A DNA stretch of 64,000 nucleotides from NCBI GenBank assembly GCA_963827685.1, contig CAWHBU010000002.1, forward strand, positions 1,120,001 to 1,184,000, written 5' to 3'. The notes under the pieces are model-generated. The model made no database searches. It saw only the letters and a program-made list of their open reading frames with translations, and had not been told where the DNA came from. The DNA is from an uncultured delta proteobacterium (GTDB lineage Bacteria; Desulfobacterota; BSN033; UBA1163). The position numbers and the translations under genes are program-made. Each line of letters opens with the position of its first letter. Positions within the stretch are counted from its first letter, which is position 1. This document shows, in pieces, positions 1 through 64,000 of the stretch.

Positions 1-134
1 CCTCAAAAGGAAAGAGGGGTTGGACGTATTTGATTATGGCACGAAGTTTAACCCACTCCTGTTCGGGGAGTAATCCTTCAAGCAAGACGAACCCAAACAA
101 ATAAAATGACTCAGAACAATATCGTTGTCCAAAG

Positions 135-836
135 ATGAGCAGCAGGAAAACGAAGAAGAAGGCTGTTGTTCTATTGAGCGGGGGCGTTGATTCCACGACC
201 GCCATGGCCATTGCGTTACAGGAGGGTTATGAGATTTACAGCTTGAGCTTTCGGTATGGGCAGCGCCATGTTGTCGAGCTGGAATCAGCCCGAAGGATTG
301 CTGAAGTCATGGGTGCAAAGAAGCATATGGTGATGGATGTGGACCTTGGAAAGATAGGAGGCTCGGCACTCACCGATCATATCGATGTGCCGAAAGGACG
401 GGATGCAGCGGAAATCCGGCAAGAAATTCCAACGACTTATGTTCCGGCACGTAATACCATTTTTCTTTCCTATGCCCTGGCGTGGGCCGAGGTGCTCGGA
501 GCTTCAGATATTTTTATTGGTGTGAATGCGATGGATTACTCGGGTTATCCTGATTGTCGCCCCGAATATATCAAGTCGTTTGAAGACATGGCTAACCTTG
601 CTATCAAAGCGGCAGTGGAAGACAAAATGAAAATCCATATCAGAACGCCTCTTATCAGCATGACCAAGGCTGAGATTATTCGCAAAGGTGTTGAACTCGG
701 GGTGGATTATCGCCTCACCCATAGCTGCTATGATCCGTCACCGGAAGGGAAGGCCTGTGGGCAATGCGATGCCTGTCTCCTTAGAAAGAAAGGTTTCAGG
801 GAAGCCGGAATGTCTGATCCTGCGGCATATTCTTAG
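135..836 (+). CDS. queC: 7-cyano-7-deazaguanine synthase
   Basis: SGGVDS PP-loop, YVPARN, GYPDCRP and C-terminal SCY...CGQCDAC zinc motif. Confidence 0.95.
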
Positions 837-945
837 TGAAGCTCCCCGCCCACAGGGCGGGGCTTCCCGGCAAGGTAATTTCATTTTATATTGTGCCCCT
901 TGACCCCGCCTACGAGGCGGGGCTTGCGGGGCACGTTGCGGCCAA
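836..945. mobile_element. Non-autonomous IS200/IS605-like miniature element (two GC-rich hairpins)
   Basis: CCCCGCCCACAGGGCGGGG and CCCCGCCTACGAGGCGGGG hairpins; both ends recur at 4506-4555. Confidence 0.55.
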
Positions 946-1006
946 ATTTTAAGTGCTATGGACGGATTGAAGATAAGCACCTTGATGAGGGAGGACAAAA
1001 TTCAGT

Positions 1007-1477
1007 TCATACATTCCATTGAATGCCGTCTCTCGAATCCGGCCTTTCTTCTATGTTGACCAACCTGATGTTCTCCATACAGTCAGCCATACGGAAAATG
1101 ACAAGAACCATTTCCAGGATGACCCTATTGAAAATCACCGTCAAAAGGAATAATAGGGGAGCCCCGATCAGGAGCGCAAAAATTCCGAACCAGGCTGAAA
1201 CTTCAAACCCTATGATGATAAGAAGGAGGGCCATCAGGCCGGCAAATATCATCGATAAGCTATAGAGAAACTTCATCATTCTCGGACTCACAAATTGACG
1301 AAATGAAAAATCAAAAAGAGTCAGCAGAAAGCTAACTTTCTTAAGGACGGACACATTCTTCAACCCTCTCGCGCGTGAAAGTTTTTCCTCCAACTGGATG
1401 TCGTTCTGCGATTCTGCACAATTGACGCAGAACTTTGCATCGTTCTCATTGGACGCCCCACAGTTCGTGCAAAACAT
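1007..1477 (-). CDS. Zinc-ribbon plus DUF4282-like membrane protein
   Basis: N-terminal CxxC...CxxC, then LFDFSFRQFVSP followed by two hydrophobic helices. Confidence 0.75.
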   Translation of the reverse strand: MFCTNCGASNENDAKFCVNCAESQNDIQLEEKLSRARGLKNVSVLKKVSFLLTLFDFSFRQFVSPRMMKFLYSLSMIFAGLMALLLIIIGFEVSAWFGIFALLIGAPLLFLLTVIFNRVILEMVLVIFRMADCMENIRLVNIEERPDSRDGIQWNV

Positions 1478-1505
1478 ATCCGGTCCCCTCTAACATTTTA
1501 GAAGC

Positions 1506-2714
1506 TTAACTTACGGGTTTGATATCTATGATCTTCCAGTGGCCGTCTTCTCTCTTCAGGGTAACGTCCAGAACGGTTCTGCCGTTCTGCAGCCGCCCGC
1601 TCATTTTCTGAGAAGTTCTGACAAGCCACTCTAACCTGACATGGGCGGCATCACCGGAAATCGTCTGACTCTTCAAATCATAAGAAAGATCAAGGTAATT
1701 GTAATTTTCCCACATCTTGAGTGTATCCAGCCGCTTTGCTTCCGTGCCGTTAAAATTGCAAGAGAAACAGGACATGAAGAGATCGATGTTCTTCAGAAGG
1801 TTTGCCTGTCTAATATCTTCAAAGAGGGCCCCTATCTTTTCCGCATCGTTGCCTTCCATAGCGGCAGGTGGCTCGTTTGAAGAGGATGGGGTGGTAGGGA
1901 CTACAACGACTTCTTTTGAAACCAGTGTGCCGGACTCAGTGTGCTGTGGCCAAAGAATGTAGCCTCCTGCAACCATCAGAAGGATGATGACGCCCAGTGT
2001 CAGCAAGGGTAAGGGCCGAAGGAGATCCCCTACGAATCCAGGAGAGACGGCGCGTCCTCCCATTTTAGTAGGCAAGAGGGAGAGGATTTGCCGATATTTT
2101 TTCAAACTTTTCTCTCTCGATTTTATTTCCTTCCTCAATCCCTTCTTCTCTCTGACAAAATCGGGCTTTGTGACCGCCCCTAACTTATGAAGGGATTGAA
2201 ATTCTTCAAGCCTTTTTTGAATGGGTTTCAACTCATTTTCCAGAAAATCCATTTCTTCCGATGCCCTTTTCTTAATTGATTCAAGCTCCGCTTCAATCTC
2301 TTGATGCAGGGGCGACAGGGACTCCAACCGCTCCTTATAACGAACAAATAGAGGATCGAGGACATCATCGGATATTTTTTCCCGCTGTGCTTCCAGTTTG
2401 CTCATACAGGATTGTAATTCTTTCTCTTGTTTCAATAGTCTCAGCCACTCTCTTGAGCATTTCTTAACCGGTTTCTTTTCTAATGGGCGGGCATTCGCTT
2501 CTCGAGATGGAGTTCCCTGTATCAATAGAGAACCACATTTCCTGCAATAGTTTCCTTTCTTATAAAGGATTTGGCATTTGGGACAATAGAGCTTCACGTT
2601 TGTTCTCTCCTCTTCGGGAGGGGTATCTTCTATGGCCAAAAGGAAGCTTCCGCATTTCCCGCAAAATTCTTCCGCATCACCATGTTGGATGCTACATTGG
2701 GGGCAAATGACCAT
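1506..2714 (-). CDS. Double zinc-ribbon, coiled-coil, single TM and C-terminal NTF2/SnoaL-like domain protein
   Basis: Four CxxC motifs, long heptad-rich segment, TM LLTLGVIILLMVAGGYILW, C-terminal LKREDGHWKI. Confidence 0.7.
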   Translation of the reverse strand: MVICPQCSIQHGDAEEFCGKCGSFLLAIEDTPPEEERTNVKLYCPKCQILYKKGNYCRKCGSLLIQGTPSREANARPLEKKPVKKCSREWLRLLKQEKELQSCMSKLEAQREKISDDVLDPLFVRYKERLESLSPLHQEIEAELESIKKRASEEMDFLENELKPIQKRLEEFQSLHKLGAVTKPDFVREKKGLRKEIKSREKSLKKYRQILSLLPTKMGGRAVSPGFVGDLLRPLPLLTLGVIILLMVAGGYILWPQHTESGTLVSKEVVVVPTTPSSSNEPPAAMEGNDAEKIGALFEDIRQANLLKNIDLFMSCFSCNFNGTEAKRLDTLKMWENYNYLDLSYDLKSQTISGDAAHVRLEWLVRTSQKMSGRLQNGRTVLDVTLKREDGHWKIIDIKPVS

Positions 2715-2763
2715 TTTCTGCTCCTGATTTCCCCTTTTGGTTAAGGATTAAGTAGCATTGAAA

Positions 2764-2779
2764 TGCATTTTATGTGCCA
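2764..2779 (-). promoter_or_regulatory. Putative sigma54 -24/-12 promoter for the 2714-1007 operon
   Basis: Minus strand TGGCACATAAAATGCA (GG-N10-GC), 50 nt upstream of the ATG. Confidence 0.6.
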
Positions 2780-2856
2780 TGAGATGGATAAATTTTTGCC
2801 TTCAGATTTCGAGGACTTTCCTTGTCATTGAAAAAACTAATTGAACAAAATTTCAG

Positions 2857-2881
2857 GGTATGGACAAAAATTGTCCATACC
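2857..2881. promoter_or_regulatory. Palindromic operator, candidate sigma54-activator site
   Basis: GGTATGGACA-aaaat-TGTCCATACC, a perfect 10-bp inverted repeat about 90 nt upstream of the sigma54 box. Confidence 0.5.
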
Positions 2882-2939
2882 ATTCTCATTCCCCCTTCCC
2901 AAGTCCCTGGAATTCGCGTAGAATTTAAGCTAAGGCTGC

Positions 2940-4109
2940 ATGAGTATGGAATACCGGTTTACCATTCGATCCATTGAAAGAATCTTCAAACAAAAATTCT
3001 CTTCTGCCACCAGCATCCGGTTGTTATGGAGGAGGAGAGATTCTTTCCAAACCCTCTTTGACGCTGTCAATAGCGCAGAGAAATTCATCTGCCTTCAATT
3101 TTATATATTCAAGAATGACGAGACCGGGATTGCCCTATCCGAACTGCTAAAACAGAAGAGCCACGAAGGCGTGAAGGTCTATATTTTGTACGACCACTTT
3201 GGATCCTTCGGAACTCCAAGAAGCTTTTGGAAAGACATGAGCCTGGCGGGCATTAAGATCAGGGCCTCCCATCCCTTTAAATGGACAGCACCCTTTTATT
3301 ACGTCCATCGAGACCACAGAAAGCTCATTGTGATCGATTCAAGAAAGGCCTTTACCGGTGGGCTCAACGTCGCCAATGAATACAGCGGCTTTCACCTCAG
3401 AAAGCGAAGCAGAGGTTGGCGAGATACAGGTATTCTGGTGGAAGGTCCGATCGTCAATGAGCTTTTCGATACGTTCAAAAAAAGCTGGACTACCTGGGGT
3501 GGAGAAAAGATTTTTTTTCGGGGGACCAATGAAAAGGCGCAGAACAAAGTGCCGAAAGACTCCGTTCCTGCACTCCCCATTTTCGTTTATTCCGGGAAGG
3601 GTAGAAAAAGAATGAGGAACCTTCTTCGCTACAGCATTGACCAGGCCCAAGCCAGTATTCTCCTGACTACCGCTTATTTCATCCCGAGCCGTAGGCTGAT
3701 CGAAAAGCTCGAAACAGCGGTGCGGCGAGGGGTGAAGGTGGAGCTCCTCGTGCCAGGCAAAAGCGATGTTCCTGCTGCCTCCTACGCAGGAAGGGCCTTC
3801 TTCTCAAGACTCTTAAAGAGTGGGATTGAAATCTACACTTACCTGGGAGAGATGCTTCATGCAAAGACCTATCTCTTTGACCAATGCTGGAGCATCATTG
3901 GGTCCACTAACCTCGATTACCAATCTCTTATGTATAACGATGAAGGGAATATTGGAATCTTGGATTCATCTTTTGCTTCAAAGATGACTGAGATCTTTGA
4001 AGAGGACCTAAGAAACTCTGCCCAAATAGATGAAGAGACTTGGCGCAAAAGGCCTTTCTTGGAAAAAATCAAAGAACACTTTTTCGCCCTTTTCCGAACA
4101 AGGCTTTAA
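2940..4109 (+). CDS. cls: Cardiolipin synthase (ClsB-like phospholipase D)
   Basis: Two HKD motifs (HRKLIVID, HAKTYLFD), GGLN and GSTN motifs, no N-terminal TM. Confidence 0.85.
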   Translation: MSMEYRFTIRSIERIFKQKFSSATSIRLLWRRRDSFQTLFDAVNSAEKFICLQFYIFKNDETGIALSELLKQKSHEGVKVYILYDHFGSFGTPRSFWKDMSLAGIKIRASHPFKWTAPFYYVHRDHRKLIVIDSRKAFTGGLNVANEYSGFHLRKRSRGWRDTGILVEGPIVNELFDTFKKSWTTWGGEKIFFRGTNEKAQNKVPKDSVPALPIFVYSGKGRKRMRNLLRYSIDQAQASILLTTAYFIPSRRLIEKLETAVRRGVKVELLVPGKSDVPAASYAGRAFFSRLLKSGIEIYTYLGEMLHAKTYLFDQCWSIIGSTNLDYQSLMYNDEGNIGILDSSFASKMTEIFEEDLRNSAQIDEETWRKRPFLEKIKEHFFALFRTRL

Positions 4110-4505
4110 AATTCCTGGTTCCAGTTCATCAACCATCCGATTATCCATGAGTCGCTAAGTCATGAGGTCATTAAGAAGTAGCGGGGTCATCTCTCGCTGC
4201 CGACAGGGTTCATTGAGCCTTCGCAATAGGGGATGCTAATATTTGTCGAAGAGAAGGAGAGGAAAATCGAACCCCAGCCGATGCCCAGCCTATCAAAAAG
4301 TTGAGTAGCGGTGCAGGGATTTGGCCGGCCTGTGGGCTGAAACGGACACAATATGAATGAAGCTTCCTCTCCGAAAGCTCGGCTAAGACCTTCATCTCGG
4401 CCACTGCGAGTCTTCATCAATGGGTCTGATAAACTGTAAAGTTATTTCTTTCAACTCCTACTGTTCAAACTGAGATAAGTCTGAACGATTGCCTCAGCCA
4501 GCTGA

Positions 4506-4555
4506 GGGAAGCTCCCCGCCCACAGGGCGGGGCTTGCGGGGCACGTCCCGGTCAA
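4506..4555. repeat. Collapsed copy of the 836-945 element
   Basis: GAAGCTCCCCGCCCACAGGGCGGGGCTT joined directly to GCGGGGCACGT...GGTCAA. Confidence 0.65.
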
Positions 4556-4559
4556 AGTT

Positions 4560-5669
4560 CTAAACCGCCCAACCGTGGGAAGCAACAAAGCTAATAATGG
4601 TGAAAATGAGGCCCACAACGCCCGCTGTCAAGATGCCCAGGGTCGACCGGTATCGTTCCGAACCATATTCTCTTAGACTGAGGAAAGTCATGACAAGCAG
4701 TACACACCCCATCCCGATGATGGCCCAGACCGGGCCCGGATCTGCCGGCTCAAGGCTTGGGAGTCTAACCCTTAATGCAGGCACCAACGTTAGCACGAAC
4801 CATGAGGTTACCACCAACCCGATACCCCAGAATGAACAGATCACCCCAAGGAGCAAACGCCTGTCAGTGTGCCTCCGCGTCCGTAACCAAGCCCGGATGA
4901 AAGGGGCAACCGCCAGCAGTGCAACCGTCGGGCCGAGGATCGAAAAAAATGTCCTGAAATTGCCCACACCGGGCAGGAAAAAATGGATGAGGATAAGAAT
5001 CCCAAGTACAGCGGCAAGCCAGCTTCTCCGAAGCAACCGACGAAATCGAGGGTTAAGCGAAAATTTCATCGAGAGCACAATGGCCCCGGCAAAAATTCCG
5101 ATCGCAACCCCTGCAAAGATGTCGCTTGGGAAATGGAACCCATTGGCAACGCGAACTGCGCCCACCGTTAGAACACCAGCGAATGCAACTGGCCTCATGG
5201 CTGGGAAGGCAGAGGCGATTGGAACGAAAAACGCCGTCAATGAGGCAACGTCACCGCTCGGAAAGGACATTTTATTGCTTCCATCAGGCCGGGGACGTCC
5301 GATCACAAGTTTTATTGGGGTGACAACAAGACTTGCAAGAAGGATGGCGATGCATGCGGAAACCGCGACTTGCTTCCGCCGATGAATCGCCAGAAGGAAT
5401 CCGAGCAGAAAAAGGATCTCTCCCTTCCCGAAAACCCTTACTCCCTTCAACGCCTCCCACCAGAGAGGTGTAGCCACATGACCGACTTTGGAGATGCAGA
5501 GCATATCGCTCAGTATCTCATCGAAAGGCCATATCATGACTCCCGCAACGGCACTGGCAACGGCGAGGCCAAAGAGTCCGTAGCGAATAGGATGACGTGT
5601 CAAGGAGACATCGCCACCAGACTTAGCCTTTGTTACGTCGCCGGCGTTGTGGGTCATATAGGGTGCCAC
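4560..5669 (-). CDS. PAP2-family membrane phosphatase
   Basis: KLVIGRPRP, SFPSGD, RVANGFHFPSD; the usual PSGH His appears as Asp; start uncertain. Confidence 0.75.
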   Translation of the reverse strand: MAPYMTHNAGDVTKAKSGGDVSLTRHPIRYGLFGLAVASAVAGVMIWPFDEILSDMLCISKVGHVATPLWWEALKGVRVFGKGEILFLLGFLLAIHRRKQVAVSACIAILLASLVVTPIKLVIGRPRPDGSNKMSFPSGDVASLTAFFVPIASAFPAMRPVAFAGVLTVGAVRVANGFHFPSDIFAGVAIGIFAGAIVLSMKFSLNPRFRRLLRRSWLAAVLGILILIHFFLPGVGNFRTFFSILGPTVALLAVAPFIRAWLRTRRHTDRRLLLGVICSFWGIGLVVTSWFVLTLVPALRVRLPSLEPADPGPVWAIIGMGCVLLVMTFLSLREYGSERYRSTLGILTAGVVGLIFTIISFVASHGWAV

Positions 5670-5886
5670 TGATTTAACCTATTAAAATAAAAAAGTTACT
5701 TTTGTCAATCAAATGGGTGCATTGTTCTAAGACATCAAGGATACTCAGTTAGCCTATCGATTACAGCTTGAATCTACACGATTTGGTCAAAATGTTGTTG
5801 ATAGTGATTACAAAAGGAAAGATGCAGGCAGGAGATTTAGAAGCCCCCCAAAAGGGAGTTTTGAAGTTTAAGCTGGAATCAGCCCC

Positions 5887-6363
5887 CTATTCTTTCTCTT
5901 CGCCTCTTTTGTAGTATTCGGATATTTTTGGAACCAGGCTTTGGGCTCTGAAGCTCAATTCATTCCTCCCTTCCCTTTCCAAATATCCGGCAATCGATTC
6001 GAGGAAGACTTGAACAGTAGCGGGCGGACAATGGAGTTTTATAGGCGGGATTTCTCCCAATTCGCTTTCAATGAGGTCCATCAGTCGTTGGACGACTTCG
6101 TCATCCGTTCCCAAAAAGAGTTTAGAAATTTCTTTACCTTTTATTTTTTCAGTTAACACCGAGGCGGAGGCAATGGTCACGGCACAGCCAAAAGATAAGA
6201 ATTTGGCGTCTTCAACAACTCCTTCTTTTATTCGCAGGTAGAGTTTTGTTGTATCTCCACAGACAGGATTATCGATCGCCCCCATCCCATCTGGGTTCTC
6301 AATTTCTCCGACGTTTTGTGGGTTACGAAAATGCTCTTTTATTTTCTCAGATAGTTCTAACAT
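5887..6363 (-). CDS. iscU: IscU/NifU-N Fe-S scaffold protein
   Basis: HFRNPQNVG, NPVCGD, FGCA, KLHC (three scaffold cysteines). Confidence 0.85.
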   Translation of the reverse strand: MLELSEKIKEHFRNPQNVGEIENPDGMGAIDNPVCGDTTKLYLRIKEGVVEDAKFLSFGCAVTIASASVLTEKIKGKEISKLFLGTDDEVVQRLMDLIESELGEIPPIKLHCPPATVQVFLESIAGYLEREGRNELSFRAQSLVPKISEYYKRGEEKE

Positions 6364-6462
6364 GTCAAGCTCACGGTTTTTTGTTTTCTGTTTTAGAAAA
6401 CCAAAACAAAAACTTCAAGGTTTAATATTCAGGTGGTCTGCAGACCATCTCTCTTTCTTGAT

Positions 6463-8502
6463 CTAATCAACTTCTTTCACAACAGGGGTCGTGGGCTTCG
6501 GAACTTCCTTTTTCTCCTTCAGGCTAGCATTATAATTAAGAAGCCATGCATCGTGGTCACCGACAAACCTTCGGAGAGCCTCCATTTGAAGCGGGTACGG
6601 AGAACAGGTCAGGGGATGCTTCTCCTCCGGGTCTTGTTTTAAGTCAAAGGCCCACCAGTTATTCTTCTTTAATGAATATTGGACTTTGATAAGATGGGTA
6701 TCCAACGATGAAATGGATTCTTCATATCCGTAAAAGAAGATAGATTTTCGCATCAGTTTATGGCTGAAAAGAGAATCTCCGTCAAAGACCCCTGAGGAAT
6801 ATGGAATTCTCATGGCGTCAAGAAGGGTTGGCAGTAGATCCACATGGCTTGTAGGAAACCCAACTACCTTCGGCTTAAAAAGTGCAGGTTGATAAAGGAC
6901 GGCCGGAGTTTCCAGGTTCTCATTATAGCTGTATCGATAGTGCATAAAATTATTTGGATGGTGTTGACCAAAAGCCTGGCCGTGATCCCCTACAATCACC
7001 AGAATGGTACGCTCCAGCAGGCATTGGTCCTGCAGATGTTTGTAAATACGCTTAATCATATGGTCCAAGAGATTTAGATTATTATAATAGCGGCTGATCA
7101 AACGCCCATCGTCTTTCCGTATGCGATAATCCTCACCATAATCAAAATATGGGAAGTGGGCGGCAAAGCTGATATAGATGCCCAGAAAAGGCTCTCTCGC
7201 TTGACTCAATCTCCGAATAAAGAAATCCACCGTTTGAATTTCGTCTCTTGCGATATAATGGCCCAGAGAATGAAACTCTTCCTTTATTTTAAATTTCAGA
7301 TTTTCATAGCTATGAATTTCTCTCAGTCCGCTATTTTTTACAAACTTCGTTGGAAAATACCAGGATATGGAAGAAGGGGTCACTAAAAAACTATCGTAGC
7401 CCTCACCCAGCCAATTATGAATGGCAGGGACTTCAGCATCCGGACGTGTGCCGAATGTCCCTCTGTTAAAAAAATCGTAAAGTCCACTGAATATTGAAAA
7501 TACTGCCTTGGTACTGACATTCGATGTCGTATAGTGTCTTTTTAAAAACCAGGCTTCTTTTGAAATTTCATAAAGAAATGGCATGGGCATTGGACTGCCA
7601 TTGCCGGTATCAAAAACGTATCGAGTCCCCACCGACTCCATGATAAAAAAAACAAGATTCCACGGTTGATTACTTTTGGCCGGAAGAAATTTCTCTGGCT
7701 CCAACGGATGATTTTCCATGGAACGAGAGAGCGGGATACCCGATCTATCTCCCTTGATAACGTTTATATTTGGATCTTTGGCAGATTGTGTAACGAACAC
7801 ATTTTCAGCCAAGTCGGAAAGGAGAAAAAGTGCTGGATTTAAGCGTATCTCGTCAGGAACATTTTGGGTTTTGTGATTGGCTACTAACAAAGAAAGCGAT
7901 AATAGAAAGATGACCAATACAATAGAAACCCTTGCCATCCAAGCCCTTAAACCAACCGGTAGCAGGAGAACCAGCCAAAAAAGTCCAAAAGGAAGAAGAA
8001 GAAATAGATAATCTCTTATTTCAACGAGCTTAAGAGTTTCGACGAGCGAAATGCCTGAAAATGTCTCCTTGATCACAGCAGTGTCGAACCCTGTCTGAAC
8101 ATCAAAGAGCAGGCGACCATGAACCCCGTGAACGAGAAGCACAATCATTAAAACAATATGTGAGAAGACAAGTCCTGAAATTCTTAAAATTGGAAATGTT
8201 TTACCTTGTTTGATGAAATATGCCATTCGGGACACAAGCCAAGAGAGCACGAAACAGACAAAGACTAAGGCAAGGTCATAGGGCAAATAAGCAAGGGTAA
8301 ACCACACCGGATGTTGTGCCGGATTAAAATCAAAGGGTCTGACCGTATTCGTAAACAGACCGATCGTGAGTTGAATCCGGTAAACGAACACAATCGCTAA
8401 CAGACAAATAAAAAGAGCAAAGGATGACTTGCTGGAAGAGAAAATGTTTGTGACCAAATCGGAGCACTTCCTTAGTAGGGCTTTCACTTCTATTTTGACC
8501 AT
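6463..8502 (-). CDS. LTA synthase / sulfatase-family membrane protein
   Basis: About five N-terminal TM helices, then FFIMES, AHFPY, VGDHG, SHVDLLPT. Confidence 0.8.
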   Translation of the reverse strand: MVKIEVKALLRKCSDLVTNIFSSSKSSFALFICLLAIVFVYRIQLTIGLFTNTVRPFDFNPAQHPVWFTLAYLPYDLALVFVCFVLSWLVSRMAYFIKQGKTFPILRISGLVFSHIVLMIVLLVHGVHGRLLFDVQTGFDTAVIKETFSGISLVETLKLVEIRDYLFLLLPFGLFWLVLLLPVGLRAWMARVSIVLVIFLLSLSLLVANHKTQNVPDEIRLNPALFLLSDLAENVFVTQSAKDPNINVIKGDRSGIPLSRSMENHPLEPEKFLPAKSNQPWNLVFFIMESVGTRYVFDTGNGSPMPMPFLYEISKEAWFLKRHYTTSNVSTKAVFSIFSGLYDFFNRGTFGTRPDAEVPAIHNWLGEGYDSFLVTPSSISWYFPTKFVKNSGLREIHSYENLKFKIKEEFHSLGHYIARDEIQTVDFFIRRLSQAREPFLGIYISFAAHFPYFDYGEDYRIRKDDGRLISRYYNNLNLLDHMIKRIYKHLQDQCLLERTILVIVGDHGQAFGQHHPNNFMHYRYSYNENLETPAVLYQPALFKPKVVGFPTSHVDLLPTLLDAMRIPYSSGVFDGDSLFSHKLMRKSIFFYGYEESISSLDTHLIKVQYSLKKNNWWAFDLKQDPEEKHPLTCSPYPLQMEALRRFVGDHDAWLLNYNASLKEKKEVPKPTTPVVKEVD

Positions 8503-8543
8503 GGCAAGAATTTTGAGTGCTGATTTTCAGTCTATGGGGTCGA

Positions 8544-8876
8544 TCAGGAGCTGTCCCTAGACTCGTTGAGAACAATTGTTTGCCTCCGGATCACATGTTG
8601 AAGTTGTCTCCGATCCGTATCCACATCCAAAGCGGTCTTTGAAATATTCCCTTTATTCCTTTTGAGGGCTTCTCTCAAAAGGCCCTGTTCACTCCATTCT
8701 CGGCCTTTCGCTTCAATTGCCATTTCTTTCCCAACTCTTCGCCGCCTCTGGGGACTGGAAACATTGGCTCTCCCCCCTTCCCCTCTCACTTCAGCTGGAA
8801 AATCTTCCACTTCAATCCGATTGGATCGACCCAAGAGAGGAAGGTTTGTTGATGATGATAAACAAAATAGCTTCAA
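8544..8876 (-). pseudogene. C-terminal remnant of a sigma54 activator (Fis-type HTH)
   Basis: IEVEDFPAEV...LLREALKRNKGNISKTA resembles a bEBP tail; no AAA+ domain upstream. Confidence 0.5.
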
Positions 8877-8985
8877 AGGTCAATCCTGCTTTGAAAAGAG
8901 CCGCCCCCGGGTTATCTATTGAAATCCGGCTTAAAATAATCTATGTTGATACCATTCGATTTGCCTTTCTTATATTTGATATTCC

Positions 8986-9915
8986 ATGAAAAAAACCCGC
9001 TCTAAGAAGATAAAATATTGGTTCGGGGACTTCTTGGGCGATCTCTTATTGGCCTTCTCCATCCCGACATTTCGTGTCGTTCCCTTAAGAATCGTAGTCT
9101 TCCTTGCAAGGATTTCAGGGATGATAGCTTTCTATCTGGTCAAAACATACAGGGATAGAGTTCTTAGTAATCTCTCCCTGGCCTTTGAAGGAGAAAAAGA
9201 TCTTAGTGAGATTACGAGGCTCGCCAAGGAGGTCTTCTTCAACTTTACACTCACGCCTTTCGAAACCATCTTTACGGCTGCCGCTCCTTCCGGCCAATTC
9301 ATCAAGAAAATCAAAATAACAGGTCGCGAATATCTGGATGCCGCATTGGCAAGGGGGAATGGAGTCATCGCCCTGGGTAGCCATTTGGGTGCCTTTACAA
9401 TATTGGGAACGAGGCTTGCCATAGAGGGCTATCCATTTAATGTCATCATCAATGAGGGTAATTTCAAAAGGGTGATGGGGAGGTTAGGAGACTATCAAAG
9501 AAGGTGGGGCCAGAAGCCCTTCTCCCCAAAACCTGCCACAACGTCCATCAAGAGATCTCTGAACTGTCTCCGTCGAAATGAGATCCTCTATCTTATCGCT
9601 GATGAACAACAGATTCGTGGAGGACTTCCTGTCCCATTCTTTGGCAAAACAGCTTATACCCCTCCTGGACCAGCTATCTTCTCTTTAAAGACAGGTGCTC
9701 CGATCTTGCCCATGTTCGTCGTGAGGGAAAAAGGGATCCCGCAGACCCTATTTATCGGAAGTCCCATCGAAATAGAACGGACATCCGATGAAAAGAAGAA
9801 TACAGAATTGCTGACCGCTAAATTTACAAAGGCCATCGAGGATTCCATCAGAGAATATCCCAGCCAATGGCCATGGCTGAATCGTCGCTGGAAATTGCCT
9901 TATCAAAGTCCCTGA
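8986..9915 (+). CDS. Lipid A late acyltransferase family (LpxL/HtrB-like)
   Basis: HLGAF (H-x4 motif), LIADE, VPFFG, PSQWPWLNRRWK. Confidence 0.85.
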   Translation: MKKTRSKKIKYWFGDFLGDLLLAFSIPTFRVVPLRIVVFLARISGMIAFYLVKTYRDRVLSNLSLAFEGEKDLSEITRLAKEVFFNFTLTPFETIFTAAAPSGQFIKKIKITGREYLDAALARGNGVIALGSHLGAFTILGTRLAIEGYPFNVIINEGNFKRVMGRLGDYQRRWGQKPFSPKPATTSIKRSLNCLRRNEILYLIADEQQIRGGLPVPFFGKTAYTPPGPAIFSLKTGAPILPMFVVREKGIPQTLFIGSPIEIERTSDEKKNTELLTAKFTKAIEDSIREYPSQWPWLNRRWKLPYQSP

Positions 9916-9945
9916 AAATAGTTAAAGGCTGTTTCTGAGACTTTT

Positions 9946-10033
9946 GATTACACAGATTATTTAAGATTACACAGATTGAAAATGCATTGAAAAAAGAGAA
10001 ATCTCTTTAATCATTTTTGAAATCTGTGTAATC
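9946..10033. repeat. Intergenic inverted repeat of GATTACACAGATT units
   Basis: Two GATTACACAGATT copies facing AATCTGTGTAATC-like copies; the family recurs at 15391-15481. Confidence 0.7.
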
Positions 10034-10088
10034 AGAGATCTCTGACAAAGATTTAATGAGTTCTCAGAGATCTCTCAAAAAGGCTCCC

Positions 10089-10117
10089 TTGACATGGGAA
10101 ACCAAGGGGTATAATAT
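10089..10117 (+). promoter_or_regulatory. sigma70 promoter of gmhA
   Basis: TTGACA at 10089, TATAAT at 10110 (or TAATAT at 10112 with a 17-nt spacer). Confidence 0.6.
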
Positions 10118-10126
10118 TTTGGTTCA

Positions 10127-10708
10127 ATGGAAAATATCATTCTGAAGCGATTTAAAGAAAGTTCCGAAGTCAAAACTCGTTTTCTCAAAGAAAACCTTCC
10201 TAAACTTCTCGATGTGATCAAATTGATCTCCCATACCTTCGAAGCAGGGAACAAACTCTTTTTCTTCGGAAATGGAGGAAGCGCCGCCGACGCCCAACAC
10301 CTGGCTGCGGAATTTGTCAATCGATATGTCATCGACCGTCCACCTCTGCCTGCTATCGCCCTCACCACGGATACCTCCATTCTGACCAGTATCTCCAATG
10401 ACTTTGCTTTTAACGAAATCTTTGCAAAACAACTCAGGGCCCTGGGCAAGGAAAGGGATGTCGCCATCGGCATCACCACGAGCGGAAACTCCCCGAATGT
10501 CATCAAGGCTTTTGAAATGGCTAAAGAGATGGGGATGAAAACGGTTGCCCTCACCGGAAATGATGGGGGGATCATCGCAAAAATGGTTGATTTCCCTCTT
10601 GTCGTTCCCTCCGCCAGCACCCCCCGCATCCAGGAGGCCCACATTCTCATTGGACACATCCTATGTGAAATGGTGGAACACTACCTCTTCTTCAAGGTGA
10701 ACCCGTAA
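10127..10708 (+). CDS. gmhA: D-sedoheptulose 7-phosphate isomerase
   Basis: GNGGSAADAQHLAAE, SND, TTSGNS, PRIQEAH. Confidence 0.95.
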   Translation: MENIILKRFKESSEVKTRFLKENLPKLLDVIKLISHTFEAGNKLFFFGNGGSAADAQHLAAEFVNRYVIDRPPLPAIALTTDTSILTSISNDFAFNEIFAKQLRALGKERDVAIGITTSGNSPNVIKAFEMAKEMGMKTVALTGNDGGIIAKMVDFPLVVPSASTPRIQEAHILIGHILCEMVEHYLFFKVNP

Positions 10709-10717
10709 AACGAAGCT

Positions 10718-10755
10718 ATTTCAGATTGCAGATTGGAGAATCTGAAATCTGAAAT
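10718..10755. repeat. Heptamer-periodic inverted repeat
   Basis: ATTTCAG ATTGCAG ATT ... AAT CTGAAAT CTGAAAT. Confidence 0.6.
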
Positions 10756-10870
10756 TTCGTAACCGTTTAACCACTTTAAAATCCCTCCTAACCTCCCTTT
10801 CATGAAGGGAGGCCTTGGGGTTTTCCCCTTTAAAAAGGGGGATATCGGTGTCATTCATTTTATTTGAACG

Positions 10871-11887
10871 ATGGACATCAAGTTTGAGCGATATCATCTC
10901 CAATCGGATCTCCGTTCTCCTCTCGAGGGATTTGAAACGATTTCAGTCCCAACCGAGGTCCGGATCGATCCCTTGACGAAACGGCGGAGTCGCATCATCA
11001 CCTGGGGCCTTCCCTCTCAGGGGAAATGGGATTTATCTAAGATGGGCGACGAGTCAAAGGGATGCTTCTTCTGCCCTGAGGATGTTTTTCAAAAGACTCC
11101 TCAGTTTATAAAAGAAATCATCCCGGAAGGAAGGATTTGTATCGGAAGGGCAGTCGGTTTTCCGGACCTCAATCCAGTCGGATCTTACGGAAGTGTCGTC
11201 GTCCTCTGTCGTGAGCATTTCCTCAATCTTAACCAATTGACGTCTGAAATTTACGAAGAGGGCCTTTCGGTTGCCATCGAGATCATTCGAAGAACAATGG
11301 CTTTTGATCCGGATACCCGCTACTGGCAAATCAGCCAAAATTTCCTTCTTCCTGGAGGAAGCACCATCCTCCATCCTCATCTTCAGGTCATTGGGGATCC
11401 CATCCCGACGAACGAGATGGAATGGTTATTAGATGCCAGTTCCTCCTACTACCAAAGGAATGGAACCTTTTACTGGAGCGATCTTATCCAGATTGAAAAG
11501 GAACTTGCAAAACGATATATCACCCCTATCGGGAAAGTCCACTGGTTCGTCTCTTTTGCCCCTGTCGGATTTAACGAAGTGTGTGGAAGTGTGGAAGGAC
11601 ATGAATCCGTAACCACTCTTGGTAAAGAAGAGATTGCCTCTCTGGCCAACGGGATCGTCTCCACCTTAAAGTATTATAACGAGAAAGGCCTCAATAGCTT
11701 CAATTTTTCTATCTACTCCATTTCCGGCGAAGTCCATTACCGACTTCTCACCCGAATCATCTCCAGAACCCCTCTCCAACCGTTTTACCTGAATGACTGG
11801 ACCTCCTTCGAGGTTCTTCACTCTGAATTGACAGCAAACATCATCCCTGAGGAACTCTGTCGTGAAATCCGACCCTACTTCGCTTAA
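10871..11887 (+). CDS. GalT-like HIT-superfamily nucleotidyltransferase
   Basis: EVRIDPLT, CFFCP, GGSTILHPHLQ. Confidence 0.75.
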   Translation: MDIKFERYHLQSDLRSPLEGFETISVPTEVRIDPLTKRRSRIITWGLPSQGKWDLSKMGDESKGCFFCPEDVFQKTPQFIKEIIPEGRICIGRAVGFPDLNPVGSYGSVVVLCREHFLNLNQLTSEIYEEGLSVAIEIIRRTMAFDPDTRYWQISQNFLLPGGSTILHPHLQVIGDPIPTNEMEWLLDASSSYYQRNGTFYWSDLIQIEKELAKRYITPIGKVHWFVSFAPVGFNEVCGSVEGHESVTTLGKEEIASLANGIVSTLKYYNEKGLNSFNFSIYSISGEVHYRLLTRIISRTPLQPFYLNDWTSFEVLHSELTANIIPEELCREIRPYFA

Positions 11888-12806
11888 GAGGGTGGCCTCC
11901 ATTGACGTCGGGACCAACACGATCCTTCTCCTCATCGCAGAGGTGGAGGAAGAGAACATAAGCCCTCTTTTTGAAATGGAGACTGTTGTTGGATTGGGTC
12001 AGAGAGTTCAAAGAAATGGAATTCTTATAAAAGAGGCAATGGATAGAGGCATTCAAACATTATCTCAATATTTAGAACGATGTCAGGCGATGGAGGTCAA
12101 AAAAATCTTTGCAGTGGGGACGAGCGCACTCCGGGAAGCCAAAAACGCTGACGATTTCATAAGATTGGTCAAGGAAAAACTCAATCTCTCCATTGAAGTC
12201 ATCTCCGGAGAAGAAGAAGCGCGACTCTCTTTTTTGGCTGTGGCAAAGGATCTTAGGGAGGTAAAAGAGCCTATCCTTGTGGTGGATGTAGGGGGAGGAA
12301 GCACAGAGTTCATCCTGGGCAGAGGCAATCAGATCGGTCAATGGATAAGCCTTCCACTGGGATCAGTTCGTTTCACAGAACAGTTTCTCCACTCAGATCC
12401 TGTTCAAGAAGAAGAATGGCAGAAGATGGAGAGAAAAATCCTGGAATTACTTGTCAACATTCCTCACTCACAAGAACCGCTATCCATGGTAGCGGTGGGA
12501 GGGACGGCAACGACTCTCGCATCTGTTGACCAGCGTTTGGAAGAATTCATCGCTGAAAAAATCCATCATTTTGTCTTAAAAAAAGAAGCCCTGAAAAATC
12601 AGCTTCTCCTCTACCGATCCAAAACCATTGATGAGCGAAGGAAAATACCTGGCCTTCCCGTCGCCAGGGCAGATGTCATCTTGGCCGGAGGAGCCATTCT
12701 TTATCTGGCGATGGAGCAGCTTAAATGTTCCTCTGTCTTAATCAGTTGCCAGGGGCTGAGATACGGTCTCCTTTATAAAAGGCTCAATCCAAATTTCAGA
12801 TGTTAG
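11862..12806 (+). CDS. ppx: Ppx/GppA-family exopolyphosphatase (short form)
   Basis: IDVGTNT, GTSALREA, SGEEEA, DVGGGSTE, GGTATT, GLRYG. Confidence 0.9.
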   Translation: MKSDPTSLKRVASIDVGTNTILLLIAEVEEENISPLFEMETVVGLGQRVQRNGILIKEAMDRGIQTLSQYLERCQAMEVKKIFAVGTSALREAKNADDFIRLVKEKLNLSIEVISGEEEARLSFLAVAKDLREVKEPILVVDVGGGSTEFILGRGNQIGQWISLPLGSVRFTEQFLHSDPVQEEEWQKMERKILELLVNIPHSQEPLSMVAVGGTATTLASVDQRLEEFIAEKIHHFVLKKEALKNQLLLYRSKTIDERRKIPGLPVARADVILAGGAILYLAMEQLKCSSVLISCQGLRYGLLYKRLNPNFRC

Positions 12807-12850
12807 ACTTCAGATTTCAGATTGAAAAATTCAGAATCGGAAATCGAAAA
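12793..12850. repeat. Heptamer-periodic inverted repeat
   Basis: ATTTCAG ATGTTAG ACTTCAG ATTTCAG ... TCAGAAT CGGAAAT; overlaps the ppx stop. Confidence 0.55.
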
Positions 12851-12887
12851 GGGCTTTTAGCCTGCTTTGGAAACCAGCTGTTTCAGA

Positions 12888-13211
12888 ACTAAACTACCCT
12901 CGCCTTCAAGGCGAGGGGTTTGAAATAACAGGTCGACTTGAAGTCGACTTTGCCCGTTCTCCTTCTTTCGTCCGTCATTCCTGCGCAAGCAGGAATCCCG
13001 TTCTTATTGGTTCCCTGCCTTCGCAGTGGCAGCGTCCTGGATTCCCGTTTTCACGGGAATGACAACGGTGATGCTATATTGTTCAGAGGCTCATGGTCGG
13101 CTTCATCTCAATCCCATGAAGAATATGTCACCAAGGGTGGCCGACCATTTCGCAAAATCTTTACTTCGCCTGAAGGCGAGGGGTTTCCACCATCCCCGAT
13201 GGTGACACTAA
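12888..13211 (-). mobile_element. Deleted IS200/IS605-family element (both terminal hairpins, no intact transposase)
   Basis: CCCTCGCCTTCAAGGCGAGGGG and TTCGCCTGAAGGCGAGGGG hairpins at the two ends. Confidence 0.55.
12974..13063. repeat. REP-like GTCATTCC...GGAATGAC palindrome
   Basis: Terminal inverted repeat with internal hairpins; same family at 63208-63272. Confidence 0.7.
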
Positions 13212-13276
13212 GTAATCAGTATGCAGCATGCAGTAAGCAGTTATTTTTTACTGCTTTCTGAATGCTGCCAACTGCT
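13211..13276. repeat. Heptamer-periodic inverted repeat
   Basis: AGTAATC AGTATGC AGCATGC AGTAAGC ... CTGCTTT CTGAATG CTGCCAA CTGCT. Confidence 0.6.
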
Positions 13277-13283
13277 TTCTCTT

Positions 13284-13652
13284 TTACCTCAGATAATGAT
13301 AAAGCATATCCACTCGACCATGTTTCACCATATACATCCCAGAAAATTTCATGACCTCGCGAATCTTTGATCTATAATCACCATGATAACATTGGGTCTC
13401 ACATTTCTTGCACATGGGCTTGGGATCATGAGGGCACTTCAGCCTCATCGTCAAACCGTAATTGAGAAGCCTTGTGCAATCCGAGCAAAGCGAGATCTCC
13501 TTCTTTTCGATCTCTTTGATATCGAAAAGTTTGAATGAAAAAAGAGCCTTCTCTTCATTATGATTCTTTCTACAGTAGATTCCTACAAATTTCATTAAAG
13601 TCCGAATATCATCCTTCTCTTTCTCGGAGAACCCAACTTTCTTAAAACTCAT
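13284..13652 (-). CDS. YgbA / nitrous oxide-stimulated promoter family protein
   Basis: IYCRKNH, LCSDC, RLKCP...KPMCKKC..QCY, IREVMKFSG. Confidence 0.85.
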   Translation of the reverse strand: MSFKKVGFSEKEKDDIRTLMKFVGIYCRKNHNEEKALFSFKLFDIKEIEKKEISLCSDCTRLLNYGLTMRLKCPHDPKPMCKKCETQCYHGDYRSKIREVMKFSGMYMVKHGRVDMLYHYLR

Positions 13653-13706
13653 CTTACCCGCCTCCGTTATTCATCCAATAACTATAGTGAACGCCTTAAT
13701 AAAGTG

Positions 13707-13790
13707 GTCATTGCGAGGAGCGAAGCGACGTGCCTGCGCGCTGAAGCGCTACGGCGCGCAGGCACGCACCTTTCAGGTGCTCGCAATGAC
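13707..13790. repeat. REP-like GTCATTGCGAG...CTCGCAATGAC palindrome
   Basis: 11-bp terminal inverted repeat with an internal CGTGCCTGCGCGC/GCGCGCAGGCACG stem. Confidence 0.7.
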
Positions 13791-13826
13791 CAATTGAGAA
13801 AGGGCTTCCCTTTTCTAAATCGGAAT

Positions 13827-13840
13827 TTGAGTTAGATCAA
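13827..13840. promoter_or_regulatory. Crp/Fnr (HcpR/Dnr-type) box
   Basis: TTGAG-TTAG-ATCAA, one mismatch from TTGAT-N4-ATCAA, upstream of the ygbA-like gene. Confidence 0.5.
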
Positions 13841-13934
13841 AAAATTTTCATAACAAATCAAGTTAACATGGAGTTCCTGGAAATAGCCTGTGAAAAACTC
13901 GAGGTTGAGGGAAAGGAAAGTTGCCTTATAGGAT

Positions 13935-15275
13935 CTATCTCCCGAGAAATAACCATCCTCCATCGAAATATCTTTTAGACATTAGGAAAGCCTGGACGAA
14001 TTGTGAGATATTCATAGCCCACCAGACCGAAGCCGGTCCGAACCCAAAGAGCACAACAAAGATATAGCTCAATGGGATTCTTACAAGCCATACACTCAGA
14101 GCAACCCGTATCATTACGCTTCGCGTATCCCCCGCTCCGTTCAGACCTCCACCCAGGATAATGCCCCAGGCCATAAATGGCTCACTGATCATGCTGATGT
14201 AAATGTATTTGGTGCTCTCCCTGATCACAATCTCATTGTTCGACAAGAACGAGGCGATCCATCGAGCATTCAAAATCACCGCAATAACCATGATCGTAAC
14301 AATTAGGACGCCAATCGCAGCGGTGATGAATCCGCTCCGAAAGGCATCTTCTTCTCTCTTTTCGCCCAGCATATTCCCAACGATCACCGCATTCGCCATG
14401 TTGAATCCGAAGACCGGAAGGTAGATGACAGATTCGATTCTGAGGCCAGTCGTCAGGGCGGCGAGAATTTCAATCCGGTGTTCAGGCAAAGCGCTCAATA
14501 TTAAGAAAAGAACCATTGAAGAGAGCTGCCACAACACCTGAAGCATGCCAATGGGCCAACCAATGGTGATCATTCTTTTTACCGGCTCGAGCGAAAATTT
14601 CTTCATCCCGTTCATCGAGCTTCTTACCTTCCACAGATTGACCATGCTCCCGATGAAGACACTCGAGGCAGTAGCTACAGCAATTCCTATAAATCCCAGT
14701 GGCGTATGAAAGACCAGAAAGAAGTTGAGACCGATGTTGAGCACACATACGAGAGCTTGGGTTTTCAAAGAATCTTTCACCCTCGCACACGACCTCAAAA
14801 TACCGTTGCAGTTGATGAGGAGGTAGTGGAAGAGTAAACCAGTCGCATAGATCTTAATAAAAGGAATACAATACGGTTTGAGCGGCTCGGGAATATTTAG
14901 AACATGAATGATCTGCGGACTGAATAGAAAGCCTGCGCCTGCAAGGAATATTCCCGCACCGGCTGCTCCGACGAGAGAAGAGAAAATGCTTTCGTTTAGT
15001 TCGGTTTTATCTCCGGAAGTGTGTAATCTGGAAACCACAGAGACTGTGCCGACGGTGAGGGCGTTGGCGATCACAATGAGAATGAAATAGAGTTGAATGA
15101 CAAAGCCATAGGCTGCTTGAATCTCCTTGCTCACTTTGCCCGCAATATAGACATCTGTAAGGCCGATGAAGAATTCAAAAACCATGATCAGCGTCAGTGG
15201 CCAGCTCAATGACCAGCTACGAGATAGGTACGATCTCATGTCTTCTCTTTTGAGGTATTCAAAAACCCTGACCAT
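13935..15275 (-). CDS. MATE-family efflux transporter
   Basis: About 12 TM helices, LTDVYIAG, GNMLGEK, GAGDTR. Confidence 0.9.
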   Translation of the reverse strand: MVRVFEYLKREDMRSYLSRSWSLSWPLTLIMVFEFFIGLTDVYIAGKVSKEIQAAYGFVIQLYFILIVIANALTVGTVSVVSRLHTSGDKTELNESIFSSLVGAAGAGIFLAGAGFLFSPQIIHVLNIPEPLKPYCIPFIKIYATGLLFHYLLINCNGILRSCARVKDSLKTQALVCVLNIGLNFFLVFHTPLGFIGIAVATASSVFIGSMVNLWKVRSSMNGMKKFSLEPVKRMITIGWPIGMLQVLWQLSSMVLFLILSALPEHRIEILAALTTGLRIESVIYLPVFGFNMANAVIVGNMLGEKREEDAFRSGFITAAIGVLIVTIMVIAVILNARWIASFLSNNEIVIRESTKYIYISMISEPFMAWGIILGGGLNGAGDTRSVMIRVALSVWLVRIPLSYIFVVLFGFGPASVWWAMNISQFVQAFLMSKRYFDGGWLFLGR

Positions 15276-15390
15276 TTTCTTCCTCAGACACGCCAGAAAT
15301 CAGTTGAGCTATATTAGGAGGTTAGTTGAGGATAGAGATTTTGTCAAACGAAAATAGGGAGAGCTCTGAAAAATGATTCTACGCTCTCTT

Positions 15391-15481
15391 GATTGCACAG
15401 ATTTAAAAGAATGATTACACAGATTCTCTTTATATCCAATGCATTTCATATCTGTGTAATCGTTTCCTAATCTGTGTAATC
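15391..15481. repeat. Second GATTACACAGATT/AATCTGTGTAATC inverted repeat
   Basis: Two direct copies facing two inverted copies. Confidence 0.7.
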
Positions 15482-15666
15482 AGAGATTTCTGGATTTTTT
15501 CAGAAATCTCGTAGGGATGCTGTCTGTATTTTAAAGAGAGGACCGATTGGTTGGTCACGTTAGGGTGGTTTGCGATGACCTTCGAAAAAACAGAGGAGAT
15601 TGATGTCAAATCCCTTTGATTGTCGGCGGAGAGCCCTTGGCCATAGACGCTGCAATTATTTTGAAA

Positions 15667-16359
15667 TCAGATTTTCATTCCTGAAGCCATCTCTTCCAAA
15701 AGCTCTCGATTGAGGATCAGTATTTTATTTTTATTCACATCGATGACCCCCTTGGCTTTCATCTTTGATAAGGTCCTTGAAAAAGTCTCACTGATGGTAC
15801 CCAATTTTGAAGCCAGTTGGGTTTTACTCAAATCCAAATCAACCTCCTTGGGGTTCTTCCCATCTTTGGCTGATCTCAAAGAGAGATCAATCAGATATTT
15901 TGCAACTCTCGAGGAAACTTCTTTGAGAGAGAGTTCTTCGATGAGGGAGGCAAATTTTCTTAAAAAGTGAGAAAGGGAGACGATCATGTTGATGCTAAGT
16001 TGGGGATTCCTCTCGATCAATTGGATAAAATTCCTTTTCGGAAAGAAGAGAAGTTGACTATCCGCTAAGGCTTCTGCAAAGGCCGGATAACTCCCTTCGA
16101 GAAAGAGAGCTGCTTCTGCAAAGGCATCCGGTGCGGAGACCACATGAAGAATCTGTTCCTTGCCCTCCGGCGAAATCTTATAGAGCTTTACCTTGCCTGA
16201 AAGGATGACATAAAAACCCTTCGCCTCTTCCCCATCGGAAAAGAGAACTTCCTTTTTCCCAACCTGCTTGAGTAAGGCAATGCTCCGAATCCTTTTCAGG
16301 TCTTCTTCTTTCAACCCAGCAAAAAGAGGACACTGCTTTAATAGTTCAGTCGACATCAT
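15667..16359 (-). CDS. Crp/Fnr-family regulator (HcpR/Dnr-like)
   Basis: cNMP-binding domain (FAEAALF), HTH LASKLGTISETFSRTL, no N-terminal FNR cysteine cluster. Confidence 0.85.
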   Translation of the reverse strand: MMSTELLKQCPLFAGLKEEDLKRIRSIALLKQVGKKEVLFSDGEEAKGFYVILSGKVKLYKISPEGKEQILHVVSAPDAFAEAALFLEGSYPAFAEALADSQLLFFPKRNFIQLIERNPQLSINMIVSLSHFLRKFASLIEELSLKEVSSRVAKYLIDLSLRSAKDGKNPKEVDLDLSKTQLASKLGTISETFSRTLSKMKAKGVIDVNKNKILILNRELLEEMASGMKI

Positions 16360-16455
16360 TTATTCCTCAAGCTTCAAATGCCAAAATCCCTGCCCGCGCC
16401 CGCCTGCGGAAGGCAGGCAAATGTGAAGCGAAACCTTCCATTCGCAAGACGAAAA

Positions 16456-17139
16456 TCATTGTCGGCTTTTTACCGCATTCTGAAGATCCAAGATGATCTG
16501 TCCTGAGATTTTTCCCATGGCTCTGCTCATCCCCTGGGCAAGAGCTGCGGGAGTCTTCTCTGTATAGGGTTCAACCACCTTATAATCCCGCTGGAAGATC
16601 ACCTTCTCAGCAGTATCTCTCTTCTTCAAATCAAGAAAGGTTACATGTAAACTGAGGACAGCCTTTCGGCCATCCTTTTCGCTGACTTCCAGAAATTCAT
16701 CCACCTGTCCTTCCAGGAGATACCGGGTTTCCTCGCTGTCATTGTAGGAAATGACTGCTCGAAAAAGGCCAGAATTTCTGAGATCACGAACCAGATACTC
16801 TGTGGCTATGTCTCCGGGTTTGGTCCTCCAACGATTATAGGGATCCACATTCCTGAGATTTGGTCCTTCCTTGTAAATCATCGCTGAAGTGTTAAAGGTT
16901 TGAGCGACAGAGAATTGTTCCACCCTAACCAATTCGCTGAACGAAGCTAACTCTTTTAAAATTGGCGAAGGGTATTCTAAAGTATACTGATTCACTATGT
17001 AAGAGGGCTTTGCGCCAAGACTGCAACTGGTAATCAGAACCATCGACAACAAAAGCAAGGCCAGGTTTAGCCATAGCCTGTTGTCTTCTATCCTTGGTGA
17101 TAGGGACATCATTTTCTCCTTACCTTTCTTGCTTTTCAT
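16456..17139 (-). CDS. ABC transport auxiliary lipoprotein (PqiC-like)
   Basis: Lipobox LITSC, YTLEY, RW...P, LRNSGLF; last gene of the Mla operon. Confidence 0.8.
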   Translation of the reverse strand: MKSKKGKEKMMSLSPRIEDNRLWLNLALLLLSMVLITSCSLGAKPSYIVNQYTLEYPSPILKELASFSELVRVEQFSVAQTFNTSAMIYKEGPNLRNVDPYNRWRTKPGDIATEYLVRDLRNSGLFRAVISYNDSEETRYLLEGQVDEFLEVSEKDGRKAVLSLHVTFLDLKKRDTAEKVIFQRDYKVVEPYTEKTPAALAQGMSRAMGKISGQIILDLQNAVKSRQ

Positions 17140-18106
17140 TTCCTCTTCTGGGAGGAGGGGGCTGGCCGAAAAGGAGATCCGACGGGGTCGCGTAAACTCG
17201 GTCGATCAGCATCTCCAGAGATTCGGAGGCTCGTTTCAGGTTCTCACTGGTAGCCTTAATGTTATTCGTGATCGCAAGGCTTCTCTTATCCAAGCCTTCG
17301 ACCAACTGATTCATCTTCTTAGCCGCGTCCTTCGCCTCACCGAGGATGGCTTCCACCTCTCCGGAATTCATGATCTTATCCAGTCTTGCTGTGGCGCTCT
17401 CTATATTGGTTCCCGTTTTTCCGAGGTTCAACGCCTGCAGCTCCCTCTGGACATCAGAAACAAAGTTCTGGAGTTTAAGCAATGTATTTTTAACTTCCCC
17501 CACGGTTTCTTCCAGCCTTCCAGCGCCAAGTGTTTTCTCCACGCTCCCAACAACACTATTCAAACCTGCCACCGTGGATTCCAATACCTTCAAAGTCGAT
17601 TTGACTTGGTCCGAGATCCCCTCGGTATCGATCTTCTTCAAACTTTGAATGACATTGTCGATCCCGGTTAGGAGCTGTTTGATATCAGATGGTTTGGACG
17701 AGATAATGGGGTACTCTGAAGCAAAAGTGATCTTAGGAGAGAGGTCGGGTTCCCTTAGGTCCTTCCGGGAAAGCTCGACAAAGACAATTCCTGTGATCCC
17801 GGCAGCTTTCAACTGAGCGACATCATCGCGTTCAAGTTCTCCTCTAAGATTAATCTTCATGATGACTTCGATCAGTGTGTTATCAGGAGCCACTCGAATT
17901 TTTTCCACCCTTCCGACCTCGACCCCCCGATATTTGACAGCCGAATCTAATTGAAGCCCCTGAACGGACTCATCAAAATACGTCACATAGGTCGCTCCTT
18001 TCTCAAAATATTTGGAGGCGCCCAACCACACAACAGCAACCATCCCGATGAGGATGCCAATGGTCACAAAAAGTCCTATCATGAATTTGGAGGTTTTCCT
18101 CGCCAT
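17120..18106 (-). CDS. mlaD: MCE/MlaD-family substrate-binding protein
   Basis: N-terminal TM, ESVQGL..DSAVKYRGVEVGRV, GITG, helical tail. Confidence 0.9.
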   Translation of the reverse strand: MARKTSKFMIGLFVTIGILIGMVAVVWLGASKYFEKGATYVTYFDESVQGLQLDSAVKYRGVEVGRVEKIRVAPDNTLIEVIMKINLRGELERDDVAQLKAAGITGIVFVELSRKDLREPDLSPKITFASEYPIISSKPSDIKQLLTGIDNVIQSLKKIDTEGISDQVKSTLKVLESTVAGLNSVVGSVEKTLGAGRLEETVGEVKNTLLKLQNFVSDVQRELQALNLGKTGTNIESATARLDKIMNSGEVEAILGEAKDAAKKMNQLVEGLDKRSLAITNNIKATSENLKRASESLEMLIDRVYATPSDLLFGQPPPPRRGNEKQER

Positions 18107-18889
18107 CTAAGTTTCCTTCCCCTTTTGCTCTAACATGCTTCGATTGAAAAAGGCCTTCACTCGCGGATCGGTGGAGTTGTCTTTTAGCCATCTCGGATCG
18201 CCCTCCGCAATAATTCCTTTTGCCGCCTTATCGAGCATAATGATCCGGTCCACGATATTAAAAATCGATTCCAGTTCATGGGTGACAATGACCATGGTTG
18301 TCCCTATTCCTGCTCTGATGCTTTTGATCAGAGAATCGAGTTCCGCAGAGGTGATGGGGTCCAATCCAGCCGACGGCTCATCAAAGAAGAGAACCGTCGG
18401 ATCCAGGGCCATGGCCCTTGCAAGGCTTGCTCTTTTTTTCATCCCCCCGGACAACTCTTCAGGCAGGTGGTTCTCATAACCGGCAAGATCGACCATCCCA
18501 AGTTTCATCTTAACGACGAGGTCAATGGTCTCTGGGGAAAGATCTGTGTATTCCTGGACCGGCAAAGCCACATTTTCCGCCAAGGTCATGGATCCAAAAA
18601 GGCCCCCTGACTGAAACGCCACACCAATGTCCAGTCGTATTTTTTTCAACTGTCTTTCATCAGCCTTTGTCATATCGACCCCATGGACCACCACCTTCCC
18701 TGATGCGGTCTCATAGAGGCCGATCATATGTTTCATGAGGGTTGATTTTCCACACCCGCTCCCGCCCAGGATGCCAAAGATCTCCCCTTCATACACCTCA
18801 AAACTCACATTTTGGAAAATGGTATCCCCTCCGAACCGGGCTGTCAAATTCTCAACGACAATGATTGGTTTTCTGTCTAATCTTCGCAT
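18107..18889 (-). CDS. mlaF: MlaF-like ABC ATPase
   Basis: GGSGCGKS, LSGGMKKR, DEPSAGLDP, VTHE. Confidence 0.9.
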   Translation of the reverse strand: MRRLDRKPIIVVENLTARFGGDTIFQNVSFEVYEGEIFGILGGSGCGKSTLMKHMIGLYETASGKVVVHGVDMTKADERQLKKIRLDIGVAFQSGGLFGSMTLAENVALPVQEYTDLSPETIDLVVKMKLGMVDLAGYENHLPEELSGGMKKRASLARAMALDPTVLFFDEPSAGLDPITSAELDSLIKSIRAGIGTTMVIVTHELESIFNIVDRIIMLDKAAKGIIAEGDPRWLKDNSTDPRVKAFFNRSMLEQKGKET

Positions 18890-18890
18890 G

Positions 18891-20021
18891 CTAAATATAG
18901 GTGAATAGGATGGCGAAGGCCGAATCGGTCACAATGATCAGAAAGATGGCAGCGACCACTGCTGAAGTTGTGGCCGCCCCCACAGCTTCTGCTCCCCCTC
19001 TGACCTGGAACCCTCTTTGACAACCAATCCCAGCAATCAACACCGCAAAAACGACTGATTTTAATAAGCCCTTGAAGATGGAAGTCATACTGATGACGCT
19101 CATCGTCTCTTGGACATAAGTATAAACTGTTAAATCGAGCCCAAGGACCCCCACGACCAGACCGCCGCCAATGCCAAAAAAGTCCGAATAGAGGGTGAGT
19201 AGGGGGACAGCGACCATTGCCGCCAGAACCTTGGGAACCGCAAGAAAGTGCGTGGGATCAAATCCCATAACCACCAGGGCATCGACTTCTTCGTTGACCT
19301 TCATCGTTCCTATTTCTGCGGCGAAGGCCGATCCTGAGCGACCTGCCACAATGATGGCCGTCATGATCGGCCCCAGCTCTGAAACCATGGCCACCCCTAC
19401 CAACGAAGCCACGAAGATATTGGCTCCAAACTGTTTGAGCTGCAAAGAGGACATGAAGGCGATAATCAGACCGAGGAGAAAGCTGAGGAGACCCACGATC
19501 GGAAGCCCCTCCGCCCCTGCCCTTTTCAAGTAGAAAAGAAAGTCTTTCCATCGGACGGAGCGAGGTTGCCTAAAGGAATGAATCAGCGCTGTGAGAAGAT
19601 CTCCTAAAAAAGTGATGATGGATACAAAGTCTTTGAAAATCTTGAGACTTCCATCCCCAATCTGTTCGATGACGTTCGATTTTTCCTCACCGACAAGAGG
19701 TTTCATGGTAAGGGCTTCTCTGTTGATCAGGCCCATGATTCTCTTTGCTTCTTCAGTCACATTAACAAACTGGAGGGAAATGGATCTGGCCTTTGCCCCA
19801 TACTCCAGCTGCAAAAGTCCAAGAGCTCCTGCACTGTCGAGATACTCTACCCTTGAGAGGTCTACCCTGAGGCTTCCGGGGGACATCTTATGGATCAGGT
19901 CGCCCGCTTCGGATACAAAGAGGTGTAGGTTCCCGATCTCGATCCGACCTGACAGAGAGAGAAAAACCTCTCCTGATCTTTCTCCCTGGATATGGATTGT
20001 ATAAGTCTTTTCAGTATCCAT
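18891..20021 (-). CDS. mlaE: MlaE permease with N-terminal STAS domain
   Basis: YLDSAG STAS motif; ELGPIMTA, GRSGSAFAAEIGTM, GAATT. Confidence 0.9.
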   Translation of the reverse strand: MDTEKTYTIHIQGERSGEVFLSLSGRIEIGNLHLFVSEAGDLIHKMSPGSLRVDLSRVEYLDSAGALGLLQLEYGAKARSISLQFVNVTEEAKRIMGLINREALTMKPLVGEEKSNVIEQIGDGSLKIFKDFVSIITFLGDLLTALIHSFRQPRSVRWKDFLFYLKRAGAEGLPIVGLLSFLLGLIIAFMSSLQLKQFGANIFVASLVGVAMVSELGPIMTAIIVAGRSGSAFAAEIGTMKVNEEVDALVVMGFDPTHFLAVPKVLAAMVAVPLLTLYSDFFGIGGGLVVGVLGLDLTVYTYVQETMSVISMTSIFKGLLKSVVFAVLIAGIGCQRGFQVRGGAEAVGAATTSAVVAAIFLIIVTDSAFAILFTYI

Positions 20022-20061
20022 CTATCTACAACGAAAGCGTCATGAATGTTTAACTGATATG

Positions 20062-20090
20062 GTTATACTGCCTAAGAATCTTTGTGTCAA
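20062..20090 (-). promoter_or_regulatory. sigma70 promoter of the mla operon
   Basis: Minus strand TTGACA-N17-TATAAC. Confidence 0.65.
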
Positions 20091-21136
20091 CCGCAACATC
20101 ATTTGCAGTCCAATACACTTGGTTAGGTGAGCAAACCTATAGGGTCAAATCCACCCTATGATACCATATGCCATCCCTGAAATAGAATCGATAAATTTAT
20201 AGACAGAAGGGGCAAGAAGTGGTAAAAAGGTAGGCGTAAGAAACCCAATTCCAAACAAATATGAAGTTCGTCTATTAATTGTTCGATGAATAAAGTAAAT
20301 ACAAAATCAATAAAATTAAAAACGGCAAGGGCATCAATAGTTGTCTTAATCCTGCTGGCTGTCCTGCTTGTTGACAATAATTTCGCTGAGTCACAGCCAC
20401 CGCCTTCCCAAACTCCACAAATCAAAGCCGAAGTAAAATCCAATGACACTATCAAACATCAAAACCCATCCAGCCAAACAGACAAAATGACCAATACACC
20501 TGTGTCCATTATCCCTAAAGTCACACCCAAAATCGAGAATGGGATAACTAAGAAAACAACAGAGAATCGAGAAGAGCAGGGACCCGAGTTCTGGCCTTCT
20601 TTCTTTGGGTTCAGGATTAAAATTACTGACTCCCTTTTGGTTTTCTTCACTGCCATTCTCGCGCTTTTTACTTGGTTCCTTCATAGATCGACTCGCAAAC
20701 TCTGGAAGGCCGGGGAGGAACAAATGAAGATCACGCGCGATAGTTTGGCTTTGGCACGAGAAGAATTTATTTCCGCACATAGGCCAAAACTTATCATTCG
20801 CAGTGTTACGTTTAAGCCACATGGCTTCCCGGTAATAGGAGAGCCAGTGCAGATTGAAGGAGTCGTCGTAAATATTGGGAATACTGCGACCGAAATAATT
20901 GAAAGCAGTATAACGGCCATTGTTGGCGACCAAATATTCGGCGCACGTACTCCCTTTGCACCTGCGTGTGACAATATTAATGGGGTCAAACTCGTTCCGG
21001 GTGGCGCTTATACTTTCTGGCTCACATCCGAAACAGTGGTTATTCAAAATTCCTCTGTATTGGTGTCTATAACCAGCGGTGCAAAAGTTATATACTTTTT
21101 CGGTTTTATCATGTATCGCGACGAAATTGGGAATAT

Positions 21137-22582
21137 GAGTCAATACCTTTTTTAGTTGAAATTCGATAATGGCTCCTTGTTGAGTTCATCAGGCCGCCTC
21201 CGCCACCTTCGGCATTTCTTGTTTTCCTCCCTGTCTCGCAATCTCCCTCTGGATAGAAATTCTTAACTGTGGAAGATATCTGTAACCCTTGACCTTTCTA
21301 AGTCTCGGCTCAATATCTAAAAGGGCTGCGGCTAACCACCGATGCTTCTGATCACTATTCTTCCAATAATCGACCTTGTCGGTCTTCTGACCAATGAGCG
21401 CCATCAAGGATTCGATACAGTTCGTGGTTTTAAAGCTGATCCCACATTCTCTAAGGAGTCCCAAACGATGCAGCGTCAAGGTCTCTTCACATCCTTCGTC
21501 TAAACTATTGACCGCCGATCGGTTGAGCAGCTGCAGTTCCTTACGAATCTTTAACAGTCTCTCCTTCGCCCTTTCATAGATGGGCTCCTCATAGGCCTCT
21601 TGAAGCTTCCGCCTCATCGAAGCCTGCATCGCCTTCGGAAGATAACTCACCACATTCTCCCGCTTGTGCCACTGGCATCGCTGCACCAAGGCTTTATTCC
21701 CAAAAACTTCATACACCGCTTTCCTCAACCCTTTCGATCCATCAATCACACATAAAAACCCTTCTTCCATCTCTAGCCCACGCTCCAGCAACCCCTGGAG
21801 CATTTCCCGGCCAACCCGCTCATTCTCCGTCCCCGCCTGAATAAATCCTAAAAGAATCTTCTCCCCTTTGACGGTAATCCCCAATACCAAAATCATCTCA
21901 TCTGCACCAAAACTCTTCCCATCCAGAATCAATGCTACAAAATCATACCCCTCCAATCGACGCTCGCAAAGCTCCTTGAGCGCTTTTGCGCTGACTCGAA
22001 TGTATCGCCTCGAAATCGTCGAACCACTCAAACCAAAAGCCTCCGGCACCGCTTCCGCACACTCCTCATAGTTCCGACAACTTAATCCATGGAGAACTCG
22101 TCTCAATACCCCTTCATCTGCCCCACGAGGCTCCTGTAACCGCTCATAACTCTTTAACCGTACCTCTTTCCCCCCACGCCTATCTCTCACCCTTGGCACC
22201 AAGATCGGAAGCTTCTGATCCGATAGATAAACTGACCCCCCTTGGCTCCCCCAACGATCATACCCAGGAACCCCCCGGCGCTTATATCTTTCCCCAGCTA
22301 AACTTCTGACTTCTTCCTCCAAAACCTCCTTCACATGCCACAACCCTACGGGGATCAATGCCTGGATTAACTCTATCTTCATATCCACATCCATCTGCTT
22401 CAATCCCCTATCACAAATCTCTTTCACCCGCGCCCGCCTAACCTTGACACCTCTACCAATCCGTAATATCTTCTCCATCACTGGCTCCTTTCTTGGTGGT
22501 TTTTCTTTTTCTTCCCAAAGTAAGAGATTACCACCATTTTAGGAGCCACTTCTCAAATTTCAACTAAATTTAGCACACCCTC
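21137..22582 (-). mobile_element. IS256-family insertion sequence
   Basis: Imperfect terminal IRs (GAG...TTTAGTTGAAATT...TGGCTCCT), 8-bp TSD GGGAATAT at 21129-21136 and 22583-22590. Confidence 0.92.
21189..22481 (-). CDS. IS256-family (Mutator-like) DDE transposase
   Basis: ILDG, VIDGSKGL, QRCQWHK, TTNCIES. Confidence 0.92.
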   Translation of the reverse strand: MMEKILRIGRGVKVRRARVKEICDRGLKQMDVDMKIELIQALIPVGLWHVKEVLEEEVRSLAGERYKRRGVPGYDRWGSQGGSVYLSDQKLPILVPRVRDRRGGKEVRLKSYERLQEPRGADEGVLRRVLHGLSCRNYEECAEAVPEAFGLSGSTISRRYIRVSAKALKELCERRLEGYDFVALILDGKSFGADEMILVLGITVKGEKILLGFIQAGTENERVGREMLQGLLERGLEMEEGFLCVIDGSKGLRKAVYEVFGNKALVQRCQWHKRENVVSYLPKAMQASMRRKLQEAYEEPIYERAKERLLKIRKELQLLNRSAVNSLDEGCEETLTLHRLGLLRECGISFKTTNCIESLMALIGQKTDKVDYWKNSDQKHRWLAAALLDIEPRLRKVKGYRYLPQLRISIQREIARQGGKQEMPKVAEAA

Positions 22583-22702
22583 GGGAATATTCGCCGGACC
22601 GCTTTTTGCCGACAATATAATCCCCTCACTGAACACTTTATTGTTGTTAATGACCCCGATTATGAATACACTGATTAACAGCAATAATGAAATGAAAAGA
22701 CC

Positions 22703-22794
22703 ATCGAACAAAAGCATCCAGCCGACACCGAATAAGCGTGGCGAGCTTTTACCTTTGTCTTTGTAGCGGCCGCGGCTGATGCATCAGGTTCGGC
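22703..22794 (+). other. Integron attC recombination site
   Basis: R'' ATCGAAC, L'' GCATCCAGCCG pairing with L' CGGCTGATGC with one extrahelical C, R' GTTCGGC. Confidence 0.75.
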
Positions 22795-22803
22795 CACTGA
22801 TTA

Positions 22804-23526
22804 ATGATCGACAGACAGCACATAACCAATGAAATAAAGAGAACCGCGGAAGCGAACGGTGGCATTCCGCTCGGCACTGAAAGATTCTTTGCGGAAACCG
22901 GAATTCGCACCTCCGACTGGTTCGGCAAGTATTGGGCTAGATGGGGAGACGCTCTCATCGAGGCTGGATATAAGCCTAACGAGATGCAGGGCTCTTACGA
23001 AGATGACTGGGTTATTGAAAAACTAATCTCAGTTATCAGGGAATTGGGAAGGTTCCCATCATCCGGGGACCTCAGGTTAAAGGCAAAGCAAGAGAAAGAC
23101 TTTCCAAGCCACAATGTCTTTAACCGAGTGGGAAAGAAGGCTGAGCTTGTCAGGAAAACAATAGAATACTGCTGCAACAGGGGCGGTTTCGACAACGTTC
23201 TTAAAATTTGCGAGAAAATCGCAGTTACTATCCATTCCGAACCTAACGGTACACAGCAAAGACAAACAGAACTCGGTTATGTTTATCTGATGAAATCCGG
23301 GAGATATTATAAGATTGGGAGGACCGCATCTCTGGGAAGGCGAGAATACGAACTCGGCATACAACTTCCCGAACCGCCGAAAACAATTCATAGCATAAAA
23401 ACAGATGATCCGCCTGGCATCGAGGCTTACTGGCACAAGCGGTTCGAAGCAAAGAGAAAAGGCGGTGAATGGTTCGAATTATCAAAAGAAGATGTCGAAG
23501 CATTCAGGCGAAGAAAATTCATGTAA
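22804..23526 (+). CDS. GIY-YIG-related (T5orf172/MUG113-like) nuclease-domain protein, probable cassette gene
   Basis: GYVYLM...YKIGRT, IEAYWHKRF, GGEWFEL; N-terminal W..ALIEAG repeat-like region. Confidence 0.8.
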   Translation: MIDRQHITNEIKRTAEANGGIPLGTERFFAETGIRTSDWFGKYWARWGDALIEAGYKPNEMQGSYEDDWVIEKLISVIRELGRFPSSGDLRLKAKQEKDFPSHNVFNRVGKKAELVRKTIEYCCNRGGFDNVLKICEKIAVTIHSEPNGTQQRQTELGYVYLMKSGRYYKIGRTASLGRREYELGIQLPEPPKTIHSIKTDDPPGIEAYWHKRFEAKRKGGEWFELSKEDVEAFRRRKFM

Positions 23527-23636
23527 ATGTCACCGAACAAGTCGTTGCGCTTCGCTCATCGCACCTGGCCCAGCGCCTGACGGTAGAAATCAATAATAGA
23601 ATAAACCAAACGGCAATTGGCGCCGAGTCAATATTA

Positions 23637-23810
23637 ATGGAAAAGGACGAAGCCCATAGGATCATCGATCGGATGCCACCAAACGCTACCTGGGATGATC
23701 TCATGCGGGAAATTTACGTCCGGGAGGCGGTTGAGCGCGGGTTGGCCGACAGCAAAGCAGGCCGGACTAAGGATGTGAAAGAGGTCCGTGCGAAGTTATG
23801 TGTTTTATAA
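23637..23810 (+). CDS. Small antitoxin-like protein (57 aa)
   Basis: IDRMPPNATWDDLM..IYVREAVERGLAD.KAGR resembles small antitoxins found next to RelE/ParE; no toxin follows. Confidence 0.55.
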   Translation: MEKDEAHRIIDRMPPNATWDDLMREIYVREAVERGLADSKAGRTKDVKEVRAKLCVL

Positions 23811-25443
23811 GAATCCTTTAGGTTTCTTGGGTTGGGGTTTTTCTTCAGGGAGGATATTCTCCTTTTCCTTCTTCTTATCTTCGACCTTGAATCCAGATTC
23901 CTCTATGATAAATTTATCGTCGCCAGGATCGGGTTTAAAGTCTAACTCAAGCTTCTTCGCTTCCTTAATATAGGAGCCATCTTTCAGACGAATCTCTCCG
24001 TTCGGCATGACGACAATAGCAGAATCTCCTTGGACAGGACATCTCTGTTCGCAGAATCCACAGCCATTGCATTTTGAAGCGACAACCACAGGACGTCGAT
24101 ATCCTTCTACAGGACGAAAGACAATGGCGTTATATGGACAGATTTCATCACAGATCAAACAGATCTTATTCTGAGCCCAGACCAGGCACATCTCTTTCCG
24201 TAAAACAGCCGTACCCACCTTGGCATGGGTTTTTTCTTCGAGTGATAGAGAACGGATTGCTTGTGTGGGACAAACCTTTCCGCAGACATTGCAATTCTGA
24301 TCGCATGGAGCCAAACGCGGGTCCATCTTCGGCGTCCACAGACCTGAGAATCCAGACTCCCAAAGACAGGGTTGTAGCGTATTTGTCAAGCAAGACTTCA
24401 TGCACTCCCCGCAGCGGATACAAGTGCGTAAGAACTCAGTCTCGGGAATCGCTCCAGGTGGCCGGATGAGTGGATGTTTACTCTGCTTGAGGGCGAAAGG
24501 AGTCCGCATGGCCAGAAACCCAACCCCCAACCCTCCTGCCAAGGAATAGAGGAATCCTCTGCGAGAAAAGTCGACCTGCGAATATTCTCCACCTAAGGAG
24601 AGAGAAGTTGGAAAGGTGATAGCATGTTGTGGACAAACTTTAGCGCACGCCCTGCATTGAATGCACTCTGGAAGACGAGTTCCTCTTGGATCCTCAGCGA
24701 CAGCTCCCATTGGACAGGTCTTCTGGCATTTCATACATTCATTACAATCTTCACTTATTCGGCGCTTGAAAAGCCCAAGAGGTGAGATCAAGCTGAGAAA
24801 AGCTCCCAATGGGCAGAGATAGCGGCACCAAAAGCGCGGGACGAGACGATTAAGAAAGATGATCCCTCCAAAGATCAGGAATGTGATGGCCGTCATATAG
24901 TAGACAGACTGAAAATAGTGTTGGTGAGATAAGGTGACCCACCCAAGGGCTCCAAACACAGGACGTAGCAGATCTAAGAACAGATTAATCAAGGTAGTTA
25001 CCAGAGGATAGATGAAGAAGGTATAAAAGCGTGTGAGAAGGGACATCGGGTCCATGAGGAAGGCTAAGGAGAGACCGGTCAGCGCAGCAACTATAAAAAT
25101 GACGAGTAAAAAGTATTTCAATCTTCGAAGGCTGGTTTCAGTCTTCAGGCCCAAACGTTTTTTCTTTCGAAAAAAAAAGAAAGTCTAAAAAATCAATCGA
25201 GGCCCCCATTGGACAAACATAGGCGCAAAAGAACCTGCCGATAACGAGCGTAGCCCCGATGGTGGTGAGGGCCCAAAAAGCTCGACCAATGATCTCTCTT
25301 GCCGCGAAAACAGCGTTCAGCCCCAATAGAGGATCTAAACGCAAATAAATATCTGCTGGTAGCCAATTGGGTAGCTTGTAGGTGGCAAAGATAAATAAAG
25401 TAGAGAAAAGAAGAAGAGAGAGGGCCTGGATGAGAGTCCTCAT
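23805..25443 (-). CDS. NapH/MauN-like membrane polyferredoxin, split by a 1-nt frameshift
   Basis: GRFFCAYVCPMG, RFWCRYLCPLG, many CxxCxxCxxxCP motifs; deleting one base of the A9 run at 25170-25178 gives DFLFFRKKKRLGLKTET. Confidence 0.8.
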
Positions 25444-26390
25444 ACCTTTTCCTTAAAAATTTTGAGTTGATCGATGTCGATCTTTCCAAGACCCTTTTGA
25501 TGAGCGACAAGCAGATGCTCAACCTGTCGACCCTTGAAGTTCTGCCCATACCACGGGACAACACTCACCCCATAAGAATCCACGGCAACAGGATCAATGC
25601 CAGCGATGATGAGATTGGGTTTCTTAACCTCTCCAGGCCCACCCGGTCCCCCAGAGACCAAAGCCCGAGTAGCATCAAGGATGGTAAGCTGAGGTTTGAT
25701 GACAGTCCCTAAATCGACTATAGCTTGATTAATGTTGTATTGAGAGTGGAAACTCTCTCTATCCCAAATGAGACCCATGAGTCCCTTCATGCCCATGCTC
25801 ACACCTGTTGCAGAATGAGACTTAGCCACAGGAATACTGATCAAAACAGAGTTGTCCAAAACCTCCTTAATGACCTCTACACGTTCCAACACCTTTCCTT
25901 GAGGAATCTTGATTTCGCGGAAGAACTTTCTTTCCTGAAGAGTGAGAACATGGACACCGGAGATGTTTTTACATGCATCGCGAATCCCTGCCCTTTCAAG
26001 GCAGAGTTCTGCTCTGTGCAGCGTATGATCTAAGACTAAGACTTGCGAAGCCCCTGCTTCGATACAAGCCTGAGCCACCGTTGCGACAACTAAGGGATGG
26101 GTGGTAGCGGCGAATTCAGGCGTTCTGGAAAAGGACATATTGGGTTTAAGGACGACACGCTGCCCTCTTTTGACAAATTGGGAAATTCCCCCTAAAGCCT
26201 CAAGGGCTTTTCTTGTCGCTGCGACGGGCTCACCGGAAATGACCGCTAAATCATACTCTTCTTTTCCGAATGAACGAGAAGGACTGCCGACAATGCCCAA
26301 AGCCATTCCTGCGGCAGCGGTTTTAAGAAATTTACGTCGTGTAATTTTTTGATCGTTTTTATCCACCAGTGCCCCCTTTTCCGTTATCAA
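25440..26390 (-). CDS. DUF362 domain protein with Tat signal
   Basis: TRRKFLK, VVLKPN, TTHP, AKSH, MGMKGLMG, DPVAVD. Confidence 0.85.
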   Translation of the reverse strand: MITEKGALVDKNDQKITRRKFLKTAAAGMALGIVGSPSRSFGKEEYDLAVISGEPVAATRKALEALGGISQFVKRGQRVVLKPNMSFSRTPEFAATTHPLVVATVAQACIEAGASQVLVLDHTLHRAELCLERAGIRDACKNISGVHVLTLQERKFFREIKIPQGKVLERVEVIKEVLDNSVLISIPVAKSHSATGVSMGMKGLMGLIWDRESFHSQYNINQAIVDLGTVIKPQLTILDATRALVSGGPGGPGEVKKPNLIIAGIDPVAVDSYGVSVVPWYGQNFKGRQVEHLLVAHQKGLGKIDIDQLKIFKEKV

Positions 26391-26427
26391 TCAATCCCTC
26401 CTAGCCTCCCTTTAGCAATAGGAATTT

Positions 26428-26490
26428 CTGTAGCGGCGGCATTTATTGCCGACGGAACCTATTCGCCCCCAGTAAATGGGGGCGCTACAG
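26428..26490. repeat. GTAG-type REP pair
   Basis: CTGTAGCG...CGCTACAG ends enclosing two hairpins. Confidence 0.55.
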
Positions 26491-26506
26491 ATTCCTCCAA
26501 AATGCT

Positions 26507-27712
26507 TCATGCAATAAATTCCATCGGAACCTCCTTTAAACGGACTACATCTCGAATCTTACCAGAAACGTTAAATCCACTGGAACATTTCACTGCGCAA
26601 TCAGAACAATCCTCACAAACCCTGTCGGGAAGATTCAGGGACAATATGAGATCTTGAGCATGTGCAAGATTACGATAGCCATAAGTATACATGTAAGCTC
26701 GCATTAGATCAGGGATAGGTAGGTGCTCCGGGCATTGTCCCAAACATTGCCTGCAACCCTGGCAATATAATCCCGAAACAGATGCCACTTTTTCCAAATC
26801 CTTCTTTTCGGGACCGGTGAGCGTGGGATTTTCCGCCACTGATAAATCAATATTCATCTCTTCAAATGTCGTGAATCCAGGGACGATGGTATGCACGTTC
26901 GGATCCTGTAAGACCCATTTGAGAGCCGCAGCGCTATTTTTCACAGTGGGCGTCTGTCTCGACCCGCCTCGGATTGCTTTCATCCCAACAATACCAAGAC
27001 CAGCCTGAGACGCTCTGGCGATAGCATTCCTCATCTCAGCATAATGCTTCTGTTGAAAATTATAGGATGTTAAAATCACATCGTAGATTTTCGAATCAAC
27101 GGCTGCATGAATGACTTCTGGCTCATTCATGTGAGTGGTGATCCCCACGAAACGAGCCTTCCCCTCCTTCTTAACCTTTTCCAATGCTTTCAAAATCGGT
27201 TCATACAGGGCCGATTCTCTCTTCCATACGTTGTGATGGTAATAAATGTCTACATACTCCAGCCCCAGATTTTTAAGGCTGATGTCCACTTTTTTTAGAA
27301 AGGCTTCTTCCGTTGCCTCTTCTGTATAGAGACCTGTTGTTTGATTGTTTGGGAGGCGCGCTTTGGTGGCGATGACGTAAGATTCCCGGGGACGTCCCTT
27401 GAGCACCTCTCCAATCATTCCTTCATTTTGACCTCTTTGATACGTTTGAGCGGTGTCCAGCATCACCATACCGGAATCGAGCGCCACCCGGACAAGGGCT
27501 GAATTATCGGTATTCATCACTCCCATGCTGATCACTGGAACCTTGATCCCCGTCTTTCCAAGGGTGCGATAAACAAATTTCCTCTCCCTCCCCTTCGCTT
27601 CAACAACCCTTAACTCCTGCTTCATATCGATCTTAGGAAGAAAAAATAATCCGCCAAACCCAGCGAGGGTTGATTTCATGAAATCTCTTCTACCCATCAA
27701 TTTTTTAAGCAT
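26507..27712 (-). CDS. Aldo/keto reductase with Tat signal and C-terminal Fe-S cysteines
   Basis: GRRDFMK, YRTLGKTG, DTAQTY, IATK, CQGCRQC...CP; start set at MLKK after GGAGG. Confidence 0.85.
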   Translation of the reverse strand: MLKKLMGRRDFMKSTLAGFGGLFFLPKIDMKQELRVVEAKGRERKFVYRTLGKTGIKVPVISMGVMNTDNSALVRVALDSGMVMLDTAQTYQRGQNEGMIGEVLKGRPRESYVIATKARLPNNQTTGLYTEEATEEAFLKKVDISLKNLGLEYVDIYYHHNVWKRESALYEPILKALEKVKKEGKARFVGITTHMNEPEVIHAAVDSKIYDVILTSYNFQQKHYAEMRNAIARASQAGLGIVGMKAIRGGSRQTPTVKNSAAALKWVLQDPNVHTIVPGFTTFEEMNIDLSVAENPTLTGPEKKDLEKVASVSGLYCQGCRQCLGQCPEHLPIPDLMRAYMYTYGYRNLAHAQDLILSLNLPDRVCEDCSDCAVKCSSGFNVSGKIRDVVRLKEVPMEFIA

Positions 27713-27746
27713 GGTCCCTCCTTCCCCAAAAGCAAAGCGCAGAGCT

Positions 27747-27794
27747 CCCCTCACCCTTCCCCTCTCCCCTGAGGGGAGAGGGTGGGGTGAGGGG
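27747..27794. repeat. CCCTCACCC...GGGTGAGGG REP-like hairpin
   Basis: Near-perfect palindrome; related copies at 38580-38631 and 50455-50494. Confidence 0.65.
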
Positions 27795-27797
27795 TTT

Positions 27798-28697
27798 CTA
27801 TTTCTTCTGCTGACTCTTCGTTAATTCTTCCTCAAAAAGCTTTAGGTATTTTGAACGAAGAGACGTATCGCTAACATTAAGTATACCCCAGATGTATTTT
27901 CCTTTCCAGTACAGGTCAATTTCTCCATGATAAGGGTCAGGCAACGTGTAACGTCCTTCTGCAACATCCCTGGCAGGACTACCGGTTTGCTGAAGATATT
28001 TCTGAATCATCTCTTTGCAGTCGTTCTCTTCAACACCTTCGATGACAAAAAGTTTAAATTTCGTCCCGGAAAGCCCATAATCCGCAGTAAAGGCAGAATG
28101 TAAAAACGAATAACCCAGGAAATTTTTGTTAATAAATTTTTCGGAATTTTTTATTTTTCTCTCTTCGGGGAAAGCGGATAAAATGGGCGGGAGCGTTCCT
28201 TTCTCTCCTAAATTTTCGGCCACCTTTTTTGCAAAGGTTAGTAAAATCTCCTGATCTTCAGCGCCAGTATTGTAACTGTTTATCTTCACATAGTATGAAC
28301 CGGTCAAAAAGTTAAGGACATTGTTTTCAATATACCCTTGAGCCCCAACATTAATAAAGTTCGCATCAGGAAGACGCTCCTGACTGTAGATTCCGAAAGC
28401 ATGGATGGGGGTTTTATGTCGATAGACATCAACGATGACAGAGGCTTTCCTTTCATTCGAGTATTCTCCAACTCTCAATTCCTCAAAATCGTACATCAAA
28501 TAAAGATCCGCTGCTCCATCGATATATTCATAAAGAGTTTTGGGTGAAAAAGCTTGGATTTCCCCTGGCTGTTTCCAACCAGTTACCTCAGGAAAGATGA
28601 AGGTTTTCCAATCGGAACTAAATACCCACGCCGGACGGGATACTCCCGCCATTAAAGAAACGAACAATAAACAACCGATAAGGTATCCCTTTCTCAT
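27798..28697 (-). CDS. Secreted DUF6599-like protein
   Basis: Signal peptide, LYEYIDGAADLY, AFGIYS. Confidence 0.7.
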   Translation of the reverse strand: MRKGYLIGCLLFVSLMAGVSRPAWVFSSDWKTFIFPEVTGWKQPGEIQAFSPKTLYEYIDGAADLYLMYDFEELRVGEYSNERKASVIVDVYRHKTPIHAFGIYSQERLPDANFINVGAQGYIENNVLNFLTGSYYVKINSYNTGAEDQEILLTFAKKVAENLGEKGTLPPILSAFPEERKIKNSEKFINKNFLGYSFLHSAFTADYGLSGTKFKLFVIEGVEENDCKEMIQKYLQQTGSPARDVAEGRYTLPDPYHGEIDLYWKGKYIWGILNVSDTSLRSKYLKLFEEELTKSQQKK

Positions 28698-28868
28698 TGG
28701 TTCCCTTCCTTCCGGTTCAGATAAATTGACTCGTCACTATTTATCACCCACTAATCTAAATCATAAAAGGGAAGTCTGAGTTAATCAATAGAAAATCACC
28801 CTCCTTTTAGCCGCCAGGTAGACCCAGTCATTAAGAGGCAAAATTTTCTTTGCTAAGTATGGACTGCC

Positions 28869-28905
28869 TTGGTTGTTTTTTAACAGACTGTCTAAAAATC
28901 AACAA
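28869..28905. promoter_or_regulatory. Upstream activator site A (tandem bEBP-type sites)
   Basis: TTGGTTGTTTTTTAACAG-A-CTGTCTAAAAATCAACAA; recurs at 35134 and 46113. Confidence 0.7.
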
Positions 28906-29013
28906 AGAATTCCTCTTATAACGAATAATCTAAAATAAGTCCCTTTACTGTGATTTTCCCCAACCATCTAATAATCCTGATGAAAGACAAATAAGATCTA
29001 TTGCCCTGGTAAC

Positions 29014-29029
29014 TGGCATAAGGATTGCT
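29014..29029 (+). promoter_or_regulatory. sigma54 promoter of the GAF activator gene
   Basis: TGGCATAAGGATTGCT. Confidence 0.85.
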
Positions 29030-29071
29030 CGTGTAATCTACATTCGTCTTCAAACTGGAGGTCAGACTTTA

Positions 29072-30685
29072 TTGATCGGAGTTGTCCCCACACTACCTCG
29101 TTCTGTGGCAGCCATCAAGAAAACCCCTACCCATCGGGACAAGCTTGTGATTTCCCTCGAAAGGAAGCTCAAAGAGTTCACGGTTCTTTACGAAATCAGT
29201 CAGCTGATTGGATCCACCCTGAACCGTCAGGAAGTCCTCTTAGATATTCTCGCTACATTCCATTCTCGCTTGGGAATGAACCGCGGAACGATCACCCTAC
29301 TGAATCCTGAAACAGGAGAACTGGAAATCTGGGCGGCCCACGGGATGACCGAGGAAGAGGTGAAAAGGGGGAGATATCTGGTCGGTGAGGGAATTACTGG
29401 AAAAGTCGTAGAGACGGGAGAACCTGCGGTCGTTCCTCAAATCGAAAAGGAACCACTCTTTCTAAATCGAACTCAATCGAGAAACGATCTCAAGAAGAGC
29501 GATATTTCCTTTATCTGTGTCCCTGTGAAGATGGGGTCTACCATTTATGGGACGTTAAGTGTCGATCGACTTTTCAATGAAGACATCGCATTTGAAGAAG
29601 ATGTTCGCCTTCTCTCCATCGTGGCCTCCATGATCGCTCAAGGCCTCAAGATTCAGCAGATGGTCCAGGATGAAAAGAAGCAACTTCTGAATGAGAACAT
29701 CACTCTCAGGGAGAAGCTAAAAGAGAGATATAGCCTTTACAACATTGTGGGCACAAGCAATAAGATGAATGAAGTCTTTCAAATGATTGAGAGGATCGCA
29801 AACACTGATGTAACCGTTCTCATCCGAGGTGAAAGCGGTACCGGAAAAGAGTTAGTGGCAAATGCCATACATTTCAACAGCCCTCGAGCCTCGAAGCCTT
29901 TCTTGAAACTGAACTGCGCAGCCCTTCCCGACACGCTCACCGAGAGCGAACTTTTCGGCCATGAGAAGGGAGCCTTTACGGGAGCTACTGAGCAGCGTAT
30001 GGGGAGATTCGAAAGAGCCGATGGCGGCACCCTTTTCCTCGATGAGATTGGAACGTTAAACCTTGTTGCCCAGGCAAAGCTTCTCAGGGTTCTTCAGGAA
30101 AGGGAATTCGAAAGGGTTGGAGGAAAACGAACGCTTCGGGTTGATGTGCGCATCATCACTGCCACCAGCAAAGACTTAGAAAAATCGATTGAGGAAGGAA
30201 CTTTTAGGGAGGACCTGTATTATCGGCTGAATGTGTTTCCCATTTTTATGCCTCCCCTCAGGGAGAGGAAAACTGACATTCTTCTCTTAGCGGACTATTT
30301 TGTTGAAAAATTCAACCAAAAACATAAGAAGGACATCCGAAGGATTTCAACTCCTGCTATCGACATGCTTATGCAATACCACTGGCCAGGCAATGTGAGA
30401 GAGCTCGAGAATTCTATAGAGAGAGCCGTTCTCCTCTGCACGGATCGGGTCATCCACAGCCACCACCTCCCCCCTACCCTCCAGACCGGAGAGCAATCCG
30501 GTACCATCCCCTCCCTTTCCTTTGAAGGAGCGATTCAAAACTATGAGAAAGAGCTGATCATCGATGCCCTCAAAAACTCCGGAGGAAATATGTCCGAGGC
30601 GGCCAGGCTTCTGAAAACCTCGGAAAGGGTTGTATCTTACAGCGTAAAAAAGCTTCGCGTTAATCCAAAGTCTTATCGTCCCTAA
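29072..30685 (+). CDS. NifA-like GAF-AAA+-HTH sigma54 activator
   Basis: GAF (GEGITGKV), GESGTGKE, GAFTGA, FLDEIG, WPGNVREL, Fis HTH; start uncertain. Confidence 0.9.
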   Translation: MIGVVPTLPRSVAAIKKTPTHRDKLVISLERKLKEFTVLYEISQLIGSTLNRQEVLLDILATFHSRLGMNRGTITLLNPETGELEIWAAHGMTEEEVKRGRYLVGEGITGKVVETGEPAVVPQIEKEPLFLNRTQSRNDLKKSDISFICVPVKMGSTIYGTLSVDRLFNEDIAFEEDVRLLSIVASMIAQGLKIQQMVQDEKKQLLNENITLREKLKERYSLYNIVGTSNKMNEVFQMIERIANTDVTVLIRGESGTGKELVANAIHFNSPRASKPFLKLNCAALPDTLTESELFGHEKGAFTGATEQRMGRFERADGGTLFLDEIGTLNLVAQAKLLRVLQEREFERVGGKRTLRVDVRIITATSKDLEKSIEEGTFREDLYYRLNVFPIFMPPLRERKTDILLLADYFVEKFNQKHKKDIRRISTPAIDMLMQYHWPGNVRELENSIERAVLLCTDRVIHSHHLPPTLQTGEQSGTIPSLSFEGAIQNYEKELIIDALKNSGGNMSEAARLLKTSERVVSYSVKKLRVNPKSYRP

Positions 30686-30686
30686 T

Positions 30687-30732
30687 CCGACAATTTTGTG
30701 GGTTTTCTCCTTTTTCCCAACAAAGTTGTTGC
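30687..30732. promoter_or_regulatory. Pair of ACA-N4-TGT palindromic sites upstream of the amt1 operon
   Basis: CCGACAATTTTGTGGG and CCAACAAAGTTGTTGC, 30 nt apart. Confidence 0.55.
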
Positions 30733-30843
30733 TTTCAATTTCTTCTCCGATTTCATATTTATCCTCGCTTCAACTTTTTGCTTCAATCAAAAATTGTTTA
30801 TTTTTAAAACCTTAGATTTCATTCTTTGGCGATAAAATCTCTT

Positions 30844-30859
30844 TGGCATCATTCTTGAT
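30844..30859 (+). promoter_or_regulatory. Variant sigma54 promoter of the amt1 operon
   Basis: TGGCATCATTCTTGAT (-12 GA instead of GC). Confidence 0.55.
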
Positions 30860-30906
30860 TAAGATAAGAATCAAGAGAGCATAGTCGAAGGGGAAGCAGG
30901 AAAGAA

Positions 30907-31113
30907 ATGGGTCATATCGATAGAGTCGCTAAATCCAGATTAAACTCTGTTTCTTCGGGTAAGCTTCTAAAGCTGAAAGACGGTTTGTATAGACAGCTAA
31001 AGGAACGTGAATGGATGTTTAACAGAACGGAAAACAATTTGATCTTCCTCATTCATAAGGATGGAGCTTATGGCGTGGTCGTGAGAAATGAGGATATTGA
31101 CTGGAATGAATGA
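30907..31113 (+). CDS. Small hypothetical protein (68 aa)
   Basis: ATG after a purine-rich RBS, first ORF after the sigma54 box, fills the gap before amt1. Confidence 0.55.
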   Translation: MGHIDRVAKSRLNSVSSGKLLKLKDGLYRQLKEREWMFNRTENNLIFLIHKDGAYGVVVRNEDIDWNE

Positions 31114-31215
31114 TAAACCCAGCTCTCTGCACACAGGCGTCTTCTTTTGGCAGCAGAATAACGATGAATCAATATCTCATGCTGTTGACCAATACTCTCA
31201 AGGAGGTAAACACTT

Positions 31216-32832
31216 ATGGTAAAGCGATTTGTAACCATCATTATTTTAGGAGCTATGTTAGCCAGTTTGCTCATGATCGGGATTGGACACACGGAGGAAG
31301 CGGCCCCCGCTCCAGCTGCGGCATCAACCGCTCCTGCGCTCAAACCTGATCCGTCCGGTGCGAATACCGGCGGGGCGGCAGACGTGGTGGGGGCCACTGC
31401 TGGCGCACCGACTGCGGACGACATGAAGAAATGGGCAACCAACGAGCCGCTTGCCACGAAATTGGCAGATGTCGTGGGCCATAACAGGATCGCCATTAAT
31501 ATTGTATGGACACTGGTCTGCGGTTTTCTCGTCTTTTTCATGCAGGCGGGTTTTGCTTTGGTGGAGACCGGGTTTACGAGGGCGAAGAATGCAAGCCATA
31601 CCATGGCAATGAACCTCATGGTCTTTGTCTTTGGGGTGCTCGGTTACTGGGTCTTGGGATACGCTCTTCAGATGGGCGGTGTCGGCGCTGGGACCCTCGC
31701 CGGCGGAACAGGATTATTGGATGGTGAATTTACCTTGCACCTCTTCGGAAAGGACTTCGGGCTCTTCGGCACAAAGGGGTTTTTCCTGTCAGGTGTGACT
31801 TATGATGCATCGATTATCACACTCTTTCTGTTCCAGGTGGTCTTCATGGATACGGCGGCCACCATTCCGACCGGTGCCATGGCTGAGCGCTGGACGTTTA
31901 AGTCGTTCGTCATCTTCGGGTTTTTTATCTCTATGATCACATACCCGCTTTATGCAAACTGGGTATGGGGCGGCGGGTGGCTATCGCAGCTCGGCAAGAA
32001 TTTCGGTTTCGGTCATGGGGTCCTCGATTTCGCCGGTTCATCAGTGGTTCATATGGTGGGCGGCGTTTCGGCGCTGGCAGGAGCGATAGCCCTTGGTCCC
32101 CGGATTGGAAAATTTAAAGCCGATGGAACACCCAATGCAATACCAGGACACCACATCCCGATGGCTGTCCTCGGGACTTTAATACTCGCCTTCGGGTGGT
32201 TCGGGTTCAATCCCGGCTCGACCCTCGCCGGAACTGATTTGAGAATCGGCGTGGTGGCGGTAAATACTATGCTTGCTTCCGTAGCAGGGTCCTTCTCGGC
32301 AATGCTCTATATGTGGATCTTTTACGGGAAGCCGGATATATCGATGTCTGCGAACGGACTGCTGGCAGGACTCGTTGCTATCACAGCGCCATGCGCATTC
32401 GTGAATACCGTTGGAGCGGTAATTATAGGGCTTGTTGCCGGAGTGCTTTGTTGTGCAAGCGTTTTCTTTGTCGAACGTAAACTGAAGGTCGACGATCCTG
32501 TAGGCGCAATATCTGTTCATGGCACGTGCGGCGCTTGGGGACTTATCGGGCTTGGACTCTTTGCCGACGGCACATATGGTGATGGCCTAAATAACGTTAC
32601 CGGCACGGTGAAGGGGTTATTTTATGGCGGAGCATCACAGTTTGCGGCGGAGATTATCGGTGTTATCGTCAACTTTATCTTTGTTTTCGTCTTGATGTAC
32701 GTGTTCTTCAGGCTGCTGGATAAAGTAATTCCTCTACGAGTATCTGAGGAAATAGAGCTCGAAGGCCTCGACGCGAGCCAAGTGAGTGTCACCGCATATC
32801 CTGACTTCAGCATCACGAAGACCCAGAGATAG
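31216..32832 (+). CDS. amt: Ammonium transporter 1
   Basis: FMQAGF, DFAGSSVVH, FGWFGFNPGS, DDPVGAISVHG; N-terminal signal. Confidence 0.95.
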   Translation: MVKRFVTIIILGAMLASLLMIGIGHTEEAAPAPAAASTAPALKPDPSGANTGGAADVVGATAGAPTADDMKKWATNEPLATKLADVVGHNRIAINIVWTLVCGFLVFFMQAGFALVETGFTRAKNASHTMAMNLMVFVFGVLGYWVLGYALQMGGVGAGTLAGGTGLLDGEFTLHLFGKDFGLFGTKGFFLSGVTYDASIITLFLFQVVFMDTAATIPTGAMAERWTFKSFVIFGFFISMITYPLYANWVWGGGWLSQLGKNFGFGHGVLDFAGSSVVHMVGGVSALAGAIALGPRIGKFKADGTPNAIPGHHIPMAVLGTLILAFGWFGFNPGSTLAGTDLRIGVVAVNTMLASVAGSFSAMLYMWIFYGKPDISMSANGLLAGLVAITAPCAFVNTVGAVIIGLVAGVLCCASVFFVERKLKVDDPVGAISVHGTCGAWGLIGLGLFADGTYGDGLNNVTGTVKGLFYGGASQFAAEIIGVIVNFIFVFVLMYVFFRLLDKVIPLRVSEEIELEGLDASQVSVTAYPDFSITKTQR

Positions 32833-32840
32833 GAGGGAAC

Positions 32841-34046
32841 ATGAGGATATTAGACTGGAGAGGGAAAAAAATGAAAAAGAGATTATTAGGCTTGATTCTG
32901 GCGGTTTTAATGATGTTTCCACTTGTAATGAAGGCAACGGGCGAAGAGGCAAAACCTGAGACGACGCCAGAAGCGAAACCGGAGGCGAAGCCTACCTTGA
33001 GTCCGGAAGATATAAAGAATGTAGTCAATGGAATCAAGGATTACCTCGGCCTAAGCATCTATCTGCAGGGCGGATATACCTTTAACTTCAGAAATCCCGA
33101 CTCGGGGACGAACGAACAGAGAATTTTCGACCAGAAGGCAAATTCGTTTCTCATGGATCTTGCCCAGATACAGTTTGCCAAGGATGCCCCGGTGGGAGGA
33201 CTTGGGTATAAGCTCAAGGTTTCATTTGGTGAGACAGCAAAGTTTATTCATTCAGCGGGTCTTGGAGGACCTAATGATGTGGTAGATCTTACTGAGGCAT
33301 ATGTCAATTATGTCGCGCCCCTGGGTAGCGGCATCAAGCTGCAATTCGGAAAATTTGTTACCTACCACGGCGCTGAGGTGATCGAGGCAAGGGATGATTT
33401 CAATTATTCCCGTTCATTTCTTTTTAACTATGCGATACCTTTTACCCACACGGGCTTGATGGCGGGCTATACCTTCTCAAAAGCCTTCAGTGCCAATGTA
33501 TACGTTGTCAACGGGTGGGATAATACCAACGACAATAACAAAGGCAAGACATTTGGAACAAGCTTCGTATTGACACCTGTCGAGCCATTTTCGATGAATT
33601 TCGGCTTCATGTACGGGCCCGAACAATCACACCATAGTTCAAATTACAGGTTTCTCTTTGATTGGGTTGGAACGTTCAAGGCAACGAAAAATCTGACTTT
33701 CGTAGTCAACACCGATTATGCGAGTGAAGAGAAGGACCCTCTCAACAGCGGCAGAAATTCAAGGTGGTTCGGAGTTGCGGGTTACGCAAAATATGACTTT
33801 ACTGACTGGTTCAGTACAACCATCAGGGCGGAATGTTTCGACAACAAGGACGGTGTGAGGACAGGAATTGCCCAGAAGGTGAAGGAGATAACGATTACAC
33901 CCGAATTCAAGATAGTGAAAAACCTCCTTTTAAGGCCAGAGTACAGGCACGACTGGTCTAACAAGGACGGCTTTGATTCACAACACACCACATTCAGTAA
34001 GAAGAGCCAGGATACCATTGCCCTCGGCATGATGTATACGTGGTAA
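32841..34046 (+). CDS. Putative outer-membrane beta-barrel porin
   Basis: Signal peptide, GKFVT..GAEVI, NYSRS, NGWD, PEYRHD, C-terminal YTW; start 32841 or 32871. Confidence 0.75.
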   Translation: MRILDWRGKKMKKRLLGLILAVLMMFPLVMKATGEEAKPETTPEAKPEAKPTLSPEDIKNVVNGIKDYLGLSIYLQGGYTFNFRNPDSGTNEQRIFDQKANSFLMDLAQIQFAKDAPVGGLGYKLKVSFGETAKFIHSAGLGGPNDVVDLTEAYVNYVAPLGSGIKLQFGKFVTYHGAEVIEARDDFNYSRSFLFNYAIPFTHTGLMAGYTFSKAFSANVYVVNGWDNTNDNNKGKTFGTSFVLTPVEPFSMNFGFMYGPEQSHHSSNYRFLFDWVGTFKATKNLTFVVNTDYASEEKDPLNSGRNSRWFGVAGYAKYDFTDWFSTTIRAECFDNKDGVRTGIAQKVKEITITPEFKIVKNLLLRPEYRHDWSNKDGFDSQHTTFSKKSQDTIALGMMYTW

Positions 34047-34178
34047 CAGCATTGTGAAAACAATAGATCCGATTACGGAAGAAGACATAAAGTTTTTCTA
34101 CAGCCTTTTGGAGATGCGATGCCCGAAAACGGACCAAAAGGCTAACAGACCTGCTGAGATATCTCCATAGGTCAATAG

Positions 34179-34529
<351 letters not shown>

Positions 34530-34732
34530 TAACACCCTTCACCGGAAGCATACGGATGAACCCTCCTCTATCCCCTGACATCCACAGGACCGTGCCTGCA
34601 TGCTAGGATTTATTTCTGTTCAGGTACGGTCTTTCGAGGAGATGTATGAAGGGGTGATCAGACCCGGTTGAGATTCTTCTATACTTCTTGACTCAGCCCT
34701 GAGCCTGTCAGGGGTCAGCGAAAGGAGAAGCC

Positions 34733-35071
34733 ATGAAAAAGATTGAAGCCATTATTGACCCTTCTAAGTTACAAGAAGTAAAGAATGCTTTGACTAAGAT
34801 CGGAATCCGGCGGATGACGATAAGCAAGGTCGATGAGTTTGGGATCCAAGATGCTCACAAAGAGTTTTATCGAGGGAAGGAATGTATAGTGGACGTTGTC
34901 AAAGAATTCAAAATCGAACTCATGGTCACAGATGAGATGCTCAGCCAGGTCATTGAGACCATCAAAAAAACTATCAAAACAGAAAGCATTGGAGACGAAC
35001 AAATCTCTGTGTCTTCCGTGGAGAAGGTAGTTCGAGTTCGAACAGGCGAACACGGAAGGGATGCAATCTGA
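34733..35071 (+). CDS. Divergent PII-like protein
   Basis: 112 aa, colinear with PII, but signature motifs altered (EFGIQDA, Cys51, TESIGDEQIS). Confidence 0.85.
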   Translation: MKKIEAIIDPSKLQEVKNALTKIGIRRMTISKVDEFGIQDAHKEFYRGKECIVDVVKEFKIELMVTDEMLSQVIETIKKTIKTESIGDEQISVSSVEKVVRVRTGEHGRDAI

Positions 35072-35133
35072 ATCAAGCAGGTTCTAATTCCTCTTCCATC
35101 ACCGAATTAACGTTTCAAATCTCTTTAGGAAAA

Positions 35134-35170
35134 TTGGTTGTTTTTTAACAGCCTGCTTAAATTTCCGCAA
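35134..35170. promoter_or_regulatory. Upstream activator site B
   Basis: TTGGTTGTTTTTTAACAG-C-CTGCTTAAATTTCCGCAA. Confidence 0.7.
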
Positions 35171-35278
35171 GGAATTTTTTGAGAAACCAATACTCGGATA
35201 TGAATAGGTTATAGGCCATTCCCGCCAACTATCCAATAATTTTGACGAAACTCCATTAAGCCATGAACCTCTACCAAC

Positions 35279-35294
35279 TGGCATAAGGATTGCT
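35279..35294 (+). promoter_or_regulatory. sigma54 promoter of the GATase-asnB-amt2-glnB-glnD operon
   Basis: TGGCATAAGGATTGCT, identical to 29014-29029. Confidence 0.85.
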
Positions 35295-35306
35295 CTCTAT
35301 TTTTCT

Positions 35307-36023
35307 ATGAATGCTTTGATCATCAAGCACGTGGCCATCGAAGGCCCGGGATTGATTGAATATTGCTTGAAGCAGGAGAAAATCCCCTGCATTATCCTCG
35401 ATCTCGGTCTGGGTATTCATCTACCAAAACTCGATCATTTCACTCATATTGTCATTTTGGGCGGCCCAATGAATGTTTATGAGGAGGATCGTTATCCCTT
35501 TCTCAGAGAAGAAGACCTTTTTATTAAGGAAGCGATTCAGAGAGGAAAATCCATATTAGGAATATGCCTGGGGGCACAACTGATGGCAAAGGCCCTCGGG
35601 GCAAAGGTTTTCAAAGCCCCTGTAAAAGAGATCGGATGGTATGACGTCTCATTGACAAAGATAGGTTCACAGGATCCTCTCTTTTCCTGTCTTCCAAAGA
35701 CATTCCCTGTATTTCAATGGCATGAGGATACGTTTGAAATTCCAAAGTCCGGGAAGCTAATCGCGACTTCATCCCCTGTCTCTCATCAGGCCTTTCGATA
35801 TGGAGAAAAAGTTTATGGCCTTCAATTCCATCTCGAAGTGACTGAGGAGATGATCTGGGAGTGGATAGAAACTTATGAAGAAGAGTTTAAGGGTAGTCAG
35901 GCTCCTCCTCCCTCTTCAAAAGCCGCGATTATGACCGAAACCGAGATAAAGATCGAAACTTACACAAGAAGGGGAATGGACTTCCTTAAACATTTTTTCA
36001 AGCAGGCCGACAAAAGGACATAA
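35307..36023 (+). CDS. Class I glutamine amidotransferase-like protein
   Basis: LGGP, GICLGAQ (nucleophile Cys), QWH, QFHLE triad. Confidence 0.9.
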   Translation: MNALIIKHVAIEGPGLIEYCLKQEKIPCIILDLGLGIHLPKLDHFTHIVILGGPMNVYEEDRYPFLREEDLFIKEAIQRGKSILGICLGAQLMAKALGAKVFKAPVKEIGWYDVSLTKIGSQDPLFSCLPKTFPVFQWHEDTFEIPKSGKLIATSSPVSHQAFRYGEKVYGLQFHLEVTEEMIWEWIETYEEEFKGSQAPPPSSKAAIMTETEIKIETYTRRGMDFLKHFFKQADKRT

Positions 36024-36872
36024 TAATGTGCGGCATCGCCGGAATCATTGATTTTGGCTCTTCGGAGCCCAAAGAAAACCTTCTTCGTCGCATGCTCGGG
36101 CTGATCCGTCATCGCGGCCCCGATGCATTCGGTACCTATATAGACAGGATTGCGGGATTAGCTTCTACTCGCTTAAGCATTATTGACTTAAGTGGCGGTG
36201 ACCAACCCATCCATAACGAAGATCAGTCCGTCTGGGTCGTTTACAATGGAGAGATCTTCAACTACCCGGAGATACGTCAGGAGCTGGAGGCTCGAGGTCA
36301 CAGGTTTTACACTTGGTCCGATACGGAGATCTTGGTTCACTTGTACGAAGATCATGGCCCCGAGCTTTTCAAAAATCTCAATGGCCAGTTTGCCTTCGCT
36401 CTATGGGATAAATCTAAGGAACAATTGCTTCTGGGTCGCGATCGCCTCGGCATCCGGCCCCTTTTCTATTATCTGGACAACGACCGTTTGGTTTTTGGAT
36501 CAGAAATTAAGGCTATATTGGGAGACGTAAGGGTCCCAAGAGCCCTCGATTTGCAAACCTTATCAGATGTCTTTATCTGTTGGGCACCCCTGGGCCATCT
36601 CACGGCTTTTCAAAAAATCTATCAACTCCTCCCGGGACATTATGCCCTTTTCTCACGTCAGGGGATGATCACCCGTCCTTACTGGCAACTTTCCTTCTCA
36701 GAATCAAAGAACCAAGGGGCCCGTTCGTTCGGTGAGTGGACCGAAGAATTGAAAGCACTCCTATATGACGCTACCAGAATTCGTCTCCGAGCAGATGTCC
36801 CTGTAGGAGCTTATCTGAGTGGTGGGCTGGATAGCACTTATATTACTTCTCTTGTAAAACGATTTTTTAATA

Positions 36873-37411
36873 GTAAAGAACCCCGCAGCAGAGCTGCGGG
36901 GCATTAAAATTCAAAACTTAATTGCTCCTGTTGCTGATACTTTATATAGCGACGTATGACTTCAGAGGTAACTTTGTCTCCAACAGACCGAACAAAATAC
37001 CCATCACTCCAAAACTCTCCACCCCAAAGCTCTTTCTTCACCTCTGGAAACTGCTTGAACACCATTTTCGCCGAGATACTCTTTATGATCTGCACAATCT
37101 CTGCCGGACAATACCGAGGAGGGGCAGACAAAAATAAATGAACATGATCATCCTTTACCTCCATCGTATCTATCTCAAACTCGTACCTCTCCGATATTTG
37201 CTCAAAACTCATCTTAAGCCTTTTTGCCAACTCACCTCCCAATATCATCTTCCGATATTTGGGAACCCATACCATATGATATTTCAAATCGTAGACCGCA
37301 TGGCTTGTTCTTTTTATCGAGCTCATGCAGTACTTATACCATGTCTTATCGCTTCGCGAACCTGTTTTCATCCGCCCAGCAGAGCTGGGCGGTATTCAAC
37401 AGGTATTTTTT
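36873..37411 (-). mobile_element. IS200-family element (tnpA only)
   Basis: Subterminal hairpins CCCCGCAGCAGAGCTGCGGGG and CCGCCCAGCAGAGCTGGGCGG, no TSD, TTTAT immediately 5' of the left end on the minus strand; boundaries uncertain by about 1 nt. Confidence 0.85.
36904..37371 (-). CDS. tnpA: Y1 HUH transposase
   Basis: YHMVWVPKYR, DHVHL, FWSDGYF, YIKYQ; true start probably MSSIKR. Confidence 0.93.
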   Translation of the reverse strand: MKTGSRSDKTWYKYCMSSIKRTSHAVYDLKYHMVWVPKYRKMILGGELAKRLKMSFEQISERYEFEIDTMEVKDDHVHLFLSAPPRYCPAEIVQIIKSISAKMVFKQFPEVKKELWGGEFWSDGYFVRSVGDKVTSEVIRRYIKYQQQEQLSFEF

Positions 37412-38662
37412 ATAAACTCTGCACCTTTTCGGTTAGCTTTACAGACAGTCGCTTTGACGAAGCTTCCTACCAGAAGAGAGCGGTGCAGTCCCTGCAGACC
37501 GACCATCAGACCATTCGATGCACAGAGAAAGATATTGGGGAAGTTTTTCCTCAGGTGGTGTGGCACACAGAAGCGCCAATTCTTCGAACAGCACCAGCTC
37601 CCTTGTTTTTATTATCCCGACTGGTTCGCGAAAACAAGTTCAAAGTAGTGCTTACAGGGGAAGGGTCTGACGAAATCTTCGCTGGTTACGATATATTCAA
37701 GGAGGATCGAGTGAGGCGTTTCTGGGCTCGGAATCCTCAATCCCGGATCCGTCCATTGCTTTTGCAAAAGCTGTATCCTGACATCTTCGGCAAACAGGAT
37801 TCTAAAGCACATGTATTTCTGGAGGGTTTCTTTCGGAAAGGACTTTCTCACGTGGATTCCCCCGCTTACTCCCATATGATCCGCTGGGAAAACGCCAATT
37901 TTATAAAAACATTTTTCTCAAATGAATTTCAGGAAGTCGTAGGAAAAGGAGAGGGGTTTTTAGATCGATTCATATTAGCGCTCCCGGGAGAATACATGAA
38001 GTGGGATCCTCTATCTCGCGCTCAATATACAGAGATTTCCATCTTCCTTTCCAACTACTTGCTCTCCTCTCAGGGGGACCGCGTGGCGATGGCACACTCC
38101 GTAGAAGGGCGTGTCCCTTTTCTTGATTATCGGGTAGTGGAGTTTGCCTGCCGGGTACCCCCGCGATTTCGTCTGAACGGTCTTAGAGACAAGTTCATCT
38201 TGCGTGAAGCTGCTCACAACCTCATCCCACCAGAACTGGTCAAACGACCGAAACAACCCTATCGTGCACCTATCAGCCGATGCTTTTTAGGGGAATGCAA
38301 CCATGAATATGTACAAGAGCTGCTCTCAGATGATGCACTTCGACAGGCTGGTTACTTTGACTCACGTAAGGTAGAAAAACTTGTTGCGAAGTGCCGCAAG
38401 CAACAAGGATACCTCCTGAGCGAGCGTGAGAACATGGCCTTGGCTGGAATTATCTCCACCCAGCTATTGGACGATCTATTTGTTCGAAATTTTCCACCTT
38501 ATCCGATTCATGAACCCGAGGATATAAAAAGATTTGGGACAGGAGAATAGAGTGGTTCATGTCACGAGGTCAACGATCTTCCCTCCTTCCCCTGCCTACC
38601 GGCAGGCATTGGGGAGAGGACGGTGTGAGGAGAATTCCGCAATCTTTCATAGGAGGAATGAG

Positions 38663-39979
38663 ATGAAAAAATTTCTGTTTCTATGGTTCTTTATGATGAT
38701 GAGTCTGTTCATTGTTGGGGTTGTTTTTGCCGAGGCACCCGCTTCCTCGCCACCCAAAGTGGATACCGGCGATACTACCTGGATGCTCATCTCTTCTGCT
38801 TTAGTCATGCTGATGACACCAGGACTTGCCCTTTTCTACGGAGGCATGGTGAGATCAAAAAATGTCCTTGGGACGATCATGCAGAGCTTTATCGCCCTCG
38901 GAGTCATCAGCATCCAGTGGGTTCTTTACGGATATAGTCTCGCGTTCGGCCCTGATATAGGGCATGTCATAGGGAGTCTTAAATGGGTTGGACTCAGCGG
39001 TGTGGGACTGGATCCCTTTCCCGACTACGCCGCCACAGTTCCTCATCAGGCATTTATGATTTTTCAGATGATGTTTGCTGTGATTACCCCCGCCCTCATC
39101 ACCGGCGCATTTGCTGAGAGGTTTAAATTCAAGACCTATCTCGTATTCCTCGTCCTGTGGGCCACATTCGTCTATGATCCTCTTGCACACTGGGTATGGG
39201 GGACAGGCGGCTGGATTAAGAATCTTGGTGCCCTTGACTTTGCAGGAGGCCTTGTCGTACACATCAGTTCAGGAATCGCCGCATTGGCGGCGGCCCTGGT
39301 AATAGGGAAGAGAAAAGGCTATGGCGATGAGCCCATGCCTCCCCATAACCTGACCTTGACGGTTCTCGGCGCAGCACTGCTCTGGTTTGGTTGGTTCGGC
39401 TTTAATGGTGGAAGCGCGGTAGCATCGGGTTCTCTTGCCACTTCTGCTTTTGTTGTGACACATATTTCAACCGCTGCGGCAGCCCTCTCATGGATGATTG
39501 CTGAGTGGGTATACCGAGGCAATCCAACCGTTCTGGGTGCGGCCTCGGGCGCAGTGGCTGGACTAGTTGCTATTACGCCTGCATCCGGTTTTGTGGGCCC
39601 CGTACCAGCCATTATCATCGGAGCAGGAGCGGGTGTGGCTTGTTATTATGCCATTAACCTTAAGACCAAACTCGGCTATGATGATTCTCTCGACGTCGTA
39701 GGCGTTCACGGAGTAGGTGGCACGTGGGGTGCCTTGGCTACAGGACTATTTGCATCGAAGGCAATTAATTCAGCGGGAAACGATGGTCTTTTCTTTGGAA
39801 ATCCTTCTCTGATTGGAATTCAGGCATTGAGTGTTGTTTCCGCATGGGTTTACTCCTTCGTGGTGACATTGATCATACTAAAGGTTCTCGATTGGACAAT
39901 GGGCTTGAGAGTAAGCGAAGAGCATGAAATCAATGGTCTGGATATCAGTCAGCATGGGGAAGCAGGGTACTCATTCTAA
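38663..39979 (+). CDS. amtB: Ammonium transporter 2 (AmtB-like)
   Basis: MTPGLALFYGG, FQMMFA, DFAGGLVVH, WFGWFGFNGGS, DDSLDVVGVHG; start after AGGAGG. Confidence 0.95.
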   Translation: MKKFLFLWFFMMMSLFIVGVVFAEAPASSPPKVDTGDTTWMLISSALVMLMTPGLALFYGGMVRSKNVLGTIMQSFIALGVISIQWVLYGYSLAFGPDIGHVIGSLKWVGLSGVGLDPFPDYAATVPHQAFMIFQMMFAVITPALITGAFAERFKFKTYLVFLVLWATFVYDPLAHWVWGTGGWIKNLGALDFAGGLVVHISSGIAALAAALVIGKRKGYGDEPMPPHNLTLTVLGAALLWFGWFGFNGGSAVASGSLATSAFVVTHISTAAAALSWMIAEWVYRGNPTVLGAASGAVAGLVAITPASGFVGPVPAIIIGAGAGVACYYAINLKTKLGYDDSLDVVGVHGVGGTWGALATGLFASKAINSAGNDGLFFGNPSLIGIQALSVVSAWVYSFVVTLIILKVLDWTMGLRVSEEHEINGLDISQHGEAGYSF

Positions 39980-39981
39980 TA

Positions 39982-40048
39982 AGTTCGGAGTGATGAGTTC
40001 GTAGTTCGGAGAAAAAAGATAGAAATTAAAGACTCAGAGCTCCCAACT
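39982..40048. repeat. Heptamer-periodic inverted repeat
   Basis: AGTTCGG AGTGATG AGTTCGT AGTTCGG ... ACTCAGA GCTCCCA ACT. Confidence 0.55.
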
Positions 40049-40064
40049 AAATACGGAGGGATGA

Positions 40065-42965
<2,901 letters not shown>

Positions 42966-43165
42966 TCCACCCGCTCCCTTTCAAGACCTATATCAAGACC
43001 CCTCTACTGATAGATTTAAAAAGTCTTTTATTTTTAAATAGCTATAGGGGTTTCATCAACCTATCTATCAAGCCTTGAAACATTGTTTTTCAGGCCCTGA
43101 GTTATTATACTTAAGTAAGATACGGAATGTATCTTAAGCTCCATAATAGAAGGGAGGGAGCATGT

Positions 43166-44262
43166 ATGAACAAAATATTTATAACAATGATTACGATGGC
43201 TTTACTCCTACTGCCATTAAATCTATATGCACAATCAGAGCAGACCTCAACAGGAGCCCCTGGAATATCACAGGCACTTGTCCCTGAAGGCGATTTTGCG
43301 CTTAAGCTGGTTTCTGCCCTTAAGTTGGGTACGGCAACGACAGAGGCACAAGCTGAGGACATGTTGACCTCGGCCGGAATCGCGCCCAAGAATGGGTGGA
43401 TTGCAGACTATCCGGTGACGCCTATAATCATCGGCGAGCTGCAAGCTCTGTGGCCACCGCAGCAGATTCCAAAAAGCTGCCGATGGCAAAGGACGATGCT
43501 TTGAAAGCATTTCAGGATCTCACTGCTGAGTTCGGCTTAGCGGTTGCACCTGGGTCTGGTGAATACGCTGAAAACCAACCCCAAGTTAACCCTGCAGTAA
43601 TAAACAACTATTACAATGAGGAAGGTCCGCCGGCTGTCACTTACTATCCTCCTCCAGAGGATTACGATTATCTGTACGCCTGGGTTCCTTATCCATTCTG
43701 GTGCTCCGGGTTCTTCTTTCCTGGATTCTTCGTCCTAAACGATTTTGATATTATCGTTGCGGGTCATCATCACCATCGGATCACAAATCATTTCTTCGAT
43801 GCCAGGACGCATACGGTCTTCAGGGTTGACCCAAGGGGGCACGCTCTGATAAATGCTTCACGTACGACCGCCTTTAATTCTACTGCAACAAAGAATGCTG
43901 CTTCTTCAATCTTCAACCGTAGCATGGAACGATCGACGTTTGCCCGAGGAACTCAAGGAATGACGGGTAATCATGTTTCTACCTTTAGCGGAATGCAAGG
44001 AAAGCAGGCGATTGTCACCAATAACGGTGGCAATACCGTAGGTGGAAAGACATTCAGCAATTCGAACAGCTTTGCGACCGGCGGCGGAATGAACCATCGT
44101 TCGTCCCAGAGCTTTAGCAGGTCTTTCAGCGCGCCTTCCAGTGGAGGTAGCTCTTCCTGTGGAAACTGTCATGGGGGTAGCAGTTCATTCGGGCGTAGCA
44201 GCGGCCATTCGTCTGGGGGTTTCTCGGGTGGTGGTCACGGAGGCGGCGGAGGCCGCAGATAA
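43166..44262 (+). CDS. Secreted hypothetical protein with Gly/Ser-rich tail, split by a 1-nt frameshift
   Basis: Signal peptide MNKIF...; adding one A near 43443 joins IIGELQ to SSVATAADS; YYPPP/WVPYPFW core. Confidence 0.6.
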
Positions 44263-44285
44263 GAGTCAGGATAAACTACCTTAAG

Positions 44286-44312
44286 AAAAGGATCTTTTGA
44301 TCCTCTTTTTTT
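44286..44312 (+). terminator. Putative intrinsic terminator
   Basis: AGGATC-tttt-GATCCT followed by a T run. Confidence 0.5.
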
Positions 44313-44426
44313 ATCTCTCAAAATTCTGGAGATCCATTCCCTTTCAAGGAGTTTATCAACTCATCATTCCCTAAACAAAATTGGAAAGGGAATGGTCCCG
44401 TCTGTCTCTATTTTAAAAAGATCTCT

Positions 44427-45422
44427 TTATTCATCTGGTTCAATAGAAGACACTTCATTTTTTCTGATACAGAGTTCACCGCCTCCTCTCCATGTACAGT
44501 ACTGGCCGTCTTTTTCCGTATAACTACTCCATCTTAAAGTCGCCCCGTCTTTCATGTGTAAAATGACTTTACCTGAAACAGGCTTTTCTTCTTGACGAGA
44601 CATTTTTTTGATTAGTTCCCCCAGCGCTTTCCCAAAGTCTGAGGAGCCCCTTTCCATGCCATCTCTGAATGCGCCTAAGGTAACGGTATGATAGCGTTTC
44701 CCACTTTCAGACTCGGCGAATTCAACATAGTGCTGCAGTTCTTCATCCTTCAATGTCCTATAGATATAGAGGTTCCCTTGCATTTCTTTTGTTCGAGTTT
44801 CCTCCTCGATTTTTGGGCGTAGTTCCTCAAGCTGTTTTTTTATGACATTAAGATCCGTTTGTTTTTCTTTGGGTAAAGATGGATTGATTGCCGTTAACAT
44901 GGCTATCGTCATGGATATTCTCATATCGACAATTGATTTGACGGAGCTCTCCGCTTCAATCAACCTTTGTACGAGATCTATTCGCTTCTTTGAGGGGGGC
45001 GTTTTTTTAAGCGAATTGCCATATTCTTCAATCGCCTGCATTACTCCAGGCGTGGTGTTGGCCTTTTCGACGGCTGTAATTTTTTGTCCTAAATCCGAAT
45101 CAAGCCACGTGAGAACCCCTTGCATACTCTTTATGTCAAGATTTTTTTCGACCTGATCAGATATTCCTCTTAAGAGTCTTTCCGGATCCCAGGCCTTGAC
45201 TGTTTCACGTTCGAAAGCGCTAAATATTTCCGGAGGAAGCTTGTCTTTCGATTGAGATAGAATGGATTCGGCAAGCAGCGGGAATTGGCGAATCTGGTCA
45301 TTTATCCCTGACTTCTCCATAATCTTCTTCGTCAGTGTTTTTTTGTCAGTTTGTCCTGAACTTGTGCCAGCAACGACTAACTGGAAAAAAACTAAGAATA
45401 GAATCAAAAATATTTTTTTCAC
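44427..45422 (-). CDS. Secreted DUF2059-like protein
   Basis: Signal peptide, two F/W-x-S-x-x-G-K repeats (WLDSDLGQK, FAESESGKR); GTG start after GGAGG. Confidence 0.65.
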   Translation of the reverse strand: MKKIFLILFLVFFQLVVAGTSSGQTDKKTLTKKIMEKSGINDQIRQFPLLAESILSQSKDKLPPEIFSAFERETVKAWDPERLLRGISDQVEKNLDIKSMQGVLTWLDSDLGQKITAVEKANTTPGVMQAIEEYGNSLKKTPPSKKRIDLVQRLIEAESSVKSIVDMRISMTIAMLTAINPSLPKEKQTDLNVIKKQLEELRPKIEEETRTKEMQGNLYIYRTLKDEELQHYVEFAESESGKRYHTVTLGAFRDGMERGSSDFGKALGELIKKMSRQEEKPVSGKVILHMKDGATLRWSSYTEKDGQYCTWRGGGELCIRKNEVSSIEPDE

Positions 45423-45470
45423 ATTATCCTCCCCAAGAACCACAGGCAGACTTCAAAACGAGTTCTATTA

Positions 45471-45630
45471 AGTGGAGCCCCACGGGCTAAAGCCCGTGGC
45501 TCCTCCACATGCTTCGTCGGGCGGAACCCTCCGAAGCACACCCTACTACGCTCCTTTGGAGCTTCGAAGGGTACCCTCCCCGCATTCATCCACGGGCCAA
45601 AGACCCGTGGCTTTCTGCGTAGGAGGGTAG
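45471..45630. mobile_element. IS200/IS605-derived miniature element
   Basis: Two CCACGGG(C)-loop-CCCGTGG hairpins at the ends, extra internal palindrome, no ORF. Confidence 0.55.
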
Positions 45631-45675
45631 AGCCATGTAATCGAAAACCGAAGTTAAAGCATACATTGAAAGATC

Positions 45676-46014
45676 TTACTTTGGAAATCCCGCCAGATAC
45701 TCTTTAACCAACAACTCATTTTTGTTCTGGAGTTTTTGCATCTCACCCAATTCCACATTTTCAAGAGCCAGTTTCATCCTTTTATTTCTCAAACGGGTAA
45801 TTTCAGCATCCAAATATTGAATGGTATTGGCAACCGCCTCTGCCATGGAGGAGATCGACTCCTGAGCCTTTTCAAAGGTCTCTTTATCCAAATAAGCCCG
45901 GTTCAAAAGATGAAATCGTTCAAAGAATTTTTGAAACTTCTCCACCTCTTCTTTCTTTCCCTTCTTTTTTGAATCCAGTTTTTTCGCCAACTCCAAAAAT
46001 TTGTCTAAATCCAT
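45676..46014 (-). CDS. Hypothetical coiled-coil protein
   Basis: 112-aa ORF with GGAG RBS and an upstream TTGACA-N17-TAGATT; divergent from glnA1. Confidence 0.65.
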   Translation of the reverse strand: MDLDKFLELAKKLDSKKKGKKEEVEKFQKFFERFHLLNRAYLDKETFEKAQESISSMAEAVANTIQYLDAEITRLRNKRMKLALENVELGEMQKLQNKNELLVKEYLAGFPK

Positions 46015-46112
46015 AGAATTTTTCTCCCGAATTCTTCGATTTGACCTTTTCCTTAAATCTATGAAAACGGTTCGCCTTTGTCAATCCTTTTATATTGGAA
46101 TATTGGATCTTT

Positions 46113-46149
46113 CTGCCTTTTTTTAAACAGCCTGTTTAAAATTCATCAG
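46113..46149. promoter_or_regulatory. Upstream activator site C
   Basis: CTGCCTTTTTTTAAACAG-C-CTGTTTAAAATTCATCAG. Confidence 0.65.
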
Positions 46150-46263
46150 TCGCTTCCAATCCTAAGACCTTTTTGAGATTATCATTCTTCTTATACGAAA
46201 AATAAATTCATGTAATTTCATGAAGTTATAAAGCTGTAACTTATTTACATGTATATCCGATAA

Positions 46264-46279
46264 TGGCACATAATTTGCT
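46264..46279 (+). promoter_or_regulatory. sigma54 promoter of the glnA1-GOGAT operon
   Basis: TGGCACATAATTTGCT, consensus match. Confidence 0.9.
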
Positions 46280-46293
46280 CTTTAATTTGCCAG

Positions 46294-46346
46294 ATACAGC
46301 GCTGTATTGGACTGACAAGGGCGTCTCCAGCACGGGACGCCTTTTT
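46294..46346 (+). promoter_or_regulatory. ANTAR-type dual-hexaloop attenuator (glnA1 leader)
   Basis: ATAC-AGCGCT-GTAT, 6 nt, GAC-AAGGGC-GTC overlapping the terminator GGGCGTCT...GGGACGCC-TTTTT. Confidence 0.75.
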
Positions 46347-46385
46347 AATCATTTCAAAATCCCATTAAACAGGAGGAAAATTTCT

Positions 46386-47819
46386 ATGAGTCCTAAAGAC
46401 GTGGTGAAGATGATCAAGGAAACCGGAGTTCAAATCGTCGATTTGAAATTCAATGACCTTCCGGGACTATGGCAACATTTCTCGATGCCCGTTTCAGAAC
46501 TATCGGAAATGGACGACCTCACGGATAGCATCTTCGTCGAAGGAGTCGGGTTCGATGGTTCAAGTATCCGCGGGTTTCAAAAAATCGAGGAGAGCGACAT
46601 GATTTTGATCCCAGATCCTTCGACGGCCGTAGTGGATCCAATCTGTGAAATCCCAACCATGAGTCTCATCTGTGATATCTACGACCCCATTACTAAAAAA
46701 CCTTATTCCAGGGATCCAAGGTATGTGGCCAAGAAGGCCGAACAGTACTTAAAAAAATCCGGGATTGCGGATCAGAGTTACTGGGGACCGGAGATGGAAT
46801 TCTTCATCTTTAATGACATTCGATTTGATCAAACGGAGAATGCCGGCTATTACTTCATCGATTCAACCGAAGGTGAGTGGAACTCAGGAAGGGAAGAGAA
46901 ACCGAACTTGGGATACAAACCGCGGTATAAAGAGGGATACTTCCCGGTTCCTCCCACCGATTCCCAACAGGATCTCCGGAGCGAAATCATCCTAACGATG
47001 ATTAAAGCTGGCATCGGCATCGAAGTTCATCATCATGAAGTCGCTACGGCTGGACAGGCAGAGATCGATATGAAGTTCGATTCCCTCGTGGTCATGGCGG
47101 ATAGATGTCTGATGTACAAATATATTGTCAAAAACATTGCCCGGAAACATGGGATGGTGGCCACTTTCATGGCGAAGCCCCTCTTTGGTGACAACGGGAG
47201 CGGCATGCATACCCACCAAAGTCTGTTCAGAAACGGAGAGAACATCTTCTTCGATCCTAAGGGATATGCTCTCATCAGCCAAACAGCGAAATATTATATC
47301 GGTGGACTTCTGAAGCACGCCGATGCCTTGATGGGATTCTGTGCTCCTACGACCAATTCCTACAAGCGACTGGTTCCGGGTTACGAAGCCCCGGTGAACC
47401 TCACTTATTCACAAAGGAACCGGAGTGCAGCGATTCGGATTCCGGTTTACTCTGAGAATCCAAAGACCAAACGGATCGAATTCAGGCCTCCCGATAATAC
47501 CTGCAATCCCTATTTGGCCTTTTCAGCCATGTTGATGGCTGGCCTTGACGGAATAAAGAGAAAGATCGATCCCGGTGAACCGATGGACAAAGACACTTAC
47601 CACCTGACAGGCAAGGATAAAGCAAAGGTCAAGACGGTACCGGGATCTCTTGAAGATTCCTTAAATGCTCTCGAGAAGGACCAGCAGTTTCTCCTGGAGG
47701 GGGATGTCTTTACCAAGGATGTGATCGACGTTTGGCTTGAATATAAGCGAGAGAAGGAGATCGATGCCGTGAGGCTACGTCCCCATCCCTACGAATTTTA
47801 TCTCTACTTCGATATTTAA
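46386..47819 (+). CDS. glnA: Glutamine synthetase type I-beta
   Basis: FDGSSIRG, GPEMEFF, HHHEVA, DNGSGMH, NSYKRLVPGYEAP, adenylylation-site-like MDKDTY; start after AGGAGG. Confidence 0.95.
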   Translation: MSPKDVVKMIKETGVQIVDLKFNDLPGLWQHFSMPVSELSEMDDLTDSIFVEGVGFDGSSIRGFQKIEESDMILIPDPSTAVVDPICEIPTMSLICDIYDPITKKPYSRDPRYVAKKAEQYLKKSGIADQSYWGPEMEFFIFNDIRFDQTENAGYYFIDSTEGEWNSGREEKPNLGYKPRYKEGYFPVPPTDSQQDLRSEIILTMIKAGIGIEVHHHEVATAGQAEIDMKFDSLVVMADRCLMYKYIVKNIARKHGMVATFMAKPLFGDNGSGMHTHQSLFRNGENIFFDPKGYALISQTAKYYIGGLLKHADALMGFCAPTTNSYKRLVPGYEAPVNLTYSQRNRSAAIRIPVYSENPKTKRIEFRPPDNTCNPYLAFSAMLMAGLDGIKRKIDPGEPMDKDTYHLTGKDKAKVKTVPGSLEDSLNALEKDQQFLLEGDVFTKDVIDVWLEYKREKEIDAVRLRPHPYEFYLYFDI

Positions 47820-47834
47820 GGAGGGAATCAGGTT

Positions 47835-49007
47835 ATGAGACTCACCAGGCCTTGGTTCGAAAAAGAAATTTCTGGTTGTTCCCTTACCGGGTTTATTAAT
47901 GAGGACGGGAAAAGAGTCAGCGGAGAGGCGATCATCCAATCCATTGCCTTGATGAACGAGCGTTCGAATGGTTTGGGAGGAGGCTTCGCAGGTTATGGGA
48001 TCTATCCTGAGATGAAAGACCTCTACGTTCTCCATCTCATGTACGATGACATTGCGGCCAAAGAAGAGACGGAGCGAATCTTAAATGAATCCCTCTTCAT
48101 CGAACTCCAGGAAAAGATTCCGACCCGGAAAACAAAAGGGATTCATCATCCCCCTCTTCTTGTGAGATATTTCGCCAAAGTGGATGAGAACAGACTTTTT
48201 GAAATGGAAATTTCAGAGGAAGATTACATCGTTCAAACCGTGATGATGATTAACAGCCGAATTAAGGGTGCCTATGTCTTCTCCAGTGGAAAGAACATGG
48301 GCACCTTTAAGGCGGTAGGCTTTCCTGACGATGTAGGGAAGTTTTACCGGTTAGAGGAATACCAGGGTTATACGTGGATTGCCCATGGCCGCTTCCCTAC
48401 CAATACTCCAGGATGGTGGGGAGGAGCTCACCCCTTCACCCTGCTCGATTTCGCAGTGGTCCACAATGGAGAGATCTCGTCTTACGGGATTAACAAACGC
48501 TATCTCGAGATGTTTGGATATCAGTGCACCCTGAGAACCGATACGGAGGTGATGGCTTATCTCTTCGACCTCCTCCTGAGAAAACATCGTCTTCCGATTG
48601 AGGTGGCTTGTATGGCCTTAGCTTCTCCCACATGGTCAGAGATCGATCATTATGACGGGAAAATGGAATTAGCTAAGGCTATCAGAACTGTCTACGGAAG
48701 TGCCTTGGTCAATGGCCCATTTGCGATCCTTTTGGGTCACAAGAAAGGATTGATCGGTCTTAACGATAGAATTAAGTTGAGGCCCCTCGTTGCTGGGAGG
48801 AAAGACAATACCCTTTATATCGCCAGTGAAGAAGCAGGAATTAGAGAAATTTGTCCCTCCCCGGATAAAGTGTGGTCTCCTAAGGCCGGCGAACCTATCA
48901 CGGGATGGTTGAAGGAGGATCATCAGAATGAATTTAAGTCATCTCGAATCCGAATTTCAGATCGAGAGAAATCCAGACCGGTGTATTCAGTGCCAGGTAT
49001 GTGTTAG
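47835..49007 (+). CDS. Stand-alone class II GATase subunit of a split glutamate synthase (GltB1-like)
   Basis: SGC near the N-terminus, ERSNGLGGG, AHGRFPTNT, AHPF, HNGE, TDTE, LRP. Confidence 0.88.
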   Translation: MRLTRPWFEKEISGCSLTGFINEDGKRVSGEAIIQSIALMNERSNGLGGGFAGYGIYPEMKDLYVLHLMYDDIAAKEETERILNESLFIELQEKIPTRKTKGIHHPPLLVRYFAKVDENRLFEMEISEEDYIVQTVMMINSRIKGAYVFSSGKNMGTFKAVGFPDDVGKFYRLEEYQGYTWIAHGRFPTNTPGWWGGAHPFTLLDFAVVHNGEISSYGINKRYLEMFGYQCTLRTDTEVMAYLFDLLLRKHRLPIEVACMALASPTWSEIDHYDGKMELAKAIRTVYGSALVNGPFAILLGHKKGLIGLNDRIKLRPLVAGRKDNTLYIASEEAGIREICPSPDKVWSPKAGEPITGWLKEDHQNEFKSSRIRISDREKSRPVYSVPGMC

Positions 49008-50442
49008 GCAGTGTGCCTTTGAAGGTCACTCCTACGATCCTGAAAATAGCCAGGTCAATTCTAACGAAGAAGTGTGCGTGGGCTGCCACCGTTGTGTCAC
49101 CCTTTGCCCTACCAATGCCCTGACCGTTCGACAGAATCCTCTTGAATTCAGGGAAAATGGCAACTGGACAGGTTGGGCCATCCGCAACATCATTAGGCAG
49201 GCAGAGACAGGCGGTGTGCTTCTGACCGGGATGGGGAATGACCGGCCCTACCCGATCTACTGGGACCATCTCCTCCTCAATGCCAGCCAGGTGACGAATC
49301 CCTCTATTGATCCCCTGAGAGAACCCATGGAACTCAGGACCTATCTGGGGAGAAAACCCGATAAATTAGAGGTGGATTTCAACGGGAGAAATTTTCAACT
49401 GAAGGAACCTCTTCCTCCCCAGTTAAAATTAGAGACACCGATTCTCTTTTCCGCCATGTCTTATGGCGCCATTAGTTATAATGCCTGTGAGTCTTTAGCC
49501 AGAGCTGCAGAGGCCCTGGGCATTTGTTGCAACACCGGTGAAGGCGGTCTTCATCCCAATCTCTATAAATACGGCAAGAATACCATCGTTCAAGTCGCTT
49601 CAGGTCGATTCGGTGTCCACAAAGATTATCTCGATACAGCGGCTGCCATTGAAATTAAGATCGGGCAGGGGGCGAAGCCAGGCATCGGAGGTCACCTCCC
49701 CGGGGAAAAAGTTGTAGAGGACATCTCGAAGACGAGAATGATTCCCAAGGGCACGGACGCCCTCTCCCCTGCCCCCCAGCACGATATCTATTCGATTGAA
49801 GACCTGCGGATGCTCATCTACGCCCTCAAAGAGGCAACCCGATATAGCAAACCGATCTCCGTGAAGATCGCCGCCGTCCATAATGCCGCGGCTATTGCCA
49901 GCGGCATGGTAAGGGCGGGGGCTGACATCATTGCGTTAGATGGATTCCGTGGAGGAACAGGAGCAGCCCCCACCGTGATCCGTGATAACGTGGGTATCCC
50001 GATTGAGTTTGCCTTGGCTGCTGTGGATCAGCGCCTCAGAGAAGAGGGAATCCGTCATCAGGCCTCCCTCTTAGTGGCTGGAGGATTCCGTAACAGCGCG
50101 GATATTTTCAAAGCCATTGCTTTAGGTGCGGATGCGGTTTACATCGGGACTGCAGCCCTCATCGCCATGGGCTGTCATGTCTGTCAAAAATGTTATACAG
50201 GCAAGTGCAATTGGGGAATTGCCACACAAGACCCGTATCTTGAGAAAAGACTGAATCCAGATATTGCAACAGAGAGGCTGATCAATCTGATCCACGCATG
50301 GAGCCATGAGATAAAGGAGATGTTGGGTGGGATGGGAATCAATGCGATTGAATCCCTTCGTGGGAACCGGTTGGCCTTACGAGGAATTGGACTCACGGAT
50401 ACGGAATTAGATATCCTCGGAGTCTTACCCGCAGGAAGGTAA
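48928..50442 (+). CDS. FMN-binding glutamate synthase subunit with N-terminal ferredoxin (GltB2-like)
   Basis: Two CxxCxxCxxxC, AMSYG, NTGEGG, QVASGRFG, GQGAKPGIGGHL, GGTGAAP, CHVCQKCYTGKC. Confidence 0.92.
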   Translation: MNLSHLESEFQIERNPDRCIQCQVCVRQCAFEGHSYDPENSQVNSNEEVCVGCHRCVTLCPTNALTVRQNPLEFRENGNWTGWAIRNIIRQAETGGVLLTGMGNDRPYPIYWDHLLLNASQVTNPSIDPLREPMELRTYLGRKPDKLEVDFNGRNFQLKEPLPPQLKLETPILFSAMSYGAISYNACESLARAAEALGICCNTGEGGLHPNLYKYGKNTIVQVASGRFGVHKDYLDTAAAIEIKIGQGAKPGIGGHLPGEKVVEDISKTRMIPKGTDALSPAPQHDIYSIEDLRMLIYALKEATRYSKPISVKIAAVHNAAAIASGMVRAGADIIALDGFRGGTGAAPTVIRDNVGIPIEFALAAVDQRLREEGIRHQASLLVAGGFRNSADIFKAIALGADAVYIGTAALIAMGCHVCQKCYTGKCNWGIATQDPYLEKRLNPDIATERLINLIHAWSHEIKEMLGGMGINAIESLRGNRLALRGIGLTDTELDILGVLPAGR

Positions 50443-50494
50443 ACCAAGCATTTTCGCCCTCTCTCTTGACGGGAGAGGGCGAGGGTGAGGGTGA

Positions 50495-50935
50495 ATGAAA
50501 CGAATCTTTGTCAAAGAAGAAGTCTGCATGGGATGCCGCCTCTGCGAAATCCATTGCCTTGTGGAGCATTCAAAGTCCAAAAATATTTTTAAGGCCTTCA
50601 AGGAGGAAAATCCTCGTGCCCTTCCTCGAATCTTCGTGGAGGAGAAAGGAACGCTTTCCTTTGGACTTCAATGTCGCCATTGTGAAGAACCCTTTTGCTT
50701 AGAAGCCTGTCTGAGTGGGGCTCTTTACCGGGATGAGAAAACAGGTGCCATTCTTCACAACAAGGACCAATGTGTGGGATGCTGGATGTGTGTGATGGTT
50801 TGTCCTTATGGTGCCATCCAAAGAGATTTGAACGGGAAGAAGGCTGCTTCAAAATGTGACCTTTGTGTGGGGAAGGAGACGCCGATTTGTGTGATGAAAT
50901 GCCCTAATCATGCATTGGAATTTCGGGAGTCCTGA
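50495..50935 (+). CDS. 4Fe-4S dicluster (CooF/HydN-like) protein
   Basis: CMGCRLC, CRHCEEPFC, CVGCWMC...CP, KCDLC. Confidence 0.9.
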   Translation: MKRIFVKEEVCMGCRLCEIHCLVEHSKSKNIFKAFKEENPRALPRIFVEEKGTLSFGLQCRHCEEPFCLEACLSGALYRDEKTGAILHNKDQCVGCWMCVMVCPYGAIQRDLNGKKAASKCDLCVGKETPICVMKCPNHALEFRES

Positions 50936-50937
50936 GA

Positions 50938-52203
50938 ATGAGGATCGTCATCATAGGGAATTCAGCAGCGGCCGTGGGGGCCATTGAAGCGGTTCGAAAA
51001 GTGGATCGTTCTACCCTCATCACGGTCATCTCTGATGAACCCCATTCCGTTTATTCCCGACCTCTTATCTCCTATTTTTTAGCTGGAGAAATCAAACAGG
51101 AGCAGCTCTATTACCGGCCAAAAGACTTCTATGAAAAGAACCGTGTTCGAACCCTCCTGGGAAGGCATGTGGTCAAGGCTACTTTTGGAGAAAAGGCGGT
51201 TCAATTAAATAACGGAGAAAAGATTTCTTATGATCGTCTTCTCATTTCGACAGGGGGGAAACCTTTTCTCCCCAAAATGGAAGGACTCGACAAACCTGGA
51301 GTCCATACATTTACCACACTGGAGGATGCCAAGAAAATTTTGTCAGTTTTAAAAGATGTTCAAAAGGCGGTCGTCATCGGTGGAGGGTTGATCGGGCTGA
51401 AGGCAGCCGAAGCCTTAAAGAAGAGAAACATAGAAGTGACTGTTGTCGAGTTGGCTGATCATATCCTCAGTCTAACGATGGATGAAACCGCTTCTTCCAT
51501 CCTTGAAAAGGCATTGAAGAAAGAAGGAGTCCATCTGATCACTTCCAATACCGTTGAGGCGATTTTGGGCGATGGCCGTGTGGAATCGGTTCGTCTTGCC
51601 GATGGGAAATTGCTCAAGACGCAGCTAGTTGTCGTGGCGATCGGCGTCATCCCAAATGTGGATCCCTTCAGAGGGACCTCCCTTCGTATCGAAAAAGGAA
51701 TCCTCGTCGATGAACGGATGGAAACGAACATCCCGGATGTCTATGCGGCCGGCGATGTGACCCAAGCTTACGATAAAATCCTCAAAAGCTATCGCACGAT
51801 TCCGATATGGCCCAATGCCTATAGTCAAGGGAAAATAGCTGGATACCAAATGACGGGAAATAAGAAATATCAATACGGAGGAAGTTTCATGATGAATTCC
51901 ATCGAAGTGGCTCATATCCCGACCGTCTCCATCGGTCTTACTGACCCTCCTCCTGATGATGGTTACCAGGTTCTTAAAAAATTTGATCGGGGTTCCGGTG
52001 TTTACCGGAAGGTGATCTTGAGAGGAGATGTAATCGTCGGCGCCATCTTTACAGGACAGATTGACCGGGCTGGGATTATGACAGGGTTATTGAGAGATGG
52101 GGTCAAGGTGAGAGGATTTAAGAAAGAATTGGTGAGTGAACAGTTTGGTTTTGTCTCCCTCCCTAAAGCCTTAAGGAAGGAGAGACTGCTGAATTTGAAA
52201 TGA
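50938..52203 (+). CDS. FAD-dependent NAD(P)H oxidoreductase (NirB-N-like)
   Basis: IIGNSAA, YSRP, IGGGLIG, VYAAGD. Confidence 0.88.
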   Translation: MRIVIIGNSAAAVGAIEAVRKVDRSTLITVISDEPHSVYSRPLISYFLAGEIKQEQLYYRPKDFYEKNRVRTLLGRHVVKATFGEKAVQLNNGEKISYDRLLISTGGKPFLPKMEGLDKPGVHTFTTLEDAKKILSVLKDVQKAVVIGGGLIGLKAAEALKKRNIEVTVVELADHILSLTMDETASSILEKALKKEGVHLITSNTVEAILGDGRVESVRLADGKLLKTQLVVVAIGVIPNVDPFRGTSLRIEKGILVDERMETNIPDVYAAGDVTQAYDKILKSYRTIPIWPNAYSQGKIAGYQMTGNKKYQYGGSFMMNSIEVAHIPTVSIGLTDPPPDDGYQVLKKFDRGSGVYRKVILRGDVIVGAIFTGQIDRAGIMTGLLRDGVKVRGFKKELVSEQFGFVSLPKALRKERLLNLK

Positions 52204-52940
52204 AAAGGATGGAAATTAACGCCAAAAATCTTTACTACCGGAAACTGAATGAACAAGTCCATCAAGCCATCGGACAAGGCGCAAGAGACATCTTCCTTCG
52301 AAATGTGAATGGACAACGCTACATCGGTGATGGGATTCGGGGGAATATAAAGATCAAAATCGAAGGAGTTCCAGGAAACGACCTGGCCGCCTTTATGGAT
52401 GGTCCGACCATCATCACTCAATCAAGCGCTCAAGACGCGGTTGCCAACACGATGAATGCCGGGAAAATTGTCGTTCATGGAGATGCGGGAGATGTGCTTG
52501 GATACGGGATGAGAGGAGGTAAACTTTTTGTTAGAGGGGATGTCGGGTACCGTGTCGGCATCCACATGAAATCTTTTAAGAAACAGATTCCCGTTATTAT
52601 TATCGGAGGAACAGCAAGAGATTTTCTCGGAGAATATCAGGCAGGGGGCGTAATCATTCTGCTTGGTTTGGAAAGGAACGGAAGGCCTCTTGCGGGGAAT
52701 TACATTGGCACCGGGATGCATGGAGGTGTAATCTATATCCGGGGGAAAGTGGACCCTTTTCAACTGGGAAAGGAGGTCTCCATTTCTCCCGTTGATGGAA
52801 CGGATGATGAACGATTAAGACTTTACCTGAAGGAATACTGTGAAGATTTCAGTCTTTCGTTAGACGAGGTGATGGGGCAAAAGTTCATCAAACTTCTACC
52901 CACCCATTTAAGGCCCTATGGGAAAATTTATGCTTATTAG
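52200..52940 (+). CDS. GXGXG-domain glutamate synthase subunit (GltB3-like)
   Basis: GQRYIG, GVPGNDLA, GYGMRGG, GTGMHGG. Confidence 0.88.
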   Translation: MKRMEINAKNLYYRKLNEQVHQAIGQGARDIFLRNVNGQRYIGDGIRGNIKIKIEGVPGNDLAAFMDGPTIITQSSAQDAVANTMNAGKIVVHGDAGDVLGYGMRGGKLFVRGDVGYRVGIHMKSFKKQIPVIIIGGTARDFLGEYQAGGVIILLGLERNGRPLAGNYIGTGMHGGVIYIRGKVDPFQLGKEVSISPVDGTDDERLRLYLKEYCEDFSLSLDEVMGQKFIKLLPTHLRPYGKIYAY

Positions 52941-52970
52941 GGGTGAGACCCCAGGCAAGGAGGTAGCCTT

Positions 52971-53288
52971 ATGGAAGAAACCCGCTTGTTGAAACTCCTT
53001 CCCCGTGCCAAGAAGGAAGAGAGCCAAGTTGACGGTCACTTGGACCCTCTCGTTCGTTTTAAGGGAGTGGTTCTAAATCTAACCGAAAGCGCATCGGACT
53101 GTTTGAATCGAATCTCCCAGCGAGAGATGCAAAAGGATTCTCCTTCGCCAACCCTCATGGAGGATTACTTTCTCCTACACCACTACCTCGATTTCATCGA
53201 AAGATTGTGCCGAGGCAAGAAGGATTCTTCTTCGTCAGCCCTCACGGAAGAATACCTTCTCCTGCACGAATCTATGCATTTCGAATAG
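52971..53288 (+). CDS. Small hypothetical protein, copy 1
   Basis: AAGGAGGT RBS; near-identical paralog at 53428. Confidence 0.7.
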   Translation: MEETRLLKLLPRAKKEESQVDGHLDPLVRFKGVVLNLTESASDCLNRISQREMQKDSPSPTLMEDYFLLHHYLDFIERLCRGKKDSSSSALTEEYLLLHESMHFE

Positions 53289-53427
53289 AGGCAAAAAAGG
53301 GGGGGCTAACAACCGATCATAGTATTTACGAATGGCATTGGAAATCGCGTCGGCAACCACGTGAAGTCTTTGAAAAAACAGATGCCAGTTATCATCAGCG
53401 GAGGAACCACAAGGAGGAGGTGGCCTT

Positions 53428-53685
53428 ATGAAAGAACCTCACTTTTTAAAACTCATTCCCCCTGCCAAGAAGGAAGAAAGCCAGGTTGACGATCACTCGG
53501 ACCCTCTCGTTCGTTTTAGGGGAGTGGTTCTAAATCTAACCGAAAGCGCATCGGACTGTTTGAATCGAATTTCCCAGCGAGAGACCCAAAAAGATTCTCC
53601 TTCGCCAATCCTCATGGAGGATTACTTTCTCCTGCACCACTACCTCGATTTCATTAAAAGACTGTGCCAAGGAAAGTCGGTTTAA
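53428..53685 (+). CDS. Small hypothetical protein, copy 2
   Basis: AGGAGGT RBS; paralog of 52971. Confidence 0.7.
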   Translation: MKEPHFLKLIPPAKKEESQVDDHSDPLVRFRGVVLNLTESASDCLNRISQRETQKDSPSPILMEDYFLLHHYLDFIKRLCQGKSV

Positions 53686-53957
53686 TTTTGGTACAGGAGA
53701 CCTCGATGGTGAATTACTACCACCTACACTACTATTGCAACCACAACAAGACAGATACTTTCTTCAATATTCTTTAATATTCTTCCTCATTTCGTCCCTC
53801 TTTGTCTCCCCCAAAGAAGAACTGCCCCAATGCAACTACGTCGCAGAAAGAAAAAGGATTAGAGAATGTTTGGCATCGTCGGATATCTCGCAATATGCCC
53901 TGCTTCTTTGTCTTGACAATGGAAAGGGGTTTATGTTATTTGGTCTATAACTCCGTA

Positions 53958-54034
53958 AATACGAAGGGGTATTGACTAGACAAGGGCGTCTTCTCCCGGA
54001 ATGTATTCCGGGTTTAATAGAGGCCCTTTTTTTT
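53958..54034 (+). promoter_or_regulatory. ANTAR-type dual-hexaloop attenuator (glnA2 leader)
   Basis: AATAC-GAAGGG-GTATT, then GAC-AAGGGC-GTC; AAGGGCGTCT pairs with AGAGGCCCTT followed by a T8 run; TTGACA at 53913. Confidence 0.7.
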
Positions 54035-54066
54035 AACCTTTTATAGCTTTAGAAGAGGAGGAAGAG

Positions 54067-55392
54067 ATGGATAAAGAAAAACAAAATGTGTTGAAGTTGG
54101 CGAAGGAGAATGATGTCAAATTTATTCGACTCTGGTTCACGGACATTCTGGGGTTTTTAAAAGGGTTTGCCATCACCATCGATGAACTGGAGGGTGCTCT
54201 TGAAGAAGGGATGGGGTTTGATGGCTCCTCCATTCAAGGCTATGCCCGCATCGATGAGAGTGATATGATCGCCAAACCCGATCCCAAAACTTTTCAGATC
54301 GTCCCGTGGAGGCCTAAAGAGAATGCTGTTGCCAGGATGTTTGCAGATATCTATGAGCCTGATGGAACCCCTTACAAGGGAGATCCGCGATGGGCGTTAA
54401 AACGGACTCTTAAGAAGGCTCAAGACCTTGGCTACACCCTTTACGTCGGTCCTGAGCTGGAGTACTTCTATTTCAAGGGGAATGATGGGACAGAGATACT
54501 CGACAAAGGAGGTTATTTTGACCTTACCCCCCTGGATGTGGCGACCGAGCTTCGGCGGGAGACCATCTTAACGCTGGAAGCCATGGGAATTCATGTGGAA
54601 TATAGCCATCATGAGGTGGCCCCGAGCCAGCACGAAATTGACCTCCGTTACACAGATGCCCTGACCATGGCAGATAATGCGATGACCTATCGGCTCGTTG
54701 TGAAGGAAATTGCATTGAAACACGGCGTCTATGCGACCTTCATGCCCAAACCCATCTTTGGCCAGAATGGAAGTGGCATGCACACGCACCAATCTCTTTT
54801 TAAGGGCAATAAGAATGCCTTCTTCGATCCAAAAGATGAATTTCATCTCTCCAAGATTGCCAAGTCTTATATGGCCGGGGTTTTGAAACACTCCAAGGAA
54901 ATTACTTCCATCACTTCTCAGTGGGTGAACTCTTACAAGAGGCTTGTCCCGGGCTACGAAGCGCCCGTCTATATCTCCTGGGCGCGCAGGAATCGGTCAG
55001 CCCTCGTTCGTGTTCCTATGTATAAACCGGGAAAGGAAAAAGCCACACGAATGGAATATCGGTCCCCAGACCCAGCCTGCAATCCATACCTGACATTTGC
55101 TGTAATGTTGGCAGCTGGGTTAAAGGGGATTGAAAAGGGTTATGAACTTTCTCCTCCCGTTGAAGAAGACATCTTCGAAATGTCTGAGGCGGCGAGGAAG
55201 AAACACGGGATCGACTCTCTTCCAGGAAATTTATTGGAAGCCATACAACTCACAGAAAAAAGTGAGCTCGTAAAGGAAACATTGGGAGATCATATCTTCC
55301 AAAAATTTATTGAGAACAAAAAGATCGAATGGGATCAATACCGAACCCATGTCTCCCATTTCGAATTAGAAAAATATCTCCCTATTCTATAA
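54067..55392 (+). CDS. glnA: Glutamine synthetase type I-alpha
   Basis: FDGSSIQG, GPELEY, SHHEVAP, NGSGMH; lacks the beta-type insertion; EEDIF in place of the adenylylated Tyr. Confidence 0.93.
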   Translation: MDKEKQNVLKLAKENDVKFIRLWFTDILGFLKGFAITIDELEGALEEGMGFDGSSIQGYARIDESDMIAKPDPKTFQIVPWRPKENAVARMFADIYEPDGTPYKGDPRWALKRTLKKAQDLGYTLYVGPELEYFYFKGNDGTEILDKGGYFDLTPLDVATELRRETILTLEAMGIHVEYSHHEVAPSQHEIDLRYTDALTMADNAMTYRLVVKEIALKHGVYATFMPKPIFGQNGSGMHTHQSLFKGNKNAFFDPKDEFHLSKIAKSYMAGVLKHSKEITSITSQWVNSYKRLVPGYEAPVYISWARRNRSALVRVPMYKPGKEKATRMEYRSPDPACNPYLTFAVMLAAGLKGIEKGYELSPPVEEDIFEMSEAARKKHGIDSLPGNLLEAIQLTEKSELVKETLGDHIFQKFIENKKIEWDQYRTHVSHFELEKYLPIL

Positions 55393-55394
55393 GA

Positions 55395-55431
55395 TTCAAC
55401 CCGCAGATTCTTAATGAATCTGGGGGTTGAA
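55395..55431 (+). terminator. Hairpin after glnA2
   Basis: TTCAACCC-g-CAGATTC-ttaat-GAATCTG-g-GGGTTGAA. Confidence 0.5.
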
Positions 55432-55583
55432 TCTATTATAATTAGGTAATATGTTGAAGGTCACATCCTGGACGTTGAGAGTGTGACCTTCAATGATATT
55501 GTGCTCTGATTACGAAGCTGTCTTCTGGTAGGGGTCATAATCCAGAAAATCATTCTAACGATGAAACGAGGTTAATCACCAAA

Positions 55584-58500
55584 GTGAACGAGAAGAAACC
55601 TAAATTAACCTGGATTAAATCTCTTGAAGCGTTTTTGAGCCGGAATCCCGGCCTGAAGATGATCGATGATCCAGAGAAACTTGAATATTACCGCAATGAC
55701 CTGAACGTTGATCTTCCTCCCATGATTCGCGACCTCATGCTGAAGAGCTTGCCTGATATCATTTTCCAGCCCACCACTGAAGAACACCTGCTGGAGATTT
55801 TTGCGTTTGCCCGAGATCATAAAATCCCAGTAACCATAAGGGGCGCTGGAACTTGGGGATATGGCGGAGCAGTACCTACCCGCGGAGGAATACTCATCGA
55901 TCTCGGGTTAATGGACACGATTGAGGTCAATCCTGAAACCCTGCAGTTGACAGTGGGTCCAGGTGCACGTTTTCTCGACATACACCGGGAACTCGAACGC
56001 AAAGGCCTAACCCTTCTCAGCATGACTTCTGGGAAGGGCGGAACCCTCATAGGCTGGATGGCCACAGGAGGCATGGGATTTGGCACCTTTCGCCATGGCC
56101 CGGTGCGAAATCAGCTGATCTCCATACGGGTAATCACACCCGAGGGCAAGGCACGAGATCTGAAGTCTGACGACCCGGAGGTCGGTTACTTCCTTTCCAC
56201 TGAAGGGCAGATGGGAATTATTGTGAAAGCCACACTCAAGGTTGGCCGACGACCATCACAATGGTATCCTTTCGTTCTCCCCTTTGAAAGGACGTCTGCT
56301 GCCTATGCCTTTGCGAAGCAGGTTTCCCATCACCTCTTGCTCAAGCCTCATGACGTGATCGTTTACCACACCAAATTGGTGTGCGTCCTCAAGGAACAAT
56401 CAAATGGAAAAATGTCGATTGAGGATAAGAACGTGGTCCTGGTCGCATTTGCCGATGAGGGGCAGGCCCGTGGGTTCAAGGCTTTTCTGAATGATCACGG
56501 CATTCAGCCAGCTGATGAAGCATCAGCCCATTACCTCTGGGAAGAGCGGTTCCTCCCCATGTCCATCAAGCATCTTGGGCCGTCTCTTCTGGCCACGGAG
56601 GTGCTTCTCCCTCTGGATCAAGTCGCTGCCTACTTTGAAAAAATCAGCCAATGGGGCAAACGCTTAGGTGTCACTTTTTACCCATCCTCTCATCTCATCA
56701 GTCAAGACCAAGTCCTCTTTCTCGCCATGGTCGCCTCTGACTATCGGAAGGCTATTTTCTACGTAGACCTCATGCTCGTTCCGATGATGGTCAGGCTGGC
56801 TGTCCAGCTTTATCGTGGAAAGCCTTATGGACTGGGGATCTGGAATACACCTTTCTTACGCGACCTCCACCCCAAGGAAGAGTTGAAACAGCTGCGCCAA
56901 TACAAGAAGGTTGTAGATCCTGCCGGAATCCTCAACCCGGGAAAATTCTTTTCTGTCTCAGGGAGACTGGGCCCTCTTCAAAAGATACTCTTCCACCCAA
57001 ACCTCTTTAACCTTGAGATTTCTTCAACACAGTGGCTCCTCTTCAAACTCTTCTCCATCATCCCGGAGAAGACGCTTCGAAAGCAAATCCCCGTTGCTCC
57101 GGAAGGGCTTGAAGGGATTGCAAACGATGTCCTGTCCTGTGCCCAGTGCGGAAACTGCGTGTCCCGGTGTCCTGTTTACCGCGCCACTGGAAATGAAATT
57201 CTCACAGCGAGAGGAAAACTGCTCACCGTGAAGCGAGCCCTGGAAGCGAAAAAGGTCGAGTTGTCGAAGCTCCTGCCCCTTTACTTCTGTCTCCACTGCG
57301 GACGCTGCGATGAAGAATGCCAGGTCAATCTAAAACATCGCGAACTTTACGACCACTTGGAGAACTTCCTATCCCGAACCATCGATTTTCCAATTCAACA
57401 AATAACGGACTTCGTTCAGGAGGTGGAGAGAAGCCCGGAGTTTTACCGTTTTCTCGATGTGATCCGAACGGGTTTCGACCAGAAGATTCACGAACAGCGA
57501 CAGACCTTCCCGAGGTACCGTGTTCTCATTGATGAAGAATACTGTCTCCATTGCGGCACCTGTGTCGATGCCTGTATGTATAGCGTGCGGAAGCGTGACG
57601 AGTCAGATCCCCGTAAGGTTGTGATTGCTGACGAAGCACTCTGTCGCGGCTGTGGGGCGTGTTTGGAGCGGTGTCCACAAATTGCAGCCGGACTGGCAGC
57701 CACTTCCGTTGAACTGCATCCAGACTATCTCAGCTTGGATGACCCGTACTGGAAAAGCGAAGTGATTGGCCGCATCGACCTGGAGGCGACGACAGGCAAG
57801 ATTCCTGTCTCCGGCACGGGCCAGGGAGACCCGCATCGTGGCTCCGGGAACGACGGCATTCGTTTCGGTCACTTTCATATCGTGGGACCTGCGCAGAATC
57901 TCCTCTATGAAAGCTCCGCAGACGCCATCGCCGTCCAACTCGGGAAGCGGCCGAAATATTTGACGTTCAACGGACACAGGATCGAGACCCCTCCCCCCGC
58001 CTGATCGGGCTGAAAACGCCCCTCCTCCTCGATGTGATGCCGATGGATGGGGGAGAAACCTTATTGGACTCCATGTTTGAGGCCGCCCGAACCATGGGGA
58101 CCCGTCTCACCCTCCGGTTAGAAGAAGTTGAGAAATACGGGTTGAAGATCGGGGATCGACTGCATTCTCTGATTCTTCGGTTGACTGCAAACGACGTTAG
58201 GAACCTGGCCGCGGGAAAGAAGTGGCCTGAAGTCTTTCAGAATCATTCTTGCGATTCGATAGAAATCGAACTGGACGACACGGTTCTGGCACGAATCGAT
58301 GAATTGAAACGTCTCTTCGCTGGATCCACTGTTCTCTCCGCCGTCATAAAGATCAAAAAGGACGATGTGGATTCGGAGCTCAGGCCAGCGCCGATATTCC
58401 AGCAAAAGCTGGAATCCTTATTCCGATCGCCTTTTGATATTTTGTGCCTCACGTCAGATTACGACTCAGACAAAGGATACTACCCCACCACGGATGCAGT

Positions 58501-61500
58501 GCCCGCGGTTCATCGATTTCTGGTCGAGCAGAAACTGCGCCACCGGTTTTCAATCCTTGCTGCTGGAGGGATCCGCTCTGCGGCTGATTCGCAAAAGACG
58601 ATTCAGCGAGGCGCCAACGGAATAAAGATCGATTGGCCCGTGCTGTTGACCGCTGATCCAATGGCACGGCAGAGATTCCTCAGAGGCGAACAGATCCAGA
58701 TTTCATTTGATACACCGGCATTGGCAAAGCGAATCACCAACCTCATCCGGGTATGGAATGTTCAGATCATTGAAGTTCTTGGCGCCTCTGGGTTTAAGGA
58801 GATCAGAAAAACCGTGGGCGAAGAGAATCGGCTGCTCATTTTTGACGACCTTGAGGAACGGGTTTACGACATCTTTAAGAACCAAGGTCGCCTGGACCGA
58901 AACAGCCAATGCAACCCAGCCCGTATACAGAGAGAGGGAGATGGCTTTGGATGGCGGTACAGTCAATTGACGAATCTTATTCAGCCCACGCATCTCCCGC
59001 ACCGATTCTACAACTGTGACCTGAAACCCTCGTGCTATCGCATCTTCGATCGCGATTATGTCTGGCCGGCCTCCCTCATTGCATCCGTTGGCCGCATGGC
59101 CAGTGGAGACCGGGAGGCGCTTTTGCTCAGCCATACAGAGGAGCGAGGCAATCTCGGAGATGGCTTCGATTTTATCCAGGTCCAGTTTCAGCAGAACCCT
59201 GATACTATCCCAGAGGGAATGCTGGATGAAGTATCAACCGCTCTTCAGATCACCCCTCAATTGCGACTGAAGGCACCCTTTATCGGAGCCGGAATGTCTG
59301 TTGGGTCCATTGGCCCGGGGACCTGGCGTGCCCGAGTCTTGGCAACCCGTGCCCTCAGGACCCAGATGGATACTGGCGAAGGTGGATACCCGACTATTTT
59401 TATCCTTGATTCGAAGTGGAACCCTCTGGACTTAACGGATCAACAAGTGGCTCTTTTAGGCCGGTTCATGGAAGAAAGGAAGCTCATCCCCGTAGAGGAG
59501 TTGATCAAAAAGGTCCGCCAGGAGGTGGACGAATCCCTTGAATATCAGGGATTACTGGATGCGCTCGGAAAATATCCGGCTTCCATGCCGATCCAGTACG
59601 TTCCCATTGTCACGCCCGAAGACGAGCCTTATGTCTCCACTCAACTCAAGACAGGTCTATTTGGAGTGACCAAGGAGAGTATCCGACGTGCCCGCCGCGT
59701 GGTGATCGCTTACAGCCAGGGAGCTAAACAAGGTGTCGGTGGTCACTTGCTGGGAAGAAAAGTCTTTGGTCTGGTCTCGAGGCTGCGGGGAGTCGCCGAA
59801 GGGGTCAGCCTTATCTCCCCCTTCCCTTTTCATAATTGCTATTCGATTGAAGATGTGAAGGCATTCATCGACGCTGTCCGGATGATCAACCGTCATACGA
59901 CCATCTGCATCAAGGTTTCGCCATCTCCTGATATTGAATTCATCGTTTCCGGCCTCGCCCGCATCGCCAAGGACAACCAGATGGTCGTCGAAGTCTGGTT
60001 GGATGGACCTCGCGGAGGCACAGGCGCAGCTCCGGACATCATCAAGGGCCAGATGGGAATGCACATGGAGTACGCGATCCCCCTTTGCCATGAGAAATTG
60101 ATGGACGACGGACTGAGAGATTACGTTGTTTTCATGGGAAGCGGCGGATTTCGCACATGGGGAGACGTGATCAAGGGAATCGCCTTGGGACTTGATGGTG
60201 TCGTCCTGGGTACCGCAGACCTTGTGGCCATCGGTTGTGTTCGGGACCGCAACTGCGAGTCAGGGTGCCGAAGTGGTATCTCCACCATTGAACCGAGAAT
60301 GCAGCTGTTACGCGATGTTGAAGTAAATACCCAACAGATCATCAACTTCCGTTCAATTCTCCAAGCTCAGACGATTAGAGCCCTTGCAGCTCTGGGTATG
60401 AAAGACATCAGAGAACTACGGGGCCATTATGATTGCATCCAATGGCCACTTCTCGAAGAGAGAGTCCGAGAGCGTCGCCGTCGTAGGGCTGAGATTTCAT
60501 TGGCTCGCCCTTTCGGCAGGCAAGGAGAAGCCTCACAGCAAATAGCGGCAAATCCGATGCCCGCTCCCTCGGATTGTGGTGTCGCTGCCATTGTCTCCAA
60601 CCATTTCATCCCGAGTCACGTAATGGACTTGATGCTTGAACGTATGGGTAACCGCGGCATGGATGGGGTTGGAATTTGGAAAGGAGGCTGTTACCCCCTT
60701 CATATGGATCAGTATGCCCTGCAGGTCTTAGTCAAGGGCATACTTCAATCCGACGTCGAGCAGGAATATACGTTCAAAGAACCAGATCTCAATCTAGTAG
60801 AAATTCGTCGGCGAGCCAGGCAGGAGGTCTTGGCCGAGCGCCGCCATATCATGCAAGAAATCTTTGACCACTATTTCACAGGGGTTGAACTGGATGGTTT
60901 CAACGGCGACCTGGAGAAGTGCCGTTTCCCGTATCGGCTCGATCAGGAAGGTCACGAACAGGATTTCCGACTCTTCGGCGAGAAGGATCCGGGCGATGTG
61001 TTCCGATTCTTTGTACGGGTGCGACGTGAAGAGTTGTATCGCTTTGTGGAGAATGACCTGCTCAAGGATTCCATCTGGCCACCCCGTCAGATGCGCTATC
61101 GAGATCTGACCGTTGAGAATTACGGAACGAACATAGATTTTTTGCAGGAGGCCGAGGACGAGTACATCTACCGGCTTTCCCGCAAGATCACACGGGAGAA
61201 CTACGCAGAGGCTCCACAAAAGAAGGCGGCGGTTATGTCGTGTGGTAAGAACTCCGGCTGCTGGAAGAGCGATGGTCGGGAAATTCCATGGGAGCTTCCA
61301 GAAGCGCCTGTAAATGTTATCCATCGGCGGTTAGCCACTGGTTCTGTGGTGGACCAGATGAATGCCCACCCCTTTGCTGAGCTTCACACAGCCTTGACCC
61401 ACAATGGGGAGACGACGAATTATCGCACGATGCTGAATCGAGTCTCACAGTTCAACCTGACGCCTTTGGCTCAAACCGATACAGCCGTGGCGTCTCTTAA

Positions 61501-63175
61501 ACTTCACCTGCTCAGCCAATACCTCCATTATCCCTTCGACGCTCTTGTTGAATCTTTTTCACCCACGACAGGGTGGAAGCTGACCCAGTTGCCTCCTGAG
61601 ATAAAGGACCGCTTCGAGCATGTGCAGGAGGTAGAGTTGGAAAGTGCTCCAGATGGCCCGTACCAATACCTTTGCGGTCGGATCGACCCCTATCGCAGGG
61701 TCATCGAGCGGTTGGACATTATCGACCCGTCCTTGCTTCGGCCCAACGTGGCAATGCTCTATGACGATGGAGATAATTTCGTGAGCATCATCTGTTCCGA
61801 GAAACAAGGGAGTGATGCAGGGTTGCAGGAGCTTCATCGTCTGGGGATCGTGCGAAGCACCCACCCACCTTTGACCTTCACAGTCAACACAGGCATGGTG
61901 AGCAGGGTCTTCTACGACGAGAAGGGAAAAATCACAAGCCACGAGGTATTAGACAAATTCGGCAAACGGCTGGATATTCCCCACGGGACGTATCCTTCTG
62001 CAGAGTCACTCCCTTCTGTGGCCGGCGGCATAGGAATCCAGAAGATATCCGATCCTTCCGTCTTTGTGCGAGATCGGCTATCCCGTTGGGGGTTTGGCGA
62101 ATTCAAAACGGCTTTAGAGCAGATAACAAGGAATTCTTCAATGGTGCAAGCAGTCAAGGAGCTGACCCGAATCCACGACTATCTGCCGGGTTGGGAAACC
62201 GGAGATAAAGATAGAGGGACTCTTCAACATATCCTCGAAGACCATATCAACTCGGCCTTGGATCGCGTGAACGGTGAAAATGGAATCGTTCGCGTTAGCT
62301 TGGCCAATGCTGGAAAGCTCAAAAAACCTGAAGGGACAGACCAGATCTTAGTAATTGACAGCCGGGGATTTCGGCCCGAAGGCATCGATCCGTTGAAGGT
62401 GCTGAGCTGTTTTCTCGATCATGCCCATCGCATGGGATGGAGAAAATTCATCGTCTACAGAGCGGAGGGCCAACGGGGTATTGGCATGGGTATGGGGTCC
62501 GGCCTAACCCTGGACACCACCGTAGACGTTTATGGAAGTCCGGGTGAATACTGTGGTGCATTCAACATGGGAACCTTGGTGCGCGTTCATGGCCATGCTC
62601 AGAACTTCACTGGAATGGTCATGCACTCTGGAACACTTGAGATCCATGGTGACGTGGGAAAGGTAACAGGATACTCTGCAAAGGGAGGAACATTCAATAT
62701 CCTTGGCAACGTCGTAGACCGGGGATGGGTCTGCGCGGTGAGCGACCCCCGTGGCCCGGGGCTTGAGGTCAACATCGTGGGGACTGCGTACGAGCACCTC
62801 TGCCAGGCCTTAATGGGTGGATCCGTAATCATGCTTGGTCTCTTTCGGGGGTATGACGGAATGCTCCGTCAAATGGATTCCCCTTACAGTGGCGCTAAAA
62901 TCTTGGCAGGTGCCTCTGCCGGAGAAGTAGTCTTCTATGACCCTAAAAAGAGATTGGAAGAAGGACAGTACAAGAGTTGTGCCATACAACCTATCAATGA
63001 TAAGAAGTGGGAAGAGATCGTGGGCCGCCTTATGAAACTGGAAAGTATCTTTGGCCTAGGTTTCTCTCGAGAAAACAGCCATCTCACGGCTCATATCGAC
63101 GGACGACTGAAAACCATCACGCCCGAGAGTTTTCGATGGATATTACCAAAGGGTGAGTTGGAGGGTTATCACTAG
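55584..63175 (+). CDS. Giant FAD-oxidase/ferredoxin/glutamate-synthase-like fusion (about 2530 aa), split by a 1-nt frameshift
   Basis: RGAGTWGYGG...DPAGILNPGK, four CxxCxxCxxxC, two FMN-barrel-like regions, SDCGVAA GATase, GXGXG tail; adding one C to 57993-57998 gives ETPPPRLIGLKTPLL. Confidence 0.8.
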
Positions 63176-63207
63176 TGCAGTGATTCAGAAATCTCTTTCC
63201 ATTATTT

Positions 63208-63272
63208 GTCATTCCGGGCTTGACCCGGAATCCAGTGTCTGTGGGCTGGATTCCCGCCTTCGCGGGAATGAC
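63208..63272. repeat. REP-like GTCATTCC...GGAATGAC palindrome
   Basis: Two hairpins within terminal IRs; outer TGCAGTGA...TCACTGCA IR around 63175-63312. Confidence 0.7.
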
Positions 63273-63391
63273 GGCCTCGGAATTAATGTAAAGAAGCCTT
63301 TGATTCACTGCAATAGGTACAATTTATCTCCTCCCCTTTTCACAGTGGATTCCATCTCACAGAAGCCACTCTGTTGACTCATAATAAAATG

Positions 63392-64000
63392 TTACCCGGA
63401 GGGATCGTTAACGAGAGGCAGAGTTGAGGAGCTGGAGTTAAGTATTTTCTTTAATTTTTTCTCTATGGTTTTTCTTAGCATAAAAGGGTTGAGAGATTCA
63501 AGCAACATGGAGAGGTCCTGTTTGATATCAGGAGAGACATGGGGTGAATCGATGACACGTTGGTAAGGGGTTTTAGGAGAGTCATGGTGTTTGATGGTTT
63601 TGGAGCCGACTCTTTCTTTGGAGAGGAGTTTCACGGAGGGAGAGAAGAAGTTATGAAAGAGCTTCCATTCATGGGCATAGAGGTTATTGAGGAGAGGGAC
63701 GACTTTGGGATCGTCGAGGCGTTGGTAGCCGAGCCATTGGCGGACATGGGTCCAGTTTTTCTGCTCGACATGGGCATTATCGTCTTTATGATAGGCGCGG
63801 CTTCGAGTGAACTGAACAGGTTTATCCCTTTTGGTAAAGTGTCTGAGGAGGTGATAATTGAGAAACTCGCCTCCATTGTCACAATCGAAGCCGAGCAAGG
63901 GGAAAGGCAAAGCCTTTTCGATCTGTTTCATTTGTTCGAGGGTATCGGTTTCTCCTTTGCCCCAGACGGCTCGTTGTTCAGTCCAACCGGTTGCAATATC
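63392..64000 (-). CDS. Integrase-core (rve/DDE) transposase, 5'-truncated by the window edge
   Basis: Frame open to 64000 (DIATGWTE...), GFDCDNGGEF, RSRAYHKDDNAHVEQKN, KTPYQR. Confidence 0.85.
   Translation of the reverse strand, partial: DIATGWTEQRAVWGKGETDTLEQMKQIEKALPFPLLGFDCDNGGEFLNYHLLRHFTKRDKPVQFTRSRAYHKDDNAHVEQKNWTHVRQWLGYQRLDDPKVVPLLNNLYAHEWKLFHNFFSPSVKLLSKERVGSKTIKHHDSPKTPYQRVIDSPHVSPDIKQDLSMLLESLNPFMLRKTIEKKLKKILNSSSSTLPLVNDPSG

What the first reader, a model, noticed from the sequence alone, without database searches (positions are those of the whole stretch)
55584..63175. Giant permuted glutamate-synthase-like protein fused to an FAD-oxidase electron-input module
Seen: adding one C at 57993-57998 gives an ORF of about 2530 aa with the order FAD-binding oxidase (GlcD/Dld-like), four CxxCxxCxxxC motifs, degenerate FMN barrel, intact-looking FMN barrel (MSVG, DTGEGG, SQGAKQGVGGHL, GGTGAAP, CVRDRNCESGC), class II GATase, GXGXG. 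The junction aligns with this window's GltB2 (LGRKPDKL...PLPPQLKLETPIL versus LGKRPKYL...TPPPRLIGLKTPLL), which supports a single gene. Established: canonical GltB is GATase-central-FMN-GXGXG and takes electrons from GltD/NAD(P)H or ferredoxin. Inference: a self-contained GOGAT drawing electrons through its own flavin domain from an unknown donor, or running oxidatively. The GlcD EHG motif is replaced by PYGLG, so the donor may not be lactate or glycolate. Best candidate for an undescribed system in this window.
Basis: partly seen in the sequence, partly recalled or inferred. Interest (0 to 1): 0.9.

Follow-up and report, generated by a model that had tools for sequence, protein, structure and literature searches.

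The report
Single-chain glutamate synthase with own flavin input
The two reading frames are one 2530-residue gene, broken here by a missing base, for an undescribed type of glutamate synthase that carries its own flavin and iron-sulfur electron-input module and appears to be the only glutamate synthase in most genomes of this bacterial family.

Summary
ORFs 55584..58004 and 58034..63175 join into a 2530-aa frame if one base is added at the C6 run 57993-57998. Contigs from three metagenome runs that bridge the site, and 21 of 21 aligned relatives, all carry that extra base. In relatives, 44 of 51 full-length loci are one open frame.

The domain order is FAD oxidase (D-lactate-dehydrogenase fold), four 4Fe-4S motifs, a degenerate Glu_synthase barrel, an intact FMN barrel, a class II amidotransferase, then a GXGXG helix.

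The fusion is conserved in Thermodesulfobacteriota MAGs and, at 32-45% identity, in Calditrichia, KSB1 and other phyla. A permuted version also exists.

The core (barrel, FMN barrel, GATase-GXGXG) also occurs as a widespread three-gene operon without the FAD module.

In the window's family, 31 of 46 genomes with any Glu_synthase domain have only the giant. Seven have only the archaeal-type split GOGAT. A type I glutamine synthetase sits upstream in 34 of 45 close loci.

Best reading: a self-contained GOGAT. The electron donor is unknown, because the lactate/glycolate catalytic Glu-His is replaced by Pro-Tyr. The catalytic Cys is internal, so cleavage is implied but not shown. I found no publication on it. 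It is a new variant of a known kind.

The parts
54067..55392 (+). Type I glutamine synthetase (441 aa) directly upstream; conserved neighbour of the giant gene in the close clade
   Evidence: Pfam Gln-synt_C and Gln-synt_N. NCBIfam TIGR00653 GlnA scores 546.7 bits against a cut-off of 429.15. An ortholog at 86% identity or more lies upstream in 34 of 45 close-clade loci.
55584..58004 (+). Piece 1 of the giant gene as assembled (806 aa): FAD module plus four 4Fe-4S motifs plus conserved linker
55752..56945 (+). VAO/PCMH-type flavoprotein: FAD_binding_4 (aa 57-192) and cap domain FAD-oxidase_C (aa 302-454), with a D-lactate-dehydrogenase fold. Pro-Tyr stands where D-LDH has Glu-His.
   Evidence: Pfam. 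Foldseek top matches are mLDHD 8jd* (TM 0.75 on target) and LctD 7qh2_C. The HMMER alignment puts Y415 opposite the His of HGIG. PYGxGxWN is invariant in 23 sequences of two clades.
57129..57677 (+). Two ferredoxin-like dicluster domains (Fer4_8 aa 516-582, Fer4_10 aa 647-698). All 16 Cys of the four motifs are invariant.
57993..57998 (+). C6 run where the assembly lacks one base; site of the frame break
   Evidence: Contigs of runs X1 and X3 carry an extra C and that of X2 an extra G behind 57992. 21 of 21 aligned relatives have one more base here.
58001..63175 (+). Piece 2 of the giant gene; the frame continues from the C-run. The listed ORF starts at 58034 (1713 aa).
58034..59083 (+). First, degenerate Glu_synthase-type barrel (piece-2 aa about 1-350). 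The N-terminal FMN-domain motif is lost, while the C-terminal half (GGIRSAAD...) is conserved. Likely counterpart of the GltB central domain.
   Evidence: PF01645 positions 254-336 match at window 58481-58726. GltB2 358-484 aligns to P0002 967-1085. Invariant columns are listed. The central-domain analogy is inference from PMC8097209.
59102..60400 (+). Intact FMN/synthase barrel (piece-2 aa 357-789) with a three-Cys cluster motif C-x5-C-x3-C
   Evidence: Pfam Glu_synthase 3e-76. Aligned to GltB structures 7mfm, 2vdc, 1ea0 and 1llw.
60575..62023 (+). Class II (Ntn) glutamine amidotransferase domain that starts at an internal Cys (piece-2 aa 848, codon 60575-60577), with a family-specific insertion of about 150 aa
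   Evidence: Invariant C-G-V, N-R-G, H-x-R-x-x-T-G, H-N-G and T-D-T in 30 sequences. In the model the Cys opens the first strand and the residues before it are disordered. Fold matches to GltS, GlmS, PurF and ASNS.
62501..63010 (+). GXGXG beta-helix domain (piece-2 aa 1490-1659)
   Evidence: Pfam PF01493; Foldseek match to FwdC 5t61_O; sequence match to FwdC 5t5i_C

Best explanation
The two ORFs are one gene of about 2530 codons. This assembly has lost one base in a C-run; the natural gene is intact. It encodes a single-chain, self-contained glutamate synthase (glutamine:2-oxoglutarate amidotransferase).

Proposed mechanism:
- The class II glutaminase domain hydrolyses glutamine.
- Ammonia passes to the intact FMN barrel, probably through a tunnel lined by that barrel and by the degenerate first barrel, which takes the place of the GltB central domain.
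- 2-oxoglutarate is aminated to 2-iminoglutarate and reduced by FMN to glutamate.
- Electrons reach FMN through the barrel's three-Cys cluster from a chain of four [4Fe-4S] clusters.
- That chain is loaded by the N-terminal FAD domain, which has a D-lactate-dehydrogenase fold and most likely oxidises a small organic substrate that is not lactate or glycolate.

Because the catalytic Cys is internal, the chain is probably cut in front of it, as GltB and PurF propeptides are (recalled). That would leave two associated chains.

Shown: single gene, domain map, folds, conserved catalytic residues, conserved fusion, distribution, glnA neighbourhood. Inferred: activity, tunnel, electron path and direction, donor, cleavage.
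For: Single gene:
- The extra base is present in contigs of 3 of the 3 runs that bridge the site and in 21 of 21 aligned relatives.
- 44 of 51 full-length loci are one frame.
- 103 of 120 listed homologs carry the FAD and Glu_synthase domains on one chain.

Glutaminase:
- Cys, Arg, Asn-Gly and Asp motifs are invariant in 30 sequences from three subgroups.
- The model has pLDDT 87.2 and pTM 0.89.
- The top fold match is Fd-GOGAT 1ofe_A, E 6.9e-10.

Synthase:
- PF01645 scores 3e-76.
- In the alignment to GltB structures, the QGAK motif, the Arg of the LR motif, GGTGA(A/S)P, the FMN phosphate motif and three cluster Cys are kept.
- The GGH variant is shared with this window's own GltB2.

Electron wire:
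- All 16 Cys are invariant across the two clades.
- The FAD domain has a D-LDH fold.
- The paralog at G000:C5 joins the same kind of FAD domain to Fer4 and CCG domains, an arrangement in which flavin feeds Fe-S.

Role:
- In family f1, 31 of the 46 genomes with a PF01645 hit at E<=1e-30 have only the giant. Seven have only the archaeal-type split GOGAT and lack the giant. Two have only the split form of the new core. Six have the giant plus another system.
- Genomes G001 and G003 have no other Glu_synthase gene.
- A GlnA gene lies upstream in 34 of 45 close loci, and CarB lies downstream.
- The same modules recur in a different order in P0134.
Against: - No biochemical or expression data exist, and every holder is a MAG.
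- The catalytic Cys lies about 1665 residues into the chain. An Ntn glutaminase needs it at a free N-terminus, and cleavage is not shown.
- The NCBIfam GltB equivalog scores 141.7 bits against a cut-off of 1047.
- Pro-Tyr replaces the Glu-His of D-LDH/GlcD, so the donor cannot be named and the FAD domain might only relay electrons.
- All four genomes examined also hold glutamate dehydrogenase genes, so a GOGAT is not strictly required.
- The distant clade has no glnA neighbour: 0 of 30 loci.
- The Fe-S part of the N-terminal model is unreliable, with pLDDT below 50 for aa 617-787, so cofactor distances could not be checked.
- The split relatives work without any FAD module (1 of 80 loci, and that one on the opposite strand), so the core can take electrons by another route.
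Confidence: 0.52

Rival explanations
1. The core is a GOGAT, but the FAD domain oxidises no small substrate. It is a redox relay that takes electrons from NAD(P)H (as MurB does), from ferredoxin, or from a partner protein, and passes them to the Fe-S chain.
For: The Glu-His of 2-hydroxy-acid dehydrogenases is absent. NCBIfam also gives weak hits to the GlcE subunit and to MurB. Split relatives run without this module and often sit beside MvhD: 32 of 45 loci with enough upstream DNA.
Against: The cap domain, which forms the substrate pocket in this fold, is retained. It carries motifs that are invariant between clades only about 30% identical: H370, D386 and PYGxGxWN. The same motif is present in the further form P0139. 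No nucleotide-binding domain was found.
Confidence: 0.25
2. It is not a glutamate synthase. The glutaminase and FMN barrel catalyse a related amide-nitrogen transfer or reductive amination on another 2-oxo acid or amine, for example something like N-methylglutamate synthase. The name and the comparison are recalled, not tested.
For: The score is far below the GltB equivalog cut-off. Syn-numbered Glu975 and Gln978 are changed to Val and His (numbering recalled). The GATase region is rare: 175 representatives at E<=1e-3 among 1.84 billion.
Against: The QGAK motif and the Arg that binds 2-oxoglutarate in GltS are kept. The GGH variant also occurs in the window's ordinary GltB2. Within the family, the giant and the ordinary GOGAT mostly replace each other. 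The upstream neighbour is a true GlnA by curated cut-off, not a gamma-glutamyl-amine synthetase.
Confidence: 0.13
3. In this organism the gene is truly broken. It is either a pseudogene or two functional genes made by a real one-base deletion.
For: The assembly reads C6 and a TGA at 58002-58004. A GTG at 58034 could restart translation. Seven of 51 relatives are also broken.
Against: The nearly identical contig of run X1 (1 mismatch in 720 bases) has C7. Contigs of X3 and X2 also have the extra base. There are no other stops in either piece, and the pieces are 88% and 93% identical to P0002. Breaks in the seven relatives lie at other places; L025, for example, has no gap here. Five of the seven carry names of one MAG series, which suggests assembly error.
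Confidence: 0.06
4. The enzyme runs oxidatively. Glutamate is oxidised at the FMN barrel, and the electrons leave through the Fe-S chain to reduce a substrate at the FAD domain.
For: The chain of cofactors is in principle reversible, and the donor side is unknown.
Against: A glutaminase has no role in that direction, yet all its catalytic residues are invariant in 30 sequences. The glnA neighbourhood and the replacement pattern point to assimilation.
Confidence: 0.04

Closest known systems
Glutamate synthase large subunit: bacterial NADPH-GltB (PDB 1ea0, 2vdc, 7mfm) and ferredoxin-GOGAT (1ofe, 1llw)
   Same: Class II glutaminase with the CGV start motif, an FMN barrel with a three-Cys cluster, a second truncated barrel and a GXGXG helix. 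The best fold match of the C-terminal half is 1ofe_A. The FMN barrel aligns at E about 1e-37.
   Different: The glutaminase lies after the FMN barrel, not first. There is no GltD partner and no free-ferredoxin dependence implied; instead a fused FAD domain plus four 4Fe-4S motifs sits at the N-terminus. The catalytic Cys is internal. The score is 141.7 bits against the 1047-bit equivalog cut-off. Cluster spacing is C-x5-C-x3-C rather than C-x5-C-x4-C.
Archaeal-type split GOGAT (this window 47835-52940; Geobacter GSU1235-1239 as listed in PMC2725144)
   Same: The ferredoxin domain followed by a Glu_synthase barrel is colinear with the giant's Fer4_10, linker and first barrel. It shares the GGH variant of the substrate motif. 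It lies in the same nitrogen-assimilation neighbourhood.
   Different: It consists of separate small genes with a pyridine-nucleotide-disulphide oxidoreductase as the likely electron input. It has one barrel, not two, and no FAD-oxidase module. In the family it mostly alternates with the giant.
Uncharacterised split operon Fer4-barrel1 / Fer4-FMN barrel / GATase-GXGXG (loci L080-L159, e.g. L083 6750-12613)
   Same: It has the same parts in the same order as residues about 640-2530 of the giant, at 24-50% identity. The GATase has the same insertion and a leader before the Cys. GlnA lies upstream in 10 of 41 loci with enough DNA. Two genomes of the window's own genus hold this form instead of the giant.
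   Different: It is three genes, with no FAD module (1 of 80 loci, on the opposite strand). An MvhD-like gene, sometimes with MetVF, lies upstream. No curated NCBIfam family matches barrel1, and the other two proteins get only hits far below cut-off.
FAD-linked 2-hydroxy-acid dehydrogenases with Fe-S partners: D-lactate dehydrogenase, GlcD-GlcF, LctD, and fused forms such as YdiJ
   Same: Two-domain VAO/PCMH fold, TM 0.75 to mLDHD. It is followed by a GlcF-like Fer4_8 dicluster domain.
   Different: The Glu-His motif is replaced by Pro-Tyr. The CCG domains of GlcF/HdrD are absent, and the Fe-S chain leads into a GOGAT core instead. TIGR00387 glcD scores 85.4 bits against a cut-off of 567.9.

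Membership tests
Glutamate synthase large subunit (GltB / GltS alpha) | Class II (Ntn) glutaminase domain with catalytic Cys, Arg, Asn-Gly and Asp | tested here: met
   These residues are invariant in 30 aligned sequences. The fold matches GltS, GlmS and PurF.
Glutamate synthase large subunit (GltB / GltS alpha) | Catalytic Cys is residue 1 of the mature chain | not testable with these tools
   The Cys is at piece-2 aa 848, about residue 1665 of the whole chain. Split relatives also have 30-45 aa leaders. Cleavage would need protein data.
Glutamate synthase large subunit (GltB / GltS alpha) | FMN/synthase barrel (PF01645) with 2-oxoglutarate-binding Lys and Arg and the FMN motifs | tested here: met
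   PF01645 scores 257 bits. The alignment to 7mfm and 2vdc keeps QGAK, the Arg, GGTGAxP and GGxxTxxD. Residue roles are recalled.
Glutamate synthase large subunit (GltB / GltS alpha) | Three-Cys motif of the 3Fe-4S cluster in the FMN barrel | tested here: met
   The three Cys align with those of GltB, with one residue less between the second and third. The cluster type is not known.
Glutamate synthase large subunit (GltB / GltS alpha) | C-terminal GXGXG beta-helix | tested here: met
   PF01493 scores 41.6 bits against a cut-off of 32.5; fold match to FwdC.
Glutamate synthase large subunit (GltB / GltS alpha) | Domain order GATase - central - FMN - GXGXG | tested here: not met
   The order here is FAD - Fe-S - barrel1 - FMN - GATase - GXGXG.
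Glutamate synthase large subunit (GltB / GltS alpha) | Whole-protein score over the curated equivalog cut-off (NF008730, 1047 bits) | tested here: not met
   141.7 bits, covering the FMN barrel only.
GlcD / D-lactate dehydrogenase type FAD-linked 2-hydroxy-acid dehydrogenases | FAD_binding_4 plus FAD-oxidase_C two-domain fold | tested here: met
   Pfam scores 106.3 and 33.1 bits, both over their cut-offs. Foldseek gives E 2.4e-22 to mLDHD.
GlcD / D-lactate dehydrogenase type FAD-linked 2-hydroxy-acid dehydrogenases | Glu-His of the (G)EHG motif (metal ligand and catalytic His; roles recalled) | tested here: not met
   Pro-Tyr aligns with it and is invariant in 23 sequences. The two upstream metal His were not mapped.
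GlcD / D-lactate dehydrogenase type FAD-linked 2-hydroxy-acid dehydrogenases | Score over the curated cut-off of TIGR00387 glcD (567.9 bits) | tested here: not met
   85.4 bits.
GlcF / HdrD type Fe-S subunit | Dicluster domain followed by CCG (Cys-rich) domains | tested here: not met
   Fer4_8 is present, but there is no CCG hit. The paralog at G000:C5 does carry CCG-type motifs.
Uncharacterised split GOGAT-like operon (L080-L159) | Fer4-barrel1, FMN barrel and GATase-GXGXG in this order, with the family-specific GATase insertion | tested here: met
   All segments match in the same order in 66 of 80 loci; the FMN barrel matches in 69 of 80. In the giant they are fused and extended by the FAD module.

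The most novel reading that the evidence does not exclude
A fourth class of glutamate synthase. It would be a self-cleaving polyprotein that cuts itself in front of an internal Cys to give two tightly bound chains. It would take its reducing power directly from an organic substrate oxidised at its own flavin domain, so that nitrogen assimilation in these anaerobes does not draw on the NAD(P)H or ferredoxin pools. The conserved half of the first barrel might bind a second flavin.
Probability: 0.2. Interest if true: 0.8.

Novelty: new variant of a known kind. Interest (0 to 1): 0.62.

Why it matters
Only NAD(P)H-dependent, ferredoxin-dependent and poorly studied archaeal-type glutamate synthases are described; the review PMC8097209 (passages read) lists no other. 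This protein would add a class whose electron input is built in and of a different kind.

It appears to be the sole GOGAT in most genomes of a family of uncultured Thermodesulfobacteriota. It also occurs in Calditrichia, KSB1 and other sediment and peat phyla. Metabolic models of these organisms therefore currently lack a correctly assigned ammonium-assimilation step.

The related split operon has at least 586 relatives in metagenomes and is equally unassigned.

The internal catalytic Cys offers a clean test case for how Ntn amidotransferases are matured. The Fe-S wire from a VAO-fold flavoprotein to an FMN enzyme is a new wiring pattern.

Tried and rejected
Programmed frameshift: rejected. 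Public contigs and all relatives carry the extra base in DNA.

Run X5 gave no contig across the C-run; its depth is 0 in 57933-57973. Only X1, X2 and X3 count. X1 may be the window's own source sample, so it is not independent evidence, though it still shows C7 in a short-read contig.

Expression: four RNA runs held small shares of words, 0.06-0.11. No claim about expression is made.

Donor identity:
- I considered D-2-hydroxyglutarate. The NCBIfam YdiJ model hit only the C5 paralog weakly, 71.8 bits against 1350, and was not among the 25 families shown for piece 1. There is no support.
- PDB 6v42, named only 'FAD/FMN-containing dehydrogenase', is the best full-length sequence match. I could not find what it does (searches found 0 papers).
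- The ESM Atlas gave only generic FAD-oxidase cluster names.

MvhD as a clue to the donor of the split system: not used. In L092 it sits with MetV-MetF, to which it may belong.

Cofactor distances: the N-terminal AF2 model is poor over the Fe-S region (mean pLDDT 63.4; below 50 for aa 617-787), so none were measured.

Promoter and terminator scans around the gene were at chance level.

Complex prediction was not used, because the question is one chain.

Literature: eight searches over the held library found no paper on a FAD-oxidase-GOGAT fusion or on the split operon. The library covers CC-licensed PMC and bioRxiv; subscription journals are mostly absent. Supplements were closed and were not consulted. 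Genome papers of these MAGs may list the gene in tables that I could not see.

Full report
WHAT IS IN THE SEQUENCE. Two long ORFs lie head to tail on the + strand. They are 55584..58004 (806 aa) and 58034..63175 (1713 aa), in different frames. The first ends at a TGA just after a run of six C at 57993-57998. The second frame is already open upstream of its GTG and reads ...PRLIGLKTPLL. Adding one base in the run joins the two into 805+1+11+1713 = 2530 codons.

DOMAIN MAP. Pfam places the following in piece 1:
- FAD_binding_4 at aa 57-192
- FAD-oxidase_C at aa 302-454
- Fer4_8 at aa 516-582
- Fer4_10 at aa 647-698

In piece 2 it places:
- Glu_synthase at aa 357-789, with a second, weaker stretch
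- GATase_6 at aa 1080-1152, only just over its cut-off
- GXGXG at aa 1490-1659

IS IT ONE GENE? Yes.
- Homologs. A search with piece 2 found 278 relatives. Of the 120 listed, 103 carry FAD_binding_4 and Glu_synthase on one chain of about 2500-2570 aa, the closest at 93% identity (P0002, P0003). The other 17 are shorter chains that I did not examine.
- Genome loci. In the species-representative genome collection, 75 loci encode relatives. Of the 51 that cover the whole protein, 44 are one uninterrupted frame. These frames are about 2520-2580 aa in the close clade and 2850-2970 aa in a distant clade. Seven are broken, at other places.
- The junction in DNA. All 21 relatives that align at DNA level have one more base than the window.
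- Public contigs. Contigs of three metagenome runs bridge the site. X1 (720 bases, one mismatch) and X3 carry an extra C. X2 carries an extra G, the Pro-Ala-Pro version seen in P0002. None shows the window's C6.
- Own genome. The window's genome is a 14-contig, 5.2-Mb assembly, 94.5% complete, with one copy of the gene.

A missing base in a homopolymer is therefore most likely an assembly error. A strain-private lesion cannot be fully excluded.

THE PARTS.

Glutaminase and GXGXG.
- I aligned the last 883 residues with 12 other giants from two clades and 17 stand-alone relatives.
- The hallmark residues of Ntn class II amidotransferases are invariant in all 30: Cys-Gly-Val, Asn-Arg-Gly, His-x-Arg-x-x-Thr-Gly, His-Asn-Gly and Thr-Asp-Thr.
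- The AlphaFold model from this alignment is confident (pLDDT 87.2, pTM 0.89). The 16 residues before the Cys are disordered, and the Cys opens the first strand.
- Its best PDB match is ferredoxin-GOGAT 1ofe_A, then GlmS, PurF and asparagine synthetase. FwdC matches the beta-helix.
- By sequence this region is rare: 175 representatives at E<=1e-3 among 1.84 billion proteins.

FMN barrel.
- It aligns to solved GltB chains at about 1e-37.
- It keeps the QGAK motif, the Arg that binds 2-oxoglutarate in GltS (role and numbering recalled), the FMN-binding motifs and three cluster Cys. The spacing between the second and third Cys is one residue shorter.
- The Gln-to-His change in GGQ is shared with this window's own GltB2, so it is a trait of the archaeal-type enzymes and not an oddity.

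First barrel.
- It is a second copy of the same fold. Its C-terminal half aligns to GltB2 358-484, and the ferredoxin domain plus linker before it aligns colinearly to GltB2 10-198.
- Its N-terminal FMN-domain motif is lost.
- The review PMC8097209 (passages read) describes the GltB central domain as a truncated barrel, perhaps derived from the FMN barrel, that lines the ammonia tunnel. I take the first barrel to be its counterpart. That is inference.

Fe-S motifs. All 16 Cys of the four motifs are invariant between clades that share only about 30% identity in this part.

FAD domain.
- It has the D-lactate dehydrogenase fold (TM 0.75 to mLDHD, also LctD and alkyl-DHAP synthase). The model is good only for residues 1-450.
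- Where D-LDH has Glu-His, the giant has Pro-Tyr. PYGxGxWN is invariant and recurs in a further form, P0139.

RELATIVES AND ARCHITECTURE.
- The fused form occurs in MAGs labelled Thermodesulfobacteriota or Syntrophaceae at 67-96% identity. At 32-45% identity it occurs in MAGs labelled Calditrichia, KSB1/Zhuqueibacterota, Krumholzibacteriia, Vulcanimicrobiota, Gemmatimonadetes, Brocadiia and others. No holder is an isolate.
- A 3152-aa representative (P0134) has the same modules in another order: GATase, GXGXG, FAD oxidase, then the FMN barrel.
- Stand-alone GATase-GXGXG proteins of about 880 aa also exist.
- A metagenome scan with one of these found at least 586 relatives. Of 80 loci fetched, 66 have a homolog of the first barrel and 69 a homolog of the FMN barrel directly upstream, in the same order as in the giant. 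The remaining loci are cut short upstream.
- Only 1 of the 80 has any FAD-module match, and that one is downstream on the other strand.
- In L083 the operon reads: GS, MvhD-like protein, Fer4 + degenerate barrel, Fer4 + FMN barrel, GATase-GXGXG.
- No curated NCBIfam family covers these proteins.
- The giant is thus this split core fused into one chain, with a FAD oxidase and a GlcF-like dicluster domain added.
- In every stand-alone form examined, the Cys follows a leader of about 30-45 residues ending in Gly-Gly. A pro-sequence before the Cys is therefore a family trait.

WHAT IT DOES.

Neighbourhood.
- The upstream gene is a type I glutamine synthetase by curated cut-off.
- An ortholog at 86% identity or more precedes the giant gene in 34 of 45 close-clade loci and in 0 of 30 distant-clade loci.
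- CarB follows about 2 kb downstream in the close clade.
- The window also holds GlnD, a second GS and an archaeal-type split GOGAT.

Distribution in the window's taxonomic family (55 genomes, of which 46 have a Glu_synthase domain at E<=1e-30):
- 31 have the giant as their only one.
- 7 have only the archaeal-type split GOGAT and no giant.
- 2, in the window's own genus, have only the split form of the new core.
- 6 have the giant plus another system.
(I sorted the rows by frame length and score.)

Complete genomes. A complete Calditrichales chromosome (G001) and the genome of L019 (G003) likewise have no other Glu_synthase gene.

This replacement pattern is what one expects if the giant is the cell's GOGAT.

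Against necessity: all four genomes examined also have glutamate dehydrogenase genes.

MECHANISM AND OPEN POINTS.
- I propose glutamine hydrolysis at the Ntn site, ammonia transfer to the FMN barrel, and reductive amination of 2-oxoglutarate.
- Electrons would be delivered from the FAD domain through four 4Fe-4S clusters and the barrel's own cluster.
- The direction from FAD to Fe-S is the native one in the GlcD-GlcF type. The genome's paralog on contig C5 is an example; it too lacks Glu-His.
- The donor is unknown. The conserved cap domain suggests a real substrate pocket. The loss of the Glu-His argues against lactate, glycolate or 2-hydroxyglutarate. A pure relay role is the main rival.
- The internal Cys implies cleavage before it, as for the propeptides of GltB and PurF (recalled). 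This is not shown.

NOVELTY.
- Databases name these proteins only 'glutamate synthase-related protein' or 'FAD-binding protein'.
- Eight full-text searches found no paper on the fusion or on the split operon. The one hit for the database name concerns the ordinary split GOGAT of Geobacter (PMC2725144, passages read).
- I rate the finding a new variant of a known kind: a glutamate synthase with permuted domains and a new, built-in electron-input module.

Noticed in passing
window 46264-46279 (+): A perfect sigma-54 -24/-12 consensus (TGGCAC-N5-TTGCT) overlaps the listed ATG of the 518-aa GS ORF (46263). The real GS start is probably further downstream, and the glnA plus split-GOGAT operon is probably RpoN-dependent, as reported for Geobacter. 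There are 5 matches with at most 1 mismatch in the window against 1.33 expected.
   Followed up: partly
window 47835-52940 (+): Archaeal-type split GOGAT operon: GATase (390 aa), Fer4 + FMN barrel (504 aa), Pyr_redox_2 + Rubredoxin_C oxidoreductase (421 aa) and GXGXG (246 aa). The first two ORFs overlap by 80 bases as listed. It has the same make-up as Geobacter GSU1235-1239.
   Followed up: partly
L080-L159, e.g. L083 2883-12613 and L092 3998-12619: A widespread unassigned operon: Fer4 + degenerate barrel, Fer4 + FMN barrel, GATase-GXGXG. An MvhD-like gene lies upstream in 32 of 45 loci with enough DNA. In L092, MetV and MetF lie between MvhD and the barrels. In L083, a further 550-aa partial Glu_synthase barrel lies before GS.
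   Followed up: partly
P0134 (3152 aa): A permuted relative with GATase (Cys at residue 79, after a leader that begins like a signal peptide), GXGXG, FAD oxidase, a weak Fer4 match and the FMN barrel, in that order.
   Followed up: partly
G000:C5:333998-335713 (-), locus L003 160-3240: A 1026-aa paralog of the FAD module fused to a dicluster domain, CCG-type motifs and a Met-rich tail. It also lacks the Glu-His motif, so it may belong to the same unassigned flavoprotein subfamily.
   Followed up: partly
L025, L027, L038, L040, L044, L049, L062: Seven of 51 full-length relatives are frame-broken at various places. Five of them carry isolate names of one MAG series (MFD...), which suggests assembly errors rather than decay.
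   Followed up: no
window 55393-55583: The 190-base spacer between glnA and the giant gene holds two inverted repeats, seen by eye. The simple terminator scan did not call them, and a promoter-like site at 55475-55502 is at chance level.
   Followed up: no
C-terminus of the giant, window 63152-63172, and relatives: The chain ends in a conserved tail: GELEGYH in the close clade and GGLKGYESH in the distant clade. The tail is absent from the stand-alone forms. Its role is unknown.
   Followed up: no
window 63392-63931 (-): A 179-aa ORF downstream of the giant gene has no Pfam family.
   Followed up: no
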